Of a DNA stretch of 64,000 nt, positions 1 to 64,000 are shown in pieces. The position numbers and the translations under genes are program-made. Where the stretch lies: the NCBI GenBank assembly GCA_965277805.1, contig OZ255842.1, forward strand, positions 2,464,001-2,528,000, given 5' to 3'. Below the pieces are notes generated by a model, which was not told where the DNA came from, searched no databases, and saw only the letters and a list, made by a program, of their open reading frames with translations. The first letter of the stretch is position 1. Each line of letters opens with the position of its first letter. This DNA comes from Candidatus Lustribacter sp. (GTDB taxonomy: Bacteria; Vulcanimicrobiota; Vulcanimicrobiia; Vulcanimicrobiales; Vulcanimicrobiaceae).

Positions 1-243
1 TGCCACGTCGGACGACGAAACGCCCGGATACATCGAAGCGGCCTTCCCGGCCGGATCGGCCGCGCTCGGCGTCGGTTGGGTCATGTTGAGTGCTTGGGCG
101 TGCGAACTCGCGAAGGCGGCGCCGTCGGCGCGCAATTGCTGAATGCCGATCAAACCCAGTTCCATCGTGCCGTAGAGCACGCCCAAGATGATGGCGATGG
201 TGAGCGCCGTCTCGACCAGTACCGCACCGCGTTGCCCGTTCAC
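1..243 (-). CDS. TadE/TadG-like pseudopilin (partial, runs off window start)
   Basis: Read manually, not in ORF track. GTG at 243 gives MNGQRGAVLVETALTIAIILGVLYGTMELG..., with a prepilin G|AxxxE cleavage motif and hydrophobic helix; start overlaps the Flp stop. Confidence 0.8.
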   Translation of the reverse strand, partial: MNGQRGAVLVETALTIAIILGVLYGTMELGLIGIQQLRADGAAFASSHAQALNMTQPTPSAADPAGKAASMYPGVSSSDVA

Positions 244-425
244 TGGCCGCTATGCGCCGCCGACGCCCAATTCGCGGCTTCGTTCGCGTAGAGCGAATTG
301 AGCGAAAGACCCGTGGCTTGGAGTGCGACCAGCGCGGCGATCGAGATGCCGGCTGTAATGATCGCATACTCGGTCATGGCGGCACCTTCGTCGTCGACGA
401 AGAGGCGCACGAGCGCGTAAATCAA
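240..425 (-). CDS. flp: Flp family type IVb pilin
   Basis: 61 aa with DDEG|AAMTEYAII Flp motif and hydrophobic helix; directly downstream of the secretin. Confidence 0.85.
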   Translation of the reverse strand: MIYALVRLFVDDEGAAMTEYAIITAGISIAALVALQATGLSLNSLYANEAANWASAAHSGQ

Positions 426-1849
426 CGAACGATGGCTTCGGGCGTAAGGATGAAGACGATATCGCTCTGGGAGTGCTGGTAGTTTTTCGAGCGAAAAAGC
501 TTGCCGAGGATCGGCAGGTCGCCGAGAATCGGGATCTTGGTCAATGTTTGCTGGTCGACGTGACGGATCAAACCGCCCATGATGATGCTTTCGCCGCTCT
601 GCGTGATGACGTCGGTCGACAGCTTGCTGGTCTTGAATGCCGGAACGGTGTAGCCGTTGAGCGCGACGCCGTTGGCTAAATCGAGATCGGAGATCTCGGG
701 AGCGATCTGGCTCTCGATGCTGCCGTTTCCGAGGATCTTGGGCGTAACGTTGAGCTTGACGCCGTATTCCTTGAAGCTCACCGAGACCTGACCGAGAGCC
801 GTCGACACGACGTACGGGATTTCGCCGCCGACGAGAAACGTCGCTTGCTGGCCGGGCAGTGTAACCAGATTCGGTTCGGAGAGTATTTTGGCGTGGCCCG
901 ACTGCTTGATCAAGTCGAGCGTCGGCGCCAGGCGCGTCAGCCGGCCGAAAGGCGAGATGTTGAGGGCGTTCGGCCCGGTGCCTTCGAGGCCGATGAATGA
1001 CGGCGCGCCAATGATGAAGTAGCCGGGATTGGACGGATCGGGATTCGCGCCTTGCAGGCGCAGTCCAAGTTGCGTCAGACCGGTATCATCGACTTCGAGC
1101 ACGTAGACTTTGATGGCGATCTGGGTCGTCGTATCGACGGCCAAGCGGTCGATCACTTTGCCGTCGGCGCTGAGGTACGCGCCGGCGACGCCGCCCGCTT
1201 TGGCAAGTGCCAGCTCGGCTGTCTTGCGGTCGCTAACGTTGCCACTCACGACGACATTACCCTTACCATCTAGGTCGACGTGAACGCCGGCCAGACCCGG
1301 AAGCGCGCCGATCGTCTTCTGAAGAGGGCCGAGCTGCGCCGAGACCGTGACCGCGTTGACGACATCGAACTTCTCATTTTTACTGAGGCTCGCGAAGCGT
1401 GATACCACGTCGTTTACGCGCCCGAAACGCGTGACGTCATCGACCGTGCCGCTCACCACGATCGCGCTCTTGGCCACGAAAACCACCACGTGAGGCTCAT
1501 CGATGGCGTTACGGATGACGCGCGCGTAGTCATCGAGCCGCTGCTCGGTCACGACGATCTCGTAGCTCGTTTCCATCGCTCCGCGCCACACGAGTACGCT
1601 CGTGTGGCCGTTCGCTTTACCGTTTACGAGCAATTCATTGCCGCCGACGGCGACGACGCCGGCGATGCGTGAATCGCCGATGGCCACCCGGGTGATTCCC
1701 GAAACCTCGATGGTCGTCGACTCACCGGTCGGAACGTAGATAACGCTTGGAGGCGCGTTTGACGCGGGCTCCTGCGCTAATCCGGGAACGGCGCAACTGA
1801 ATGCGACAAACGTAAGGGTAGCAATGAAACGGCGTAGTAGGGCTAACAC
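422..1849 (-). CDS. cpaC: Tad pilus secretin (CpaC/RcpA)
   Basis: Signal peptide, pilus-formation N-domain, BON-like domains, secretin motifs (LSEPNLVTLPGQQATFLVGGEIP; KIPILGDLPILGKLFRS). Confidence 0.92.
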   Translation of the reverse strand: MLALLRRFIATLTFVAFSCAVPGLAQEPASNAPPSVIYVPTGESTTIEVSGITRVAIGDSRIAGVVAVGGNELLVNGKANGHTSVLVWRGAMETSYEIVVTEQRLDDYARVIRNAIDEPHVVVFVAKSAIVVSGTVDDVTRFGRVNDVVSRFASLSKNEKFDVVNAVTVSAQLGPLQKTIGALPGLAGVHVDLDGKGNVVVSGNVSDRKTAELALAKAGGVAGAYLSADGKVIDRLAVDTTTQIAIKVYVLEVDDTGLTQLGLRLQGANPDPSNPGYFIIGAPSFIGLEGTGPNALNISPFGRLTRLAPTLDLIKQSGHAKILSEPNLVTLPGQQATFLVGGEIPYVVSTALGQVSVSFKEYGVKLNVTPKILGNGSIESQIAPEISDLDLANGVALNGYTVPAFKTSKLSTDVITQSGESIIMGGLIRHVDQQTLTKIPILGDLPILGKLFRSKNYQHSQSDIVFILTPEAIVR

Positions 1850-2001
1850 GCTTCATAGTATATGCATCGCGATTTGATTGTGCGAGTAGTTTCGTATCGG
1901 TAGCGTATACCTGACGCCAAGAATCTGCATGCTACCTTCACAGACGTGATCTCGACGGATAGACTGACTGCAGAACCCAACGCCGTACTGGAGTTACCGC
2001 C

Positions 2002-2694
2002 TTGATCCAACGTCTTCTCGTGTTTACTTTAGCCGCCACGTGCGCACTGACGAGTTCGGTGAGCGCGAGCGACGACCGTGCACTTGCGAGCGTTGCGGCA
2101 GCCGATGGCTTCACCTACGCCTGGTTACCGACCGAATCCGGAGTAATGTTGACGCGCCCCGGCATCCGAGTCGTCCTGCGTCCAGGGCGTCTCTACTATG
2201 AAGTCAACAACGCGACGCCGATCGCCGATCGCGCTCCGACCTTTAACGGTGACGATCTGATGATCTCGCCGGCACTCGCAACCCGCCTTCACGAAATCGC
2301 CGCCGAACGCAATACCCCGATCGTAGCCTCGGTTCCCATCGAACGCGTTCCCGTCATCTCGCGACCGGTTACGATCGCGACCCGCTTAGTTCCGGGCCGC
2401 CTGGCCCTCATCGCCAGCGGTAGCGGCACTCCGAATACATCGATCACCATCACGCTCACCGGCGAAATCAGCTCGGATCTTCCGATCGTCACGATTCGCC
2501 GCAGCACGGTCGCCCTCGATGCGAACGGCACGTATTCCATCGAGATGGGTTACGGACCCGACGCGCATCCCGGCACAAAGATCACCGCGACGGCGGCTTC
2601 GGCCACCGGAACGGGTCGCGCAACGGCGCAGCTTGTCGTCGACGGTTCAACCGGCGTAACGGCAACGAGCCTCGATGCGTGGCCGAAAAACTAA
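2002..2694 (+). CDS. Secreted protein with copper-amine-oxidase N-terminal (stalk)-like domain
   Basis: TTG start after GGAG; signal peptide; VVLRPGRLYYEVNN...APTFNGDDLMIS pattern. Confidence 0.55.
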   Translation: MIQRLLVFTLAATCALTSSVSASDDRALASVAAADGFTYAWLPTESGVMLTRPGIRVVLRPGRLYYEVNNATPIADRAPTFNGDDLMISPALATRLHEIAAERNTPIVASVPIERVPVISRPVTIATRLVPGRLALIASGSGTPNTSITITLTGEISSDLPIVTIRRSTVALDANGTYSIEMGYGPDAHPGTKITATAASATGTGRATAQLVVDGSTGVTATSLDAWPKN

Positions 2695-2722
2695 TCACAC
2701 ACTCTCTCCAAAGGAAATCATC

Positions 2723-2884
2723 ATGCTTAAGAATATCAGCAATGTCCTCACCAACGAAGACGGCGCCACGCTCGTCGAATACGGTCTCGTCGTCGCCCTC
2801 ATCGCCGCAGTCGCGGTCGTTGCCGTCACGCAACTCGGCGCCAAAGTCAACACCACGTTCACGAACATCACCAAACTACTCTAA
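2723..2884 (+). CDS. flp: Flp major pilin
   Basis: AAGGAAA RBS then ATG 2723; NEDG|ATLVEYGLVVALIAAV canonical Flp motif; 53 aa. Confidence 0.95.
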   Translation: MLKNISNVLTNEDGATLVEYGLVVALIAAVAVVAVTQLGAKVNTTFTNITKLL

Positions 2885-2900
2885 ACGAAGGAAACAAATA

Positions 2901-2943
2901 CGAGCCGTCCGTTCGAAGAACGAACGTCCGGCTCGTCTTTCTT
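2901..2943 (+). terminator. Stem-loop/intrinsic terminator after major pilin
   Basis: CGAGCCG-TC-CGTTCG-AAGAA-CGAACG-TC-CGGCTCG followed by TCTTTCTT. Confidence 0.65.
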
Positions 2944-2945
2944 AC

Positions 2946-3458
2946 ATGAACGTCGCACTCTCGCTCTTCGTTACCGCCTGTGTCATCGCGTGCGTGACCG
3001 ATAGCCGCGCGCGCCGCATACCAAACGCTCTGACCTACAGCGCGATCGTTTTAGCACTCTTTTTCGCCGCGTTCCATGGGCCGTTGTTCTTTGCCGAAGC
3101 CCTCGGCGCCGTCTTGCTCACGCTGCTCATCGGCAGCATCCTTTTGGGCTTGGGCTGGCTCGGCGGCGGCGATATCAAGCTGCTGGCGGCCGGCGCGGCC
3201 ACGATCGGCTTCCCGTCATTCATCGTGGTGCTCGGCTACATCGCTATTGCCGGCGGCCTCTTCGCGGCAATTACCGCCGCACGCGACGGGCGCCTGCGCA
3301 CGGTCGTCACGCACCTCGCCTATAGCTTCGCCGGAAAAACCAAAATCGTCGCCGACCCGCTCGCCCGCCGCGTGCCGTACGCGTTCGCGATCTGTGCCGG
3401 TACCTGTTACTACGCCGCCTCCGAAAGTATCGCACCATGGTTGCAGTTCGTTCGCTGA
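2946..3458 (+). CDS. cpaA: Prepilin peptidase CpaA/TadV (A24)
   Basis: TDSRARRIPN and GGGDIKL aspartyl motifs; VPYAFAI; multi-TM; ATG at 2946. Confidence 0.92.
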   Translation: MNVALSLFVTACVIACVTDSRARRIPNALTYSAIVLALFFAAFHGPLFFAEALGAVLLTLLIGSILLGLGWLGGGDIKLLAAGAATIGFPSFIVVLGYIAIAGGLFAAITAARDGRLRTVVTHLAYSFAGKTKIVADPLARRVPYAFAICAGTCYYAASESIAPWLQFVR

Positions 3459-4303
3459 ACAAGCGCTCGACAACGATCCTCATCGCCGTCGTCCTCGCGC
3501 TCGGCACGGGATTGCTGCTGTTCAATTATCTCAACACCGTCTCGCATACGGCCCAAGCCGCTCCGATGCGCACCGTCGTCGTCGCAACGCACGAAATCCA
3601 GCCGCGCACGATCATCACGCCGGAAATGGTCACGCTCGCCGATCGCTCGCAAGACGCCGTCGATCCCGACGTGAGCACGAGCCTCGGCGCAGTTGTCGGC
3701 CAGATGGCCTTTATCGATATCCCAGCCGGATCGTCGCTCTCCACCGCCAAGATCGGACACCTCGCTGCGGGCGGCTTGACGATGCGCGTTCCGGTCGGCC
3801 AACGCGCGATGAGCATCGCGCTCGATCCGGTCAAGGGCGTCGCCGATCTGCTCCAGGCCGGCGACCACGTTGACGTCATTGCCGTCACGCAACCCCGTGG
3901 TTCGGGCGAAGTGCCCCGCGTGGCCACGATCCTGCGTGACAAAGTCGTCCTCGCGATGGGCTCGACGATGCAGGCTCCCGCAGCCGGTGTCGTTGCCGCG
4001 GCCGCTTCGAATGCCACCTCCGCCGGCGAGACGGCCGTGCAAACGGCGACACTTGCGGTGCTCCCCCACGAAGCAGCCATTCTTGCGCTGGCCGATCTCA
4101 ACGCAACGCTGCGTTTGACGCTGCGTTCGCCGCGCGAATCTAACCATACCGAAACGCCCGACGCATTCGTCCTCGACGCTCCCGCCGTGGCGCGCGTCGC
4201 CGCCGCGCCGGCCCCCGCCGCCGCGCCGGCGGCACCGGCGGCAGCCGCGCCGCGCAAAGCACCGCGCGGCATTCCGTTCATCGACGGCGACCAAGTCCGA
4301 TGA
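3437..4303 (+). CDS. cpaB: Flp pilus assembly protein CpaB/RcpC
   Basis: N-terminal TM, SAF domain (VVVATHEI), RAMSI...GVADLLQAGDHVDVI motif. Confidence 0.92.
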   Translation: MVAVRSLNKRSTTILIAVVLALGTGLLLFNYLNTVSHTAQAAPMRTVVVATHEIQPRTIITPEMVTLADRSQDAVDPDVSTSLGAVVGQMAFIDIPAGSSLSTAKIGHLAAGGLTMRVPVGQRAMSIALDPVKGVADLLQAGDHVDVIAVTQPRGSGEVPRVATILRDKVVLAMGSTMQAPAAGVVAAAASNATSAGETAVQTATLAVLPHEAAILALADLNATLRLTLRSPRESNHTETPDAFVLDAPAVARVAAAPAPAAAPAAPAAAAPRKAPRGIPFIDGDQVR

Positions 4304-6402
4304 ACGCACCGGTTTCCGTCATCATCCCGACCAAGGGCGGCGTCGGCTCGACGACGATCTGCGTCGATACGATGACGGCCATTGCGAAGTCGCACAACGT
4401 CGGTCTCGTCGACGGCGACTACGCCGCCCGGCGCAGCGTGGCCGTGCTCACCGATATGGTCCGGGCAATCGACGCCAACCGCACGAGCACCCACATCTCA
4501 TCGGCGACCAAAAACCGCATGACGGTAGTCGAGATGGCATCGTCCCTCGACGGCGCATTCACGCTGGCTCCGGCCGATGTCGAGCACATTGCCTCATCGC
4601 TCGAAGAGGCGTGCGACGCTATCCTCGTCGATGCGCCGCAGCCCTACGCCAACACCATCCGGCCCTTCATCCGGCGCGCCGGCCGCTTCATCTTGGTCGT
4701 CGAACCCACCGTGCTGGGTCTGACGACCGCCCGGCTCGGCCAAATCCAGCTCGAGCGTTTTGGCGTCACCCGCGCCCACCAGCTCATCGTCGTCAGCGGC
4801 CGCGTCCCGAAATCGGAGGTGTCGCGGAGCGACATCGAAGCCACGCTCGGCACCCGGGCCATTATCGAGATCGCAAACCGTAACGATCGCAAGTACGAGA
4901 AATCGATCGAAGCCTTCGCGGCGATCCTGCTCAAACCGTCCGAACTCGGCGTTCCCGAAAGCCTGAAGCCCTCGTCATCCGCCCCCATCGGCGACCGCCG
5001 AGGCGCACGCCGCCGGCCCGAAGGCACGTCGGCCGCCGACCGCGTCGCGACCTCGGACGCCGCCCCGCGCAAGGTGACACCTATTGCCGCCGCGCCGACG
5101 CGCCAGAAGAGCGCACGCGAGCAGTTGAAGTTTGATATCAGCGCAGAGATCGCGAAACGGATGGATTTCAGCGATACGACGCGCGGCGTCGATGACGCCG
5201 GCAAACTCTCCGAACTCCGCATCCAAGTCCGCGAGCTGGTAGGTGAACTCTTGCGCGATCATGCCGATGTCGGCAGCGCCGAAGACGTCGCCGCGCTACA
5301 GATCGAAATCATCGACGAAGCCCTCGGCCTCGGTCCGCTCGAGAGCTTGCTGCGCGACCATACGGTTACCGAAATCATGGTCAACGGGCCCGATCACATC
5401 TTTGTCGAGCGCCTGGGCAAGATCGAAACTACCAGCAAGCGCTTCAACGATAAGAAGCATCTCCGCACGATCATCGAGCGGATTATCGCGCCGATCGGCC
5501 GCCGAATCGACGAAGCGTCGCCCATGGTCGATGCGCGCCTCGCCGACGGTTCGCGCGTCAACGCGGTCGTCGAGCCGCTGGCGCTCGACGGTGCAACGCT
5601 CACGATTCGCCGCTTCCCCGAACGGCGCATGGAAGCGAGCGATCTGATCGGCATCGGCGCGATCACCCCGGAACTCGTGGACTTTCTGCGCGCCGCAGTC
5701 GAAGCCCGGTTGAACATTGTCGTTGCCGGCGGCACCGGTTCGGGTAAGACGACCTTCTTGAACGTCCTCTCGAGCTTTTTGCCTACCACCGAACGAATCA
5801 TCACGATCGAAGACGCGGCCGAGCTTTCGCTCGCGCAAGAACACGTCGTACGGCTCGAATCCCGGCCGGCCAACATTCAAGGCGCGGGCGAAGTGCGGAT
5901 TCGCGATCTCATGCGCAACGCTCTGCGCATGCGGCCCGACCGGATCATCGTCGGCGAATGCCGCGGCGGGGAAGCACTCGACATGCTTCAAGCCATGAAC
6001 ACCGGCCACGACGGCTCGCTTACCACGATCCACGCCAACAGTTGCCGCGATGCGCTATCGCGCATCGAAACGATGGTCCTGATGGCCGGCTTCGAGTTGC
6101 CGATGCGCGCGATCCGCGAACAAATCGTCAGCGCAGTCGACATGGTGCTGCACCTCTCCCGCATGCGCGACGGTTCGCGCAAATTGAGCAGCGTTTCGGA
6201 AGTCGTCGGCCTCGAGGGCGACATCGTCACGATGCAAGAAATCGCTCGCTTCGACCAACGCGGCGTGGATAAGGACAACAAGGTCTTGGGTTCGTTCGTC
6301 TTCAGCGGCGTCCAGCCGGTTTGCCTCGACAAATTCGCGGAGTATGGCGTAAGCTACGACGTCCGCGGGCTTTCCAAGATGCCGATTGCCGCATCATGGT
6401 AG
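4300..6402 (+). CDS. cpaF: CpaE/TadZ-like MinD domain fused to CpaF/TadA pilus ATPase
   Basis: N-terminal KGGVGSTT deviant Walker A. C-terminal [35 protein letters not shown] and [14 protein letters not shown]. Confidence 0.9.
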
Positions 6403-7256
6403 TCGTTGCACCGTTTGCCATCATCATCGGGGCGATGGCGGCCGTCGGCCTTCTCTTCTATAGTTTCTGGGATCGCATCACGGCACCGTTATCGCGCATC
6501 TCGAAGATGTATGAAGACGACCTCGAACGCGCGGCTATCAAGATACACAGCGAGCAGATCGTGGTCGGCATCGCCGGCGTCAGCATCTCGGCCTGGCTGC
6601 TCGTCGTCGCCCTCGGCCGCCCGGGCTTTCTCGTCGCCGCTATTCTGCTGCCGCTGATGGTCGGTGCTGCGATCCTCGTCTTCCGCAGCTTCGTCCGCGG
6701 CCGGGCTGCGAAGCGCGCCAAGGCGTTCAACGAACAACTCGAAATGGTGCTGCGCATGATGAGCAGCGGACTGCGCGTCGGCCTCGGTTTGCGCCAGGCA
6801 CTCGTGCTCGTCACCGAAGACGTCGCCGATCCGGCGCGCGTCGAATTCGCCCGAGCCGTCGGCGAGACCAACATCGGCATGACGCTCAACGACGCTCTCG
6901 AAGGACTCGGCCGCCGCATGCCCTCGGACGAGCTGAGCATGATGATCGATGCGATCCGCGTGCAGTCGCAAACCGGCGGCAATCTCGCGAAAATTCTCGA
7001 CCATCTCGCTTCCACGATTAAGTCGCGCCGCGAGATCCGCCGCAAGGTCAGTGCCCTTACGGGCGAAGCGCGGGCGGGCGCCTGGGTGATCGGCATTCTG
7101 CCGATCTTCGTCGGGTCGTTCGTCATGCTCACCCAGTCGGTAATGCGTAACGCCATGCTCGGAACGACAATTGGCCATATTGGCTTTGGTCTGTTCGTCC
7201 TGCTCGAAGGCCTCGGTGTGCTGACGCTGCGCCAGATGCTCCAGTTCGAAATCTGA
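6396..7256 (+). CDS. tadB: TadB inner membrane platform protein
   Basis: T2SSF domain (LRVGLGLRQAL...QSQTGGNLAKILD); ATG 6396 overlaps the ATPase end. Confidence 0.9.
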   Translation: MVVVAPFAIIIGAMAAVGLLFYSFWDRITAPLSRISKMYEDDLERAAIKIHSEQIVVGIAGVSISAWLLVVALGRPGFLVAAILLPLMVGAAILVFRSFVRGRAAKRAKAFNEQLEMVLRMMSSGLRVGLGLRQALVLVTEDVADPARVEFARAVGETNIGMTLNDALEGLGRRMPSDELSMMIDAIRVQSQTGGNLAKILDHLASTIKSRREIRRKVSALTGEARAGAWVIGILPIFVGSFVMLTQSVMRNAMLGTTIGHIGFGLFVLLEGLGVLTLRQMLQFEI

Positions 7257-8107
7257 TGCTGATTCTACTAATTTGTCTTGGCTTCGCGGGGACCGTGTTC
7301 GCGCTGGCTTCGGTTGTACTCGGAAGCCGCAGCGACGTATCGCGCCGTGTCGCGGAACTCGAAGACACCGCGACGATACATACGCACCACCGCACCACCC
7401 CGATCGTGAAGCACCTCCTTTCCGGAGTCGATAAAACCGCGATCGCCGCGAAGCTTGCTGAAGCTGGCTGGTACAAGACGACCGTCACGCACTTCGTGCT
7501 CTCACGCGTCGTCTGCTTCGGAGTCATGGCCGGCCTCGGCGTCTTCTTCCTGATCGCAACGCAGCAACTGACCCTCGTCTTCATCGTGCTGGTCGTCGTC
7601 GCAGCTGTATTCGGCCTGACCATGCCGTCGTTCGCGCTCGATAGCGCGATCAAGAAGCGCAAGAATGCACTCGGGCGCCGCATTCCCGATTTCCTCGACA
7701 TGGTCTCGACCACCGTCGAAGCCGGGGTTGCGCTCAACTCTGCACTCGGCATTGCCACGGCATCGATCAAAGGGCCGCTCGCTCAGGAGATGGAGATGGT
7801 GCTCTCCGACATCCGCCTGGGCCGCAATCGCGCCGATGCGTTCAACGCCATGGCGCAACGGGTGCATCAAGTCGATCTATCGTCGCTCGTGATGGCAATC
7901 GTCCAAACCGAACGCTTGGGCGGCAACATCGGGCACGTGCTTGACGAGCTGGCCGATGAAGCGCGCTCGCGCAGGCTGCAGCGGGCCGAAGGCATCGCCG
8001 CTTCGCTGCCGGTCAAGATGGTGCTGCCGATGGCCTTCTTCATGCTGCCGGCACTGTTCGTCATGATTTTCGCGCCTGTCGTCGCAGAGTTGATCGGGAA
8101 GCCATGA
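7256..8107 (+). CDS. tadC: TadC inner membrane platform protein
   Basis: IPDFLDMVSTTVEAG...VKMVLPMAFFMLPALF motif. Confidence 0.9.
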   Translation: MLILLICLGFAGTVFALASVVLGSRSDVSRRVAELEDTATIHTHHRTTPIVKHLLSGVDKTAIAAKLAEAGWYKTTVTHFVLSRVVCFGVMAGLGVFFLIATQQLTLVFIVLVVVAAVFGLTMPSFALDSAIKKRKNALGRRIPDFLDMVSTTVEAGVALNSALGIATASIKGPLAQEMEMVLSDIRLGRNRADAFNAMAQRVHQVDLSSLVMAIVQTERLGGNIGHVLDELADEARSRRLQRAEGIAASLPVKMVLPMAFFMLPALFVMIFAPVVAELIGKP

Positions 8108-8718
8108 TGGTTGCGGGCGTCATCATCACCGCGATCGCTTTCGCCGCATTCGCTTACGCAGGCGCGCTAGCCGCATTGACCTACTGGTCGAGCGTTCCGC
8201 AACTGGAGGGCGGACCGGATCCCCAAACGCCGCCCGTTTACGTACTCGTCGGTACCGCGGCAGCCATCGGAGCGGTCTGCGCTCTCCACGGCGCGCCGCC
8301 CCAGACGCTGGCAATCGTTGCTGCGACCGTTGGGGTACTCGCGGCAGTCTGGTGCGTCGACGTCACGCGCGGCATCGTTCCCGACGCGTTGACGCTCGTT
8401 CCGCTCGCTGCCCTCCTCATCGCCGGCCTGCTGACCGGACGCTGGTACGTGCTGCTCGCAGCCGCGGTGCCGGCAATTCCCTTTGCGGTCATGGCATGGC
8501 GCACCAAAGGCCTGGGTCTCGGCTGGGGCGATGTCAAGCTCGTCGCGCTGGGCGGCGCGTTGCTCGGAATGCAAACCGCAATTCTTGCCTTCGCCCTCGC
8601 CGCCGTGGCCGCAATCCTAGTGGCCCGCATTCAGCGGCGCGTCTCGGAACCGCTGGCATTCGGCCCGTATCTCGTCGCAGCAATTGCCGTCCCGCTCACG
8701 ATGAGCGCCGGTTTCTGA
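8104..8718 (+). CDS. Second A24 prepilin peptidase (PilD C-terminal type)
   Basis: VDVTRGIVPD, GLGWGDVKL and LAFGPYL motifs; multi-TM. Confidence 0.85.
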   Translation: MMVAGVIITAIAFAAFAYAGALAALTYWSSVPQLEGGPDPQTPPVYVLVGTAAAIGAVCALHGAPPQTLAIVAATVGVLAAVWCVDVTRGIVPDALTLVPLAALLIAGLLTGRWYVLLAAAVPAIPFAVMAWRTKGLGLGWGDVKLVALGGALLGMQTAILAFALAAVAAILVARIQRRVSEPLAFGPYLVAAIAVPLTMSAGF

Positions 8719-8720
8719 CG

Positions 8721-9083
8721 ATGGGTTTGCTTTGCAACATCACGCGCGGCACCGTGGTCGCGCGGCACGTACGTTCGGCCGCGAACGCCTGGGAGCGCAC
8801 CGTGGGCCTGATCGGCACGCGCCACCTCCCACTCGGCGCGGGGCTGTGGCTCGAGCCGTGCGGCACGGTTCATACCGTGGGCATGCGTTTCGCCATCGAC
8901 GTTCTACTCTTGAATAAGACCGGACAGGTCCTTGCAATCGCTCCGAACGTGCCGCCGCTGCGACCGCTCGTATCACATCGGAGCGCCGCGATCGTCGTCG
9001 AATTGCCCGCCGGGTCCGCGTTGCAAAGCGTAACCGTGGGCGACGAACTAGTGCTCGTCAACGATGACACTGCCGTTGCGTGA
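8721..9083 (+). CDS. DUF192 family protein
   Basis: ERTVGLIG...GLWLEPCGTVHTVGMRFAIDVLLL...VVELPAG pattern. Confidence 0.8.
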   Translation: MGLLCNITRGTVVARHVRSAANAWERTVGLIGTRHLPLGAGLWLEPCGTVHTVGMRFAIDVLLLNKTGQVLAIAPNVPPLRPLVSHRSAAIVVELPAGSALQSVTVGDELVLVNDDTAVA

Positions 9084-9111
9084 TCGGAGCCATTTGCGGG
9101 AACACCCCAAG

Positions 9112-9297
9112 ATGGCAAACCCGGAGAACCCCAAAAACGCGAGTGCCGAGCTTGAGCGCGAGCGCGAAGACGTGGAGATTTCGCCGGCCCAACCGCTCGG
9201 CGCGGATCGCATCGATGATGACGACCGCTCCAAGCACACGCCGGCCGCGAGCCCATCGAACATAAAGCCCGATGACGGCCCACGGATGCGTCATTGA
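9112..9297 (+). CDS. Small hydrophilic hypothetical protein
   Basis: 61 aa acidic, disordered-looking ORF filling the gap; host-like codon usage. Confidence 0.45.
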   Translation: MANPENPKNASAELEREREDVEISPAQPLGADRIDDDDRSKHTPAASPSNIKPDDGPRMRH

Positions 9298-9309
9298 CCT
9301 AGCGCGGGT

Positions 9310-9711
9310 TCACTCCCGGTAGAGCTGCCCGCACGCGACCGCTCGCGAGTTGGCGTCGTTGTTGTGCACCACCACGAGGTAGTTGCCGGACAAGAGACGA
9401 TCGCGCGAAATGGTCGGCGTGGCGGTGAGCCGTCCGTTCGATAGCGTTCCGAGGCGCGCGCTAACGGGACCCGGCTGGTCGGAACATTGAAAGCCGCGAT
9501 TGATCGTCACCGCCTCCGGCTTGTTGTTCGTCCCCTTCATGTCCACGACGAGGCTGTTCGCGTTGAACAAGACCTCACCGACCTGCGCAGACGTATTCTG
9601 GGACTGGATTCCCCGGACGATGCCGGTGAGGTTCTGGTCGAGGGCCGTTTGCGCGAGCGCCGGCCCGGCGAGGGCGCCAAGCAGGGCTGCGACGAGAGCG
9701 AGTTTTAGCAT
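9310..9711 (-). CDS. Secreted CHRD/Cu-Zn-SOD-like fold protein (His ligands degenerate)
   Basis: Signal peptide; YLVVVH...AVACG C-terminal motif. Confidence 0.55.
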   Translation of the reverse strand: MLKLALVAALLGALAGPALAQTALDQNLTGIVRGIQSQNTSAQVGEVLFNANSLVVDMKGTNNKPEAVTINRGFQCSDQPGPVSARLGTLSNGRLTATPTISRDRLLSGNYLVVVHNNDANSRAVACGQLYRE

Positions 9712-9750
9712 GCCTGCTCTCTACCCGTCCCGAGCGAAACCGCTCGCTTG

Positions 9751-10155
9751 CTACCTAGACAACGAGTGCTCGGTTAGCGCGCGGCGGAACGTTTCCAGGC
9801 GAACGGGCTTTGCAAGCGCGCCGCTTATGTTGAGGCCGAGCACGGACCCTAACGCACCGACGCTGCGCAGCACGATGTTGTCGCAACCGCTCATCAGCAC
9901 GATCGGGGCGGCGAACCCGTACGCGGCCATCGCGTGCAGCAACTCGATGCCGTCCGCATCAGGCATCCGCAGGTCGAGAAAGACCAGCGTGGGGTGCCAT
10001 TCCCGCACCAGACGCAGAAAAGTGACGGGGCTGCTCGTTGACTCGACGTCGTAGCCCTCGATCGTCCCAATCTCGCGGACGCATGCGAGCACGCCCTCGT
10101 CGTCGTCGATGACGAGCAGACGCCCGGCGTCGGCACTCGCAATTGCGCGGTTCAT
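9751..10155 (-). CDS. Stand-alone response regulator receiver domain
   Basis: GGAGGTAGG RBS before ATG 10155; LLVIDDD, FLDLRMPDADG, VLMSG, AKP motifs. Confidence 0.88.
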   Translation of the reverse strand: MNRAIASADAGRLLVIDDDEGVLACVREIGTIEGYDVESTSSPVTFLRLVREWHPTLVFLDLRMPDADGIELLHAMAAYGFAAPIVLMSGCDNIVLRSVGALGSVLGLNISGALAKPVRLETFRRALTEHSLSR

Positions 10156-10388
10156 TCCTACCTCCCAGCATGCAAAGGCCGGACTGAGCTCCCGAGAGTT
10201 CGCCCGGCCTAGACGCATCGAACTTGCGGAATTTGCCCACACCCGAAGTTCGACGTCGCCTCCATCGCGCGGTCCATCGCGATCGATGCACCCCGACCGT
10301 ACGCTACTTCCGGTCAGGGCGCATCGGCGCGCTGCACAACAGTCGGCGCAGCGCCTGTGCACACGGCGCTCCAAACTGCGAGCTCAGG

Positions 10389-11432
10389 TCAGGTCAGGAT
10401 GGCTAAACACTCTTCCACAGCAAGCGCGTACTGGACGATCGTGCCCACCAATTGCGGATGCACGAGGCGGTAGTTGCCGGTGATATCGAGCACGCCGAGC
10501 ACTTCGCCCGTTTGGGGATCGCGAATCGGGGCCGCCGTGCACGTGAGTTCTTGCCAGCCATCGCAGTAGTGCTCGGCCGACATCAGTTGCAGCGGACGCT
10601 CGTCGCGGAGCGCCGTTCCGATCGCGTTAGTACCTGCGCTTTCTTCACTCCAATCCGATCCGGTTTCGAATCCGACGCGATCGAGCCGGCGTCGAACGGC
10701 GGGATCGCCATGGAGATCGAGAATCGTCCCGTGCTGATCGGTGATGACGGTGGCGTAGCCGACGTCGGAGAGCGTGTCTGCGAGATGTCTCGCGATCGGG
10801 GCAGCCGCGCGCAACAAGCGATCGCGGGCGCGTTCATCGGCGTCGCCGAGGATGCGCGGCACGGCGATCTTTCGGCCCGGTTCCACCGCTAGCTCGACGC
10901 TGCGCTTCCACGAATTCAGGATGCGCGGCCGAAGGATCACCGATTCGTCCGGCCCCCGTTCGTCCGCCGCCGGCGCATGGACGAGAAACCGTTCCCGTTC
11001 GTGGCTGAAAAAACGCCGCGCGTCTTCGACATCCGAGAATGGCGCGAGCGGCGCGGTGAGCGCGGACAACGTCGGCGGCGGCACCACCGTTGCGACGTTT
11101 TCGGCCCGGTAGAGATCGGCATACGCCAACCGGAACAGCATCGCTTCATCGAACGCATCGAGACCCAGCACTCGCGAAAGCCGCGCCAGGAGCGCAGCCG
11201 AGACCGTGATCGGACGGCCGCTCTCGAAGAGGCGGTACCAGTCGGTCGAAATGCCGGCCGCTTCGGCGACTTCCTGGCGCCGCAGACCCGGAACGCGCCG
11301 GCGTCCGGTCTCGGGAAGGCCGACGCTGGCCGGAGAGCGGCGGGAGCGGGCATGGACGAGAAAGGCTCGCAGCCGGCGCCGCCGTTCGACGTCCGAAGCG
11401 GACACGAGTCCGCCGTCCGGGGTCTCGCTCAT
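10389..11432 (-). CDS. XRE (MmyB-type) HTH fused to AcoR-type GAF domain, transcriptional regulator
   Basis: RRRVPGLRRQEVAEAAGISTDWYRLFESGR HTH; ILNSWKRS...GTNAIGTAL...EHYCDGW..LTCTAAPIRDP GAF. Confidence 0.8.
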   Translation of the reverse strand: MSETPDGGLVSASDVERRRRLRAFLVHARSRRSPASVGLPETGRRRVPGLRRQEVAEAAGISTDWYRLFESGRPITVSAALLARLSRVLGLDAFDEAMLFRLAYADLYRAENVATVVPPPTLSALTAPLAPFSDVEDARRFFSHERERFLVHAPAADERGPDESVILRPRILNSWKRSVELAVEPGRKIAVPRILGDADERARDRLLRAAAPIARHLADTLSDVGYATVITDQHGTILDLHGDPAVRRRLDRVGFETGSDWSEESAGTNAIGTALRDERPLQLMSAEHYCDGWQELTCTAAPIRDPQTGEVLGVLDITGNYRLVHPQLVGTIVQYALAVEECLAILT

Positions 11433-11561
11433 GCTAGGACTCTCACAACCTCCCTAGCGAGCACCCGGTTCGCTATACTTATTGGTGATGCGTTTTAAGC
11501 CGGCACCCACCGCGGAGGTTTACGGGGGTATTTTATCACGAATCCGGGCCGGGAGCGGCCG

Positions 11562-12896
11562 ATGACGGCTCCGAGTAGACGGCCGGATCGGTCTGCGAGT
11601 CCGGAGGGCTTCGATCCCGGGACCATCGCCGACCCCGAGCTCGACTGCCTCGGGTCGCGCGAGGAGGTTGCGGCGGTGGCTGCTCGCCTCGGCCATGGCT
11701 TCTCGGAACTCGCCACGGACGTGCGAGACGTCATCTGGGCAGCCGTACCCGCGTTGCGTGAGGACCCAACCAGCAGCTTGCACGAAACCAGCGTCGAGCA
11801 AAATATCGAAACGCTGCTCGGCATCCTTGCGCACCGGATCGATCCCACCGGAGTCGAGGCGCCGAGCGCAGCCCTCGAATACGCCCGCCGGCTCGCGCAG
11901 CGCGGCGTCTCGACCTTCGCGCTGATCCGCGCCTACCGGCTGGGCCAAGCGCGCTTCCTTCGTCGCGCGATCGAAGATCTGGTGCGGAACGGCGCTGCCG
12001 GCGACGGCCAACTAAGCATCGCGGGCAAGGCCACTCTCGAGGTCGTCGATCGCGTCACGAGCTACGTCGACAACGTGATCGAGCAGCTCATCGTCGCTTA
12101 CGCGAAGGCGCGCGAGGAGTGGTTGAAACCGAATGCGATCCTCGGCGCGCGCGTGCGCTCGGTGCTGACGGAAAAAACGCTCGGCTTCGAGGCTGCCCAA
12201 GCACGGCTCGGATCCTATCAGCTCCGCCAGAACCACCTCGCCCTCGAGTTGTGGGTGCGCCCGCACTCGTTGGAGGGAACCGAACTCGATACGTTACGCA
12301 CGGCAGCCGGCGTCATCGCCGACGCCATCGGCTGCGACGAGCGGCATCTCTTCATACCGGTGGACGAGTCCAGCGCGTGCGTCTGGCTTCCGTTGGGGTC
12401 TCGCATAACGTTCGATCGCGATCGGCTCGCTGCCACGCTTGCAGAAACGCCGGATATCTTCGCAGCGGTTGGAGAGCCCGCTTCCGGGCTGCCGGGCTTC
12501 CGGCGCACGCATCAACAAACGCTGAGCGCTGCCGGCATCGCGCACGCGACCATGGAACCGCGCGAACAGCTGACGCCGTATATTGAAATCGCTCCCATCG
12601 CGGCGCTCTCGCACGACCTCGACTCCGCGCGCGCCTGGGTTTCCGAAACGCTCGGATCGCTCGCGATCGACGACGAGCGCCGCAGCGATCTACGCGAAAC
12701 GGCACGCGTGTTTTTTGCGACCGGCGGAAACTACACAGCGACGGCCGAGCGTTTGCATTTGCACCGGAACACCGCGCAGTACCGCGTACGCCGTGCCGAA
12801 GAAATGCGCGGCCGGCCGTTTAGCGAAGAACGCCTCGACGTCGAACTTGCGCTGCTCGCCTGCCACTGGCTCGGACGTGCCGTACTGCGGCACTGA
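11562..12896 (+). CDS. PucR/CdaR family transcriptional regulator
   Basis: C-terminal LRETARVFF..GGNYTATAERLHLHRNTAQYRVRR HTH; YARRLAQRGV N-domain. Confidence 0.88.
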   Translation: MTAPSRRPDRSASPEGFDPGTIADPELDCLGSREEVAAVAARLGHGFSELATDVRDVIWAAVPALREDPTSSLHETSVEQNIETLLGILAHRIDPTGVEAPSAALEYARRLAQRGVSTFALIRAYRLGQARFLRRAIEDLVRNGAAGDGQLSIAGKATLEVVDRVTSYVDNVIEQLIVAYAKAREEWLKPNAILGARVRSVLTEKTLGFEAAQARLGSYQLRQNHLALELWVRPHSLEGTELDTLRTAAGVIADAIGCDERHLFIPVDESSACVWLPLGSRITFDRDRLAATLAETPDIFAAVGEPASGLPGFRRTHQQTLSAAGIAHATMEPREQLTPYIEIAPIAALSHDLDSARAWVSETLGSLAIDDERRSDLRETARVFFATGGNYTATAERLHLHRNTAQYRVRRAEEMRGRPFSEERLDVELALLACHWLGRAVLRH

Positions 12897-12900
12897 GCCG

Positions 12901-13860
12901 CTATTTGGGCAACAGCAACTCGGACGCTTGGAAATTCGGGAAGTTGTTGTATTTTGACGATGCATCGATCCCGGGTTGCATGAGTGCCGCCGTCAGTTCT
13001 TCCGCATAGTGGCTGCGCACCATGCCCGCGATCGTTTCGGCCGGAATGCTCGTAATCTTCGAGAGGATCGCGCCGCTCTGGTCGTGATTCTTGTTCGCCC
13101 AAACGGCGGTCTGGTGAATGACCGAAACGAACCGGTTGACGAGATCCGGATTGGCCTTCGCCCAGGTCGGCGTCGCGACGAAAAGATTGAGCAGAAAGTG
13201 CTTCGAGATCGCGCTATAGCCCTCGAAGAGCACGCGAAATTGCTTCGACGCCGCGCCGAAGAACGGTTCGACTTCAAAGATTGCGTCGACGCGCCCCTGA
13301 GAGAGTGCTGCCGGCTGCGTCGGGAACGGGATCTCGACGTAGCTGACGGTGGATGAGTCGCCGCCGTTCGCGTCGATCCACGCGGACGCTCCCGTCGTGC
13401 CGAGGCTATGCAATGCGGGCGACGCGATCGTCTTCCCCTTGAGATCTTTCGCGGTGCGGATCGGTGAGTCGGGCTTGACGAGCACGCCCGCGGTTTTCAC
13501 CGTCGCCGGGTCGATATAATCGGTTGCCGGCGCGATCACGTAGAGCGGAATGTTGTGTGAGTGAATCGAGGCGACGGAGTCGATCGTCGTATAGCCGATG
13601 TCGAGCGCCCCGGCAACGACCGCGGCGACGATCGACGGCGTGTTCGACATCGTCGTGATCGTGACGTCGAGTCCGGCCTTCGTCCAGTAGCCGAGCTCTT
13701 TCGCGTAGGTGATCTCGGCCGCGCTTTCGGCTGCCAGCACGCCGATGCGCAGCGGTTGCAGCGTCTGGGCCCGCAGCGGCCCGGCAAATGCTCCAAGCGC
13801 TGCAGCGCCGGAGGCCATGGCAAGCACTCTCGCCCGCGAGATCGGCTGAAAATCGCGCAT
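12901..13860 (-). CDS. ABC transporter substrate-binding protein (SsuA/THI5-like)
   Basis: Tat-like signal; GYWTKAGLDV, SPIRTAKDLKGKTIA, AALSQGRVDA. Confidence 0.85.
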   Translation of the reverse strand: MRDFQPISRARVLAMASGAAALGAFAGPLRAQTLQPLRIGVLAAESAAEITYAKELGYWTKAGLDVTITTMSNTPSIVAAVVAGALDIGYTTIDSVASIHSHNIPLYVIAPATDYIDPATVKTAGVLVKPDSPIRTAKDLKGKTIASPALHSLGTTGASAWIDANGGDSSTVSYVEIPFPTQPAALSQGRVDAIFEVEPFFGAASKQFRVLFEGYSAISKHFLLNLFVATPTWAKANPDLVNRFVSVIHQTAVWANKNHDQSGAILSKITSIPAETIAGMVRSHYAEELTAALMQPGIDASSKYNNFPNFQASELLLPK

Positions 13861-13931
13861 TGATACCGTCCTTAAATCCGGAGGTTTCCGATGGCTTTTC
13901 GGCGAGCGCCTTTAGGCCCTCTTCGGAGCGG

Positions 13932-15140
13932 TTACCTGCGGCTGGTAAGGGGCGAAACGCCGCCGTCGTACGCCCGCGACGTGTAGCCGTCGTTGAGGGT
14001 CTCGAGGTATGCGATGACGTCGTCGATGTCGCGCTCGCTCCACACAGGCTTCTTCCCGCGTTCGCTCGCCAGCGGCGGGTCGATGACGTCGACATTGTTC
14101 CGGTAGCGCGCCGGAATATCGTCGTACTTCGCGACGGTGCCGTCGCGCGCGACGGGATACCACTTCCGCGGGTCGGTATCGCGCTGCACGTAGAAGCGCA
14201 ACGCATCGCGCAGCGTGTGAAACCGGCCGTTGTGAAAGAACACCCGTCGCGTCGCGACGTTGCGCAGCGTCGGCGTTTTGAAGAGCCCGCAATAGGTCTT
14301 CACCGCGGACCGATCCTTACGCAGCGGACCGCATAAGCCGAGATCGTAGTAGCGCGGGTTACGATTCGCCGGGATCTCCGCGTTGCGCGGCACCGCGAGC
14401 GCTTCGAACTGGTAATCGGTAAAGAGCGGGTGCGCGCCGTTGGCGCCCTTCGCGTCGATGTGGCAGAGGGCGCAACCGCCGCGCAGCGGATCGTCGAAGA
14501 GTTTCTTGCCGTGCGTTTCTTGCGCGCTGAGCGTCGCGTGACCGTCCAGATACGCATCGTATTTGCTCGAGTACGGATGAAAGCTCGGATCGTCGAGCTC
14601 GAAGGTCTCGATCGCGACGAGCGCCGATGCATAGGCCGTCTTCACATCGCCTAAGACATCGTGCCCGAACGCGGCGCGGAACTGCCCGGCGTAGGGAGCG
14701 GCGCGTAGCTTGGCGACGATCGCGGCCGGATTCAGGTTGGCCATCTCGGCCGGATTCAGCAGCGGAAATGCCGCTTGATCGCGCAGATGGTCGAAGCGCC
14801 CGTCCCACGTGAGTCCGCCGGCCGGCGCGTCGTTTTCGATCAGACGTTCGCCGATTTCGGTGGACTGCTCGTGAAACCAAATCGGTGCACGATTGAGCGT
14901 ATACCGCAACGACGGCACCGCTCGCGTGCCGGCGCGATCGAGGTGCGGGCCGCCGAGCTGCACGGCGCGAGCGTTCGGCGGCCCGTACGCGGCAAGCGGG
15001 CTATGGCAAGTCGCGCACGACATCTTGCCCGACGCGGAAAGCGTCGCGTCGAAAAACAACCGCTTTCCCAACGCCGCAACGGCGCTCGCATGCGCGGGCG
15101 CCGGCGGAATCAGAGTCGCCCCGGCGGGCGCTTGCCGCAT
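13932..15140 (-). CDS. Di-heme cytochrome c peroxidase/MauG family protein (N-terminal signal possibly frameshifted)
   Basis: LGKRLFFD..LS.SG..SCATCH and CALCH heme motifs; FKTPTLRNVA..FFHNG. Confidence 0.88.
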   Translation of the reverse strand: MRQAPAGATLIPPAPAHASAVAALGKRLFFDATLSASGKMSCATCHSPLAAYGPPNARAVQLGGPHLDRAGTRAVPSLRYTLNRAPIWFHEQSTEIGERLIENDAPAGGLTWDGRFDHLRDQAAFPLLNPAEMANLNPAAIVAKLRAAPYAGQFRAAFGHDVLGDVKTAYASALVAIETFELDDPSFHPYSSKYDAYLDGHATLSAQETHGKKLFDDPLRGGCALCHIDAKGANGAHPLFTDYQFEALAVPRNAEIPANRNPRYYDLGLCGPLRKDRSAVKTYCGLFKTPTLRNVATRRVFFHNGRFHTLRDALRFYVQRDTDPRKWYPVARDGTVAKYDDIPARYRNNVDVIDPPLASERGKKPVWSERDIDDVIAYLETLNDGYTSRAYDGGVSPLTSRR

Positions 15141-15194
15141 GCCTCCAGAAACAAGCCACGCGCGACGCCGCAGAGGGCGAGCGTCGCGAGCTTG

Positions 15195-16448
15195 TTACGA
15201 CCCGGCCGGATTGAGGTTGGTATAGACGTCGGTCCCGAAGTCGACGAGCCCCGATGCACCCGCATAGCCGAGGTGCGGCAGACCGAAGATGTCCTCGATG
15301 CTCGCGAGCGCCGCGTAATGGTTGTACGGCTGTGACGATACCGTTCCGGCTTTGACGAGCGGTGAGAGGACGACCGCGCCGACGAGATCGCCACCGAAAC
15401 TCGTCTTGGTTAGATTGATCGTAAGACTGCCGGAGTTGATTACCGACGTTTGCGGGAAGGCGCCGAGATTCGGACCTTCTTGCTGTCCGCAGCACGTCGC
15501 GCCGCTCCAGGCCAGCGTTTCGGTGCTGCCGCTGACACTTGACGAGGTGATGTCGCTCTCGTCGAAGGTGATCAGCAGCAAGCCGTCTTTCAAGTAGGCG
15601 GGCGAGCTCGTAATCTGCGGGACCCAGTTTTGCAAGAACGTGTTGATGCGGCTGAGGCCGCCCGGTTTACCATCGATCGCGCACGGATTGTCGTGGCCGT
15701 CATCGCACAGGTTCGGAGTGATGAACGTGAAATTTGCCGTCGTCGTGACCGACTTCAGGTCGTTGGTGAGTTTGGCAAGATTGACGACGTTCGTCGCACA
15801 CTGTGGCGAGTCGATGATCGAGTGAAAGTACATGAACGGATCGTGGCGCGTCGCGTATGCATCGCCCAGCGGCGCCGTACCGCTCGGCGCTTCGGCCGTT
15901 TGGGTCATGTCGATCGTGCCGATCGCCGGATGTCCGCACGTTGCGCTCTCGCGGGTGGGATCGTTGCCCATGTCACCCATGTAACCTTTCCACGTGAACC
16001 CGCCCGCCGTGAGCTGATCCGCCAGCGTCTGGACGCTCGCCGGATAGATGCAGCCCGAGCCGCTGATCTGACCGTTGGCGCCGGCCGTTCCCGGCGTGAT
16101 GGAATTGAAGCCGGTCGTGCAATCGTTGTCGGTCTCGTTCGTCGGTGATTGACCCGCCATAAAGGACAGGTAGTTATCGAGACTCACGTGTCCCGTGCCA
16201 TAGTACTGATTGAGCAGCGCGCCTTGCGCCGGCAGCGTGGTCGCAAGATACGGCGCGGCCGATCCGGCGGCGAACGTTTCGGTATACGTTTTGTTTTCGA
16301 GCATGATAACGAAGACGTGACGGATCGCGCTCGTCGTCACGTGCGGCACCGCCGGCGAGGCGCTGCCTCCGTTGCACCCCGCGAGCATCGCACCAATGAG
16401 AAGGGAGCCCGCGACCATGCGCACGGCTCGAACGAATTTCGGCAGCAT
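15195..16448 (-). CDS. Phosphoesterase (acid phosphatase/phospholipase C family) lipoprotein
   Basis: Lipobox LAGC; IRHVFVIMLENK, HVSLDNY, ITPNLCDDGHD, ITFDE, YNHY motifs. Confidence 0.88.
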   Translation of the reverse strand: MLPKFVRAVRMVAGSLLIGAMLAGCNGGSASPAVPHVTTSAIRHVFVIMLENKTYTETFAAGSAAPYLATTLPAQGALLNQYYGTGHVSLDNYLSFMAGQSPTNETDNDCTTGFNSITPGTAGANGQISGSGCIYPASVQTLADQLTAGGFTWKGYMGDMGNDPTRESATCGHPAIGTIDMTQTAEAPSGTAPLGDAYATRHDPFMYFHSIIDSPQCATNVVNLAKLTNDLKSVTTTANFTFITPNLCDDGHDNPCAIDGKPGGLSRINTFLQNWVPQITSSPAYLKDGLLLITFDESDITSSSVSGSTETLAWSGATCCGQQEGPNLGAFPQTSVINSGSLTINLTKTSFGGDLVGAVVLSPLVKAGTVSSQPYNHYAALASIEDIFGLPHLGYAGASGLVDFGTDVYTNLNPAGS

Positions 16449-16561
16449 AGGTACGATGTTAGACGCCTGAGATTATGCCGCGTTCGTGATCACCTTATCC
16501 CGAGCTTAATAAGTAATCTCGTTCCGAGAGGTCGGCGTACCGGGAACAAGAAGCCGCGCGA

Positions 16562-16888
16562 ATGGATTATCATGAACACGCCGACTTGAGCTTAATTCCG
16601 GAACTCAAAGCACTCGATCCGGTTGGTTTTGCGGGCTTCGCCGCGCTGGACAAAACGGTGGGACGCACCGACGGTGCAATCCCGCAAAAGTATCGCGAAC
16701 TGATCGCGCTCGGCGTCGCGCTTACCACGCAGTGTCCGTACTGCCTCGACGTTCACACCAAAGCCGCAAAGAAAGCCGGCGCAACGCGTGAGGAGCTCGC
16801 CGAGACCGTGACGATCGCCTCCGCCCTGCGCGCGGGGGCGGCCCTTACCCACGGCTTGCTTGCTCTCAAGCTCTACGACAAGGCCTAG
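16562..16888 (+). CDS. Carboxymuconolactone decarboxylase/AhpD family protein
   Basis: KYRELIALGVALTTQCPYCLDVH...GATREEL. Confidence 0.9.
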   Translation: MDYHEHADLSLIPELKALDPVGFAGFAALDKTVGRTDGAIPQKYRELIALGVALTTQCPYCLDVHTKAAKKAGATREELAETVTIASALRAGAALTHGLLALKLYDKA

Positions 16889-16919
16889 ACGCCCCGGGCG
16901 AGCGGTCTTCCTGGCGATT

Positions 16920-16959
16920 CTGGCACTCTATTGACAGTATTGCTAACGTCTGCCAAAAT
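16920..16959 (+). promoter_or_regulatory. CIRCE (HrcA operator) overlapping a sigma70 promoter of hsp20
   Basis: CTGGCACTC-N9-TATTGCTAA at 16920-16946 (consensus TTAGCACTC-N9-GAGTGCTAA); TTGACA at 16931, 17-bp spacer, TGn-CAAAAT at 16954. Confidence 0.75.
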
Positions 16960-17020
16960 AGTGGCATAGGGCCGTTGCGCCCGCCACTCTTCTGTCCAGA
17001 AAGGGACTACTGCGCGAGCC

Positions 17021-17428
17021 ATGCCGACCGACGTTGCACGCCTGAACAATCGCCCTGCCGCCGGCAACGGTGGCGCTGTCGCCACCTATAGCCCGTGGCG
17101 CGAAGTGCTGGGGTACGACCCCTTCCGCCGCTTCTTCTCCACCCTCGATCCCGAGATCAATGTCGTCCGCACGGAAAACGGCTTTGACGTGGAGATCCCC
17201 GTCGCGGGCTTCAAGCCCGAAGACGTCGAGATCACCGTCAAGGAAGACATCCTGACGATCACCGGCAAGAACGATCGCCGCGCGTTCACGCGCTCGCTGC
17301 GTTTGCCGGAAGACATCAACGGCGACTCCGCCGATGCGGTCGTCGAGAACGGGCTTCTCTCGCTGCGCCTGGAGCGCCATCCCGAAGCGCAACCGCGCAA
17401 GATCGAGATCAAGGCGAGCCGCAACTAG
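17021..17428 (+). CDS. Hsp20/alpha-crystallin small heat-shock protein
   Basis: IPVAGFKPEDVEITV...FTRSLRLPEDI...AVVENGLLSLRL. Confidence 0.92.
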   Translation: MPTDVARLNNRPAAGNGGAVATYSPWREVLGYDPFRRFFSTLDPEINVVRTENGFDVEIPVAGFKPEDVEITVKEDILTITGKNDRRAFTRSLRLPEDINGDSADAVVENGLLSLRLERHPEAQPRKIEIKASRN

Positions 17429-17449
17429 TCTCGCTCGCGAAGGCACGCG

Positions 17450-17487
17450 AAGCGCGTACGGTGATGAACCGTGCGCGTTTTCTTTTT
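17450..17487 (+). terminator. Intrinsic terminator after hsp20
   Basis: AAGCGCGTACGG-loop-CCGTGCGCGTTT followed by CTTTTT. Confidence 0.7.
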
Positions 17488-17496
17488 GGCGCTTGT

Positions 17497-18138
17497 TCAA
17501 TCTATGCGGCGCAACGTCACGTTGATGCGACCGCTATCGAACAAGCCGGCTTGCGTCAGCAGCGTCGACGTATGCAGACGGATCCGCTCAACGCCGTGAT
17601 AGACCAATCTCGACGCACCGCCGAACCAAATCAGATCTCCGCTGTGGAGTGTAAATCGCCGCACAGGGTCTTTTCGGGATAAGCCGCCCAGTGCGAAGGT
17701 TGCATCGTCGCCGAGCGATATCGAGACGACCGGCGCGTCCAGACTCCCCTCGCCACGGTCCTGATGTAGACCCAATCTCGCATCGGCGTCGTAATAGTTG
17801 ATGAGGCACAGATTGGGCGCGCGGGTTTCGCCCGTTACACGGCCCCAAACGTCCACCAAACGTTTCGGAATAGCGGGCCACGTTAAGCCGGTAACCGGAT
17901 GCGTACTCTGATACCGATAGCCACCGTCGCGGTCCGTCACCCAACCGTACTGGCCTGCGTTGCTCATACGAACGCTCAACGCGGCCCCGGTCTTCGGCAT
18001 CTTCTGTTGAAAGAGCGGCGCTTGCTCAAGGACGGCGCGAACGTCAGAAATGAGGTCGAGCTGTTCCGCCTCGTTGAAAAAACCGGGTAAGAAGTGGAAT
18101 CCCTCGGGAAAGGATTCCACCATAACGTTATGCTGCAC
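17497..18138 (-). CDS. alkB: AlkB family Fe(II)/2-oxoglutarate dioxygenase
   Basis: GWVTDRDGGYRY; CLINYY...LGLHQD (HxD), VVSISLGD, YHGV, RINVTLR. Start may be ATG 18123. Confidence 0.9.
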   Translation of the reverse strand: MQHNVMVESFPEGFHFLPGFFNEAEQLDLISDVRAVLEQAPLFQQKMPKTGAALSVRMSNAGQYGWVTDRDGGYRYQSTHPVTGLTWPAIPKRLVDVWGRVTGETRAPNLCLINYYDADARLGLHQDRGEGSLDAPVVSISLGDDATFALGGLSRKDPVRRFTLHSGDLIWFGGASRLVYHGVERIRLHTSTLLTQAGLFDSGRINVTLRRID

Positions 18139-18261
18139 TATGATGAGGTACTTCGCCGGCAGTTGCGATAGCCGAAGTCCCGTTCATATCCCTATTCAAG
18201 CACGAACGTCGCGCAGGACAAGTGCCCGATTTTTCGCTCTTCAACGTGGGGCGATCGTTCG

Positions 18262-18288
18262 TGGAGCGGGCGGCGGGAATCGAACCCG
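18262..18288 (-). repeat. att-site direct repeat (duplicated 3' end of tRNA-Gly)
   Basis: TGGAGCGGGCGGCGGGAATCGAACCCG is identical to 24971-24997. Confidence 0.92.
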
Positions 18289-18404
18289 AGTTCTGCGACG
18301 CAGCGGCCGGCGGCCTCCCGATCTGATAGCCCGTCCGTGAACGCGATCTTCTCGAACACACCGGGCCGAGCCTCGCGCCGAATGGATGATCGTCCGAGAC
18401 AAAA

Positions 18405-19676
18405 CTAGTCTTTGTGCTTTCGCCTTTTGAGAACATCTCTCCATACCACGAGCGGATCAGCGGAGCCGAACTGTCCCCAACGCGCGCTAACAATGCTTGG
18501 ATACTCGTCATTCCCGAGCACTCCTACTTTGATGTTGTGGCCGCCCCTCGTAGACAGGACCTGCAGTTTCCATTTGGATCCGTCGCCATTGAGATTGTAA
18601 AGAATGCCGATTCGTCGTGTTGGCGATTGGTCTTGCTCCGCGAAGGCGATATCGAGGTAACCGTTACCGTCGAAATCGGCTAACTTCAGCGAACCTTGAT
18701 GCACGAAATTAACAGTCGGATCGATCATGTGCCTAACCCAGGTTCCACCGGGCATAGACGGCGCTTCGTACCAAACAAGCCCGCCTCCGCCGTACATGGG
18801 CGCGAGCAAGATGTCCTTGCGACCATTGTGATTTATATCGGTGATGGCCGTTGTCATATTGCCGGTGAAGAGCGGATGCGCGTCGATGATTTCCACTTGC
18901 CACCGCTCACGCAAGGGATCCCCGCGGTGATGTCGCGGATTCACAAAGCGGGCGAGCATTGTGGCCGAGCGATATGGAGCGATGATGTCTGGAATGCCAT
19001 CGGCCTTAAGGACGCCTAACGTGGTGCCTTGACCATCTCGCGGAATGATTCCGCGATCGGCAAAATCCCAGTGCTGCCCGCCGTTTTCGTTGAAGTATAC
19101 GCCCTGTTCCGTAACGATGTCGGGGCGACCGTTACCGTTGACATCGCCGAGCTGCACGTCATGTGAGTAGTGCTTTCGATCAATGGTTATTGACTGCCAA
19201 GGGCATTGGTAAACGTTCGAGCAAGCACTATGCCGAGGATTGAAAAGTACGCTCGTAACGAAATTCTGGCCGCCGGTAACGATGTCTGGTGCACCATCGC
19301 CATTGATGTCCGCAGTTCGAGCATCTTCGTCACCGCCCATGTAGTCGGCATGCGATATTCGGGATCGTTGACGGCCAGCGCCGTAAAGCTCAATTATAGT
19401 TGGCCCGTAGATGGCTCCCACGACTGAACCGCGACCATCAGCATCGATGATCACTTTGGCCTTATGGTTGCCACGCCGATCATCTAAGACGTATCGCTGA
19501 AACGGAACTGGCGACACGCGCGAGACGACGATGGTGGCAATGGGCTTCGCCCTGACTGGATTGGCGATGTCCTCTCGGTTCTTGAGAACGTTGAGCCCAT
19601 AGCGCTCATAACCTTCCCGAACGCCGAATGCAACGACCAAGGTCATGACAATCGCAAAGAGAGATCGACGATTCAT
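18405..19676 (-). CDS. FG-GAP/VCBS repeat-containing secreted or membrane-anchored protein
   Basis: Repeated ADINGDGAPDIV, GDVNGNGRPDIV, TDINHNGRKDIL, ADFDGNGYLDIA motifs; N-terminal TM. Confidence 0.85.
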   Translation of the reverse strand: MNRRSLFAIVMTLVVAFGVREGYERYGLNVLKNREDIANPVRAKPIATIVVSRVSPVPFQRYVLDDRRGNHKAKVIIDADGRGSVVGAIYGPTIIELYGAGRQRSRISHADYMGGDEDARTADINGDGAPDIVTGGQNFVTSVLFNPRHSACSNVYQCPWQSITIDRKHYSHDVQLGDVNGNGRPDIVTEQGVYFNENGGQHWDFADRGIIPRDGQGTTLGVLKADGIPDIIAPYRSATMLARFVNPRHHRGDPLRERWQVEIIDAHPLFTGNMTTAITDINHNGRKDILLAPMYGGGGLVWYEAPSMPGGTWVRHMIDPTVNFVHQGSLKLADFDGNGYLDIAFAEQDQSPTRRIGILYNLNGDGSKWKLQVLSTRGGHNIKVGVLGNDEYPSIVSARWGQFGSADPLVVWRDVLKRRKHKD

Positions 19677-19992
19677 TAGGCTTTGACACTACCAAGCGAA
19701 AGCACGCGGCACAATCCCGTTAAGTCGGGAATTTGCTCCGGAACCCGTCACTGCTTCAGTTCATCGCCGAGGTGCCGTGAATCGGCCCATGGAATTGCCG
19801 GAAGCCTCCAGCGAACCCAAAGCGGCACAGCTGATAAGCCTCTAATATCGGACGCGCGCAACGGTCGCGTCCCGGGCGCGACGACGACGAAACGCGGTTG
19901 CGCGTCCAATAATCTCCGGTTATCGAGCACGTTGACATTCAACTGAGACTAACGGCTGAGCTGGCATGACCATCAAGCTACGGCGAACGGGG

Positions 19993-20742
19993 CTACACTG
20001 TTCCGACCGGCGCCACTTCCGAAGCGATCTTCACATCGATCGGCGACTGCTCTACTATGCTTTTCACGGCTGCATTCGGAACGTCAGCGGCGGGAAGGCG
20101 AAGGTATCTCGGTATATCAAACGCCGCGAACGCTCGATCGATCAGCGGCGTGATCTTCGATAGTAGAGGTATTTTCAACGAACCGGCCACGAACGGGACC
20201 TCCGCCAGCTTCCAAAACGCGAAGCCGGCAGCGAGTGCAGCCGTTCCGGCAAGTGCGAGCTCGAAAGGAGTGCGGCCGTGGCCGACAATCGCGGCAATGA
20301 GGGGCTCGTGCACGAGATAGATTGAATAAGATGCCACACCAATCGCAACGAGCACCTTACTCGACAACGCGCGTTGCACGTCCGGCGACGTTCCGACGGC
20401 GACGACGAAAAAGAATGTGGCGAGTTGCCATCCGACGATTGCGGGTTGATAGGCGTACGTGATATCGGAGCCGTCCGAACCGGGCATGCGTGCGGATGGC
20501 TCGGCCACAATTCCGGCAATAGCACACAACACCATCATTGCCGGCGAGCTGCGCTTGATCCAGGTCGTGGCGGGACCGCCAAGCCGGGCGCCGATGAATA
20601 AATCAGCCGCGACGATACCCAACATAAAACCGGGCAGCGTACCGGCATCGAGTCCGCGAGCGCGAGTAAAAGCATAGATGATCATGCTGGCAAGGCCTAT
20701 CGCGCAAAACAGCCTCGGGGACTTCAGCCATGCCAACAACAT
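19993..20742 (-). pseudogene. Acyltransferase-3 (OafA-like) C-terminal fragment
   Basis: LVAIGVASYSIYLVHEPLI...FWKLAEVPF motif; the N-terminal half of the family is absent. Confidence 0.7.
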
Positions 20743-20938
20743 CCGCTCTTTTGAGGAGCAGGTTTGTTCACGGAGAGTAAAGCGAATCGACGTTTTGGGG
20801 CATCGGGGTGATCCTCATCACGCAAACCCTTTGACTTTTGGCGGATAACGGTAATGGAATTGCTTGGGCCGAAACTGCCCTCGATTTGATTTTGTAAACA
20901 CCCTAGCGCACGTACCACGAAATCGCTAAGGTCGTTCC

Positions 20939-21145
20939 ATGTTAATGTCACTGAGAGAGGTGGGCACGCGCGTCAGCTCATGCCCGTATCCGACAAAAGC
21001 CGAGCGGGGTTGTAGGGCGGACATCGCGTGGTTTTGCGTGTCTTGCAAACGATTTTCGTGCGGGATGCACGTGACTCGCCAGAGTGGCAACGTGGCATGC
21101 CGGCATTGCGCGCAGCAGTTACGGCGCCTGGGTGATCTAAATTGA
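20939..21145 (+). CDS. Zinc-finger microprotein 1 (C7H, B-box-like)
   Basis: C-x9-C-x5-W-x-C-x2-C-x4-C-x2-HV-x8-C-x2-C, shared with the next two ORFs. Confidence 0.7.
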   Translation: MLMSLREVGTRVSSCPYPTKAERGCRADIAWFCVSCKRFSCGMHVTRQSGNVACRHCAQQLRRLGDLN

Positions 21146-21468
21146 TGGATGGGCCGTCCAATGTCGATCAACGGGCCGGGGGACAAAACACGGCTCGAGT
21201 TTACGATGCTGACCGTCGCGTGACCAAAGTAGAGTGCGCGGAATCCACGATGCGCGGTGAGGCTTGCCGAGCGATTCCGCGTTGGCGGTGCCAAGGATGC
21301 GATCGTAACACGTGCGCCGATCATGTCGTCAGGCTTGCTACGGGGCCGCTTTGCGCAATCTGTAAGCAGCCGGCGACCCCGCTAATGCGGCGCGGCATTT
21401 TCTCGCACCTTACCGGCGAAACAGCCACGGTATTCATGAAGATACCTCCCCAACGGCTTAGCCGATAG
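21142..21468 (+). CDS. Zinc-finger microprotein 2 (C7H, B-box-like)
   Basis: Same motif spacing; start overlaps the previous stop (TGATG). Confidence 0.7.
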   Translation: MMDGPSNVDQRAGGQNTARVYDADRRVTKVECAESTMRGEACRAIPRWRCQGCDRNTCADHVVRLATGPLCAICKQPATPLMRRGIFSHLTGETATVFMKIPPQRLSR

Positions 21469-21472
21469 TGCG

Positions 21473-21703
21473 ATGAAAATCCAAAGGAAGGCCGAGCGAC
21501 GAAAACAGACGCCTCGTTGCGCGCAGGTCGTCGCAAACCGAAAACATTGCAAGTCGATACCGGCCTGGCGTTGCGAAATGTGCGCGACGGTTTTGTGCGG
21601 TGTGCACGTCGTCAGGAACGAGTACCGCGCGAGTTGCCGGCTCTGCGGCAGCAACGTGGTTCGCTTCAGTAAGCGCCTCGGCGAACGGCGAGCATCAATT
21701 TAG
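21473..21703 (+). CDS. Zinc-finger microprotein 3 (C7H, B-box-like)
   Basis: Same motif spacing; ATG 4 nt after the previous stop; basic termini. Confidence 0.7.
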   Translation: MKIQRKAERRKQTPRCAQVVANRKHCKSIPAWRCEMCATVLCGVHVVRNEYRASCRLCGSNVVRFSKRLGERRASI

Positions 21704-22131
21704 TTGCAGTGAATAGCGCCGGATGGTCCACTAGCTTTGCCCGGGCGCTTCGCGGCGACCAGTACCGGGGCGGGGGCAGGGCTACTCCCCGCGAAGGCGG
21801 CCCGTCCGATGAACTTTCGGACCACATGCACTTGGTAACCGACAAGATTCGCGAGGTCATGCCTGACGTGGCCCGGGTCGCGCACGGGCGCTGCGTGACG
21901 TGATCGCGCGGTTCGCAATCACTCACAGTCGACGCCTCCGACAGCAAGACGTGGTGGGTGAGGTTCGACCGCGCGCTGGTCTACGACGAGCGCCAGAGCG
22001 TTCGAGAGTGATCGTGACGGCGCAAAACGCGGCTGTGCACTTCACTTAGCGCGTTCGACGCCGCGACGTGCGTGACGATCGCCGCGAGCTATCGGCTAGA
22101 CTGTCGGGGCATACTCGTCGAGGACGAGGCC

Positions 22132-22284
22132 ATGCGCTGCCGGGCGTGTGGGTTTACGTCAACGTTGCCGGGCACGCCGGTCTCCGCGTGGCGCCGGCGT
22201 ACCTCTAACGTCGAGCCGACGGTGATCGAGCTGTGTGAGATCTGCGACGCTGCGGCCGGTGGGCAACCGGCGCCAACAAGCTGA
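22132..22284 (+). CDS. Putative zinc-ribbon microprotein
   Basis: GAGG RBS; MRCRACG...LCEICD (two CxxC). Confidence 0.4.
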   Translation: MRCRACGFTSTLPGTPVSAWRRRTSNVEPTVIELCEICDAAAGGQPAPTS

Positions 22285-22349
22285 ACCTATTTGAATGAGA
22301 GAGGAGACGGGCGTACCGTTAGCGCTCTTTGCGTCGCCTCGAATTGAAA

Positions 22350-23186
22350 TTATTTTGCTTGTTTAGGGACGGCGTTGGTGCCGCAATTATTCAAGTCAAA
22401 CGGCTTCGCTCGAAATTCGAACCTCCAATTGTCACCGCCGTATTCATCCGAGCTCCCTACGGCCATGCTCCATTGATCGAAATCGTAAACGACCCGAACC
22501 TCTTGATCGAAAATTGTATGCGATACAAATGTTACGGTAGCGTCTTTCCAAGTCCAGCGGGATGCGTCCAGCGGCTCCGGACCGTAGGTGAAGAAAGCTA
22601 CAGCTTGTCCTGATTCCGATGAGGAATTTGCGGCGAAGTTCTGTACTTCGGGACAGCTCGATATATATTTCGGGTTCGCTGAAACATTTCCGGGTAGATG
22701 CAATTCTACTCGATTGCGGAACGCGGGTGCATTGCCTAGGTTACGTACTTTTTCCGTAAGCACAAGCTGCCAGAGCCGAACACCCGGAAACTCTACTGGG
22801 ACCTGTTCAAGAATACAGCTGTCAACTGCCAATAGACAAGTGAGCTGCTGACGGTGATGCAAGTCGGCTTGAAGAAACGCGAGCCTGCCTTCTTGGGCCA
22901 TCGCAGATGTACGCCATGCTAGCAAGGCCGTCGCCAAAGCAAGACCGATGGTCCCAATGGCAACTAGAGCGTCCCAACCAAAAACCCATGGATGCTCAGC
23001 TATAACAGACTCCTTCCGCGAGGCCGCGATCTTCGATTCGGAGCGCCCAGCGGAGCTCCCTATTCCCAGGCGCTGCGAATGCCATTCGGGGTAACTTCGT
23101 CTTGCCGGAGATGACCGCAGGTTCGTAACAGTTGATGAGCACCTGTCTGCAGAGACCGCTTCTGGTGGCGCCACGCCGGCGATCAT
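22350..23186 (-). CDS. Hypothetical protein with one TM segment (true start probably near 23005)
   Basis: Long AT-richer ORF; WDALVAIGTIGLALATALLAW helix followed by a soluble domain. Confidence 0.55.
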   Translation of the reverse strand: MIAGVAPPEAVSADRCSSTVTNLRSSPARRSYPEWHSQRLGIGSSAGRSESKIAASRKESVIAEHPWVFGWDALVAIGTIGLALATALLAWRTSAMAQEGRLAFLQADLHHRQQLTCLLAVDSCILEQVPVEFPGVRLWQLVLTEKVRNLGNAPAFRNRVELHLPGNVSANPKYISSCPEVQNFAANSSSESGQAVAFFTYGPEPLDASRWTWKDATVTFVSHTIFDQEVRVVYDFDQWSMAVGSSDEYGGDNWRFEFRAKPFDLNNCGTNAVPKQAK

Positions 23187-23610
23187 CGAGACGCCTAGCT
23201 GTGTTCGATAAGTCGCTAATATCGAACGCGCCCCTCAGGCCATTGACGTCACAAGCGGTGAACGCATTGACTTTTTCGAAGGCGTGGCAGACGCATCGAA
23301 ATCGTTCTCAGTATCTTGCTCGTGGCCGCGTTGCCGCTATGCGCATCTGCTGAAGATTTTCCAAACCGTCCGACCGGCGTTCCCCTCATACATCCCGTGG
23401 GCCGGCTTTTGGACGATAGTGCCGGCGAGGGGCGCGGGTCGTTTGCGCTTCGGAATTTACAAACCGGCGCTGAAACGCAATATCGAATTGGTTCTCCAAT
23501 GACGGTTGATGGCCACGTAGCTCATTGCTTACAGCCTGGTGCGCGATCGATTCCTGTGCTACTACTGGCCATCATCCGTCATCGTTGGAAGGACTATTGA
23601 GACGCGGCGA

Positions 23611-24114
23611 TCACGCGTCGCCTTCGGGGGATGTGCCCGCCGGCATCTCATCTGTGATCGTCGGCACCTCAACGGCATTAGTTGCGTCGAACTGATGAGT
23701 TTGGGCACACCACGGGCAAAGGCGAGCGCGTGGCAAAAATCCGCGCCACTGAAGAGCTGCGATAGAAGGCGCGTAGATGGTCGCGGGCAGTAGCTGATCT
23801 GTCTCCGGACACCTCATAGTTACGAAGGGCACGGCGAAGATTTCGAGCCCGAGAAGGCGTCTCTCCTGTGGGCAGATTGCCACTCGTCCGCGCCACACGT
23901 TCCACCAAATCAGCCCTGCGATAAGCACAAATAACGTGGCTAAAAGTGTTTGCACCGTCGACGGGCGTCTGAACGCGAGCGCCACAAGGATCAGCGCGGA
24001 GGCACTCCACATCCAGGCGACCCAGGTTTTGTGGCGGGCCTTTTCGACGGCGTCATTTACCGGCGCCTTTTTCTCACAGGATCGCAGCTGCGAAGGCAGC
24101 CTTGCACACCTCAT
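23611..24114 (-). CDS. Hypothetical membrane protein with C-terminal C-P...CPxC-x3-H zinc-binding motif (start uncertain)
   Basis: Two TM segments, then MRCPETDQ...CPWCAQTHQF. Confidence 0.45.
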   Translation of the reverse strand: MRCARLPSQLRSCEKKAPVNDAVEKARHKTWVAWMWSASALILVALAFRRPSTVQTLLATLFVLIAGLIWWNVWRGRVAICPQERRLLGLEIFAVPFVTMRCPETDQLLPATIYAPSIAALQWRGFLPRARLCPWCAQTHQFDATNAVEVPTITDEMPAGTSPEGDA

Positions 24115-24480
24115 AACACTCGCAAGATGAGCCCTTGAGTAAGGCTTTCCTCTCGACGACGGCGCAGCCTCGCTGAGAACGGACCGCTCCGCGTTCTTGA
24201 AGGCTCGCCATCGCCACTGTTACGCTAGCGCGTCTAACGCCCAAAACGTGTGCCAAAGACTGTGTGTGATCTTTAATTCAGTTTTATGACCCTGTCTTGA
24301 GTTACTGACAGCGAGCGCGCGCACCGCTGAAGGACGGAATGCTTGGCGTTGCACGCCGCCAGTTGACCGGCGCAAAACAAGGTGGCAGTTACGTTCCGGT
24401 TCATGAGTCGCGCAAAAGATGCGCTACTCGTCATTTGCGCTCTGAATTGCTGAATTGGCATCATTGCAGAAATCAGTGAG
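24074..24480 (-). pseudogene. Crp/Fnr family regulator remnant (frameshifted, N-truncated)
   Basis: QLAACNAKHSVLQRCARSL in one frame; AHVLGVRRASVTVAMASLQERG...SCECYEV in another. Confidence 0.75.
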
Positions 24481-24663
24481 TTCAATCGGCAGAACATAGA
24501 CGCCACCCTAACACGCGGGCGCAGCCGCATCGGTCGCTTGCGCGTCACGCCGGAGCCCGGTCTCTTTAGCATTCAGGGCGATCCGAGTCGTGCGGGCGTC
24601 CGAAGGCGGCTTCGTCGAAGATTTGTACACCGAAGACTTCGTGAAGATCGAAGCGTACCGCGC

Positions 24664-24828
24664 ATGAGAAAAGTCACCAAGCGCAAGAAGTCTATCGTCG
24701 CCGAACCGCGCAGGTCCGAACCGTACATCTGCTGCGAGTGCGGCAAACCGATCATCGGTCGCGCGATGAAATACGGCCCTCCTCTGTCAAGTACGAACGC
24801 CTATCACCCGCTTTGCTATAACCCGTAG
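24664..24828 (+). CDS. Putative LIM-like zinc-finger microprotein
   Basis: ICCECGKPII...YHPLC motif after a basic N-terminus. Confidence 0.4.
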   Translation: MRKVTKRKKSIVAEPRRSEPYICCECGKPIIGRAMKYGPPLSSTNAYHPLCYNP

Positions 24829-24970
24829 CAACGTTATGCCGGACCTCGGGACTGAAGGCGTCTAGTTGTTTACCATCCGTTTACCACCCATTACCGCAGG
24901 AACGGGTCGGTCTTAATAAATTCTCCTGGACGGCCTACAAAGAAAAAGCCCGATAAAATCAAGCTTTTAA

Positions 24971-25044
24971 TGGAGCGGGCGGCGGGAATCGAACCCGCGA
25001 CTCTTGCTTGGAAGGCAAGGGCATTACCATTATGCAACGCCCGC
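24971..25044 (-). tRNA. tRNA-Gly(TCC)
   Basis: GCGGGCG...CTTGC-CTTCCAA-GCAAG anticodon arm, GGTTCGATTCCC T-arm, encoded CCA. Confidence 0.95.
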
Positions 25045-25430
25045 ATACCCCTGGTCGTCCCATCATTTGTCCCAATTTGCAGCAACTTCCCGTCACTTCC
25101 CGGAATTGCAGGTTGGCGGAGCTAGGCGTTCTCTGCTAAGTAACGCCGATCAGGCGGATGCGGCGGTGCATCCTGCGATTGCACGTATGGGGGCAAGCCG
25201 ACGCGGTCCGGCACGCCGGCCCACGCGAAGCAACGGCGCGACGGGCCGGATGCCGTCCAGCGGGCGCGACGCAGCGGTCAGGTCGTAAACGGCCGTTCGG
25301 CGACATACCCAGAACGTAAAGCCGGCCGCCAGCGCGACGGGCGGGCGCCACAAAGTAGGCGACGAGACGTGCAAATGGTGCGCGATCGTGCGGACGATCG
25401 GCTACCAAGGCCAAAAGACCCTAGTATCGG

Positions 25431-26459
25431 TTAGAGGTGGGTCGGGACTCGAACGCCGGCAGCCTTCTGTGCCGCGTTGATGAATGTCGTGTCGATCAAT
25501 GTACCGATCGGTTGTTCCAGCGGTACGAGGCTGTAGAGGTGCCAGAAGCGCTGTGTTTCTTCCAACGATGCAACGTGGATTTGGCCGTATTCACCCGTGT
25601 ATGGCGGCGACGGTATGGCCGCGATGAGATCGGGCGCGAGGCCCGTCCATTTCGCCATGATGGCGATCATTTCGGGCGTCCATTTGCCGTTCGCATCGGC
25701 GATGAACTTGCACGCCCTGACGTAACCGGTCAAGAAGCGGCGAATCGCATCCGGCTTCGCCTTCAGCGTTTTGGCCGAGGCAGCCAGGAAGCTCTCTTGA
25801 TAGCTCGGATCGACATCGGTGATCGAGAGCCAGCGATGGCCGATCTTCTGCTGCTCGAGTTGCGTGACCGTCGGCTCGTAGGCTGCTTGCACGTCGTTCA
25901 CGTTGCGCAATGACGCAAGCCAATCGCCGGCCGTCGAGAAACGTTCGCTGAATGTCATGTCGGCCGGCGTCAGCGCGGCGTTCGTCATCAGATGACGCGC
26001 GAGATACCAGCCTTCACCGCCCGGCGTTGCGCCGTCGAAGTGTTTGCCGCGTAGATCGCGCGGCGCACGAATCGTCTTCGCGTCCCAATCCGATTGCTTC
26101 ACGACGAGCCAAACCGCCGGGTTCCAGCCCTTGTGACTCGAGTTCGACGACGCGATCAGCTTGGCGTCGAAGCCTTGCGCGAACTGGTTGAAGAAACCGG
26201 GGTTCGCCGAGATCGTCGCGACGTCGACGTCACCGCGCGCGAGCGATGGGATGATCGACTGGCTCGAACCGCTGTGAATGACGGCCTGCACGTTCACGCC
26301 GGCTTGCGCGAAGAAGCCCTTGTCGATGCCGACCATCACCGGCAGCGTGAAGATCAGCTGCGGGTTCATCAGCACTTTCACGACGGGCAGCGCCGGCGTT
26401 TGCGCCCCGCTCGAAAGCGGCAGCAACAGCAGCGCGAAAAGAAAAAGGACGGCCTTCAT
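25431..26459 (-). CDS. ABC transporter substrate-binding protein (SsuA/THI5-like)
   Basis: Signal peptide from ATG 26459; KGFFAQAGVNV, PRDLRGK, KPDAIRRFLTGY. Confidence 0.82.
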   Translation of the reverse strand: MKAVLFLFALLLLPLSSGAQTPALPVVKVLMNPQLIFTLPVMVGIDKGFFAQAGVNVQAVIHSGSSQSIIPSLARGDVDVATISANPGFFNQFAQGFDAKLIASSNSSHKGWNPAVWLVVKQSDWDAKTIRAPRDLRGKHFDGATPGGEGWYLARHLMTNAALTPADMTFSERFSTAGDWLASLRNVNDVQAAYEPTVTQLEQQKIGHRWLSITDVDPSYQESFLAASAKTLKAKPDAIRRFLTGYVRACKFIADANGKWTPEMIAIMAKWTGLAPDLIAAIPSPPYTGEYGQIHVASLEETQRFWHLYSLVPLEQPIGTLIDTTFINAAQKAAGVRVPTHL

Positions 26460-26534
26460 AACCAAGAGCCTTTCCCTCGCTCGTTTGCGTTCCTGTCCGA
26501 AGACGCGCGCCGCGGTAACGGCGCGCGCCCGGAC

Positions 26535-26623
26535 TGGTGGGCAGGGTTGGATTCGAACCAACGTACCGCGTTAAGCGGGCCAGGTTTACAGCCTGGTGCC
26601 TTTAACCACTCGACCACCTACCC
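26535..26623 (-). tRNA. tRNA-Tyr(GTA)
   Basis: GGGTAGG acceptor, CCAGG-CTGTAAA-CCTGG anticodon arm, long variable arm, GGTTCGAATCC, encoded CCA. Confidence 0.95.
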
Positions 26624-26682
26624 ACGAGGTCGACCGCCTACAGTACGGCCCCCATCGAACCTGGTCCTACCCGCCACCGGCA

Positions 26683-26708
26683 TGTCATCCCGAACCCGTC
26701 GAGGGACA
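26683..26708 (+). repeat. REP-like short palindrome
   Basis: TGTCATCCCGAACCCGTCGAGGGACA; resembles the copies at 39613-39693. Confidence 0.5.
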
Positions 26709-26744
26709 GCTGGTCTCGGTGAAAGAATTAGGTGGGGAACACAG

Positions 26745-26823
26745 GCCGACGTGGCACAGCGGCGACTGCACAGCTTTTGTAAAGCTGCATACAACACCGT
26801 GGGTTCGAGTCCCACCGTCGGCT
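26745..26823 (+). tRNA. tRNA-Thr(TGT), atypical (11-nt variable region, no encoded CCA)
   Basis: GCCGACG/CGTCGGC acceptor; CAGCT-TTTGTAA-AGCTG anticodon arm; GTGGG-TTCGAGT-CCCAC T-arm. Confidence 0.85.
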
Positions 26824-26912
26824 TATCCAGTCAACAAGGCGTCCGGTCATCGGCTGGACTCAATAATCGGTTCGTATGGCGCGAACAGTGTAGGGTCGGA
26901 GGACAAGACCTA

Positions 26913-27299
26913 ATGCATCAAATCAGCGCCGATCACGCTGCGCATAATTAGCGCGCGCGGCGTCAAGAAACATTTCTCGCTGCTTTTGAAGTTTGTCTTG
27001 CGAACGAGCGTTGTCAGCGGTGCGGATGGGCCGAACGTCATGCAAAGACTGGGCGTGTTCCCCTCGAGATCGAACACATCGACGGCGATTGGCAAAACGC
27101 GTTCGAATCCAACCTCGCCGTGCTTTGTCCTAACTGTCATGCCCTTACGCCAACGTTTCGAGCAATGAATCGAGGCAGAGGCCGTCCGGGCCGTTCCGGG
27201 CTGCGCCCTAGGCCCGTGCAGGCCGAAATGATGCCACCGCCGCGGCCACGCTTCGAGACACGATGCGAATTGACGCTATTCGAAGTTCCTGCGGAGTGA
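26913..27299 (+). pseudogene. HNH endonuclease with in-frame TAG at 26949-26951
   Basis: Read manually. GGAGGA RBS, ATG 26913; downstream frame reads CQRCGW...PLEIEHIDGDWQNAFESNLAVLCPNCHALTPTF. Confidence 0.8.
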
Positions 27300-27320
27300 T
27301 AATGGACGAGCTTCCCTCGA

Positions 27321-29395
27321 TTACGTTCCGCGCTCGGCGCCGAAGTAGTGCACGTACTTGAGGATAAACGTGTTTTGCGTGTACGGTGCGTCGGGATCGC
27401 CATACACGAGGAAGATATCGTCGTGCGGACGGCGGCGCGATAACGCGAACGAAAAGTTGGTCGCGGCAACAAGCCCGGGTATGGCGGCGGGGTTCCGACG
27501 ATGCGGCGTAGACCGATCGTTGCGCTCGTTTGATGATCGACGTCGATCGTCGCGGTTGCGCGCTCGAGCCACTGCTGATCGACGACGCCGCCGCTCCAGG
27601 CGGTCCACTTCGTCTCGTAAGCTTCGAGCGCGAGCGTCACGCGGCGTGCAATCCGGAACGCCGCCAAACGATCGGTCGATGCAAGCCGGCCGGCTCCGAA
27701 TGAGCCGAACTGGTAGGTGAGGTCGGATTGCAGCGGCGTGTTGAGAAAATACTCGACGTTCAGACCCTGCTGGTTATCCGGGTAGAGCACCGTCACGAAC
27801 GGCGGCCGGTAGAACTGCGATCCGGTGAAGACGCGGACGTCGACCTGGTCCTTGAACGTGAACGTTGCAGCTTGTTGAAAATCTTGCAGGTTCGTGCCGA
27901 GGCCGTCGCTGCCGGCGTAGTGGTCGAGCGTCGTCCCGATGTTCAGCGATTGCAGCCCGCCCTTGAAATGAAACGTGTGAAAGCCCTGGCTGCTGTAGCC
28001 GGAGATGTCGTTGACCGGCGTGTAGCCGTCGACCGGATTCCATTGCGAGCCCACGCGCCGCATTGAGAACTGGACGTTGTCGTTCGCCGTTTGATACTGG
28101 ATGCCACCATCCCAGCGTTGCGCTGTCGAAGCGTTCGTCACGTTCGTTCCGCTCTCGTTCGCGGCTTCGATGTAGCCCAGAATGCCGCGCTGATCGTTGA
28201 ACTGGAGCGAGCCGAAGTTCACGGTATCGGTCAGGGCGGTTTGGTTCGAGCTCACTCGCGTATAGTTGGCAGCAAAAACGTTCGACGGCGTCGTGTAGGT
28301 GACGGACTGCGCCTGATCGATCCGGCCGAATCCGATCGCATCCAACGCGCCGAAGGCAAACGGGCCCTGCGTCCCTTCGAGCTGGTAGCCCGAACGCGGC
28401 GTCGGGATCGCGGTGGTGTACAACTCGTAGTAACCCGCGCCCGGACACTCGTAGCACAACGTGTGATCGTAAAAATGCGCGCCTTGCGCAAAAAACGGAC
28501 GCAGTTCCGGATAGAAGCGCGTGAACGTCGTCGGCGTGATCGTCTGCTGATCGGTTTCGACGTTGGAGAAATCCGGATGAAACGTTGCGACGAGCGAGGC
28601 GGTGGGCGTAACGGGAATCGCCACGTCCGCCCCCATGCGCGACGTGTCCCCACCGTATTCGGGCGGTCCCGCTTGTCCGAGCGCGTAGAGGCCGACGCGC
28701 GCCTTTGCCCGTGCCGCCTTCGACCCCACGGCGAAGCCGTCGATCACGCCGGCATCCGTGACCTGATCCGACGAACTTTGGCCCGGCGCCGACGCCCACT
28801 CGTCGCGCTCGTTGTTGGCCTTGATGTCGCGCTCGAACTGAACGCGCCACGCCGCCGCGCCGCTGCCGCGAATCGCTGAAAACGGAATGCGCATCGTGAC
28901 GATGTAGCCGCTCGTCGTCGGGCGCGCCAAGGCGATCCACGCCGGCGCATAGTTGTTGTTTTCGGTCGACGCTTGATAGCGTGTTCCACGCGGCGTCGCC
29001 CGGAAATCATAGGCGATGCCGCTCACGCCGCCCGCCCACAAGCGCACGGTAACCGTGTCATCGGAATTTTCACCGATGCCGTCCACGGCCTGAGTCGCCG
29101 TTATCGTTTCACGCTGCGTCACCGTGAAGCGCACGAAGAGCGACTTGGCATCGGTGACGAACGCCACGTCCGCCGGCTCATCGGCGGGACGTCCGTGCGT
29201 GAAATCCCACGCGGTAGCGACGTGCGCTGCGGTGGCCCAGCCGGCGTCGCCGTCCATCGACGGCGCGCTCGTCACCACGGGTAAGCTCGCTTGCGGCGGA
29301 CCTGCTGCCGCCGTGGACCGGCTAATCGAACATAAAAACAGCAACGGCGCGACGAGGGCGACCCGTAGAATGGCGGTTCGCCCCAATCGCTCCAC
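27321..29395 (-). CDS. CBM9-like/DUF5916-type outer-membrane beta-barrel protein, apparent frameshift near 27470
   Basis: Signal peptide, sugar-binding N-domain, VATFHPDFSNVETD..YPELRPFFAQG motif. The natural-looking C-terminus (NFSFAL...YGDP...FILKYVHYFGAERGT) is in a different frame, ending at 27321. Confidence 0.7.
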
Positions 29396-29493
29396 AGTAC
29401 GTCATACGTACTATATCGCGCCACGTAATGTCAAGACGCAAGGAAGCGCTCTGTTTGAAGGTAGCAGGCCGAGCCGAGCGGCAAGCGCGCTCC

Positions 29494-30609
29494 ATGCTTC
29501 GTTCGCTACTTCGTCTGAGCGCCGCAGTCGCGCTTGCCGTGCTGGTTTCCCCGCTGGCGCCGTCGGCCGCTCCCGCGCCCGGGGTCGCCTACGACGAGAT
29601 CGTGCGGGTGCTCGTCGGCGCCACGCCGCCGCCGCCCGGCAGTTTTCAAGCCGACGTCGCCGCGCTGAATTCCGCACAAACCGCCGCAAGTCCGACGCCG
29701 GCGCCCCGTAAGCGCGGCATCGGTTTCGGAGCCATCGCCGGAGCCGTGCTGGGCGGCGGAGGCGTCGGCGGAATCGGTGGTGCGGTCGCGGGCGACGTCG
29801 CGTCCAACGCCTTAGACAACGCGATGCAACAATCGCTCGGGCCGCAGTTTGCAGCGCTCGGCGCGTCGATCCGCTCGTTTCTTCAACCGCACTTGATGCG
29901 CTACGCCTACTACAATGGCTGGGAACGCGTCGACGATGTTTCGGCACAGACCGCCACGATCCGTAAGTGCGATATCGGTCAAGTCTACCGCCTCGATCTG
30001 GCCAAGAAAACGTATTCCGTGTTCGATCCGAACAGCGAGCCGACGCCGGCAGCCGCCGCACCGCCTCCGCAACGTGGAACGCGTCCCGTCGCGCCAGGCG
30101 CACCCGAACCGCCCGGCACGGCCGTTGCTGCAATCAGCACGACGGTAACGCCACTCGGATCGCTGCGCATCGAGAATCAGCCGACGAGCGGTTACGCTTC
30201 CACCGTCGCGTTTGCAACGACGCAATCCACCGGGAGCTGCCGTAACGCCAGCGCGTCGATCACGACCCAAGACTATTTCTCGCCGATTAACCGGCCGCTC
30301 GTGACCTCGTGCCCGATCCGCCGCGCACCCGTGCCGCAAAGTGCGGACGAGGCCGTCGCGCCGCCGCAGACCACGGGCGGTTGCCGGCCTACGATGACGA
30401 TGCATAGCAGCGGACCTTCGCTTCCGGCCGGGAAACTTTCGCTCTATACGCTCGTCACGATGAACGCAAGTGCGGGCGCAACGCCCGCGCCGAGCGCCAG
30501 CGGAAATCCCGGCATCGGATTCCTCACCGAGCGTGGCAACATCAAGTCGCTCGGCGTCCCGGATACGGGCCTTTTTGCAGTGCCCAGCGACTTCACCAAG
30601 ACACCCTAA
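29494..30609 (+). CDS. Secreted Pro/Gly-rich hypothetical protein
   Basis: ATG 29494 with signal peptide; glycine-zipper-like segment; host codon usage. Confidence 0.7.
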   Translation: MLRSLLRLSAAVALAVLVSPLAPSAAPAPGVAYDEIVRVLVGATPPPPGSFQADVAALNSAQTAASPTPAPRKRGIGFGAIAGAVLGGGGVGGIGGAVAGDVASNALDNAMQQSLGPQFAALGASIRSFLQPHLMRYAYYNGWERVDDVSAQTATIRKCDIGQVYRLDLAKKTYSVFDPNSEPTPAAAAPPPQRGTRPVAPGAPEPPGTAVAAISTTVTPLGSLRIENQPTSGYASTVAFATTQSTGSCRNASASITTQDYFSPINRPLVTSCPIRRAPVPQSADEAVAPPQTTGGCRPTMTMHSSGPSLPAGKLSLYTLVTMNASAGATPAPSASGNPGIGFLTERGNIKSLGVPDTGLFAVPSDFTKTP

Positions 30610-30611
30610 CA

Positions 30612-30648
30612 AAGAAGCGAGGCTCCCGTTTTGGGAGCCTCGTGTTTT
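30612..30648. terminator. Bidirectional intrinsic terminator
   Basis: CGAGGCTCCC-GTTTT-GGGAGCCTCG flanked by A-rich and T-rich tracts between convergent genes. Confidence 0.8.
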
Positions 30649-30649
30649 C

Positions 30650-31297
30650 TCAGGGCAGTTCGATCTCGGCGAGATTCTTTTCGATCTTTCGCTTCACGCG
30701 CTGCAGCGCGTTGTCGATCGACTTCACGTGCCGGTTGAGGTCACGCGCCATCTCCTGGTAACTCTTGCCTTCGAGATATGAGAGCAGCACCTGCGACTCG
30801 AGGTCGGAAAGGTTCTCCTGGATGCGCGACTTGATGTCTTCCGAAACTTCTTGGTTGATGACCAAATCTTCCGGATCCGACGTCTTGTTCGACGGCATTA
30901 CGTCGAGAAGCGTACGCTCGCTGTCTTCGTCGTAAATCGGCTTGTTCAGCGAGATGTATTGATTGAGCGGGATGTGCTTCTGACGGGTGGCCGTCTTGAT
31001 CGCGGTGATGATTTGCCGCGTGATGCACAGTTCGGCGAAGGCACGAAAGCTCGAGAGCTTGTCTGCCTTGAAGTCGCGGACGGCCTTATAAAGCCCGATC
31101 ATCCCTTCTTGGATGATGTCTTCGCGATCGGCGCCGATGAGAAAATAACTCTTTGCCTTGATGCGAACGAAATTCTTGTACTTGTTCAACAAGAATTCCA
31201 TCGCCAGACTCTCGCCGGCTTTAGCCGCCGCGACGAGGTCCTCGTCGGGACGCTCGCTGTAGTCGAGCGTCGCCGGCGCGGGATGCGTGAGCGCCAT
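30650..31297 (-). CDS. sigH: RNA polymerase sigma factor SigH (Bacillus-type)
   Basis: YFLIGADREDIIQEGMIGLYKA; FAELCITRQIITAIKTATRQKHIPLN; KSIDNALQRVKRK. Confidence 0.95.
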   Translation of the reverse strand: MALTHPAPATLDYSERPDEDLVAAAKAGESLAMEFLLNKYKNFVRIKAKSYFLIGADREDIIQEGMIGLYKAVRDFKADKLSSFRAFAELCITRQIITAIKTATRQKHIPLNQYISLNKPIYDEDSERTLLDVMPSNKTSDPEDLVINQEVSEDIKSRIQENLSDLESQVLLSYLEGKSYQEMARDLNRHVKSIDNALQRVKRKIEKNLAEIELP

Positions 31298-31416
31298 CGA
31301 TTCCTACCTTACCCTGGGTGGATGCGCGAGAAAACGCAGGCCGCGGCCCGTCGGACCAGCGCGCATCCGGACTAGTATAGGAGGGTCCTGCAAGAAAATC
31401 AAGGACATACGCGCCT

Positions 31417-32214
31417 TTAGCTGCTTCGGCGCTGCCGGACCGCCTCGTAAAGCAGGATGGCGGCCGCCACCGACGCGTTCAGGGACTGCGTCTTGCCGGC
31501 CATGGGGATCGAGACGCGGTAGTCGCACTCCCGGCCGACCAAGGGAGCGATGCCTTCACCTTCAGCGCCGATCACGATCGCCAGATCGCGGGCGAAGTCG
31601 ACCTCGGTCAGCGGCACAGTACCCTCACCGAGGGCCGCTCCGGCTACCCAGATCCCGGCCTTCTTCAGCGTGCGGATCGCTTGCGAGATATTCGCGACCC
31701 GCGCGATCGGCAAGTGGGCGGTTGCTCCCGCTGCCGCTTTGCGGACGGTGGCGTTAACCCCGGCCGAGCGCCGTTCCGGCAGCACGAGCGCCGTGCCGCC
31801 GGCCGCCTCGGTCGTGCGGATGATCGCGCCGACATTATGCGGGTCGGTCACGTGATCGAGCAGCACGAACAGCGCCGGGCCCGGGCGCGGCAGCGCGATC
31901 GCTTCTTCCAGCGTGATGTAGTCGAACGGCGCGCCGTACGCGACCACACTCTGATGCGCTTTGTAGGGAAAGTTGCCGAAGAACGTGCGGTTCTCGAAAC
32001 GCACCTGCACCTCGGCCGAGCGCGCACGCTCGAGCAGGTTGCGCAGCGCCGGATCGCTCTTGCGCTCGTCGCCGACGTGGATGCGCCGCAGCGGTTCACC
32101 CGCCACCAGCGCTTCGTTGACGGCGTGAATGCCGTAGATGACGTCGTCGAGGTCGACGCGCGGGCCGGGCGGGCGCTGACCGCGCTGCGGCGCTATGCGC
32201 CGCCGGCGGTCCAC
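31417..32214 (-). CDS. rlmB: 23S rRNA (G2251-2'-O)-methyltransferase RlmB
   Basis: LDHVTDPHNVGAIIRT; IGAEGEG; IPMAGKTQSLNASVAA SPOUT motifs. Confidence 0.93.
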   Translation of the reverse strand: MDRRRRIAPQRGQRPPGPRVDLDDVIYGIHAVNEALVAGEPLRRIHVGDERKSDPALRNLLERARSAEVQVRFENRTFFGNFPYKAHQSVVAYGAPFDYITLEEAIALPRPGPALFVLLDHVTDPHNVGAIIRTTEAAGGTALVLPERRSAGVNATVRKAAAGATAHLPIARVANISQAIRTLKKAGIWVAGAALGEGTVPLTEVDFARDLAIVIGAEGEGIAPLVGRECDYRVSIPMAGKTQSLNASVAAAILLYEAVRQRRSS

Positions 32215-33680
32215 GTGGTCGATCCGTCCTTGCCGTCGGTGAGCACGATGCCTTCGGCCGCAAGCGCGTTGCGCAAGCGGTCGGCGAGCGCGAAGTCGCG
32301 CGCCTTACGGGCGGCATTGCGCGCATCGATCACGCGCTCGACCACGCCTGCCGGGCTCTCGCCGTTGAACGCGATCGCATCGGCGAGCGCCGTGCGCAGG
32401 CGCTCGATCTTCGCCGGGTCGACCTCGGCCGTTTGCGCGACGGCAATCGTGCGCGTGAGAATGTCGCCCGCGCCGAGCACGCCGAGCCCGTCTTCGAAGA
32501 GCGCGCGCGCGGCCGACGCGGCAGCGCCCGCCTCCGCGGCGACGATCTTCGGCGCGGCATTGGCAACATCGAAGAGCACGCCGATCGCGCCGGCGGTGTT
32601 CATGTCCTCATCGAGCGTCTCGAAGAAGCGCACGGCGGACGCAGCGATCGCTGCGCTCAGATCGCCGTCACCGCTGCCGCTCACGTTCGCCAGCGCATCG
32701 TATGCCCGGCGCAATTTCTCCACGCCGCTGTTGGCCGCGGCGATCGCGTCTTCGGTGAAGTTCATCGGTTTGCGGTAGCCGGTCTGCAAAAACAAAAGCC
32801 GGATCGCGAGCGGGTCGTGCCGCGCGAGCAGCGCCGACAGCGGTTCGAAGTTGCCCAGCGATTTCGACATCTTGCGGCCGTCGAAGTTCAGCAAGCCGCC
32901 GTGCATCCACACGTTTGCCAAGTGCGAATGCGGCGGCATCAGCGCCTCGCTCTGAGCAATCTCGTTCTCGTGGTGCGGGAAGATCAGGTCGTAGCCGCCG
33001 CCGTGAATGTCGAAGGGCACGCCGAGCAGTTCGCGCGACATTGCGCTGCACTCGATGTGCCAGCCCGGCCGTCCCGAACCCCACGGCGAGGGCCATTGCG
33101 GCTCGCCGGGCTTCGCCAACTTCCACAGTGCAAAATCGAGCGGATCGTTCTTCTGCTCGTTCTCGGCGATGCGCGCGCCGACCAGCAGCTCGTCGACGTC
33201 GCGGTGCGAGAGCGCGCCGTAGCGCGGAAACGACTTGACCGCATAGTACACGCCGTCGCCGGTTGCATACGCGTGTCCGCTTGCGATCAGTTCGGCGATC
33301 ATGTCGACGATCGCATCGATGTGCTGCGTCGCGTGCGGTTCGAGATCGGGCTCGCGCACGCCGAGCGCGCGCATCCCGTCCTTGAAGCGGCCGTAGTATT
33401 TGGCCACGATCGCTTCGACGCTCGAGCCTTCGGTCTGCGCGGCTGCAATCGAACGGTCGTCGATGTCGGTCACATTCTGCACGTACGTTACGCGGTAACC
33501 GTTGCGCGGGTGCGCGAGATAGCGCCGTAAGACGTCGAAAAACAAAAAAGACCGGGCATGGCCGAGGTGCGCTTCAGCCGACGGGGTGAGACCGCACACG
33601 TACATGCGCACCTCGCCGTCGACGAGCGGCACGAACGGAGCGACCGCGTGCGTGAGGGTGTTATAGAGCCGTAGAGACAT
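32193..33680 (-). CDS. cysS: Cysteine--tRNA ligase
   Basis: [31 protein letters not shown] at 33680. Confidence 0.97.
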
Positions 33681-34335
33681 CGTTGCGATCGACGAGTTCG
33701 GCGAGACGCGCCTCGAGCGCTGCAATGCGCGCGCGCAATTCGGCGACCTCGGTCGCACCCGGATCGGGCAGGTCCACCTGCGGACGTGCTGCCGGCAGCG
33801 CGATCGGGCGGCCGTCCTGCAGGACGACGCGCCCCGGAATCCCGACCACGGTTGAGTTGGCCGGAACGTCCTTCACCACAACCGAGTTCGCGCCGATCTT
33901 CACATTTTCACCGATCGTGATGTCGCCGAGCACCGCCGCGCCCGAGCCCACGACGACGTTATCGCACAGCGTCGGATGACGCTTCTTGCGCTGCAGCGAC
34001 GTACCGCCCAGCGTCACGCCCTGATAGATCGTGACGTCCTTACCGACGATCGCGGTGCCTCCGATGACGACGCCCGTGCCGTGATCGATGAAGAAGCCAG
34101 GGCCGATCGTTGCGCCCGGATGGATATCGATCCCGGTCGCGCGGTGCACGACCTCGCTCATCAGCCGGGGCAGCAGCGGGACACGGGCCTGCCACAGCGC
34201 ATGGATGGCCCGATGCGCCGTAATGGCGTGAAAGCCGGGATACGAGAGAAAGACGTCGAGCCAGCCTTCAGCCGCCGGGTCGCGTTCGACCGGCGCCCGG
34301 AGGTCGGCGAGAAACGTCGCGAACGCGTCACGCAT
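33661..34335 (-). CDS. cysE: Serine O-acetyltransferase
   Basis: [35 protein letters not shown] hexapeptide repeats. Confidence 0.95.
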
Positions 34336-34358
34336 GGGATCGCCTCTTACGAACCCGG

Positions 34359-34904
34359 CTAAGCATCCGGTGGTTTCTGCGGCTGAATCGTCTCGAACGG
34401 CACCCCGCCCGGGCCGTACTGGATCGGCTCGAGACCGCGACCGTGCAAGAGGTGCGAGCTGACCGCGCCGATGCGAATCATGATGCGCTCGTGGCCCAGC
34501 AGCGGGAAGAGGAGCTCGAGCGGCGGTCCCTCCTTCCGGCCCGTTAGGGCCATCCGCACGGCTGCCTGCGCATCGTCGTGCGCGATTCCGAACTCATCGG
34601 CAATGGCCGGGATGTCGCCCGCCAGCGGCAAGTCGCGCAATTCGGGCTGCGCATCGACGTATTGCGCGACCGCGTCGAGAAAGAAAACGGCCTGGCGGTT
34701 GCGCAAGCGCTCGAGTTCGAGCGCGGGGATGACCGTGGCCTCCGCGCGCAGCAGCGCGACCTCATTGAGCGCGTCCTCGATAGTCGCGCAGCGCGCGCCG
34801 TACGCGTCGAGAAAGGTCGCGATCCAGCGTTCCGCCGCCGGCGGCGCCGGCTCCTCGAGCAATCCGTGGCGCTGCATCGCGCTCGCGAGTTCGCCGGCGG
34901 TCAT
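34359..34904 (-). CDS. Stand-alone GluRS-type anticodon-binding domain protein
   Basis: [30 protein letters not shown] resembles the GltX C-terminus; sits at the usual gltX position between ispF and cysE. Confidence 0.75.
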
Positions 34905-35380
34905 TCGAGCGAGGTCAAAAGCGCGACCGCGTACGCGGCGATGCCGCTACCGTCGCCGGTATAGCCCATGCCTTCGCTGGTCTTCGCCTTCACGCTGATC
35001 TTGCCGATATCGAGGGTCAGCGTCTCGGCCAGCGTGTCGCGCATCGAGGCGATGTGCGGCGAAAGTTTCGGCGCTTGTACGACGACGGTCGCATCGATGT
35101 TGCCGATCGTCCAGCCGTGGCGAACGAGTTGCTCGTGGACGGCCGCAAGCAGCGTGAGCGAATCGACGCCCTTCCACTGCGGGTCCGTATCGGGAAAGTG
35201 CGCGCCGAGATCGCCGAGTGCGGCCGCACCGAGCAGCGCATCGCAGATTGCGTGCGTCAGCGTGTCGCCGTCGGAATGGCCGAGCGGCCCGCGCTCGAAC
35301 GGGATCGTCACGCCGCCCACGACGAACGGGCGACCTTCGACGAGCCGGTGCGCGTCGAAACCGTGGCCCACGCGCATCAC
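34901..35380 (-). CDS. ispF: 2-C-methyl-D-erythritol 2,4-cyclodiphosphate synthase
   Basis: RVGHGFDAH; GHSDGD; GDLGAHFPD; SVKAKTSEG. Confidence 0.96.
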   Translation of the reverse strand: MMRVGHGFDAHRLVEGRPFVVGGVTIPFERGPLGHSDGDTLTHAICDALLGAAALGDLGAHFPDTDPQWKGVDSLTLLAAVHEQLVRHGWTIGNIDATVVVQAPKLSPHIASMRDTLAETLTLDIGKISVKAKTSEGMGYTGDGSGIAAYAVALLTSLE

Positions 35381-36315
35381 GCGCGCGGGACCACGTGCGA
35401 GAGATGCGTGGTGAACAGCGCGCCTTCACCCGCGACCGCATGCAGCCGGCGGCCGAAGCCGCGCAGGGCATCAGAACTTGCATAGGCGCGAATCGCAACC
35501 GCATTCGGCAGATCGCGATCGACGCCGTCGATCCGCGCCGAACGCGCTTCCAGTTCGGCCAAGATGGCATCGACCGATTGCGGCTCGACGAAACACTCGA
35601 CCAGAAACACGTCTTCCTCGGGGACGACGACCGGATCGCGCTCTTGCGCGATCGCTTCGGCCCGCACCAGATCGACCGGGTGCGTGACCTTCATATTTTC
35701 AACCGGCGACTCGACGACGACGACGTCGCAACCGCTGCGCTCGAGCAGCGCGGCATCGTCGGTCGCGCGCGGCCAATCGTGACGCACGGCTTCCGTATGC
35801 GCCGCGCGCATGTCGCGCGCCGTCGCGAATTGCGGCGTTTGCGCCGACCACAGCGTCGCGCGGTCGAGCGTGCGCGTGACTTTGAGCTGATCGTCGACGA
35901 TCTTGATCGTATCGACCACCGGCGCGGCCAACAGCGACGCGACGCCGGGCCGTACGGCCCGCATCCCCGCCCGTACGTCGCTCGCGCGAACGAACGGCCG
36001 AGCGCCGTCGTGGACGAAAATTCCCGCGCAGTGGTCAGGCAGCGCCGCGATCCCGCTTTCGGCGCTGGCTTGGCGGTCGGGGCCGCCCGCGACCACGAGC
36101 AGCGATGCCGCGCGCACGCTGCCGATCACCGCTTCCTGCACGTCTTCGATAAACTCGCGCTCCGTGACGATCACGATGTCGGAGATCTCCGGCATCGATG
36201 CAAACACTTGGACCGACCACGCCAGCATGGGTTTTCCGCCGAGCCGGATCAGCTGCTTCGGCTTGCCGAACCGGCTGCCGCGCCCGGCAGCCACAATAAC
36301 CGCGCCCCAAATCAT
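35377..36315 (-). CDS. ispD: MEP cytidylyltransferase IspD with C-terminal EF-G domain V-like extension
   Basis: AAGRGSRFG..KQ, VHDGARP, AQTPQ, TDDAAL, NMKVTHPVDL; extra ~80 aa at the C-terminus. Confidence 0.92.
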   Translation of the reverse strand: MIWGAVIVAAGRGSRFGKPKQLIRLGGKPMLAWSVQVFASMPEISDIVIVTEREFIEDVQEAVIGSVRAASLLVVAGGPDRQASAESGIAALPDHCAGIFVHDGARPFVRASDVRAGMRAVRPGVASLLAAPVVDTIKIVDDQLKVTRTLDRATLWSAQTPQFATARDMRAAHTEAVRHDWPRATDDAALLERSGCDVVVVESPVENMKVTHPVDLVRAEAIAQERDPVVVPEEDVFLVECFVEPQSVDAILAELEARSARIDGVDRDLPNAVAIRAYASSDALRGFGRRLHAVAGEGALFTTHLSHVVPRA

Positions 36316-36316
36316 G

Positions 36317-37429
36317 CTATCGCTTCATCCTTGCGAAAATCATCCGGCCGGCGGCGGTTTGGAGGGCGCTCGTTACGGCGACATCGACCGTTTCGCCGAC
36401 CTGACGGCGGCCGTTTTCGACGACGATCATCGTGCCGTCATCGAGGTAGCCAACCCCTTGATGCGGTTCTTTCCCCTCTTTGATCAAAGCGACACGCAGC
36501 TCTTCACCCGGCAGCAGCACCGGCTTCACGGCGCTGGCGAGCTCGTTGATGTTGAGCACGGGCACGCCCTCGACGTTGGCCACCCGGTTGAGGTTGAAGT
36601 CGTTGGTCACGAGCTTCCCGCCGCGCTCGCGCGCCAGCAGCACCAATTTCGCGTCGACCTCGCCGACGGTATCGAAATCACGCTCGACGATTTCGAGCGG
36701 CGAGATCGCTTGCAGTTTCGTCAGCACGTCGAGACCGCGGCGGCCGCGCGTGCGGCGCATCGCGTCGCTCGAGTCGGCGATGTTCTGCAGCTCGCGCAGC
36801 ACGAAGCGCGGCAAGAGCAGCGGGCCGTCGAGAAATCCGCTGCTCACGATGTCGAGGATACGGCCGTCGATGATCACCGACGTATCGAGCACCTTCGGCG
36901 TGCCGCCCGACGCGACCGCAACGTTCGTGAGCCGCCCGACGCCGACGCTCACGCGCTGTTTTGCACCCACGCGGGCACCGAGATACGCGGCGAAGATACT
37001 GACCACGATGTAGATCACGATCGCGATGTAGCTGCCCGTGGGTCCGGCAAACGTGATGAACTCGAACAGCACGCTCTTGGCCAGAAACGCGATGATCAAA
37101 CCGCCGGTGAGCCCGATCGCACCGCCGACGAGTTCGCCGGGCGCCATGCGGTCGATGGCGCGTTCGACGGCAGCCAGTTCGTGCTCGAACACGCGCTGCG
37201 CCATCGGCACGATCAGCACGCCGAGCAGCGCGCCGACGACCGGCGCGATCACGACCGCGGCAAATTGCAGCCATTGGTTCGCAACGTGAATCGAGATCGC
37301 GCGCTCGTAGGCCTCACGGCCCAGCAGAAATCCGGTCGTGCCGAAAATCGCGGCAAAGACCAGCCGTAAGACGACGCCCGCCAAATGGCCGCCCGGATCA
37401 CGCTCGGGCGAGGAACGCACCGCAGACAT
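36317..37429 (-). CDS. PIN/TRAM domain membrane protein (YacL-like)
   Basis: 4 [35 protein letters not shown]. Confidence 0.93.
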
Positions 37430-38525
37430 CGTTGGCTACGAACCGCCCGCGCGTGGTGAGGCGCACGCTGCGATCGTCGGCAACGAGGAGCCCGGCCGCG
37501 GCGTATTCCGCAATGATCGGGGCGTAGTGCGTAAAAACATCAACTCCGTACCGTTCGCGGAACGTGCCCGCATCGACTCCCTCGCTCGTTCGCAACGCAA
37601 GCATCACCGCTTCGCCGGCTTGCGCGTCGCCGGTCAGACCCTCCGAATCGCCTGGGATCGCCTCGCCGGCGAGCGCGGCGGCCTCATAGACGGCGCGGTC
37701 GCGGGTATGAACGGAACGGATACCGGCCCGGTACGACGCCGCACCGGCGCCGAAGCCCGCGTAGTCGCCGTTGCGCCAGTAATTGGCGTTGTGCTCGCAA
37801 CGGTAACCGGGGCGGGCGAAATTGCTGATCTCGTAGTGCTCGAAGCCGGCCGCCGTGAGCTTCGCGATCGCGAGCGCGTAGAGATCCGCCTCGCCGTCGT
37901 CGGTCGCGAACGCGCCCGGCTCGCGATCCGCCCAGCGCGCGTAGGGCGTGCCTTCTTCGATCGTCAAACCGTACGTTGAGACGTGTTCGACGCCGAGCGC
38001 GATCGTGGCGTCGAGCGAACGCTCCCACGACGCCTCGGTTTGCCCGGGCACGCCGAACATCAAGTCGATGTTGACGTTCCCGAAGCCGCCGGCACGCGCG
38101 CGCCGCACCGTCTCCGCAACGTCGTCGGGGCTGTGCCGCCGGCCCAGCACGCGGAGTTCGGCGGGTTCGAGCGACTGCGCGCCGATCGAGATGCGGTTGA
38201 AGCCGCCCGCGTGCAGTTTCGCGAACCCGCGCGTCAGTTCGCGATCGGGGTTGACCTCAGCCGAGACTTCCGCGTCGGCGCGCACGCCGAATCGTGCGCG
38301 TAAGCGGTCGAGCACGCGCACGAGTTCGGCCGCGGGATGCGCGTTGGGCGTGCCGCCGCCGTAGAACACGGTCGTCGCCTCGAACGCCGGCGTCTGCGCG
38401 ATCTCCGCTTCGAGCGCGCGAACGTAGCGCTCGGCAGCGCGTTCGTCGTAGTTCCACTTCGCGAAATCGCAATACGGGCAGATATAGGGACAGAACGCCC
38501 AGTGGACGTAGATCGCCGCGGGCAT
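37398..38525 (-). CDS. hemW: Radical SAM heme chaperone HemW (HemN-like)
   Basis: [35 protein letters not shown]. Confidence 0.9.
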
Positions 38526-38528
38526 CGT

Positions 38529-39569
38529 TCAGCCGGTTCCGGCGGCCTCATCCTCGCCGAGCGCCAGCGTTCCGCGAAGCGATGCCTCGATCGTTCCGAT
38601 CAGGTTGTGCTCCGCGAGCGTCACCGCATTGCGGATAGCGTTGCGGATCGCGATGCGGTTCGAGCGCCCGTGCGTCACGATGCAGCAGCCGCGCACGCCG
38701 AGCAGCGGCGCGCCGCCGTACGTATCGTAACGCAGCCGCGCGCGCAGCTTCTCGAACGACGGCTTCAGCAGCAGCGCCCCGACTTTTCCGAGCGGCGGCG
38801 CGTCGTCGATCATCTCGCGCAGCATCGTGTTGATGAACTGTCCGGCGCCTTCCGACGTCTTGAGGATCACGTTGCCGACGAACCCGTCGCAGACCACGAC
38901 GTCGGCGTGGTGCTCGTAGATGTCCTTGCCCTCGACGTGACCGATGAAGTGCAGCGGGGCATCGTCGAGCAGCGCCGCGGCTTCCAGCGTTTGCTGATTG
39001 CCCTTACTGCGCTCCTCACCGATCGAGATGATCCCGACGCGCGGCCGTTCGATGCCGAGCGCAATCTTCGCATAGGCATCGCCCATCAGCGCGAACTGCG
39101 CGATCCACTCCGGGCGGCAGTCGACGTTCGCGCCCGCATCGCAGAGCACGAACGGTCCGCCGATCGTCGGCAGCACCGCGGCGATCGCCGGTCGTGCGAT
39201 TCCGGGAATCGTACGCAGCCGTACGAGGGCGATGGCAAGGAAGGCGCCGCTGTTGCCGGCCGAAAGCGCGGCGTCGGCACTGCCGTCGCGCACCATCTCG
39301 ACCACGTGGCCCAAGCTGGTGTCGCGCGCTCCGCGCAGCGCCTGCGTCGCGTGCGCGTCCATGGCGATCTCGCCCGCGATGTGCACGACCTCGATCGCCC
39401 CGGCGGCATCGCCCAGGAGCGGCCGGATTTTCGCCTCATCGCCGACCAGCGCCAAATCGACCCCGCCGTCACGGTGCGCGAGGATCGCCCCGGCCACGAT
39501 CTCCGCAGGCGCGTTGTCGCCCCCCATCGCATCGATCGCGATTCGTGCGCGCTTGGTCTCGTTTTGCAC
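38529..39569 (-). CDS. plsX: Phosphate acyltransferase PlsX
   Basis: [42 protein letters not shown] start at 39569. Confidence 0.95.
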
Positions 39570-39612
39570 GTCCCGAGCCTTTTCGTCCAAGGTCCGATGG
39601 GCCTTGGCCCTT

Positions 39613-39693
39613 CCCTCGCCAAGCTCGGGCGGCAAGCAGCAACCTAAGCAGGCATTTTTTTTGGACCTGTCGCCCGAAGCTTGTCGAAGGGCG
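39613..39693. repeat. Inverted doublet of REP-like elements in the plsX-rpmB intergenic region
   Basis: Reverse complement of 39613-39634 (TGCCGCCCGAGCTTGGCGAGGG) resembles 39668-39693 (TGTCGCCCGAAGCTTGTCGAAGGGCG). Confidence 0.5.
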
Positions 39694-39718
39694 CTCAGCA
39701 TGTTACAATTCGCCTGTT

Positions 39719-39916
39719 ATGGCCAAGAGATGCGACGTTTGTGGTAAGGGTCCGATGGCGGGCAACAACGTCAGCCACGCAATGAACAAAACGAAGCGCC
39801 GTTGGCTGCCGAACCTGCAAGCCGTCCGGATCGACGATCGCGGTACCCACCGCACCGCTCGCGTCTGCACGAACTGCCTGCGTTCGAAGCGCGTCAAACG
39901 CGTCGGCGTCGCTTAA
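39719..39916 (+). CDS. rpmB: 50S ribosomal protein L28 (Zn-binding type)
   Basis: [31 protein letters not shown]...VCTNCLRS. Confidence 0.97.
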
Positions 39917-39993
39917 GCGGTATCGTTCGGCCGCGATAAACTGCGGCCAAATGGACTGATGGATCTGTACCCATTCTTGGGAACGAGTAATGG

Positions 39994-40827
39994 GTGTATA
40001 CCTTGACCAAACGCGATAGCCTAACGATCCACGTCGGCTGCCAATTCGACTACAACAGCCAGCACGACGTGCCGGCCATCGTCCTCGTCCGCCCATCCGG
40101 GTTCGACGGAGTGCGCCTGATCAGTGAAACGTGGATGACCACGCCGCCCGTGCCGTATCACGACTACGTCGACATCTACGACAACGTCTGCCGCCGCCTC
40201 ACGCTGCCGGCCGGGCTCAACACGATCTACTATGATGCCCGCGTGGAAGCGCCGTTCGCGGCCGAAGACACCGACCCGTCCGCCCGCCAGACGCCGGTCG
40301 AGGAACTTCCGGACGACGTCCTCGTCTACACGCTGCCGAGCCGCTTCTGCCTCTCCGATGAGCTGTACGACCGGGCATTCCAGATGTTCGGCGGCACCGA
40401 GCCCACCTGGAACCGGGTGCAGACGATCGTCCAATACGTGCACGACCACGTGAAATTCGGCTACGAGTTCGCCGGGCCCACGCGCAATTCGAGTAACGTC
40501 TTGGCCGAGGCCACCGGGGTGTGCCGCGACTTCACGCACTTGGGGATCGCGCTCTGCCGGGCCATGAGCATCCCGGCGCGCTATGTCTTCGGCTACATTC
40601 CCGACATCGACGTACCGGTCTCCGATGCCCCGATGGACTTCTGCGCTTGGTTCGAGGCCTATCTCGACGGGCGCTGGTGGACGTTCGACCCGCGTAACAA
40701 TCAAGTCCGCCGCGGCCGCGTGATCATAGCGCGCGGGCGCGATGCTGCCGATGTACCAATGGTGACCACTTATGGCAATGCCTCGTTCCAGGGGATGACC
40801 TGTTGGGCGGAGCAACTTCTCGTATGA
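39994..40827 (+). CDS. Transglutaminase-like protein
   Basis: GVCRDFTHLGIALCRAMSIPARYVFGY; WWTFDP. Confidence 0.9.
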   Translation: MYTLTKRDSLTIHVGCQFDYNSQHDVPAIVLVRPSGFDGVRLISETWMTTPPVPYHDYVDIYDNVCRRLTLPAGLNTIYYDARVEAPFAAEDTDPSARQTPVEELPDDVLVYTLPSRFCLSDELYDRAFQMFGGTEPTWNRVQTIVQYVHDHVKFGYEFAGPTRNSSNVLAEATGVCRDFTHLGIALCRAMSIPARYVFGYIPDIDVPVSDAPMDFCAWFEAYLDGRWWTFDPRNNQVRRGRVIIARGRDAADVPMVTTYGNASFQGMTCWAEQLLV

Positions 40828-41708
40828 CCGAGTTTCGTGGGGACTCGATCGACGAACGCACTGTTGACTGGCAGGGCGTCGTTACCGCGCGGTACGCGGT
40901 AGCGCAAACGCTTCGCTACGAGTACGAAAAGCCGATCGCTAACCTCCAGCATCAGCTCATCATCGTCCCGCGCCTGCGCCATCTCGATCAACAGCGGCTG
41001 GCCAATCATCTCTCGGCTTCGGGCGTGGGCCCGCTCGCGCTCGAGAGCGACGAGTTCGGCAACGACATTGCCGCCGTGAGCGTCGCGCACATCGAGCGCG
41101 AGATCGTGTTCTCGCTCGAAGCAACGATCCTGCGCGACCACCGGCTCGGGAAAACGTGCCCGACCGCGCTCGATTTGATCGACCCGCGCTGGACCGGCGG
41201 CCGCCGTCTGACGCGCGCGAACGATGCCCTCAACCAGGTCGCCGCAGAGTTTCGCTCGCTGCATCCCAACCAGCACGAACTCGCCGTCGAGATCGTCCAC
41301 TACGTGCACGCGCACATGACGTACACCAAAGGCGTCACCGACGTGTTCACGACCGCGGCCACCGCCTTCGCGCAGGCACGCGGCGTGTGCCAAGATTATG
41401 CGCACGTCGCGATCTCGATCGCGCGAGCGGCCGGTCTCAGCGCGCGCTACGTCTCGGGACATCTGCTCGGTGAAGGCGCGACGCATGCCTGGGTGGAGTT
41501 CCTGGTTGCCGATCGCAAGCACGGCCCGCTCGTGCTCTCGTACGATCCCACCTACTGCAAGGAAACGGACTTCCGCTACATCGTCGTAGCGATCGGCCGC
41601 GACTACGACGACGTGCCGCCGACCTCGGGTGTCTTCACCGGTCCGAAGTCGGGCAAACTTCACGGGCAGCAGAGCGTGCGGCTCGTCGAAGTTACGTACG
41701 CTGCGTAG
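40824..41708 (+). CDS. Transglutaminase-like protein (bacterial N-domain type)
   Basis: GVCQDYAH; ARYVSGHL..ATHAWVE; GRDYDDVPP; ATG 40824 overlaps the previous stop. Confidence 0.9.
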   Translation: MTEFRGDSIDERTVDWQGVVTARYAVAQTLRYEYEKPIANLQHQLIIVPRLRHLDQQRLANHLSASGVGPLALESDEFGNDIAAVSVAHIEREIVFSLEATILRDHRLGKTCPTALDLIDPRWTGGRRLTRANDALNQVAAEFRSLHPNQHELAVEIVHYVHAHMTYTKGVTDVFTTAATAFAQARGVCQDYAHVAISIARAAGLSARYVSGHLLGEGATHAWVEFLVADRKHGPLVLSYDPTYCKETDFRYIVVAIGRDYDDVPPTSGVFTGPKSGKLHGQQSVRLVEVTYAA

Positions 41709-42408
41709 CGATCTTCGCGAGATAGTCCCAGCCGCGCTCGCCGTCGGCTAACACCTGCGCCACGCCGCGGCCTTCGGCGGCGTTGATGTAGGCCGGCGTG
41801 CCGCCCGCCATCAGCGTTTGCCCCAGAATGCGCGCGTTCACGACCGCATACACCGCAAACAGCACCGCCTGCTTCACGGAGCGCGCGACGATCGTCGCGC
41901 CGTGACCGCGCATGAGCACGGCCGCGCGGTTCGCGAGCGTTTGCGCGAGCGCCGCGCCCTGCTCGTTCGAGCGAATAAGCATGTCGGTGTCGGGCCCGAA
42001 GCGCTCGCGAATCTCGAACACGGGCAACGGGTCTTCGCCTTGAAAACCGGCCATGTGATAGATCGGCCGCAGCGGAATGCCGCTCGCGCCGAACATCACG
42101 AGTTCCGGCGCATGGCAGTGCACGACCGCGTGCACGTCGGGACGCGCCAGATAGATCTGGCCGTGGATGAAGCGTTCGCCGTACGTGCGGTGCAGGTGAC
42201 CGGCCGGATCATTGTTGAGCTTCCAGCGAAACACGTTCTTCGCCCGGACGTTCCCCGGCGGCGAAGCATCGCCGATGTAGTAGAGGTTCGGATCGTCCTC
42301 GCAGCGCGCGCTGATGTGACCGTAGCCGTCGAGAACGCCCTGATGTGCGAGGATGCGATTCGCCGTCACCAGATCGGCGAGAACCGATGACTTCTTCGCT
42401 TTAGGCAC
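41692..42408 (-). CDS. Class II aldolase/adducin family protein (possible decarboxylase)
   Basis: GHISAR; ERFIHGQIY.ARPDVHAVVHCHAP; LMRGHG. Confidence 0.88.
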   Translation of the reverse strand: MPKAKKSSVLADLVTANRILAHQGVLDGYGHISARCEDDPNLYYIGDASPPGNVRAKNVFRWKLNNDPAGHLHRTYGERFIHGQIYLARPDVHAVVHCHAPELVMFGASGIPLRPIYHMAGFQGEDPLPVFEIRERFGPDTDMLIRSNEQGAALAQTLANRAAVLMRGHGATIVARSVKQAVLFAVYAVVNARILGQTLMAGGTPAYINAAEGRGVAQVLADGERGWDYLAKIATQRT

Positions 42409-42832
42409 TCACGTCGCCGCGGGCGAAGGCTTCGTCGTAGACATCACCGCTCGTGTTGGAGATCTCCCACCAATTCCCATCGAGATCGCGGAGCGTGAAC
42501 GAACGCACCGCCCCGTGCACTTCGATCGGTCCGATCTCTTTGATCTTGTGCTCGTCCTTCGAACGCAAGGCCGCATCGCGCGCCGCGTCGACTTCCTGGG
42601 CGGAAGTTACGCGCAGGCAGAAGCGGTTTTCAACGCCCTGGGGCTTCGTCTCGACGCCGATCCCGACGCACACGAGCGACCAAACGCCGCCCTTCCACAA
42701 ATACTGTGCCGCCGGCAGCGGTCGCACCGAACCCAAGCCGAGGACCTCTTCGTAGAAGCGGCGCGACGATTTGATGTCCATGCACTCGATCGTGCCGTGC
42801 GAGAGGCGTGTATTGGGAACGAGCGCGGTCAT
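42401..42832 (-). CDS. VOC/glyoxalase family protein
   Basis: LSHGTIEC..SRRFYEEVLGL; SFTLRDLDGNWWEI. Confidence 0.85.
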   Translation of the reverse strand: MTALVPNTRLSHGTIECMDIKSSRRFYEEVLGLGSVRPLPAAQYLWKGGVWSLVCVGIGVETKPQGVENRFCLRVTSAQEVDAARDAALRSKDEHKIKEIGPIEVHGAVRSFTLRDLDGNWWEISNTSGDVYDEAFARGDVSA

Positions 42833-43317
42833 ACTGCGTCGCCTTTTTCGCGCAGCGTCGTGTACTGCTTCTTGGGAGCGCGGTGCTCGACTTCCCACCA
42901 GTTGCTGTCAAAGTCGTCGAAGTAGAACGAGTACGCGCCGTGGTTGGCCTTCGGCTTCTGCACTTGACGGATGCCGTAGCGGTCCTTGTTCTCGACCAGC
43001 ATCGCGTAGGCGCGATCGACGTCGCTTTGCGTGGCGACGAACACACCCCAATGGTTGAGGAACGACTGCGGGTTCGGAATTTCCTTGACTTCGTTGACTT
43101 CGAGCACGAGATACGGCTGGCCGTGCAGCGCTTCCCCCGGGCGGTGACCCTTTTCGCGCACGTAGAGCGAGCCCGGCTTATACATCACGCACTCCAGATC
43201 GAGCGCTTCCTCGAGCAGGCGCCGTACCTTCACCAAATCCGTGGTGAGGAACGTGCCGCGTTCGAGCGAGGTCGTGTTGATCGCGGCGGCCGGTCGTTCG
43301 AGCTGAGTTGAAGTCAT
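42829..43317 (-). CDS. VOC/glyoxalase family protein
   Basis: NHWGVFV; YSFYFDDFDSNWWEVE. Confidence 0.8.
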   Translation of the reverse strand: MTSTQLERPAAAINTTSLERGTFLTTDLVKVRRLLEEALDLECVMYKPGSLYVREKGHRPGEALHGQPYLVLEVNEVKEIPNPQSFLNHWGVFVATQSDVDRAYAMLVENKDRYGIRQVQKPKANHGAYSFYFDDFDSNWWEVEHRAPKKQYTTLREKGDAV

Positions 43318-43332
43318 GGTATACCTCCGGGT

Positions 43333-44274
43333 CTACAGGTCGAGGACGAGGGTTTCGTCGGGTAACGCGCGCGAGACGCAGATCTGCATCATCGTCTTGC
43401 GGTCTTCGGGGTCGAGCACGCTGTCGCGATGATCGACTTTGCCGGATACGTAGCGGGTGGTGCAGACTTCGCAGTATCCTTCGCGGCAGATCGAACGTAC
43501 GCGCACGTCATTCTCCGCCAGCACTTCGAGGATCGTGCGGTCGGCCGGAATGTGAAAGGTGACGTTGCGCCGCTTCAGATGGACGTCGAACGGCTTGTTT
43601 GCGGTCGCAACCTCGACGCGGCCCGAACCGAAGAGTTCGAAGTGGACCGTGCCCTTCGGCCAATCCTTCGCTGCGTTGCGCACGGCTTGGATCAGGCCCG
43701 GCGGCCCGCACACGTAGACGTGCGTTCCGGGTTCGCGCACGCGCAGCAGCGCTTCGACGTCGAGCATCTGCTCGCGCAGGCCGCCGTCGTGATGGAACAC
43801 GTGCCGGTCGCCGAATCGCCGTTCGATCACTTCCGCAAAGGCGGTTTCTTCGCGATTGCGCGTGCAGTAGTAGAGCTTGAAGTCGATGCCGAGTTCGTCG
43901 AGGCGCTCGGCCATCGAGAGGATCGGGGTGATGCCGATGCCGCCGGCGATCAAGAAGTTGTGGTCGCCGCCTTCGTCGAGTTCGAACCGGTTCTGCGGCG
44001 GCGTGATGCTGAGGACGTCACCGGGCTTGAGCGAATCGTGCACCCAGGCCGAACCGCCGCCGCCCGCTTCTTCGCGCAACACGGCGATCACGTAGCGATT
44101 GCGTTCGCCCGGACGGTTCAACAGCGAGTACGAACGCACGAGCCCGTTGGGCAGCGTGACGTCGACGTGCGCGCCGGCCTCGAACTCCGGCAACGGCGCG
44201 CCGGTTGGATCGATCAGTTCGAACGACTTGATGCGCGGCGTGATTTGTTCGGCACTGCGAACGACAACGTCCAT
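43333..44274 (-). CDS. PDR/VanB family FMN/2Fe-2S oxidoreductase
   Basis: RSYSL, IAGGIGITPI, YVCGP; CREGYCEVC...ICVS ferredoxin; ATG at 44274. Confidence 0.92.
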   Translation of the reverse strand: MDVVVRSAEQITPRIKSFELIDPTGAPLPEFEAGAHVDVTLPNGLVRSYSLLNRPGERNRYVIAVLREEAGGGGSAWVHDSLKPGDVLSITPPQNRFELDEGGDHNFLIAGGIGITPILSMAERLDELGIDFKLYYCTRNREETAFAEVIERRFGDRHVFHHDGGLREQMLDVEALLRVREPGTHVYVCGPPGLIQAVRNAAKDWPKGTVHFELFGSGRVEVATANKPFDVHLKRRNVTFHIPADRTILEVLAENDVRVRSICREGYCEVCTTRYVSGKVDHRDSVLDPEDRKTMMQICVSRALPDETLVLDL

Positions 44275-44314
44275 CTTATGGAGTACAGTCGGTGAAAAGT
44301 AGTATCCTGCCCTT

Positions 44315-45205
44315 ATGACCGTACGGATGGAATCGCTCGTTGCGGGCGACGGCCGCCTTTTAGACGTGCTCGCCGGCGGCGCCGAGCGCGGGCCGGCGCT
44401 CGTGATGCACCACGGCACGCCGTCGGATGCGACCCTATGGGCCGATTGGGATGCGGTCGCAAGCGAACGCGGCATCCGCCTGCTCTCGATCTCGCGTCCC
44501 GGCTATGCGACCTCGGCGCGGCAGCCCGGGCGGCACGTCGCCGGCGTTGCGGCCGACGTCGCAGCGGTGTTAGCGCACTTCGACGTGCCCTGGTTCGTCA
44601 CGGCCGGATGGTCGGGCGGCGGCCCGCACGCGCTGGCCTGCGCGGCACTGCTCGGCTCGCGCTGTCGCGCCGCGGCAACCCTCGCCGGCGTCGGCGCGTA
44701 CGGCGTGAGCGACCTCGACTTCCTCGAGGGGATGGGGCCGGAAAATCACGCCGAGTTCGGCGCGGCGCTGCGCGGTGAAGGCGACGTGCGCGCGTGGCTC
44801 GGCGCCAACGCCGAAGCGCTGCGCAACGTGACCGGGCCCGAACTCGCGGATGCGTTCGGCGGACTCGTACCGCAGGCCGACAAGGACGTCTTGGCCGGCG
44901 GTTTTGCCGCCGGCATGGCGGCGACGATGCGGCGTGCGCTAGCGGGCGGCTTCGACGGCTGGGTTGATGACGATCTGGCCTTCATCCAACCGTGGGGCTT
45001 TGATCTTACGGCGATCGCCGTACCGGTTGCAATTTGGCAAGGCGATTTGGATCTGATGGTGCCGTTCGCGCACGGTGCGTGGCTACGGCGGCACGTTCCG
45101 CCTGCAACCTCGCACGCAGCGCCGGGTCACGGCCACATCTCGCTCATCGTAACGTACCGGACCGCGATCGTCGACGATTTGCTGGCCGCGGCCGCACGCG
45201 CGTAG
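44315..45205 (+). CDS. Alpha/beta hydrolase
   Basis: HHGTP; GWSGGGP nucleophile elbow; D..VP; GHGH. Confidence 0.9.
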   Translation: MTVRMESLVAGDGRLLDVLAGGAERGPALVMHHGTPSDATLWADWDAVASERGIRLLSISRPGYATSARQPGRHVAGVAADVAAVLAHFDVPWFVTAGWSGGGPHALACAALLGSRCRAAATLAGVGAYGVSDLDFLEGMGPENHAEFGAALRGEGDVRAWLGANAEALRNVTGPELADAFGGLVPQADKDVLAGGFAAGMAATMRRALAGGFDGWVDDDLAFIQPWGFDLTAIAVPVAIWQGDLDLMVPFAHGAWLRRHVPPATSHAAPGHGHISLIVTYRTAIVDDLLAAAARA

Positions 45206-45211
45206 CTCTTC

Positions 45212-45733
45212 GTGCTCCTGAAAATCATGCGGTTCGACGCGCCGGACGCGCGGGCGTTCGTGAACGGCGAACACGATGCCATCGCCGGGAACCAGGACGA
45301 AACATACACCGGCGCTGAGGTCGCCTTGTTCGAAACGATCTGCGAGATTCCGGGCGAAGCCGAAACGCTTGCCGCGGCATTCGTGCAGGCAACGTATCTC
45401 CGGCTCGCCGACTGCACGATTCGCGCCGAACGCACGCAACATTTCCGCGCGGTGCAAGAGAACGTTTGGAACGCGGGCCTGGCCCGCGCGCCGGGGATGC
45501 TGGGCGGCGCGTTCGCCGTTTCATACGACGACGTGCTGCGGTACGCGGTGGCGACGTTCTGGAGCGACGAAGGCGCCCACCGCAATTATCAGGAGCAGAT
45601 CTTTCCCGCACTCAACGCGCTCGCCGGCGTCAACGCCGACGCGGCGCGCGTGGCGGGTTACCGGATCAATCTGCTGCCGGAGTGGCGTGTTCCAAGTGAT
45701 CCCAGCCCGCGCGCGCGATCGGATCACCGTTAG
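45212..45733 (+). CDS. Hypothetical protein (DUF4937/dimeric alpha-beta barrel-like)
   Basis: QENVWNAGLARAPGMLGGAF pattern; host codon usage. Confidence 0.55.
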   Translation: MLLKIMRFDAPDARAFVNGEHDAIAGNQDETYTGAEVALFETICEIPGEAETLAAAFVQATYLRLADCTIRAERTQHFRAVQENVWNAGLARAPGMLGGAFAVSYDDVLRYAVATFWSDEGAHRNYQEQIFPALNALAGVNADAARVAGYRINLLPEWRVPSDPSPRARSDHR

Positions 45734-46661
45734 CGCGGCGTACTCCCGGCTCGGCCGTCGCAACGCCGACGCGCAGGAGCGGCCGGCCGAAGCGCGCGTG
45801 AAAGCGTCCGGCCAAGTGCGTGAACGCGCGCGCCGCAACCGAGATCAGCAGTTCGAAGTCTTCGCCGCCGTCGAGCGCCCAGCGTTCGGCATCCGCGCCG
45901 GCGCGCTGCGCGATCGCGCGCGCGCTCTCGGCCACCGGAATCCTCTCGAGAGTGGCGCCCGCGTTCGAGGCGCGGACTAAGCGCGCGAGGTCGGTCGAGA
46001 GACCGTCGGAGGTATCCATCATCGCGCGCACGTTGCGCGATGCGCCGAGCCAACGCCCCTCCGAGAGCCGCGGTTCCGGCGTGCGAAACGCGCGCAGCGC
46101 ATCCGCCGCCGCCGGATCGTCGAGCAGTTCACGATGTTCGATCGTAACGGCGAGACCGGCGCGGCTCGCGCCCAGCGGGCCGGTCACCGCGATCACGTCG
46201 CCGGGTAACATCGCGCCGCGCGTCTTGAGGTTGGACGGGCGCACTTCGCCGACGATCGTGATCGAAATGGTGATCGCGGGCGCGCGCACGATGTCGCCGC
46301 CTGCAATCGCGCACTTCGTCCGTTCGGCGAGCGCGGCGATCCCGCGGTAACAGTCGAGGATCCAGGCTTCATCCGCATCCGGACCGACGCCGAAGGCAAT
46401 CGTCGCCAGCACCGGCTTCGCGCCCATCGCGGCGATATCGGAGAGGTTCGAGGCCAGCGCCCGATGTCCGACGTCGGCGGCGCTCATCGCGGCGCGGGTG
46501 AAGTGCACGCCTTCGATCAGCGCGTCGGTCGTGATCACGCTGCGCGCCGAGCGCGACGGCTGCCACACGGCCGCATCGTCGCCGATGCCCACGAGCAACG
46601 CACTCGGAGCCGCCTGCGATACGATCGCCTGCAGCTTCGCGATCAGGTCGTCTTCGGTCAC
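45666..46661 (-). CDS. thiL: Thiamine-monophosphate kinase
   Basis: GIGDDAAV; EGVHF; NLSDIAAMGA; DTSDGL; GGEDFELL; GTG start at 46661. Confidence 0.95.
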   Translation of the reverse strand: MTEDDLIAKLQAIVSQAAPSALLVGIGDDAAVWQPSRSARSVITTDALIEGVHFTRAAMSAADVGHRALASNLSDIAAMGAKPVLATIAFGVGPDADEAWILDCYRGIAALAERTKCAIAGGDIVRAPAITISITIVGEVRPSNLKTRGAMLPGDVIAVTGPLGASRAGLAVTIEHRELLDDPAAADALRAFRTPEPRLSEGRWLGASRNVRAMMDTSDGLSTDLARLVRASNAGATLERIPVAESARAIAQRAGADAERWALDGGEDFELLISVAARAFTHLAGRFHARFGRPLLRVGVATAEPGVRRANGDPIARAGWDHLEHATPAAD

Positions 46662-47329
46662 TTGCTGACGGAGTCGATGCGGCGGCGCAGCTCGCGCATC
46701 GCCGCCGGCGGATCGGCCGCGCCGAACACGCTCGAACCGGCGATCAGCATCGTCGCGCCGGCCTCGACCGCGCGCTCGATGTTCGCCTCGCCGATGCCGC
46801 CGTCGACTTCGATGTCGCACTCGGGATTACGCTCGGCAACGAGGGCGCGCACCTCGCGCAGCTTCACCAGCGCACGCTCGATAAAGGCTTGCCCGCCGAA
46901 GCCGGGGTTCACGCTCATCACGAGGATCTGATCGCATTCTTCGATCAGGTCGACCAGCATCGCGGTCGGCGTCTGCGGGTTGATCCCGATACCGGCGCGC
47001 GCACCGATGCTGCGCAGGTGCTGCAAGAGCCGGTGCGCGTGCGGCGTCGCCTCGTAGTGGAAGGTGATGATGTCGGCGCCGGCCTTGCGAAAATCGTCGA
47101 CGTACTTCTCGGGTTCGACGATCATCAGGTGACAATCGAACGGCAGCGTGGTCAGCTTGCGCAGATCCGCGACGATCTTCGGGCCCCACGTGAAGTTCGG
47201 CACGAAACGGCCGTCCATCGAGTCGAGGTGCAGCGCATTTGCGCCGGCAGCTTCGACCATCTTGATCTGGCCCGCGATGTCGGCGAAATCGGCCGAGAGC
47301 AGCGAGGGGGCCAGTTTGACCGCCGGCAT
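46658..47329 (-). CDS. rpe: Ribulose-phosphate 3-epimerase
   Basis: APSLLSADF; HLDSMDGRFVPN; MSVNPGFGGQ; VDGGI. Confidence 0.96.
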   Translation of the reverse strand: MPAVKLAPSLLSADFADIAGQIKMVEAAGANALHLDSMDGRFVPNFTWGPKIVADLRKLTTLPFDCHLMIVEPEKYVDDFRKAGADIITFHYEATPHAHRLLQHLRSIGARAGIGINPQTPTAMLVDLIEECDQILVMSVNPGFGGQAFIERALVKLREVRALVAERNPECDIEVDGGIGEANIERAVEAGATMLIAGSSVFGAADPPAAMRELRRRIDSVSK

Positions 47330-48384
47330 CAGTGCGTCGGCGCCGTCGGCGCGGAGGGATGCTTGAGCTGAGGCGGTTCTTTTCCGATCGTAGCCACATC
47401 CAGCAGTTCGTTGTTCACGTAGGTATCCAGCTCGGCGGTTCCGATCGCGGTCACCGTGAGGTCGAGCTTCTGCCCGCCTTGCGCGTAACCGTCGTAGACG
47501 TTCCAGGTACCGGTGTCGTCACGCACCTGCATTCGCACGTGCGCCGTATCGTCGTGCACCGGGATGTCGGCGGTGACGTGCACCTGACGCACGAGGTAGC
47601 CGTATTCGGTCGGACCGGCACTTACCTGAAGCGACGTCAGCGTGAACGGATCGATGTTCGCGCCCGCAGCCGGCGACTGCCGTACCACCGTTCCGCGCGC
47701 CGGACCGTCCGGTCCGAACGGCGTCCACACGACTTGCCCCAAGTGCACTTTCGCCGCCGTCGCCACATCGCGCGCCTCGTCGATCCCCATGTTGACGAAA
47801 TTCGGCACCTTGACGTTTGCCGGTGGACCTTTGCTCAGCGTGAGCGTCACGTTCGTACCCTCGCGCACGCTCGTCAGCGGCGGCGGAACCTGATCGATGA
47901 CGTGGTTGGCCGGGATGTCGTCATTGGGGACGGTCTTCGTTCCCGCCAGCGTGAGCTTGACGTTGCCGAGTTCCAACTGCACGTTGCGCAGCGATTCGAA
48001 ACGCAGATCGGGCATCGGAAAGATGTGAATGCCGGTGCTGACCACGAGCGAGACCGCGCGGCCTTCGCGCACGTGCGAGCCGGCCGCGGGCTGCTGGCCC
48101 ATTACCACGTCCTGCGGGTACTGCTCGCTCGGCTGACGCGCGATCACCGAACAGTTCAAGTGCAGCCGGCCGCACTCCGAGGACGCGTCGTCGAACGTCT
48201 GACCGCTGAAGGCGGGCAGCAGCACGTCGCCCGAACTGCCGAAAAAATCCTGAACCGAGTGTCCGAACCACACCACCACCGCGACGAAAAATGCCAGCGA
48301 AAGGGCGAGGACCCAATCGCGGTCCAGCACCGTTGCGAACGACGCCCGCAACGGCCGGCGCGGCGGCGCGGCAGTGTCGCTCAC
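47329..48384 (-). CDS. Membrane-anchored 3x PASTA domain protein without kinase domain
   Basis: Single TM, three PASTA repeats (..QQPAAG..V.LVVSTG; QVPPP..LTLSKG; QSPAAG..LQVSAG), beta-rich C-terminal domain. Confidence 0.85.
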   Translation of the reverse strand: MSDTAAPPRRPLRASFATVLDRDWVLALSLAFFVAVVVWFGHSVQDFFGSSGDVLLPAFSGQTFDDASSECGRLHLNCSVIARQPSEQYPQDVVMGQQPAAGSHVREGRAVSLVVSTGIHIFPMPDLRFESLRNVQLELGNVKLTLAGTKTVPNDDIPANHVIDQVPPPLTSVREGTNVTLTLSKGPPANVKVPNFVNMGIDEARDVATAAKVHLGQVVWTPFGPDGPARGTVVRQSPAAGANIDPFTLTSLQVSAGPTEYGYLVRQVHVTADIPVHDDTAHVRMQVRDDTGTWNVYDGYAQGGQKLDLTVTAIGTAELDTYVNNELLDVATIGKEPPQLKHPSAPTAPTH

Positions 48385-48397
48385 GCCGGCGACGTCC

Positions 48398-49144
48398 TCA
48401 CGAGAGCAGCGCCTCGAGCGCGGCTTCGTCGAAGTCGGCGTTGCTGTAGACGCGCTGCACGTCTTCGTGCTCTTCGAGCGCGTCGAGGAACTCCAGAACC
48501 TTGTTGGTGTCGGCCTCCGGCGGACGCGACGTCTGCTTCGCCTCCATCGTCAGCTGCGCCGAGATCACGCGCAGGCCGGCCGCTTCCAGCTGATCTTTCG
48601 CCGCCATCAGGAGCGTCGGCTCCGTGACGATTTCGGCCGGTTCGCCGAAGCGCACGTCGATCACGCCGTCGACCAGCGCGCGTTCGGTCAGCTCGTCCTC
48701 GGAGAGGCGCTGCGGATCGACTTCGATCAGGCCGCGCGATTCAAACATCCAGCCGACGCTTCCGGTTTCCCCCAGCGTCCCCCCGTTGCGGCTGAACAGG
48801 AAGCGGATTTCGCTCGCCGTGCGGTTGCGATTGTCGGTGGCGGCCTCGACGATCACCGCGATGTTCGCCGGACCGTAGCCTTCGTAGCGGATCTCTTCGA
48901 TCAGCTTCTCGCCTTCGGAGCCGCTGCCGCGCGCGATCGCGCGCTTGATGTTGTCCTGCGGCATGTTGACGGAACGCGCTTTGTCGACCGCCATCTTGAG
49001 CCGGTAGTTCGCCTCGGGATCCGCCGACCCGTTCTTCGCGGCCAGAATGATCTCTTTACTGACTTTCGTGAAGATGGCGCCGCGCTGCGCGTCGACCTTG
49101 CCCTTCTTCAGCTTGATATTGTGCCACTTACTATGTCCGCTCAT
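48398..49144 (-). CDS. yebC: YebC/PmpR family protein
   Basis: MSGHSKWHNIK; YEGYGP; TDNRNRT; DVQRVYSN. Confidence 0.96.
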   Translation of the reverse strand: MSGHSKWHNIKLKKGKVDAQRGAIFTKVSKEIILAAKNGSADPEANYRLKMAVDKARSVNMPQDNIKRAIARGSGSEGEKLIEEIRYEGYGPANIAVIVEAATDNRNRTASEIRFLFSRNGGTLGETGSVGWMFESRGLIEVDPQRLSEDELTERALVDGVIDVRFGEPAEIVTEPTLLMAAKDQLEAAGLRVISAQLTMEAKQTSRPPEADTNKVLEFLDALEEHEDVQRVYSNADFDEAALEALLS

Positions 49145-49268
49145 TTTGAAGGCGCTCCGCCCCAGGCTGCGCGCCCCCCACGCCTATGGCGTGGGGCCCC
49201 CAGTCCGAGTTCGCAAGAAACATAATAGCTAAGGCGCGATTTTTCTGCGCTCACTTCATAACCGTTAA

Positions 49269-52200
49269 TCATATAATCCAACGTCCAATCCACATGCGGG
49301 CGTGCCAGGTATCCCACGTAACGTGCGTTCCGGCCAGCACCGGATAGAAAAATGCGAAGCCCGCCACGACGACGGCCAGATAGATCGCGACGCTCAAACG
49401 CGGCACGAACGGCGACGTGGCGCCCGCGGGAATCCAGTTCCAGACCTTCTGCAAGACGATCGCGTTGCAGAGCACGATGATCGCGAGGTTCGGGAAGAAA
49501 TGGTACTCGAACGCGATGCGCGGCGAGATGATCCACGGCAGCCACTGCAGGAAGTACGCGACGATCAACAGCGCGTAACCACGGTTGCGTTCGAACCAGG
49601 CATAGAAGCCGACCAGCGGCACCGTCAGCAAGCCGAACCACCACACGAACGGATTCGGCAGCGCGAGGATCTCCGCCACGCAGCACGCCGTCGGATCGTT
49701 CGCCGCGGCACCGGCGCGCCAGTCGTGGTAGAAATACGAGATCGGCCGCTCGAGAATCGGCCACTGCCACCACGACGACGCGTAGGGATGCGTCGCAACC
49801 AGATGGTCGTGATAGTTGAACATCTCGGTCTGCAGCGCAACCATGTCCACGAAATTATGGCCGAGCGTAAAGAACGGAATATAGCACGCGGTGTAGATGA
49901 TGCCCGCGACGACGAGCAAGACGCCGATCAGAACGTCGAGCGGCATGCCGTACGGGTTTCCGAACAGCGCCGGGCGGCGGAGCCAGCGCTGGGCCACAAC
50001 GACGGCAGCACAGCCCCACACGACGAAGAAGTCGAACAGTCCGTTCCACTTCGAGGCCGCAAGCGCGCCCGACGAAACGGCGAGCAGTCCGATCCAGACC
50101 CACATCTCCGCGCCGCTGGTCCAACCGGTCGCGGTTTTCATCACACCGTCGGTCTGGAACGTCGCAGTGCCGAGCGGCGTTTGATACACCATCCGCCCAG
50201 TGGGTTCGATATCACGCGTTGCCGGCAGCATTTGCCCTTCGGCGGGCAGGAGCACCGGTGCGCCCGCCGGCTCGAACGCCACGCGCGTGCCGTCCGCATA
50301 CGATGCGACGCTGCGCGCATCCACGCTTCGCGATGCTAGCCATCGCGCGATCAGGTAGAACACGATCTCGACGTAGAGAAACGCAACGACCCAGGCGATC
50401 GGACGCATCTCCGGACCGCGCGTATGCGGGCCGACGTTGATCAAGATGGTGGCGATGCCGATCCCCGCCAATGCACCGACGCCCAAAAAGCCGCCGAAGA
50501 TCGCTACGGTCGACCTATTGGCCGGCGGCACCATGGCGCGGCGCGCCGCGCTCGCCGTCCATACCCGGTAGAATGCGTAGAGGGTCGTCAGCGAAAAGAA
50601 CGCGACCGTGATTTCCGGCGTCGCGATGCGCGACTGGACGTAGTGGAAACCGTCGAAGAGCAGCATCCCGGTCGCGATCGAGGCAAAGAGCGTCGAGCCG
50701 GTGAGGCGCTTCGCGAATACGTACAGCACGCCGCACATCAGCGCGCCGACCACGACGTTGAGAAAACGCCAGCCGATGCCGGTATCGCCCAGCGTGCCGG
50801 GTTGCAGCCCGCCGAAGAGCCACATCGATGCCGTGACCACGAGCTTCGTCAACGGCGGATGCGTAAACTCGAAGATCTCCATGTGCTTGAGATACTCTTC
50901 GCCCGCGCGTGCGTAGTAGATCTCGTCGAAAATCTTCTCGGCCGGCCACTGAAGCTCGATCATGCACAAAACGAACGAGCCCAGCGTCGCCGCGCCCGCA
51001 AAGACCCAATCGAACCAGCGCATCGAGACGACGCCTTCGTGCGGATCGAACCACGCACGCGCCACCGCACCGATGCGGGCACCGACGCCGGCAGCGTCGG
51101 ACTCGGCGACTTCAAGCACGCGCACCGAACCGCCGAGATAGATGTAGCCGAGCAAGAAGAACAGCGCGACGTTGACGGCTGCGATCAAATGCGAACCGGC
51201 GCCCCAGATGTTCGTCGGGTCGACGCCCGGCGGATGGGTCTCCATCACGGTCTGGTAGGCGAAGGAGTAAATCAGGTTCAGTAGCGTCGTGATCGAGAGG
51301 ACCACCGCGGTCCACAGCTGCCGCCGCCCGAACGCCAAGAGCGGAAACGCCAGCAGAAACGCGCCGAAGATGTACCGCTCGTGCATGCGCGTCGCGAGCG
51401 TGAAGAACGCGAACGCCACCAGCATCGAGGCTTCGAGGAACGCGCGGTCGGTGCGCTCTTGCAGGTAGCGCGCGACGATCAGACCGGTAGCCGCAATCAC
51501 GAGCACCACGCCCCACAGCCACGTGGCGCCGAGCGCGATGCCGGCCAGCGGCAGCGACGTCGTATCCGGTTGCCAGAACGGCTGCTTGATCGCGTACAGG
51601 TTGAACGCGTTGACGGTGTTATAGGCGTAGACGTTGCTGCCGATGCGGTAGCGGTCGAAGAGCCACCCGATCAGTTCGGCGATATTTGCCGTCGGGTGAA
51701 AGAGCGCCGCCACGCCGAGCGTGAGGATCAGCGAAGCGACGAGGCCGCAGGCGGTGGCGCGCACGCGCCGCGCGCGCGCTTCGGGGTCGAGCGGCGCGAA
51801 GGCAAAAGCGAGCAGCACGACCGCGACCAGCGCACCCTGCGGTTTGATCAGGATCGAGAACGTCATCGCCAGCCACGCGCACGTTATGCGCGCCGTCTGC
51901 AGCGCGGGATCGTCCGCGCTGCGCAGGGCGAGCCACAGCGCGAGCAGCACGAAACCCCACGACACCGAGTCGACTTGGCCCCAGTACGCGGACGTATAAA
52001 TCGTCGCGGGGTTGAAGAGAAACAGCGCGGCGGCGCCGAGCGCAACCGTTTCGCGCGCGTACCGTCGCACGATGGCATAGATCAGGACGCCGTCGACGAG
52101 ATCCATTGCGAGCGCCGGCAGCTTCACCATAATGCGCAGCGCGAAGTACGAGCTGTCGTTGACGTTGATGAGGTGCAGGTGGCCGAGCGTGCCGTACACG

Positions 52201-52469
52201 GCGCCGATCACCCACAGCACGATGAAATAGCCGGGCGGATAGTCGGCGAACGACGTCTTCCCGTAGAACTGCCAGGGCGGATTATCTTTGAGCGTCAGCG
52301 TCCACGCTTCGAACGCGGAAATGTCGTTGTGAAAGCCGGTGCTCGGCAACAGTAAGAGCCGGATGACGAAGCCGGCCGCCAAGATGGCGATGAGCGCCCA
52401 GGCCCACGACCCCGCGCGCAGATCCGGCGCCGCAACGGCCTTGCTCGCCGGGGTTGAAGAACTGCTCAT
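49269..52469 (-). CDS. Two-module GT-C glycosyltransferase: mannosyltransferase-like domain fused to PMT (protein O-mannosyltransferase)
   Basis: N-module: DYPPG, WGQVDS, IKPQ, RMHERY. C-module: FDEIYYAR, THPPLTK, SKWNG, HPYASSWWQWP. Confidence 0.85.
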   Translation of the reverse strand: MSSSSTPASKAVAAPDLRAGSWAWALIAILAAGFVIRLLLLPSTGFHNDISAFEAWTLTLKDNPPWQFYGKTSFADYPPGYFIVLWVIGAVYGTLGHLHLINVNDSSYFALRIMVKLPALAMDLVDGVLIYAIVRRYARETVALGAAALFLFNPATIYTSAYWGQVDSVSWGFVLLALWLALRSADDPALQTARITCAWLAMTFSILIKPQGALVAVVLLAFAFAPLDPEARARRVRATACGLVASLILTLGVAALFHPTANIAELIGWLFDRYRIGSNVYAYNTVNAFNLYAIKQPFWQPDTTSLPLAGIALGATWLWGVVLVIAATGLIVARYLQERTDRAFLEASMLVAFAFFTLATRMHERYIFGAFLLAFPLLAFGRRQLWTAVVLSITTLLNLIYSFAYQTVMETHPPGVDPTNIWGAGSHLIAAVNVALFFLLGYIYLGGSVRVLEVAESDAAGVGARIGAVARAWFDPHEGVVSMRWFDWVFAGAATLGSFVLCMIELQWPAEKIFDEIYYARAGEEYLKHMEIFEFTHPPLTKLVVTASMWLFGGLQPGTLGDTGIGWRFLNVVVGALMCGVLYVFAKRLTGSTLFASIATGMLLFDGFHYVQSRIATPEITVAFFSLTTLYAFYRVWTASAARRAMVPPANRSTVAIFGGFLGVGALAGIGIATILINVGPHTRGPEMRPIAWVVAFLYVEIVFYLIARWLASRSVDARSVASYADGTRVAFEPAGAPVLLPAEGQMLPATRDIEPTGRMVYQTPLGTATFQTDGVMKTATGWTSGAEMWVWIGLLAVSSGALAASKWNGLFDFFVVWGCAAVVVAQRWLRRPALFGNPYGMPLDVLIGVLLVVAGIIYTACYIPFFTLGHNFVDMVALQTEMFNYHDHLVATHPYASSWWQWPILERPISYFYHDWRAGAAANDPTACCVAEILALPNPFVWWFGLLTVPLVGFYAWFERNRGYALLIVAYFLQWLPWIISPRIAFEYHFFPNLAIIVLCNAIVLQKVWNWIPAGATSPFVPRLSVAIYLAVVVAGFAFFYPVLAGTHVTWDTWHARMWIGRWII

Positions 52470-53248
52470 GCCGCGGGTCGCAGAACGCGGGCGAAAAACG
52501 CGCGCACGCGTCCGCTGGCGTCGATGCCGGCCGCCGAGGCGAGCGCATCGCCCTCGGCAAGATACGCGCGCGCCGTCGCGAGGGACGCGACCGCCGGCAG
52601 CGGCCAGCTTCGGGTGTTCGGATCGCTCTGCACGTGGCTTTCTATTTGCAGCGCCATGCCGGACGTCCGGCCGAGCCGAGCATAGGCCTGCGTCCGTTCA
52701 AGAGGCGCACCGGCAACCAGCGCGCCCAATTCGCAGGCAACGGCGAAGAGCGCCGCCTTGCCGCCGATCATCTCGATGTACGCGGCGTCGGCGGGAGCGC
52801 GGCTGCCGGTGAACCCGATCTCTTGCGCTTGGCCCGCGCAGAGGTCAAAATTCGCGGCTTGCAGCGCGCGCGTCATCAGCACCGTCTGCTCGGGCGGCCG
52901 GCGCGAGGGACCCTCGAGCAGCTGCAGGTACGCCATCGCGCAGAGCGCATCGCCGGCGTTGATCCCGTGCGCGAGGCCGAACAGCGAACGCGAGCCGTCC
53001 TCGACCGCGTCGTGCACGAGCGTGGAGTTGTGCAAGATCTCGACCGCGCTCGCGACGTCGAGTCCGCGCTCGGCGGAGCCGCCCTCCTCGGCGACGACCT
53101 CGAGCACCAACTGCATGCGCAAGCGCTGGTGCGCGCCGGCCGCATCGCCGGCGTAACCGAAATGATGGTGCACCTGCGGCGTCACCGGGCTCGTGCCGTC
53201 GAACCGGCGTATCGCCGCTTCGAGCGCAGCCTCCAGACTATCCGCCAT
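52466..53248 (-). CDS. Polyprenyl synthetase family protein with degenerate Asp-rich motifs
   Basis: AVEILHNSTLVHDAVEDG; INAGDAL; GQAQEI; YIEMIGGKAALF; second motif reads LQIESHVQS. Confidence 0.75.
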   Translation of the reverse strand: MADSLEAALEAAIRRFDGTSPVTPQVHHHFGYAGDAAGAHQRLRMQLVLEVVAEEGGSAERGLDVASAVEILHNSTLVHDAVEDGSRSLFGLAHGINAGDALCAMAYLQLLEGPSRRPPEQTVLMTRALQAANFDLCAGQAQEIGFTGSRAPADAAYIEMIGGKAALFAVACELGALVAGAPLERTQAYARLGRTSGMALQIESHVQSDPNTRSWPLPAVASLATARAYLAEGDALASAAGIDASGRVRAFFARVLRPAA

Positions 53249-53843
53249 TACCACCGATCGACTCCTCGAGCGCCCGGATCCGGCGCATGATCTCTTCCGT
53301 CCACTTCTCCAAGTCGTCGCCGTCCGCTTTCCGCTTCCGCTCGACGTGGATCGGTTCGCCGTAGATGACCTGAATGCGGTGAAACGGCCGGGCATGCCGC
53401 GTCCCGGAGATCGCGGCCGGTACCACGGGCGCGCCCGAAAGTGCTCCCAGCAGCGCGGCCCCGCCCTTGCCCTGGACGTCGCCGGTCAAGTTGCGGGTGC
53501 CCTCGGGGAAGATTCCGACACAGCGGCCATCCTTAAGAGCGCGCAGGGCAGCGCGGACCGCGGCCACCCCGCCCGCCTCGCGATCCAGCGGATAGACCCC
53601 GAGCCCCACGATGATCGGGCCGAGGATGGGGATTGCGAAGAGCTCCTTCTTCGCAAGATACGTGACCGGGCGCCGGAACCCGATGCCCAGCACCACCGGG
53701 TCGAGGTACGAAACGTGATTGCAGGCCACGATCACCGGGCCCGTCGCGGGCACGTTCTCGGATCCCATCGCGCGAAAGCCGTAGATGACCCCGACCAGCA
53801 GGCGGCAGATCTTCCGGCTGACCCGGTAAAAGGGCAGGTTCAC
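53238..53843 (-). CDS. plsC: 1-acyl-sn-glycerol-3-phosphate acyltransferase
   Basis: NHVSYLD (HxxxxD); AKKELF; IFPEGTR. Confidence 0.92.
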   Translation of the reverse strand: MNLPFYRVSRKICRLLVGVIYGFRAMGSENVPATGPVIVACNHVSYLDPVVLGIGFRRPVTYLAKKELFAIPILGPIIVGLGVYPLDREAGGVAAVRAALRALKDGRCVGIFPEGTRNLTGDVQGKGGAALLGALSGAPVVPAAISGTRHARPFHRIQVIYGEPIHVERKRKADGDDLEKWTEEIMRRIRALEESIGGNGG

Positions 53844-54517
53844 GGCGCCGCTTCGATGATCGCCCGCATTTGCCGCAAGACGTCGCCGGCTTGCAGGGCC
53901 GTCGAATCGATCACGACCGCGTCGCTGGCCGCGCGCAGCGGCGCGACGGCGCGGTTTTGGTCCAGCCGGTCGCGTTCCTCGATCTGCTCGCGAACTTCAT
54001 CGATGCCCACGTCGAGCCCGCGTTCGGCGAACTCTTTGGCGCGCCGGTCGGCCCGCTCTTCAACCGAAGCGGTCAGATAAAACTTGAAGCGCGCGTCGGG
54101 CAGCACGACCGTCCCGATGTCGCGGCCGGCCATGACGACCGGGCCTTCCTCGGCGATCGCGCGCTGTTCGGCCACCATGGCGGTTCGTACGCCGGGCAGC
54201 GCCGCCACGGTCGAGACCGCCGATGACACCTCGGGGTCGAACAACTTCGTGCCGGTATCCGCGCCGTCGATCTCGACGCGATAGCCCGCGCTTGCGGTCT
54301 CGTCGGGCACCAGGCGAATGCGATGATGCTCGATCAGCGCCAGAATGGCACGTTCATTATCGAGGTCGACACCAAAGTGAAGGGCCAGATACGCGGCGCC
54401 GCGGTACATCGCGCCGGTGTCGAGATAGAGGTGCCCGAGCGAGGCTGCCAGCGCTCGCGCTGCAACGGTTTTTCCGCTTGCTACCGGTCCGTCGATCGCT
54501 ACGTGTCGATTCGCCAT
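53840..54517 (-). CDS. cmk: Cytidylate kinase
   Basis: AIDGPVASGKT; LDTGAMYR; GRDIGTVVLPDA; RDRLD..RAVAPL. Confidence 0.95.
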   Translation of the reverse strand: MANRHVAIDGPVASGKTVAARALAASLGHLYLDTGAMYRGAAYLALHFGVDLDNERAILALIEHHRIRLVPDETASAGYRVEIDGADTGTKLFDPEVSSAVSTVAALPGVRTAMVAEQRAIAEEGPVVMAGRDIGTVVLPDARFKFYLTASVEERADRRAKEFAERGLDVGIDEVREQIEERDRLDQNRAVAPLRAASDAVVIDSTALQAGDVLRQMRAIIEAAP

Positions 54518-54601
54518 CCCGGGCGAGCGTATTGGATACCGGCAGAGGAAAATCAGTTTCGGCCCCGGACGTTGGCTAGTGTGAACCCCGGACGAAATGA
54601 G

Positions 54602-55714
54602 ATGTACAACGCCAACGCCCTCAAGATCGGCCTGTTCGGCGCCAACTGTTCCTCGGGCCGCGCCGTTACGCTGTTACCTGAGCGTTGGCTGGCATCGTGG
54701 CGCGACAATCTGGCGCTTGCGCAGATGGCCGACGCCGCCGGCATCGACTTCCTGCTCCCGATCGGGCGCTGGAAAGGCTACGGCGGCGACACCGACTATC
54801 AGGGTGCCACGTTCGAGACGATCACGTGGGCGACCGGATTGCTCGCGGCGACCGATCGCATCACGGTGTTCGGCACCGTGCACGCGCCGCTGTTTCCGCC
54901 GATCATCGCCGCGAAGCAAATCGTCACCGCCGATCACGTCGGCGAAGGCCGCTTCGGACTCAACATCGTGTGCGGATGGAACGAGGGTGAGTTCGACATG
55001 TTCGGCGTGCAGCCGGGCGATCACGAACGGCGCTACGCACAAGGCCAGGAATGGATCGATGCGCTGCAGCGCATCTGGACCGAAAACGATTTCGACTTCG
55101 ACGGTGACTTCTTCCACCTGCACGGCGTCCGTGCAAAACCCAAACCGTGGAACGAGACGCGTCCCCTGATGATGAACGCCGGCAGTTCACCCGAAGGCAA
55201 GGCCTTCGCTATCCGCAACTGCGATGCGCTCTTCACCACTGCCCGGCGCGCCAATCATGTCGAGGCAAAATTCGAGGAGGCCGCGCACGACGTCGCCGAG
55301 GCGAAGGCGCAAGCGCGCGCGCAAGGCCACGAGATCGGCGTGTATACGGTCGGCGTGATCACGCTGCGGCCGACGCAACGCGAAGCCGAAGAGTACGCGC
55401 GCCACGTCGACGAGAACACCGATTGGAGTGCCGTCGACGCGATCATGGAATTGAAGGGCCTCAACGACCGCCCGCCTGAAATTCGCGAGCGGATTCGCGC
55501 CGGCTATGCGCGCGGCATGGGCGGGCTGCCGATTATCGGCGATCCGGACACCGTGGCTGCCTACTTGGCCGAGCTCGCAAGCGCAGGCTTCAACGGCGTC
55601 GGCGTTTCGTTCATCAACTACCTCGACGAACTGCCGTACTTCCGCGACGAAGTGCTGCCGCGGCTCGAACGGCTCGGCCTGCGCGCCCCGCTCGCCGTCG
55701 GAGCCGCCTCATGA
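54602..55714 (+). CDS. LLM class flavin-dependent monooxygenase
   Basis: FLLPIGRWKGYGG; GRFGLNIVCGWN; MNAGSSPEG; ATG at 54602. Confidence 0.9.
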   Translation: MYNANALKIGLFGANCSSGRAVTLLPERWLASWRDNLALAQMADAAGIDFLLPIGRWKGYGGDTDYQGATFETITWATGLLAATDRITVFGTVHAPLFPPIIAAKQIVTADHVGEGRFGLNIVCGWNEGEFDMFGVQPGDHERRYAQGQEWIDALQRIWTENDFDFDGDFFHLHGVRAKPKPWNETRPLMMNAGSSPEGKAFAIRNCDALFTTARRANHVEAKFEEAAHDVAEAKAQARAQGHEIGVYTVGVITLRPTQREAEEYARHVDENTDWSAVDAIMELKGLNDRPPEIRERIRAGYARGMGGLPIIGDPDTVAAYLAELASAGFNGVGVSFINYLDELPYFRDEVLPRLERLGLRAPLAVGAAS

Positions 55715-56427
55715 CCGCCATCAACTACGGTTCGCGCGCGAAACTCGGGATGATGTTCCCGTCGTCAAATACGATTGCCGAACCGCAGATCTCGGCCATG
55801 CTGCCGGCCGGCGTTTCGCTGCACACGACGCGCCTGCGCTTACGCAACGGGCGCGATGCGATGGGGATGCTCGAGCGGCTCGAAGAGGCGACGGAGCTGC
55901 TGGCGGACGGCGGCGTCGACCGGCTGATCTTTCACTGCACCGCCGTCACCACGTCATCGCCCGGCATTTCCGCCGACATTGCCAAGCGCGTCGCCGCGAT
56001 CACGCCCACGCCGCTCACGATCACCTCGGATGCGATCGTCGAAGCGCTGCGCGTGCTCGGCGCGAGCAAGGTCGTGATGGTCACGCCCTACGAGCAGGTC
56101 GTCAACGACACCGAAGTCGCGTTTCTCGCCCACCACAACATCACGGTGTTGCGCGAGATCGGCCTGGGTCTCTCCGGCGGACGCGAGATGGGCGAGATCA
56201 CGCCCGAGCAGTGGGTGAGCGAAACGGTCGCGCTGCGCGATCCGGCGGCCGACGCCTACTTTCTCAGTTGCACGGCGATCCGATCGGCCGACGTGATCGA
56301 CACGCTGGAAGACGCGCTCGGCAAACCCGTGATCACCAGCAATCAAGCTACGTTGTGGCGCGCGCTGCGCGAGAGCGGCATCAACGATTCAATTTCCGGC
56401 TTCGGCCGTCTACTACGAGATTTCTAA
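55711..56427 (+). CDS. Maleate cis-trans isomerase/arylmalonate decarboxylase (Asp/Glu racemase) family
   Basis: PSSNTIAE; FHCTA; VTPY; LSCTA; KPVITSNQA. Confidence 0.88.
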   Translation: MTAINYGSRAKLGMMFPSSNTIAEPQISAMLPAGVSLHTTRLRLRNGRDAMGMLERLEEATELLADGGVDRLIFHCTAVTTSSPGISADIAKRVAAITPTPLTITSDAIVEALRVLGASKVVMVTPYEQVVNDTEVAFLAHHNITVLREIGLGLSGGREMGEITPEQWVSETVALRDPAADAYFLSCTAIRSADVIDTLEDALGKPVITSNQATLWRALRESGINDSISGFGRLLRDF

Positions 56428-56454
56428 CACCGGTATTAAGGAGCGACAACGAAC

Positions 56455-58212
56455 ATGACTGAGATGGGCTGGGGCAGCGATGCGATCGCGCAACTCCTGC
56501 GCGATCTGAAACTCGATTATGCGGCGCTCGTGCCCGGCTCGAGCTACCGCGGATTGCACGACAGCTTCGTGAACTACCTCGAGGCCGAGGATCCGAAAAT
56601 GCTCGTGTGCTTGCACGAAGAGCACACGATCGCGATCGCGCACGGCTATGCCAAGGTGACGGAAAAACCGATGCTGGCAGTCATTCACGCCAACGTCGGT
56701 TTGATGCACGCCACGATGGCGTTCTACGGCGCGTGGTGCGACCGCGTGCCGGTTGTGGTGCTCGGGGCCAACGGTCCGCACGATGCCGCCAAGCGCCGTC
56801 CGTGGATCGACTGGATTCACACCTCGCGCGATCCGGCGGCGCTCGTGCGCCACTACACGAAGTGGGACGACGAACCGGGATCGGTCACGGCATGCCTCGA
56901 TTCGATCACGCGCGCGTACAAAATCGCGACGACCGCGCCGCATGGCCCCACCTACGTCGTGCTCGACGTTGCGATGCAAGAAGAGAAGCTCGCGAAGCCG
57001 TTGCCGATGCCGAAGCTCGAACGCTTCACCGCACCGCAAGTTCCGGTGGCGGCACCGGCCGACGTGAAGAAAGCCGTCGAGATCATGAAAGCCGCGAAGA
57101 AGCCGCTGATCATGATCGGCCGCATGTCGCGTAACGTCGAAGCCTTCAACGAGCGCGTCGCACTGGCCGAAGCTCTGAATGCGCGCGTGATCTCCGACCT
57201 GCGCTGCGGCGCCGTGTTCCCGACCAAACATCCGCTGCACGTCGGCAAATCGGCGATGCGCCTGACGCAAGACGGTCTCGACGCGGTGCGCGACGCCGAC
57301 GCGATCCTGTGCCTCGAACCGCTCGATCTGGGCGGCGTCATCACGACGGCGTTCGGCAGTGAATCGCCCACGGCGAAGATCGTCAACGTCTCGATGGACT
57401 TCTACGTGCACAACGGCGCGATGATGGATCATCAGGCCATCGCACCGGCCGACCTGCACCTCGCGGTCGAGACGGATCCGTTCGTGAAGTCGATGCTGGC
57501 CGAACTCGGCAATCCGAAACCCAAAGCCGCGGCGACCAACGGTGCGGCGAAGGTCAAACCCTCGGCGAACGGCACGGCGACCGGCGAGATGGGACTGAAG
57601 TCGTTCTGCGACGGCGTCGCCGAAGCGTTTGCCGGACGCGAGGTGTGTTTCAGCCGCGTTCCGCTCGGCCTCAACGACGGCTCGCCGTTCGACTTCACGC
57701 ACCCGCTCGATTTTCTCGGCGGCGACGGCGCGGGCGGCGTAGGCGCGGGTCCGGGCCTCGCGGTGGGCGCGGCGCTGGGGTGCCTCGGCACCGGCCGCAT
57801 GCCGGTGGCGATTCTCGGCGACGGCGACTACCTCATGGGCCTCACCGCGCTGTGGACGGCGGTGGCGAACAAGATTCCGCTGCTCGTCATCATCGCCAAC
57901 AACAACTGCTACAACAACGACGTCGCCCATCAAGACCGCATCGCGCGCCAACGCTCGCGGCCGGTCGAGCGCAAGTGGATCGGTCAGATGATCGCCGATC
58001 CGAAGCCTGATCTGGCAATGCTCGCGCGCGGTCAGGGCGCGATCGGTATCGGGCGGGTCGAACGCCGCGAAGATCTCGGCGCCGCCATCGCCGAGGGCAT
58101 CAAGCACGTCGACGAAGGCAAGGTGTGCGTGATCGACGTGTACGTCTCGCCCGATCTCGACGAACGCCGCAAAGCCGAAGCCGCGGCCGCCAAAGAACCG
58201 AGCGCGCGGTAA
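56455..58212 (+). CDS. Thiamine pyrophosphate-dependent enzyme (ALS/benzoylformate decarboxylase-like)
   Basis: PGSSYRGLHDS; LHEE; GDGDYLM...NN TPP motif. Confidence 0.9.
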   Translation: MTEMGWGSDAIAQLLRDLKLDYAALVPGSSYRGLHDSFVNYLEAEDPKMLVCLHEEHTIAIAHGYAKVTEKPMLAVIHANVGLMHATMAFYGAWCDRVPVVVLGANGPHDAAKRRPWIDWIHTSRDPAALVRHYTKWDDEPGSVTACLDSITRAYKIATTAPHGPTYVVLDVAMQEEKLAKPLPMPKLERFTAPQVPVAAPADVKKAVEIMKAAKKPLIMIGRMSRNVEAFNERVALAEALNARVISDLRCGAVFPTKHPLHVGKSAMRLTQDGLDAVRDADAILCLEPLDLGGVITTAFGSESPTAKIVNVSMDFYVHNGAMMDHQAIAPADLHLAVETDPFVKSMLAELGNPKPKAAATNGAAKVKPSANGTATGEMGLKSFCDGVAEAFAGREVCFSRVPLGLNDGSPFDFTHPLDFLGGDGAGGVGAGPGLAVGAALGCLGTGRMPVAILGDGDYLMGLTALWTAVANKIPLLVIIANNNCYNNDVAHQDRIARQRSRPVERKWIGQMIADPKPDLAMLARGQGAIGIGRVERREDLGAAIAEGIKHVDEGKVCVIDVYVSPDLDERRKAEAAAAKEPSAR

Positions 58213-58235
58213 CGCCCGCAGTTACGGTTCCGCCG

Positions 58236-58763
58236 TTGGTGCGCGCGCTGGCCGCTTGTGCGTCCGCGCGCGCGCCGATCGGCCTCGACGACGAGTTCAT
58301 CGCGGTCCTCACAGCCGCCGTCCGCCGGATGGACGCGGCCGACCGCGACTACCGGGCGGCGATCGAAGCGCAGCTGCCCGCACCGAAGGCGGCATCGCTG
58401 CTGCAGGCGATGGCGCGTTTTCGCGCCGATGTAGCGGCCGTGCGCGAACGGACGCGCATCGCGACGGAGTACGGCGACTTCGATCCGCTCGACACCTACG
58501 TGCCGGCGATCCCGGCCTCGCACGCCCACGCGGTGCGAGCGGCCAACACGGCTGATCTCGCCCGGAGTGAAGTTGCGCAATTGCGCGCGCAAGCCAACGC
58601 GCGCATCGGGGAACTGCTCGACCGGGATGAGATCGTGCGGTTGACCGAAGCCAAACGGGTGCGTAATGCGGCCTTCGACAAAGCGATTCGCAGCGCCGTG
58701 CCCGCCGGCACGAGCGACGGCATCGCAACGCACCTCATGCTCCTCGCCGACGGGTGGTACTAA
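58236..58763 (+). CDS. Hypothetical helical protein (start uncertain)
   Basis: ORF fills the operon gap; its stop abuts the next ATG. Confidence 0.55.
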   Translation: MVRALAACASARAPIGLDDEFIAVLTAAVRRMDAADRDYRAAIEAQLPAPKAASLLQAMARFRADVAAVRERTRIATEYGDFDPLDTYVPAIPASHAHAVRAANTADLARSEVAQLRAQANARIGELLDRDEIVRLTEAKRVRNAAFDKAIRSAVPAGTSDGIATHLMLLADGWY

Positions 58764-58764
58764 G

Positions 58765-59727
58765 ATGAACCTGCGTTTCGCCGTGCTGCTCGCGGGTCTC
58801 GCGCTCGCCGCCGGACCGGCGACGCTCGGCGCGCAAGATCTGCCGGTCGTGCGCGTCGGCGACTTGGGCTATACCGATGCATCCTCCGAGCCGCTGTACG
58901 GCGCGGCCGCGGGCATCTTCCGCCGCGACGGGCTCGACGTCAAGGTGACCGTGCTCAATGGCGGCGGCGCGATCATTGCCGCGATCGCCGGCGGCTCGCT
59001 CGAGGCGGGCTTCTCCAACGCCGTGTCGGCCGCACAGGCGATCGAGCGCGGCATCCCGATCGTCGTGCTCACGCCGGCAGCTGAGTATCCGGCACAAAAA
59101 TCCGATACGCTGCTGGTGAAAGCGCGCGGTTCGAAACTCAAATCCGCCGCCGATCTCAACGGCAAGATCGTGGCGGTGACGACGCTCGGCGGCGGTCTGC
59201 AAAATTCGGCGCGGCTGTGGATCGACAAGAACGGCGGCGATTCCAAGAGCGTGCACTTTCTCGAATTGCCCTTCACCGAAATGGCGGCGGCACTCAAAGC
59301 CGGCCGCATCGATGCCGCGATGCTCGCCGAACCCGTGCTGACGCAAAGCCGCGCCGACGTGGAGATGCTCGGCGATCCGTTCAGCGCGGTCGCGCCGCGC
59401 TGGACCATCGGCGTGTTCGTCGCCTCGAAGGCGTGGGCGACCGCCAATCCCGATCAAGCCCGGCGCTTCGTGCAGGGGATGTACGACACGGCGCATTGGG
59501 CCAACACCCATCACGCAGAAACGGCGAAGATCGCCGCGCCGCTGGCAAACATCGACCTCGCGACGTTCTCGATCATGGCCCGCTCGCGCTTCGGAGATGC
59601 GCTGACCGCACCGCTGCTGCAGCCCGAACTCGATCAAGCGCTGCAAGCCGGTCAGCTGAAAGCGCCGGCCGATGCGGCGCAATGGGTCGCCGATGCGCAA
59701 CCGTACTGGCGCGGTCTCAGACGCTAA
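58765..59727 (+). CDS. ABC transporter substrate-binding protein (SsuA/THI5-like)
   Basis: Signal peptide; GIFRRDGLDV; ADLNGKIVAV; AALKAGRIDAA. Confidence 0.85.
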   Translation: MNLRFAVLLAGLALAAGPATLGAQDLPVVRVGDLGYTDASSEPLYGAAAGIFRRDGLDVKVTVLNGGGAIIAAIAGGSLEAGFSNAVSAAQAIERGIPIVVLTPAAEYPAQKSDTLLVKARGSKLKSAADLNGKIVAVTTLGGGLQNSARLWIDKNGGDSKSVHFLELPFTEMAAALKAGRIDAAMLAEPVLTQSRADVEMLGDPFSAVAPRWTIGVFVASKAWATANPDQARRFVQGMYDTAHWANTHHAETAKIAAPLANIDLATFSIMARSRFGDALTAPLLQPELDQALQAGQLKAPADAAQWVADAQPYWRGLRR

Positions 59728-59731
59728 CACG

Positions 59732-60100
59732 ATGACGTTCGGACGTTTTTCAACCTTGCTCGGCGCGGTCTGCGTACTCGGGATCGGCGGCGGCGCGTTG
59801 CGCTGGCCGCAAAAGTCCACGCGCACGTACGGCATTCCCAACGACGACGCCGATACGCACGCCTACGTGCGTGCCGCCGCGGCACGCGATCTCGTCATGG
59901 GTGGCTTCGTGCTGTGGGCGGCAATCGCGAACGATCGGCCCGCCATGAAAGCCGGCCTGCTGGTGTGCACCCTCGCCCCGCTGGCCGATCTGCTTTTGGC
60001 TTACCAGCGGCGCGGAGCCATCCCGCAACTCGGCATTCACGGCGCGGGCGTGATCGGCGTGCTCACCGCTTGGGCGATCGTGAACGCGGAGCCGGCCTAG
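59732..60100 (+). CDS. DUF4267 family small membrane protein
   Basis: YGIP...AARDLVMG...LADL...IHG pattern; 4 TM. Confidence 0.7.
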   Translation: MTFGRFSTLLGAVCVLGIGGGALRWPQKSTRTYGIPNDDADTHAYVRAAAARDLVMGGFVLWAAIANDRPAMKAGLLVCTLAPLADLLLAYQRRGAIPQLGIHGAGVIGVLTAWAIVNAEPA

Positions 60101-61413
60101 TGGCCAAAGCCAAGACCGTTTTCAGCTGCTCTGCGTGCGGGCATAACTCCGCGCGCTGGCTCGGGCGTTGTCCGCAGTGCGAAGCGTGGAACTCGTTCGT
60201 CGAGGAAACCGTCACGCCGGCGAAGCTGCGCACCGCGCACGCGCGGCCGTCGAGCGGGCCCGTGCGGCTCTCCGAGATTGCGGAGGCGCGGTTCGCGCGC
60301 ATGCGCAGCGGCTTCGGCGAGTTCGATGCGCTGCTCGGCGGCGGCCTCGTCGCCGGCAGTTTGGTGCTGCTGGGCGGACCGCCGGGCGCCGGCAAGTCGA
60401 CGCTGTTGCTGCAGATCGTCAACGCACTCGCCGAACGCGGCGCGAGCGCAATCTACGTCTGCGGCGAGGAATCCGCCGCGCAGACGAAACTGCGCGCGGC
60501 GCGCATCGGCGCGACCGACGACCTGCTCGTGTTTCCCGAAACGAACTTGCGCGGGATCCTCGATGAATGCGAGCGGCGTTCGCCCGATGTGATCGTGATC
60601 GACTCGATCCAAACGATGTCGCTGCCCGAAGTCGAATCGTTCGCCGGCAGCGTCTCGCAAGTGCGCGATTGCACGCAAGCGCTGATGGAATTCGCCAAGC
60701 GCACGGGCTGCGCGGTGTTCATCGTCGGCCACGTCACGAAGGACGGCGCGATCGCCGGTCCGCGGCTGCTCGAGCATCTGGTCGACACCGTGCTCTACTT
60801 CGAAGGCGATTCGACCGGCGAATACCGCATCGTGCGCGCGTACAAAAACCGTTTCGGCGGCGTGGACGAGATCTGCGTCTTCTCGATGGACGACGCCGGC
60901 CTGCACGAGATCACCGACCCGTCGGCACTCTTTCTCGCCGAACGCGGCGAACGCCCGAGCGGATCGTGCGTGGTGCCGAGCGTCGTCGGCTCGCGTCCGG
61001 TGCTGGTCGAAGTGCAAGCCCTCGTCGGCGAAACGTCGTACGGCACGCCGCGCCGGCTCGCCACCAACGTCGATGCCGCGCGCCTCACGACGATCGTCGC
61101 GATTCTCGAACGGCGCGCCGGCATGCAGCTCGGCGGCCACGACATCTACTGCTCCGTCGCCGGCGGCTTACGCATCACCGAACCCGCCGCCGATCTCGGT
61201 ATCGCGCTCGCGATCGCCTCCGCGTTCCGCGACGTCCCGCTCGCGCGCAACGTCGCCGCCTTCGGCGAACTCGGCCTCTCAGGCGAAGTCCGCAACGTCT
61301 CACACACGATCCGCCGCGCCACCGAAGCCACCAAACTCGGCTTCACCCGCGTCATCGCCCCCGAAAACGCCAAAACCCTAGCCGCCGCCATAGACCTCGC
61401 CCTCGCCCGCTAA
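60100..61413 (+). CDS. radA: DNA repair protein RadA/Sms
   Basis: CSACG...WLGRCPQC zinc finger; GPPGAGKST; KNRFG; GTG start at 60100. Confidence 0.96.
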   Translation: MAKAKTVFSCSACGHNSARWLGRCPQCEAWNSFVEETVTPAKLRTAHARPSSGPVRLSEIAEARFARMRSGFGEFDALLGGGLVAGSLVLLGGPPGAGKSTLLLQIVNALAERGASAIYVCGEESAAQTKLRAARIGATDDLLVFPETNLRGILDECERRSPDVIVIDSIQTMSLPEVESFAGSVSQVRDCTQALMEFAKRTGCAVFIVGHVTKDGAIAGPRLLEHLVDTVLYFEGDSTGEYRIVRAYKNRFGGVDEICVFSMDDAGLHEITDPSALFLAERGERPSGSCVVPSVVGSRPVLVEVQALVGETSYGTPRRLATNVDAARLTTIVAILERRAGMQLGGHDIYCSVAGGLRITEPAADLGIALAIASAFRDVPLARNVAAFGELGLSGEVRNVSHTIRRATEATKLGFTRVIAPENAKTLAAAIDLALAR

Positions 61414-61439
61414 CACACAAATGTCCATGTATACGCATA

Positions 61440-61627
61440 TGTCATTCCGAGCGGAGCGCCGGAGAGCGCGCAGACGAGGAAGCCGCCACGATCGTGCCTG
61501 ACGGCCAGGGCAATGCCGGCCTGTGTATTTCACACCACGCTTCCGCCCTACGGCGTCGGCACTCAACGACCAGCATCGTGGCGCGTTCCTCGACGACGCG
61601 CCATACGGCGCTCTCCTCGGAATGACA
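61440..61627. repeat. REPIN/MITE-like long palindromic element
   Basis: 12-bp perfect terminal IR TGTCATTCCGAG/CTCGGAATGACA; inner arms GAGGAAGCCGCCACGAT / ATCGTGGCGCGTTCCTC. Confidence 0.78.
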
Positions 61628-61642
61628 CAAGAAAAAACGTAA

Positions 61643-62488
61643 GTGGCGTTGTTCGAGATCGTCCCCAACATCAGCGAAGGCCGCGACGCCACGACCGTCG
61701 ATGCTGCAATTGCGGCGATGCAAGCGGAGGGCGTGCGCGTTATCCATCGCACCAGCGATGCCGTGCACCATCGCAGCGTCATCACCGCGGCCGGTTCGGC
61801 ATCACAAGTCGTCGCAGCCGCGGTCGTTCTCGCACGGGTGACGGCCGAACGCATCGACTTGCGCAACCATCGCGGCGAGCATCCCAGGATCGGCGCGTTG
61901 GACGTGCTGCCGTTCGTGCCGATCGGGGATGCGACGCTCGATGATGCGGTGACGCTCGCGCATCGGGCGGCGGCGCGCATCTGGCGCGAGTTGGGGATTC
62001 CGGCGCTGTTGTACGGGGCTGCTGCGAGTGCGCCGCATCGCGCGAATCTGGCCGACGTGCGGCGCGGGGAATTCGAGGGGCTCGCCGTGCGTTCGCGCGA
62101 TCCGCACTGGGCGTTCGATTACGGCGAAGAACCGCATCCGAGCGCGGGCGCGATCGCCGTCGGCGCGCGGCCGTTGCTGCTTGCGTTCAACGTCGACCTC
62201 GATTCCGGCGACCTAACGCTCGCGCGCTCGATCGCCCGCAGCCTGCGTGCACGCGACGGCGGCCTGGGCACGCTCAAGGCCCTCGGTATTCGCCTGGGGC
62301 CGGACGCGGTTCAGGTTTCGTTCAACCTTACGGACGTCGATGCGGTCCCGCTCTACCGCGTGCGCGAACTCGTCCGCCTAGCTGCCGCCCGGCGCGGCGT
62401 GCGCGTGCGCCGCAGCGAGCTGATCGGGCTCGCGCCGCGCCGGACGATCGTCCGCACCGCCCGCGCCTACCAAGCGGCCGCACCCTGA
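61643..62488 (+). CDS. ftcD: Glutamate formimidoyltransferase
   Basis: VPNISEGR; HHRSVIT; IDLRNHRGEHPRIGALDVLPFVP; VRRGEFEGL; SELIGL. Confidence 0.92.
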   Translation: MALFEIVPNISEGRDATTVDAAIAAMQAEGVRVIHRTSDAVHHRSVITAAGSASQVVAAAVVLARVTAERIDLRNHRGEHPRIGALDVLPFVPIGDATLDDAVTLAHRAAARIWRELGIPALLYGAAASAPHRANLADVRRGEFEGLAVRSRDPHWAFDYGEEPHPSAGAIAVGARPLLLAFNVDLDSGDLTLARSIARSLRARDGGLGTLKALGIRLGPDAVQVSFNLTDVDAVPLYRVRELVRLAAARRGVRVRRSELIGLAPRRTIVRTARAYQAAAP

Positions 62489-62531
62489 GCGTGACTGCAT
62501 CCCCGCGCAGGCGCGGCGGTTCCCAGCGTAC

Positions 62532-63086
62532 GTGAGTACCGTATACGATGTCCCCGTCAACAAGATCGACGGCACGCCGGCCGCGCTGCGCGACTACGCC
62601 GGCCAAGTCTTGCTGATCGTCAACGTCGCCTCGAAGTGCGGGCTGACGCCGCAGTACGAAGGCCTCGAAAAGCTCTACGAAGCGCAACGCGCGCGCGGCC
62701 TGCAGATCCTCGGCTTTCCCGCCAACAACTTCGGCTCGCAAGAACCGGGCACGAACGCCGAGATCGCGGACTTCTGTTCGCTTTCCTACGGCGTGACGTT
62801 TCCGATGTTCGAGAAGATCTCAGTTGCCGGTGCCGACCGCCATCCGCTCTATAAAGAACTGATCGCGGCGAAGCCGAGCGCGACCGACAAACCCGGCAGC
62901 GACTTCAAGGCCAAGCTGGCCGGCTACGGCGTCAAGCAGAACGACCCGACCGACATTCTGTGGAACTTCGAGAAGTTTCTCATCGGCCGCAACGGCGAAG
63001 TGGTCGCGCGCTTCGCTCCCGACGTCGCCCCCGACGATCCGTTGCTGCTGGCCGCGATCGACGCCGAATTGGCGAAGCCTGCATGA
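62532..63086 (+). CDS. Glutathione peroxidase
   Basis: VNVASKCGLTPQY; GFPANNFGSQEPG; WNFEKFLI. Confidence 0.95.
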   Translation: MSTVYDVPVNKIDGTPAALRDYAGQVLLIVNVASKCGLTPQYEGLEKLYEAQRARGLQILGFPANNFGSQEPGTNAEIADFCSLSYGVTFPMFEKISVAGADRHPLYKELIAAKPSATDKPGSDFKAKLAGYGVKQNDPTDILWNFEKFLIGRNGEVVARFAPDVAPDDPLLLAAIDAELAKPA

Positions 63087-64000
63087 CGACCGCGCAGTTC
63101 CCGAGTGAGAAAGCCGGCGGCACGTTTGCCCGTCAAGCCGATGCGTTCGCGAACTGGGTTACGGCCGACGGCAGCTCCGGCTATCCCGCGGCCGCCGGTC
63201 GCTACCATCTCTACGTCTCGCTCGCGTGCCCGTGGGCACATCGCACGGTGATCGTGCGCAAGCTCAAGGGCCTTGAAGATGCGATCGGGATGACGGTCGT
63301 CGATCCGATCCGTGACGAGCGCGGCTGGGCCTTTCACGACGGGCCGGACATGGGACTCGACCCCGTCAACGGTTTCAAGTTTCTCTCCGAGGCGTATCTC
63401 GCCACCGACCCGACCTATAAGGCGCGCGTCACCGTCCCCGCATTGTGGGACAAAGAAACGAAGCGCGTCGTCAGCAACAACGACGACGACATTATGCGTA
63501 TGTTCGAGCTCGAGTTCGACGCGTTTGCGCGCCACAACGACCTCGACTTCTATCCGGAAGAGCATCGAAGCGCGATCGACGCGCTCAACGCTGAAATCTA
63601 CGAGAGCGTCAACAACGGCGTCTATCGCGCCGGATTTGCCACCGTGCAGAGCGCGTACGAAAAAGCTGCACAGGGCGTTTTCAACGAGCTCGATCGCTTG
63701 GAAGCGCGGCTCGCGAACAGCCGGTACCTACTGGGCGCGTCGCCGGTTGAAACCGACTGGCGGCTGTTTGTCACGTTGATCCGGTTCGATGCGGTCTACT
63801 TCGGGCATTTCAAATGCAACCTCCGGCGGATCGTAGACTACCCCAACCTATGGGGCTATCTACGCGACCTCTACCAATTTCGGGACGTCGCCTCGACCGT
63901 GAACTTCGATCACATCAAACGCCACTATTACATGACGCACGATGCGGTCAATCCGACGCGCATCGTCCCGATCGGACCGCTTCTCGACCTGACCGCACCC
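63083..64000 (+). CDS. Glutathionyl-hydroquinone reductase (YqjG-like GST), runs off window end
   Basis: Read manually from ATG 63083: GRYHLYVSLACPWAHRT...RVTVPALWDK...NNGVYRAGFA...HFKCN. Confidence 0.93.
   Translation, partial: MTTAQFPSEKAGGTFARQADAFANWVTADGSSGYPAAAGRYHLYVSLACPWAHRTVIVRKLKGLEDAIGMTVVDPIRDERGWAFHDGPDMGLDPVNGFKFLSEAYLATDPTYKARVTVPALWDKETKRVVSNNDDDIMRMFELEFDAFARHNDLDFYPEEHRSAIDALNAEIYESVNNGVYRAGFATVQSAYEKAAQGVFNELDRLEARLANSRYLLGASPVETDWRLFVTLIRFDAVYFGHFKCNLRRIVDYPNLWGYLRDLYQFRDVASTVNFDHIKRHYYMTHDAVNPTRIVPIGPLLDLTAP

Follow-up and report, generated by a model that had tools for sequence, protein, structure and literature searches.

Three short ORFs follow one another on the forward strand in a Candidatus Lustribacter genome. 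The question they raise is whether they are genes, to which family of proteins they belong and what such small cysteine-rich proteins would do on the DNA that carries them. The original prediction, made from the letters and their ORFs, took them for a trio of divergent zinc-finger proteins on a mobile element. To answer this, we analyzed the 64,000 nucleotide stretch of DNA around the trio (here referred to as the window), the 5.53-Mb genome and several large sequence collections.

The three ORFs, here named A, B and C, and their neighbours are listed in Table 1. The letters at the A/B junction (...AAATTGATGG...) show that the TGA stop of A and the ATG of B have one base in common (TGATG). An alternative TTG start at position 21142 would give B an ORF of 108 aa (21142..21468, + strand). 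B ends with TAG and the ATG of C follows after 4 nt. Orientation, lengths, overlap and gap were confirmed as predicted from the ORF coordinates and the junction letters, as was the common motif C-x9-C-x5-W-x-C-x2-C-x4-C-x2-H-x9-C-x2-C, for which the cores had been quoted correctly. The other two proteins shared 28-31% identity with A, and the invariant columns in the alignment of the three were the eight ligands together with M1, W31, V45, R47, R63 and G65. In C the finger is preceded by AERR and followed by KRLGERR. Many other overlapping ORFs are present on both strands of the window.

Table 1. Features of the island and of the finger locus; coordinates are positions in the window
Feature	Coordinates	Strand	Remarks
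Left 27-nt direct repeat (att-like)	18262..18288		100% identical to 24971-24997, the tRNA-Gly 3' end
Integrated genomic island	18289..24970		6,682 bp; GC 57.1% vs 63.9% in the flanks
FG-GAP repeat protein	18405..19676	-	423 aa; PF13517, E 2.3e-14; within the island
Acyl_transf_3 gene, N-terminally truncated	19993..20742	-	match of residues 10-158 to positions 151-300 in a profile of 326
Duplicated 1.5-kb module	20762..22258	+	91.5% identical to genome positions 4852012-4853505
Finger protein A	20939..21145	+	68 aa; pI 9.5; N-terminus MLMSL (conserved); without Arg-rich arms
Finger protein B	21145..21468	+	107 aa with the ATG at 21145 as start; pI 9.4
Finger protein C	21473..21703	+	76 aa; pI 10.9; 5' end 4 nt past the B stop
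D1 pseudogene	21823..22049	+	TGA at 21901-21903 for TGG (Trp) of intact paralogs, then a frameshift
D2, CxxC...CxxC zinc-ribbon-like ORF	22132..22284	+	50 aa; conserved at 4 loci of the genome
Island ORF	22350..23186	-	278 aa; no family match; low GC3 (0.52)
Island ORF	23611..24114	-	167 aa; no family match
tRNA-Gly(TCC)	24971..25044	-	Rfam tRNA, 69.5 bits; its 3' 27 nt (24971-24997) are the right repeat copy

A six-frame scan of the genome found 12 copies of the motif with exact spacing, and no exact-spacing match was present in the reversed, non-complemented genome that served as a decoy. Relatives carry 1-5 family copies per genome; with its 12 the family has expanded here to an unusual number. 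HMM E-values for A, B and C ranged from 1e-30 to 1e-37, indicating strong homology among the copies. In an alignment of 50 members seven ligands were invariant and the eighth was at least 90% conserved, at a mean column identity of 17%. Outside the ligands, the aromatic position W32 was mostly W and otherwise Y, F or another residue in some members, T and G were the consensus residues of the first loop, and R48 was invariant across all 12 copies of the genome. The proposal that these are coding genes selected for their fold was supported by purifying selection, with dN/dS values of 0.17-0.20 between the window trio and its second copy and of 0.15-0.32 in 10 of 11 pairs. B followed A in all four genomic cases seen. 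The TGATG junction occurs in three places, namely in both trios and in a pair of A and B located at 5.085 Mb. A, B and C are real genes, and their family has eight conserved metal ligands but no curated model.

To which extent this family is found elsewhere was determined by a profile search of 1.84 billion proteins. It returned 44 representatives, one of them false. The only long match, P0039 (724 aa), was a DUF4379 repeat protein and was left out of the family. The 43 true representatives were 62-189 aa in size and nearly all stand-alone; as weak evidence in the same direction, not one of 8000 longer candidates scored in a search for fused forms reached E ≤0.01. Homologs with conserved ligands exist outside the locus, both in this search and in the 50-member alignment. 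The threshold was reached for none of the families in Pfam, NCBIfam, PHROG and PADLOC, and no description of the finger family surfaced in literature searches. The family is stand-alone and uncurated as had been proposed. Annotation systematically misses small proteins, of which A, B and C are an example, and a clean, selection-supported family of zinc-finger microproteins in a largely uncultured phylum is at present without a curated model.

The family is known so far from a minority of genomes in the phylum of the window, probably Eremiobacterota, and from metagenomes, and most of its members are singletons. Homologs in other genera are chromosomal and located among transport and metabolic genes, some of them in stable synteny, and besides paralogs no partner gene was conserved across genomes. 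In the phylogenetic tree A and B formed separate clades (support 99/95 and 98/77, respectively), each including proteins of other organisms. The idea of old paralogs therefore applies to A and B, while C could not be placed. The B copies on islands were nearer to metagenome proteins than to the chromosomal B of the same genome. Searches of mobile DNA gave no relatives: 29 pattern matches in IMG/VR with 0 confirmed, a best E of 0.3 in 50,697 phage records and a best E of 0.6 in 72,556 plasmids (both tblastn).

In the window the trio is located on an island integrated at a tRNA-Gly gene. Such an insertion is supported by the empty site in a congener (G003, contig C11), where the left flank (to 18288) joins the tRNA-Gly and the right flank (from 24971); the two flanks overlap there by 27 nt at 87-91% identity. 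The island resembles known tRNA-integrated genomic islands in the 27-nt repeat of the tRNA 3' end, the lower GC content and the empty site in a relative, but differs in that neither an integrase nor another mobility gene was detectable. Among the scanned island ORFs none matched an integrase in Pfam or PHROG, and tblastn with a paralogous integrase from an island of the same genome gave a best match of E 0.11. What is left of the island is a decayed remnant whose integrase is gone. The decay of the neighbouring genes had been noted before and is seen in the truncated acyltransferase and the D1 pseudogene as well. Carriage by a mobile element, also part of the original prediction, holds for this locus but not for the family as a whole, given its homologs among chromosomal genes. 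An Rfam scan of positions 17500-26000 found nothing but the tRNA.

The duplicated module comprises a conserved 177-bp stretch ahead of A (20762-20938), the three finger genes, D1 and the greater part of D2. Its second copy lies within 40 kb of accessory DNA, where an integrase, a terminase and a tail-like gene are also encoded. At the border of the duplicated block the module adjoins the 5' end of the truncated acyltransferase gene, the missing N-terminal half of which was not found elsewhere in the window. Intact D1 has about 80 aa and belongs to no known family. D2 has no Pfam family and gave a dN/dS of 0.22 against the second copy. No PADLOC or PHROG family was found for A, B, C and D2, nor a PADLOC family for D1. 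The pair D1-D2 recurs at four loci, two of which adjoin finger genes. Furthermore, the A-B pair located at 5.085 Mb has a paralog of the FG-GAP gene (L017, 8006-9283) immediately upstream; the DNA of the island gene is 71% identical to genome positions 5084807-5085173. In total, 7 of the 12 finger copies are located in accessory DNA. A route of spread is thereby documented, consisting of the tRNA island and the copying of the module within the genome.

The AF2 model of C had a mean pLDDT of 80.7; averaged over blocks of ten residues, the pLDDT was 83-94 for residues 21-70 and 59 and 58 for the arms. It is all-beta, with five short strands (30-34, 40-42, 46-48, 53-55 and 61-64) and with the knuckles C34-x2-C37 and C55-x2-C58 at hairpin turns. 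A, B and C are probably two-zinc proteins. Each would form a compact all-beta module around two interleaved Zn(II) ions in a cross-brace. From the order of the ligands and the predicted strands we infer that zinc 1 may be held by C1, C2, C5 and H6 and zinc 2, in the style of a zinc ribbon, by the knuckles C3-x2-C4 and C7-x2-C8. A RING-like treble clef of the binuclear class, as described in PMC4506424, has a three-stranded sheet of primary hairpin and C-terminal strand with the last ligand where that strand starts. In the model of C, C58 lies 3 residues ahead of the last strand, and the best RING match was weak (Z 3.8). A Foldseek search against the PDB gave nothing at E ≤0.001, and the best hits of a wide fold search (Z 3.9), a PDB fold search (Z 3.8), a BFVD fold search (E 0.16) and a PDB sequence profile search (E 0.14, a non-significant match with GATA fingers) were all weak, which does not prove a new fold. 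The weak structural neighbours were zinc ribbons including the TFIIE-alpha ribbon, RING, B-box and ZZ modules.

The likeness to B-box and AN1 fingers that had been suggested turned out to be weak, consisting of sub-threshold matches via the central C-x2-C-x4-C-x2-H and of fold scores of Z ≤3.9. Pfam counts a protein as a member when its score reaches the gathering cut-off of the family. The best of A, B and C reached 15.2 bits with the ANCHR-like B-box PF22586 (cut-off 27), 8.0 bits with zf-AN1 (PF01428, cut-off 27.9) and 10.8 bits with zf-HIT (PF04438, cut-off 24.7); membership in all three was rejected. Among the 50 members, weak matches were found to PF22586 in 11 (best E 0.0014) and to the B-box family PF00643 in 4, to zf-AN1 in 6 (best E 0.016) and to zf-HIT in 11 (best E 0.0098). 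Like the B-box, the finger family has about 45 residues, eight ligands for a putative pair of zincs and the same central spacing. The B-boxes of PML (B-box1: Z 3.5, rmsd 2.9, 43 aligned), TRIM39 (Z 3.5), COL2 and TRIM28 gave weak scores of Z 3.0-3.5 that were no better than those of unrelated zinc ribbons and RINGs. The ligand string speaks against a B-box, since that of the finger family is C-C-C-C-C-H-C-C while PMC4506424 gives CC/HCCCCHH for B-boxes. Its first pair is C-x9-C without a knuckle and its last pair C-x2-C instead of His-His; moreover, the finger proteins are stand-alone bacterial proteins with an all-beta model and Arg-rich arms. AN1 and HIT fingers share the identical central spacing but are modules in larger, mostly eukaryotic proteins. 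Their signatures also differ from the finger family in the terminal ligand pairs.

Two groups of small prokaryotic zinc proteins are comparable. The C(P)XCG zinc-finger micro-proteins of Haloferax volcanii, represented by HVO_2753 and HVO_0758 (PMC11241148 and PMC10716476), are stand-alone prokaryotic zinc fingers of less than ~100 aa with many copies per genome as well. Their defining feature, however, is the C(P)XCG knuckle, which the finger family lacks, whereas the latter is characterized by the C-x9-C first pair, the conserved Trp and the His ligand. The two groups did not match significantly in sequence or fold, and PF07754 matched weakly in 3 of 50 members. The Ogr/Delta activators of P2-like phages (PF04606) are likewise small zinc-binding regulators on mobile elements, but without significant similarity (weak matches in 3 of 50 members with E 0.031 at best) and without relatives of the finger family in the phage collections. 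Ogr/Delta-type fingers have four ligands and one zinc.

What these proteins do can be approached by their charge. A pI above 9 was found in 41 of 47 members and one below 7 in two, with [DE]RR within 14 aa ahead of C1 in 22 of 47 and a dibasic pair within 16 aa past C8 in 33 of 47. The module of B, C and many relatives appears to be flanked by Arg-rich arms that are poorly ordered, with [D/E]RR ahead of the finger and a dibasic pair or [D/E]RR behind it. The best explanation, to which we assign a probability of roughly 45%, is that the trio encodes basic nucleic-acid-binding two-zinc regulators on a decayed island, with A partnering B. Judging from the predicted module and its arms, binding to DNA or RNA as small transcriptional or post-transcriptional regulators would be the most likely job of A, B and C. 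Armless A, translationally coupled to B, would most likely be the partner or modulator of B, and a finger set on an island would control genes of the island or of the host. Several points argue against a nucleic-acid-binding role. Cross-brace fingers, RING, B-box and ZZ among them, usually mediate protein-protein and not nucleic-acid contacts. Some distant members are acidic-tailed or of neutral pI, with acidic C-termini in L056, L057 and L060. The missing conserved partner gene counts against it too, as does the result of a consensus scan that found 0 sigma-70-like promoters, although promoters in this phylum may differ.

The protein contacts of such fingers lead to a different and rather unlikely reading, in which the proteins are adaptors docking on a protein of the host, which might be its RNA polymerase, a defence protein or a protease, and the island copies act as modulators or in counter-defence. 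It fits the weak structural neighbours named above, the share of copies in accessory DNA and the position of the island B copies in the tree. Candidate defence genes are also close by: PDC-S11 (E 3.7e-89) lies at a distance of about 2 kb from the second trio, and the 5.085-Mb pair has an AbiEii-like NTase in its vicinity. On the other hand, the fingers themselves matched neither PADLOC nor PHROG, relatives were absent from phage records, IMG/VR and plasmids, the homologs of other genera are stably chromosomal, and the strongly basic arms suit binding of nucleic acids better.

The regulator reading can be extended considerably, and the extended form is doubtful. The family would then be a lineage-restricted two-zinc family of ~45 residues and a new branch of cross-brace fingers, in which a C-x9-C pair is interleaved with a zinc ribbon. 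A, B and C would form an obligate hetero-oligomer with its Arg-rich arms on DNA or RNA, and the copies on elements would be a portable regulatory or counter-defence switch copied between islands. If the proteins were such hetero-oligomeric regulators, they would be a bacterial counterpart of the archaeal zinc-finger micro-proteins and the cross-brace fingers would gain a new ligand architecture; otherwise the family still merits a Pfam-type entry.

The duplication of A-B-C-D1-D2 as one unit could also point to a toxin-antitoxin-like or addiction module in which the fingers are the antitoxin or regulator. Two of the D1-D2 loci adjoin finger genes, and on one metagenome contig two finger genes stand next to what looks, judged by eye from the translations, like an AbrB/PIN pair. 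Yet D1 of the window is pseudogenised while the fingers are still intact, homologs in other genomes were seen without D1 and D2 next to them, no domain resembling a toxin was detected and the members are mostly singletons, which makes such a module improbable.

Zinc buffering or storage, or thiol redox sensing in the manner of metallothioneins, would be suggested by 7 Cys and 1 His per 68-107 aa and by 12 copies in one genome. However, no metal-homeostasis genes were found nearby, and the fixed spacing, the conserved non-ligand residues (the aromatic W32, R48 and T/G of the first loop) and the basic arms argue for a structural finger and not for a metal cluster, so that this reading is very improbable.

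Finally, chance ORFs in GC-rich DNA would agree with the abundance of overlapping ORFs on both strands and with the absence of the exact A, B and C sequences from a collection of 15 billion proteins that holds another protein of the same genome, but the decoy count, the ligand conservation at 17% mean column identity and the low dN/dS, together with the confident fold prediction, refute this reading and leave it next to no probability. At the DNA level the locus, including the variant of the second copy, was present in contigs of four sequence runs.

Three tandem microprotein ORFs, here named A, B and C, each carried the motif C-x9-C-x5-W-x-C-x2-C-x4-C-x2-H-x9-C-x2-C, which confirmed the original observation of three co-oriented ORFs with identically spaced ligands. 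A six-frame scan of the genome (5.53 Mb) gave 12 matches to the exact spacing versus 0 in a decoy scan of the reversed, non-complemented genome; the motif trio is far beyond chance. Identity of the trio proteins to the first (A) was 28-31%, and the invariant columns were the initiator Met, the eight ligands, W31, V45, R47, R63 and G65. At the A/B junction (...AAATTGATGG...) one base is common to the TGA of A and an ATG of B at 21145, an alternative start giving 107 aa. A spacer of 4 bases separates the TAG of B from the ATG of C.

The 12 genome copies comprised the trio of the window, a second trio, an A-B pair and singletons. They sorted into three subtypes: A (~67 aa, N-terminus MLMSL, short tails), B (79-107 aa, D/E-RR ahead of the finger and TPLMRR behind) and C-like (76-85 aa, ERR ahead of the finger and KR..[D/E]RR behind). 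Where A meets B, the TGATG overlap was kept in both trios and in the 5.085-Mb pair. A block of 1.5 kb (20762-22258) was 91.5% identical to 4852012-4853505 and contained the 177-bp upstream region, A, B, C and, of two small downstream ORFs, D1 and most of D2.

Positions of finger genes, accompanying ORFs and island boundaries (window coordinates unless a locus or the genome is named)
Feature	Position	Strand	Remark
A	20939..21145	+	68 aa (ORF listing)
B	21142..21468	+	108 aa with TTG start (ORF listing)
C	21473..21703	+	76 aa (ORF listing)
Second A-B-C trio	genome 4,852,188-4,852,959		
A-B pair	genome 5,085,625-5,086,067		
Singleton finger copies	genome 2.715, 3.383, 4.872, 4.946 Mb		
D1-D2 unit	21823-22284		
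D1-D2 unit	L016:11055-11592		
D1-D2 unit	L021:3171-3750		
D1-D2 unit	L020:9332-9794	minus	
PDC-S11 match	L016:12998-14146 (genome 4,854,997-4,856,145)		between rve_3 integrase-core fragments
Left repeat copy	18262-18288		27 nt
FG-GAP protein gene	18405-19676	minus	island cargo
Acyl_transf_3 gene	19993-20742	minus	island cargo; without N-terminal half
D1 pseudogene			island cargo; TGA replaces TGG of intact paralogs, then frameshift
D2, small ribbon ORF			island cargo
Two ORFs without family			island cargo
Right repeat copy	24971-24997		27 nt; 3' end of tRNA-Gly
tRNA-Gly(TCC)	24971-25044	minus	

A, B and C matched no model at threshold in Pfam, NCBIfam, PHROG or PADLOC. A 12-row profile searched against 1.84 billion representatives recovered 44 proteins with E-values up to 1e-3, of which 14 were at 1e-10 or below. 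One match was false and was dropped: P0039 (724 aa), a DUF4379 repeat protein. The remaining matches were 62-189 aa long. The exact spacing was present in 17 of 46 short database proteins (P0001-P0047 without P0039), and most other short members deviated slightly, with Y or F for W, C-x3/4-C as second pair or a first loop of 8-12. Among 50 aligned members seven ligands were invariant and the fourth Cys was at least 90% conserved, at a mean column identity of 17%; the three members without this Cys had a His in the same loop. Only one source name differed from 'hypothetical protein', namely an automatically assigned 'predicted nucleic acid-binding Zn ribbon protein'. The exact sequences of A, B and C were not found in a collection of 15 billion proteins, which does contain another small protein (P0057) from the same contig (5,533,281 bp). 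This fits the description of the ORFs as unannotated, and differing start choices could also account for it.

In a sample of 40 relatives, the family was present in five of seven other genomes of the genus, with five copies in the congener G003. It was not found in the 33 searched genomes of other genera in the family, order and class; as all genome sets are samples, this applies to the genomes searched and does not mean absence. Phylum-wide, the family was matched (E up to 1e-5) in 16 of 401 sampled genomes (G000 included), with 1-2 copies each; leaving out G260, which is flagged unpublished, gives 15 of 400. The sole matches from a named collection (L042-L044) came from one 'Candidatus Eremiobacteraeota bacterium' MAG. 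Both tRNA islands and zinc-finger micro-proteins that stand alone are already known kinds. New are the finger family itself, lacking a curated model and described in no paper found in the literature searched, the arrangement of its ligands, a restriction to a single little-cultured phylum that is apparent as far as the searches reach, and the rise to 12 copies, including a module duplicated between accessory regions.

Nei-Gojobori dN/dS between the two trios was 0.20 for A (3 synonymous, 2 non-synonymous differences), 0.17 for B (9 and 5) and 0.20 for C (7 and 5). Cross-genome pairs gave 0.15, 0.20, 0.32 and 0.61, and deep paralog pairs 0.16-0.29. The presumed selection was thus supported by values of 0.32 or less in 10 of 11 pairs, at small difference counts. 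In a maximum-likelihood tree (55 rows, 86 columns; many forks unresolved) the four genomic A copies formed a clade with the metagenome proteins P0007, P0018, P0022, P0032 and P0026 (99/95), and the B copies with P0002, P0004, P0010, P0020 and one metagenome-contig copy (98/77). Since each clusters with proteins from elsewhere, A and B are old lineages and not recent tandem duplicates. The proposed age of the paralogs therefore held for these two, while the two C copies fell in an unresolved group beside other C-like proteins. Island-borne B copies formed a group with P0002 and P0004 (99/98) that left out the chromosomal B of the same genome, a hint that the trio module came from outside.

An AlphaFold2 model of C, built on the 50-row alignment, had a mean pLDDT of 80.7, with ten-residue block means of 83-94 for residues 21-70 and means of 59 and 58 for the terminal blocks (1-10 and 71-76). 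The model consisted of five short strands without a helix and placed C34-x2-C37 and C55-x2-C58 at hairpin turns, like the knuckles of a zinc ribbon. C16, C26, C42 and H45 would then form a second zinc site, so that the pairing would be interleaved; AF2 itself places no metal. Structure searches returned weak matches only, B-boxes among them. The best were E 0.35 with Foldseek in PDB (TFIIE and TFIIH ribbons, MetRS zinc insertion), E 0.16 in BFVD, Z 3.9 in the VIA wide search and Z 3.8 in pdb_via. The top VIA wide match was one chain from an archaeal 30S structure, with lower scores for the BIRC7 RING (Z 3.7), the TFIIE-alpha finger (3.5), a ZZ domain (3.4) and B-boxes (~3); in pdb_via PML B-box1 reached Z 3.5 (rmsd 2.9, 43 aligned residues).

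With an E limit of 1, a Pfam scan of the 50 members gave recurring weak matches to the ANCHR-like B-box (11) and zf-HIT (11), Zn_ribbon_8 (9), Zn_ribbon_3 (8), rubredoxin-like (7), zf-AN1 (6) and zf-B_box (4) models, none of which reached its cut-off. The B-box/AN1 likeness noticed originally thus reflects the common central C-x2-C-x4-C-x2-H stretch. Membership in these families fails on score and because the terminal ligand pairs differ; PMC4506424 gives CC/HCCCCHH as the ligand string of the B-box.

The isoelectric points were 9.5 (A), 9.4 (B) and 10.9 (C). Among 47 full-finger members the pI exceeded 9 in 41, a [D/E]RR lay at most 14 residues before the first Cys in 22, and a dibasic pair at most 16 residues after the last Cys in 33. 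No catalytic domain was found in the Pfam scan of the 50 members, and a search for fused forms found none. Based on this basic character, the Arg-rich arms and the lack of catalytic domains and fusions, we tentatively predict small nucleic-acid-binding regulators (probability roughly 0.45). The two-zinc module would act as a scaffold and the disordered Arg-rich arms as the nucleic-acid contact surface; A, armless and in translational coupling with B, would be the partner of B. Two points weigh against nucleic-acid binding, namely that cross-brace fingers usually bind proteins and that a few distant members are acidic. A protein-docking adaptor, possibly serving counter-defence in element-borne copies, is the main rival and, set against the Arg-rich arms, seems rather unlikely.

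That the fingers form a TA-like module together with D1 and D2 is improbable. The D1-D2 two-gene unit occurred at four loci and adjoined finger genes at three of them, standing alone at 4.865 Mb; D1 (~80 aa, no family, five database relatives only) is a pseudogene in the window and frameshifted at 2.714 Mb, and D2 is a CxxC...CxxC ribbon. Metal or redox buffering is less probable still.

A tyrosine integrase and a tail-like gene were 3 kb away from the second trio and a large terminase ~20 kb away; 2 kb downstream of the trio, a gene strongly matched PDC-S11, a candidate defence family (E 3.7e-89; Pfam DUF4268). The surrounding 40 kb (L016 and L021, 4.842-4.882 Mb) were almost without DNA counterpart in three congeners. 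Besides the trio, the integrase, the tail-like gene (phrog_7043) and the terminase (phrog_2), they carried a D1-D2 unit and an A-like finger, and probably represent the remains of at least one prophage or island. The finger family is not intrinsically mobile; contexts in the MAG, in another genus (g60) and elsewhere are chromosomal, and some are conserved in synteny. The A-B pair and the FG-GAP gene directly upstream (423-426 aa; L017:8006-10068) recurred in the named MAG (L044:3726-6210), and this linkage may be functional or a trace of segmental duplication. An FG-GAP paralog also lies upstream of the window trio, in inverted orientation. The 3.383-Mb singleton (L019) was syntenic with MAG locus L043, where the flanking ORFs (276, 377, 185 and 200 aa) had the sizes of those beside L019, two of which encode a GDSL lipase and an acyltransferase; the finger proteins showed 4 non-synonymous differences. 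Membership in Eremiobacterota is accordingly the most probable placement of the window's genome. Downstream of the 5.085-Mb pair (L017:10600-13227) there were HTH_17 (excisionase-like) and AbiEii-like nucleotidyltransferase genes. The named MAG carries an ABC transporter at that place, which indicates a further small insertion in the genome of the window.

At all four g60 loci where it was located (L077, L078, L082 and L083 in G252, G301, G302 and G381; gaps ~55-120 bp), the finger ORF was co-oriented beside a Beta-lactamase2 gene, with ABC-transporter permease genes (Bmp/PnrA-type) on the other side, adjacent in three of four. This subfamily is divergent (C-x10-C-x5-Y-x-C-x4-C...). Further contexts were metabolic, with amidohydrolases, NMT1-type binding proteins and Rieske oxygenases. 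Two divergently oriented members were present on a metagenome contig (L098, 1578-2284), where the adjoining ORF pair had the look of an AbrB-type antitoxin and a PIN-domain toxin, as judged by eye from the translations.

For the window locus, both the supposed mobile-element setting and the decayed neighbours were borne out. The trio is enclosed by a perfect 27-nt direct repeat, whose right copy coincides with the 3' end of tRNA-Gly. The left flank (16525-18288) corresponded to G003 contig C11 129578-131291 (91% identity), and the tRNA with the right flank (24971-25403) to C11 129165-129604 (87%). As these segments overlap by exactly the 27 repeat nt, 18289-24970 (6,682 bp) is an insertion and G003 has the empty site. 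The % GC content of the island (57.1%) was lower than that of the flanks (63.9%) and the genome (64.3%). The decay concerned the truncated Acyl_transf_3 gene and the D1 pseudogene; an integrase was not detectable in the island. Sequence comparison suggests repeated rearrangement at this tRNA-Gly hot spot. Just past tRNA-Gly, G003 has ~1 kb that is missing at that place in the window, and C11:128793-129079 within it was 69% identical to 20392-20678 in the truncated island acyltransferase. Genes for tRNA-Tyr (26535-26623) and tRNA-Thr (26744-26824) follow 1.5 kb past tRNA-Gly. As the long ORF 25431..26561 overlaps tRNA-Tyr, its true start probably lies further downstream than the one listed.
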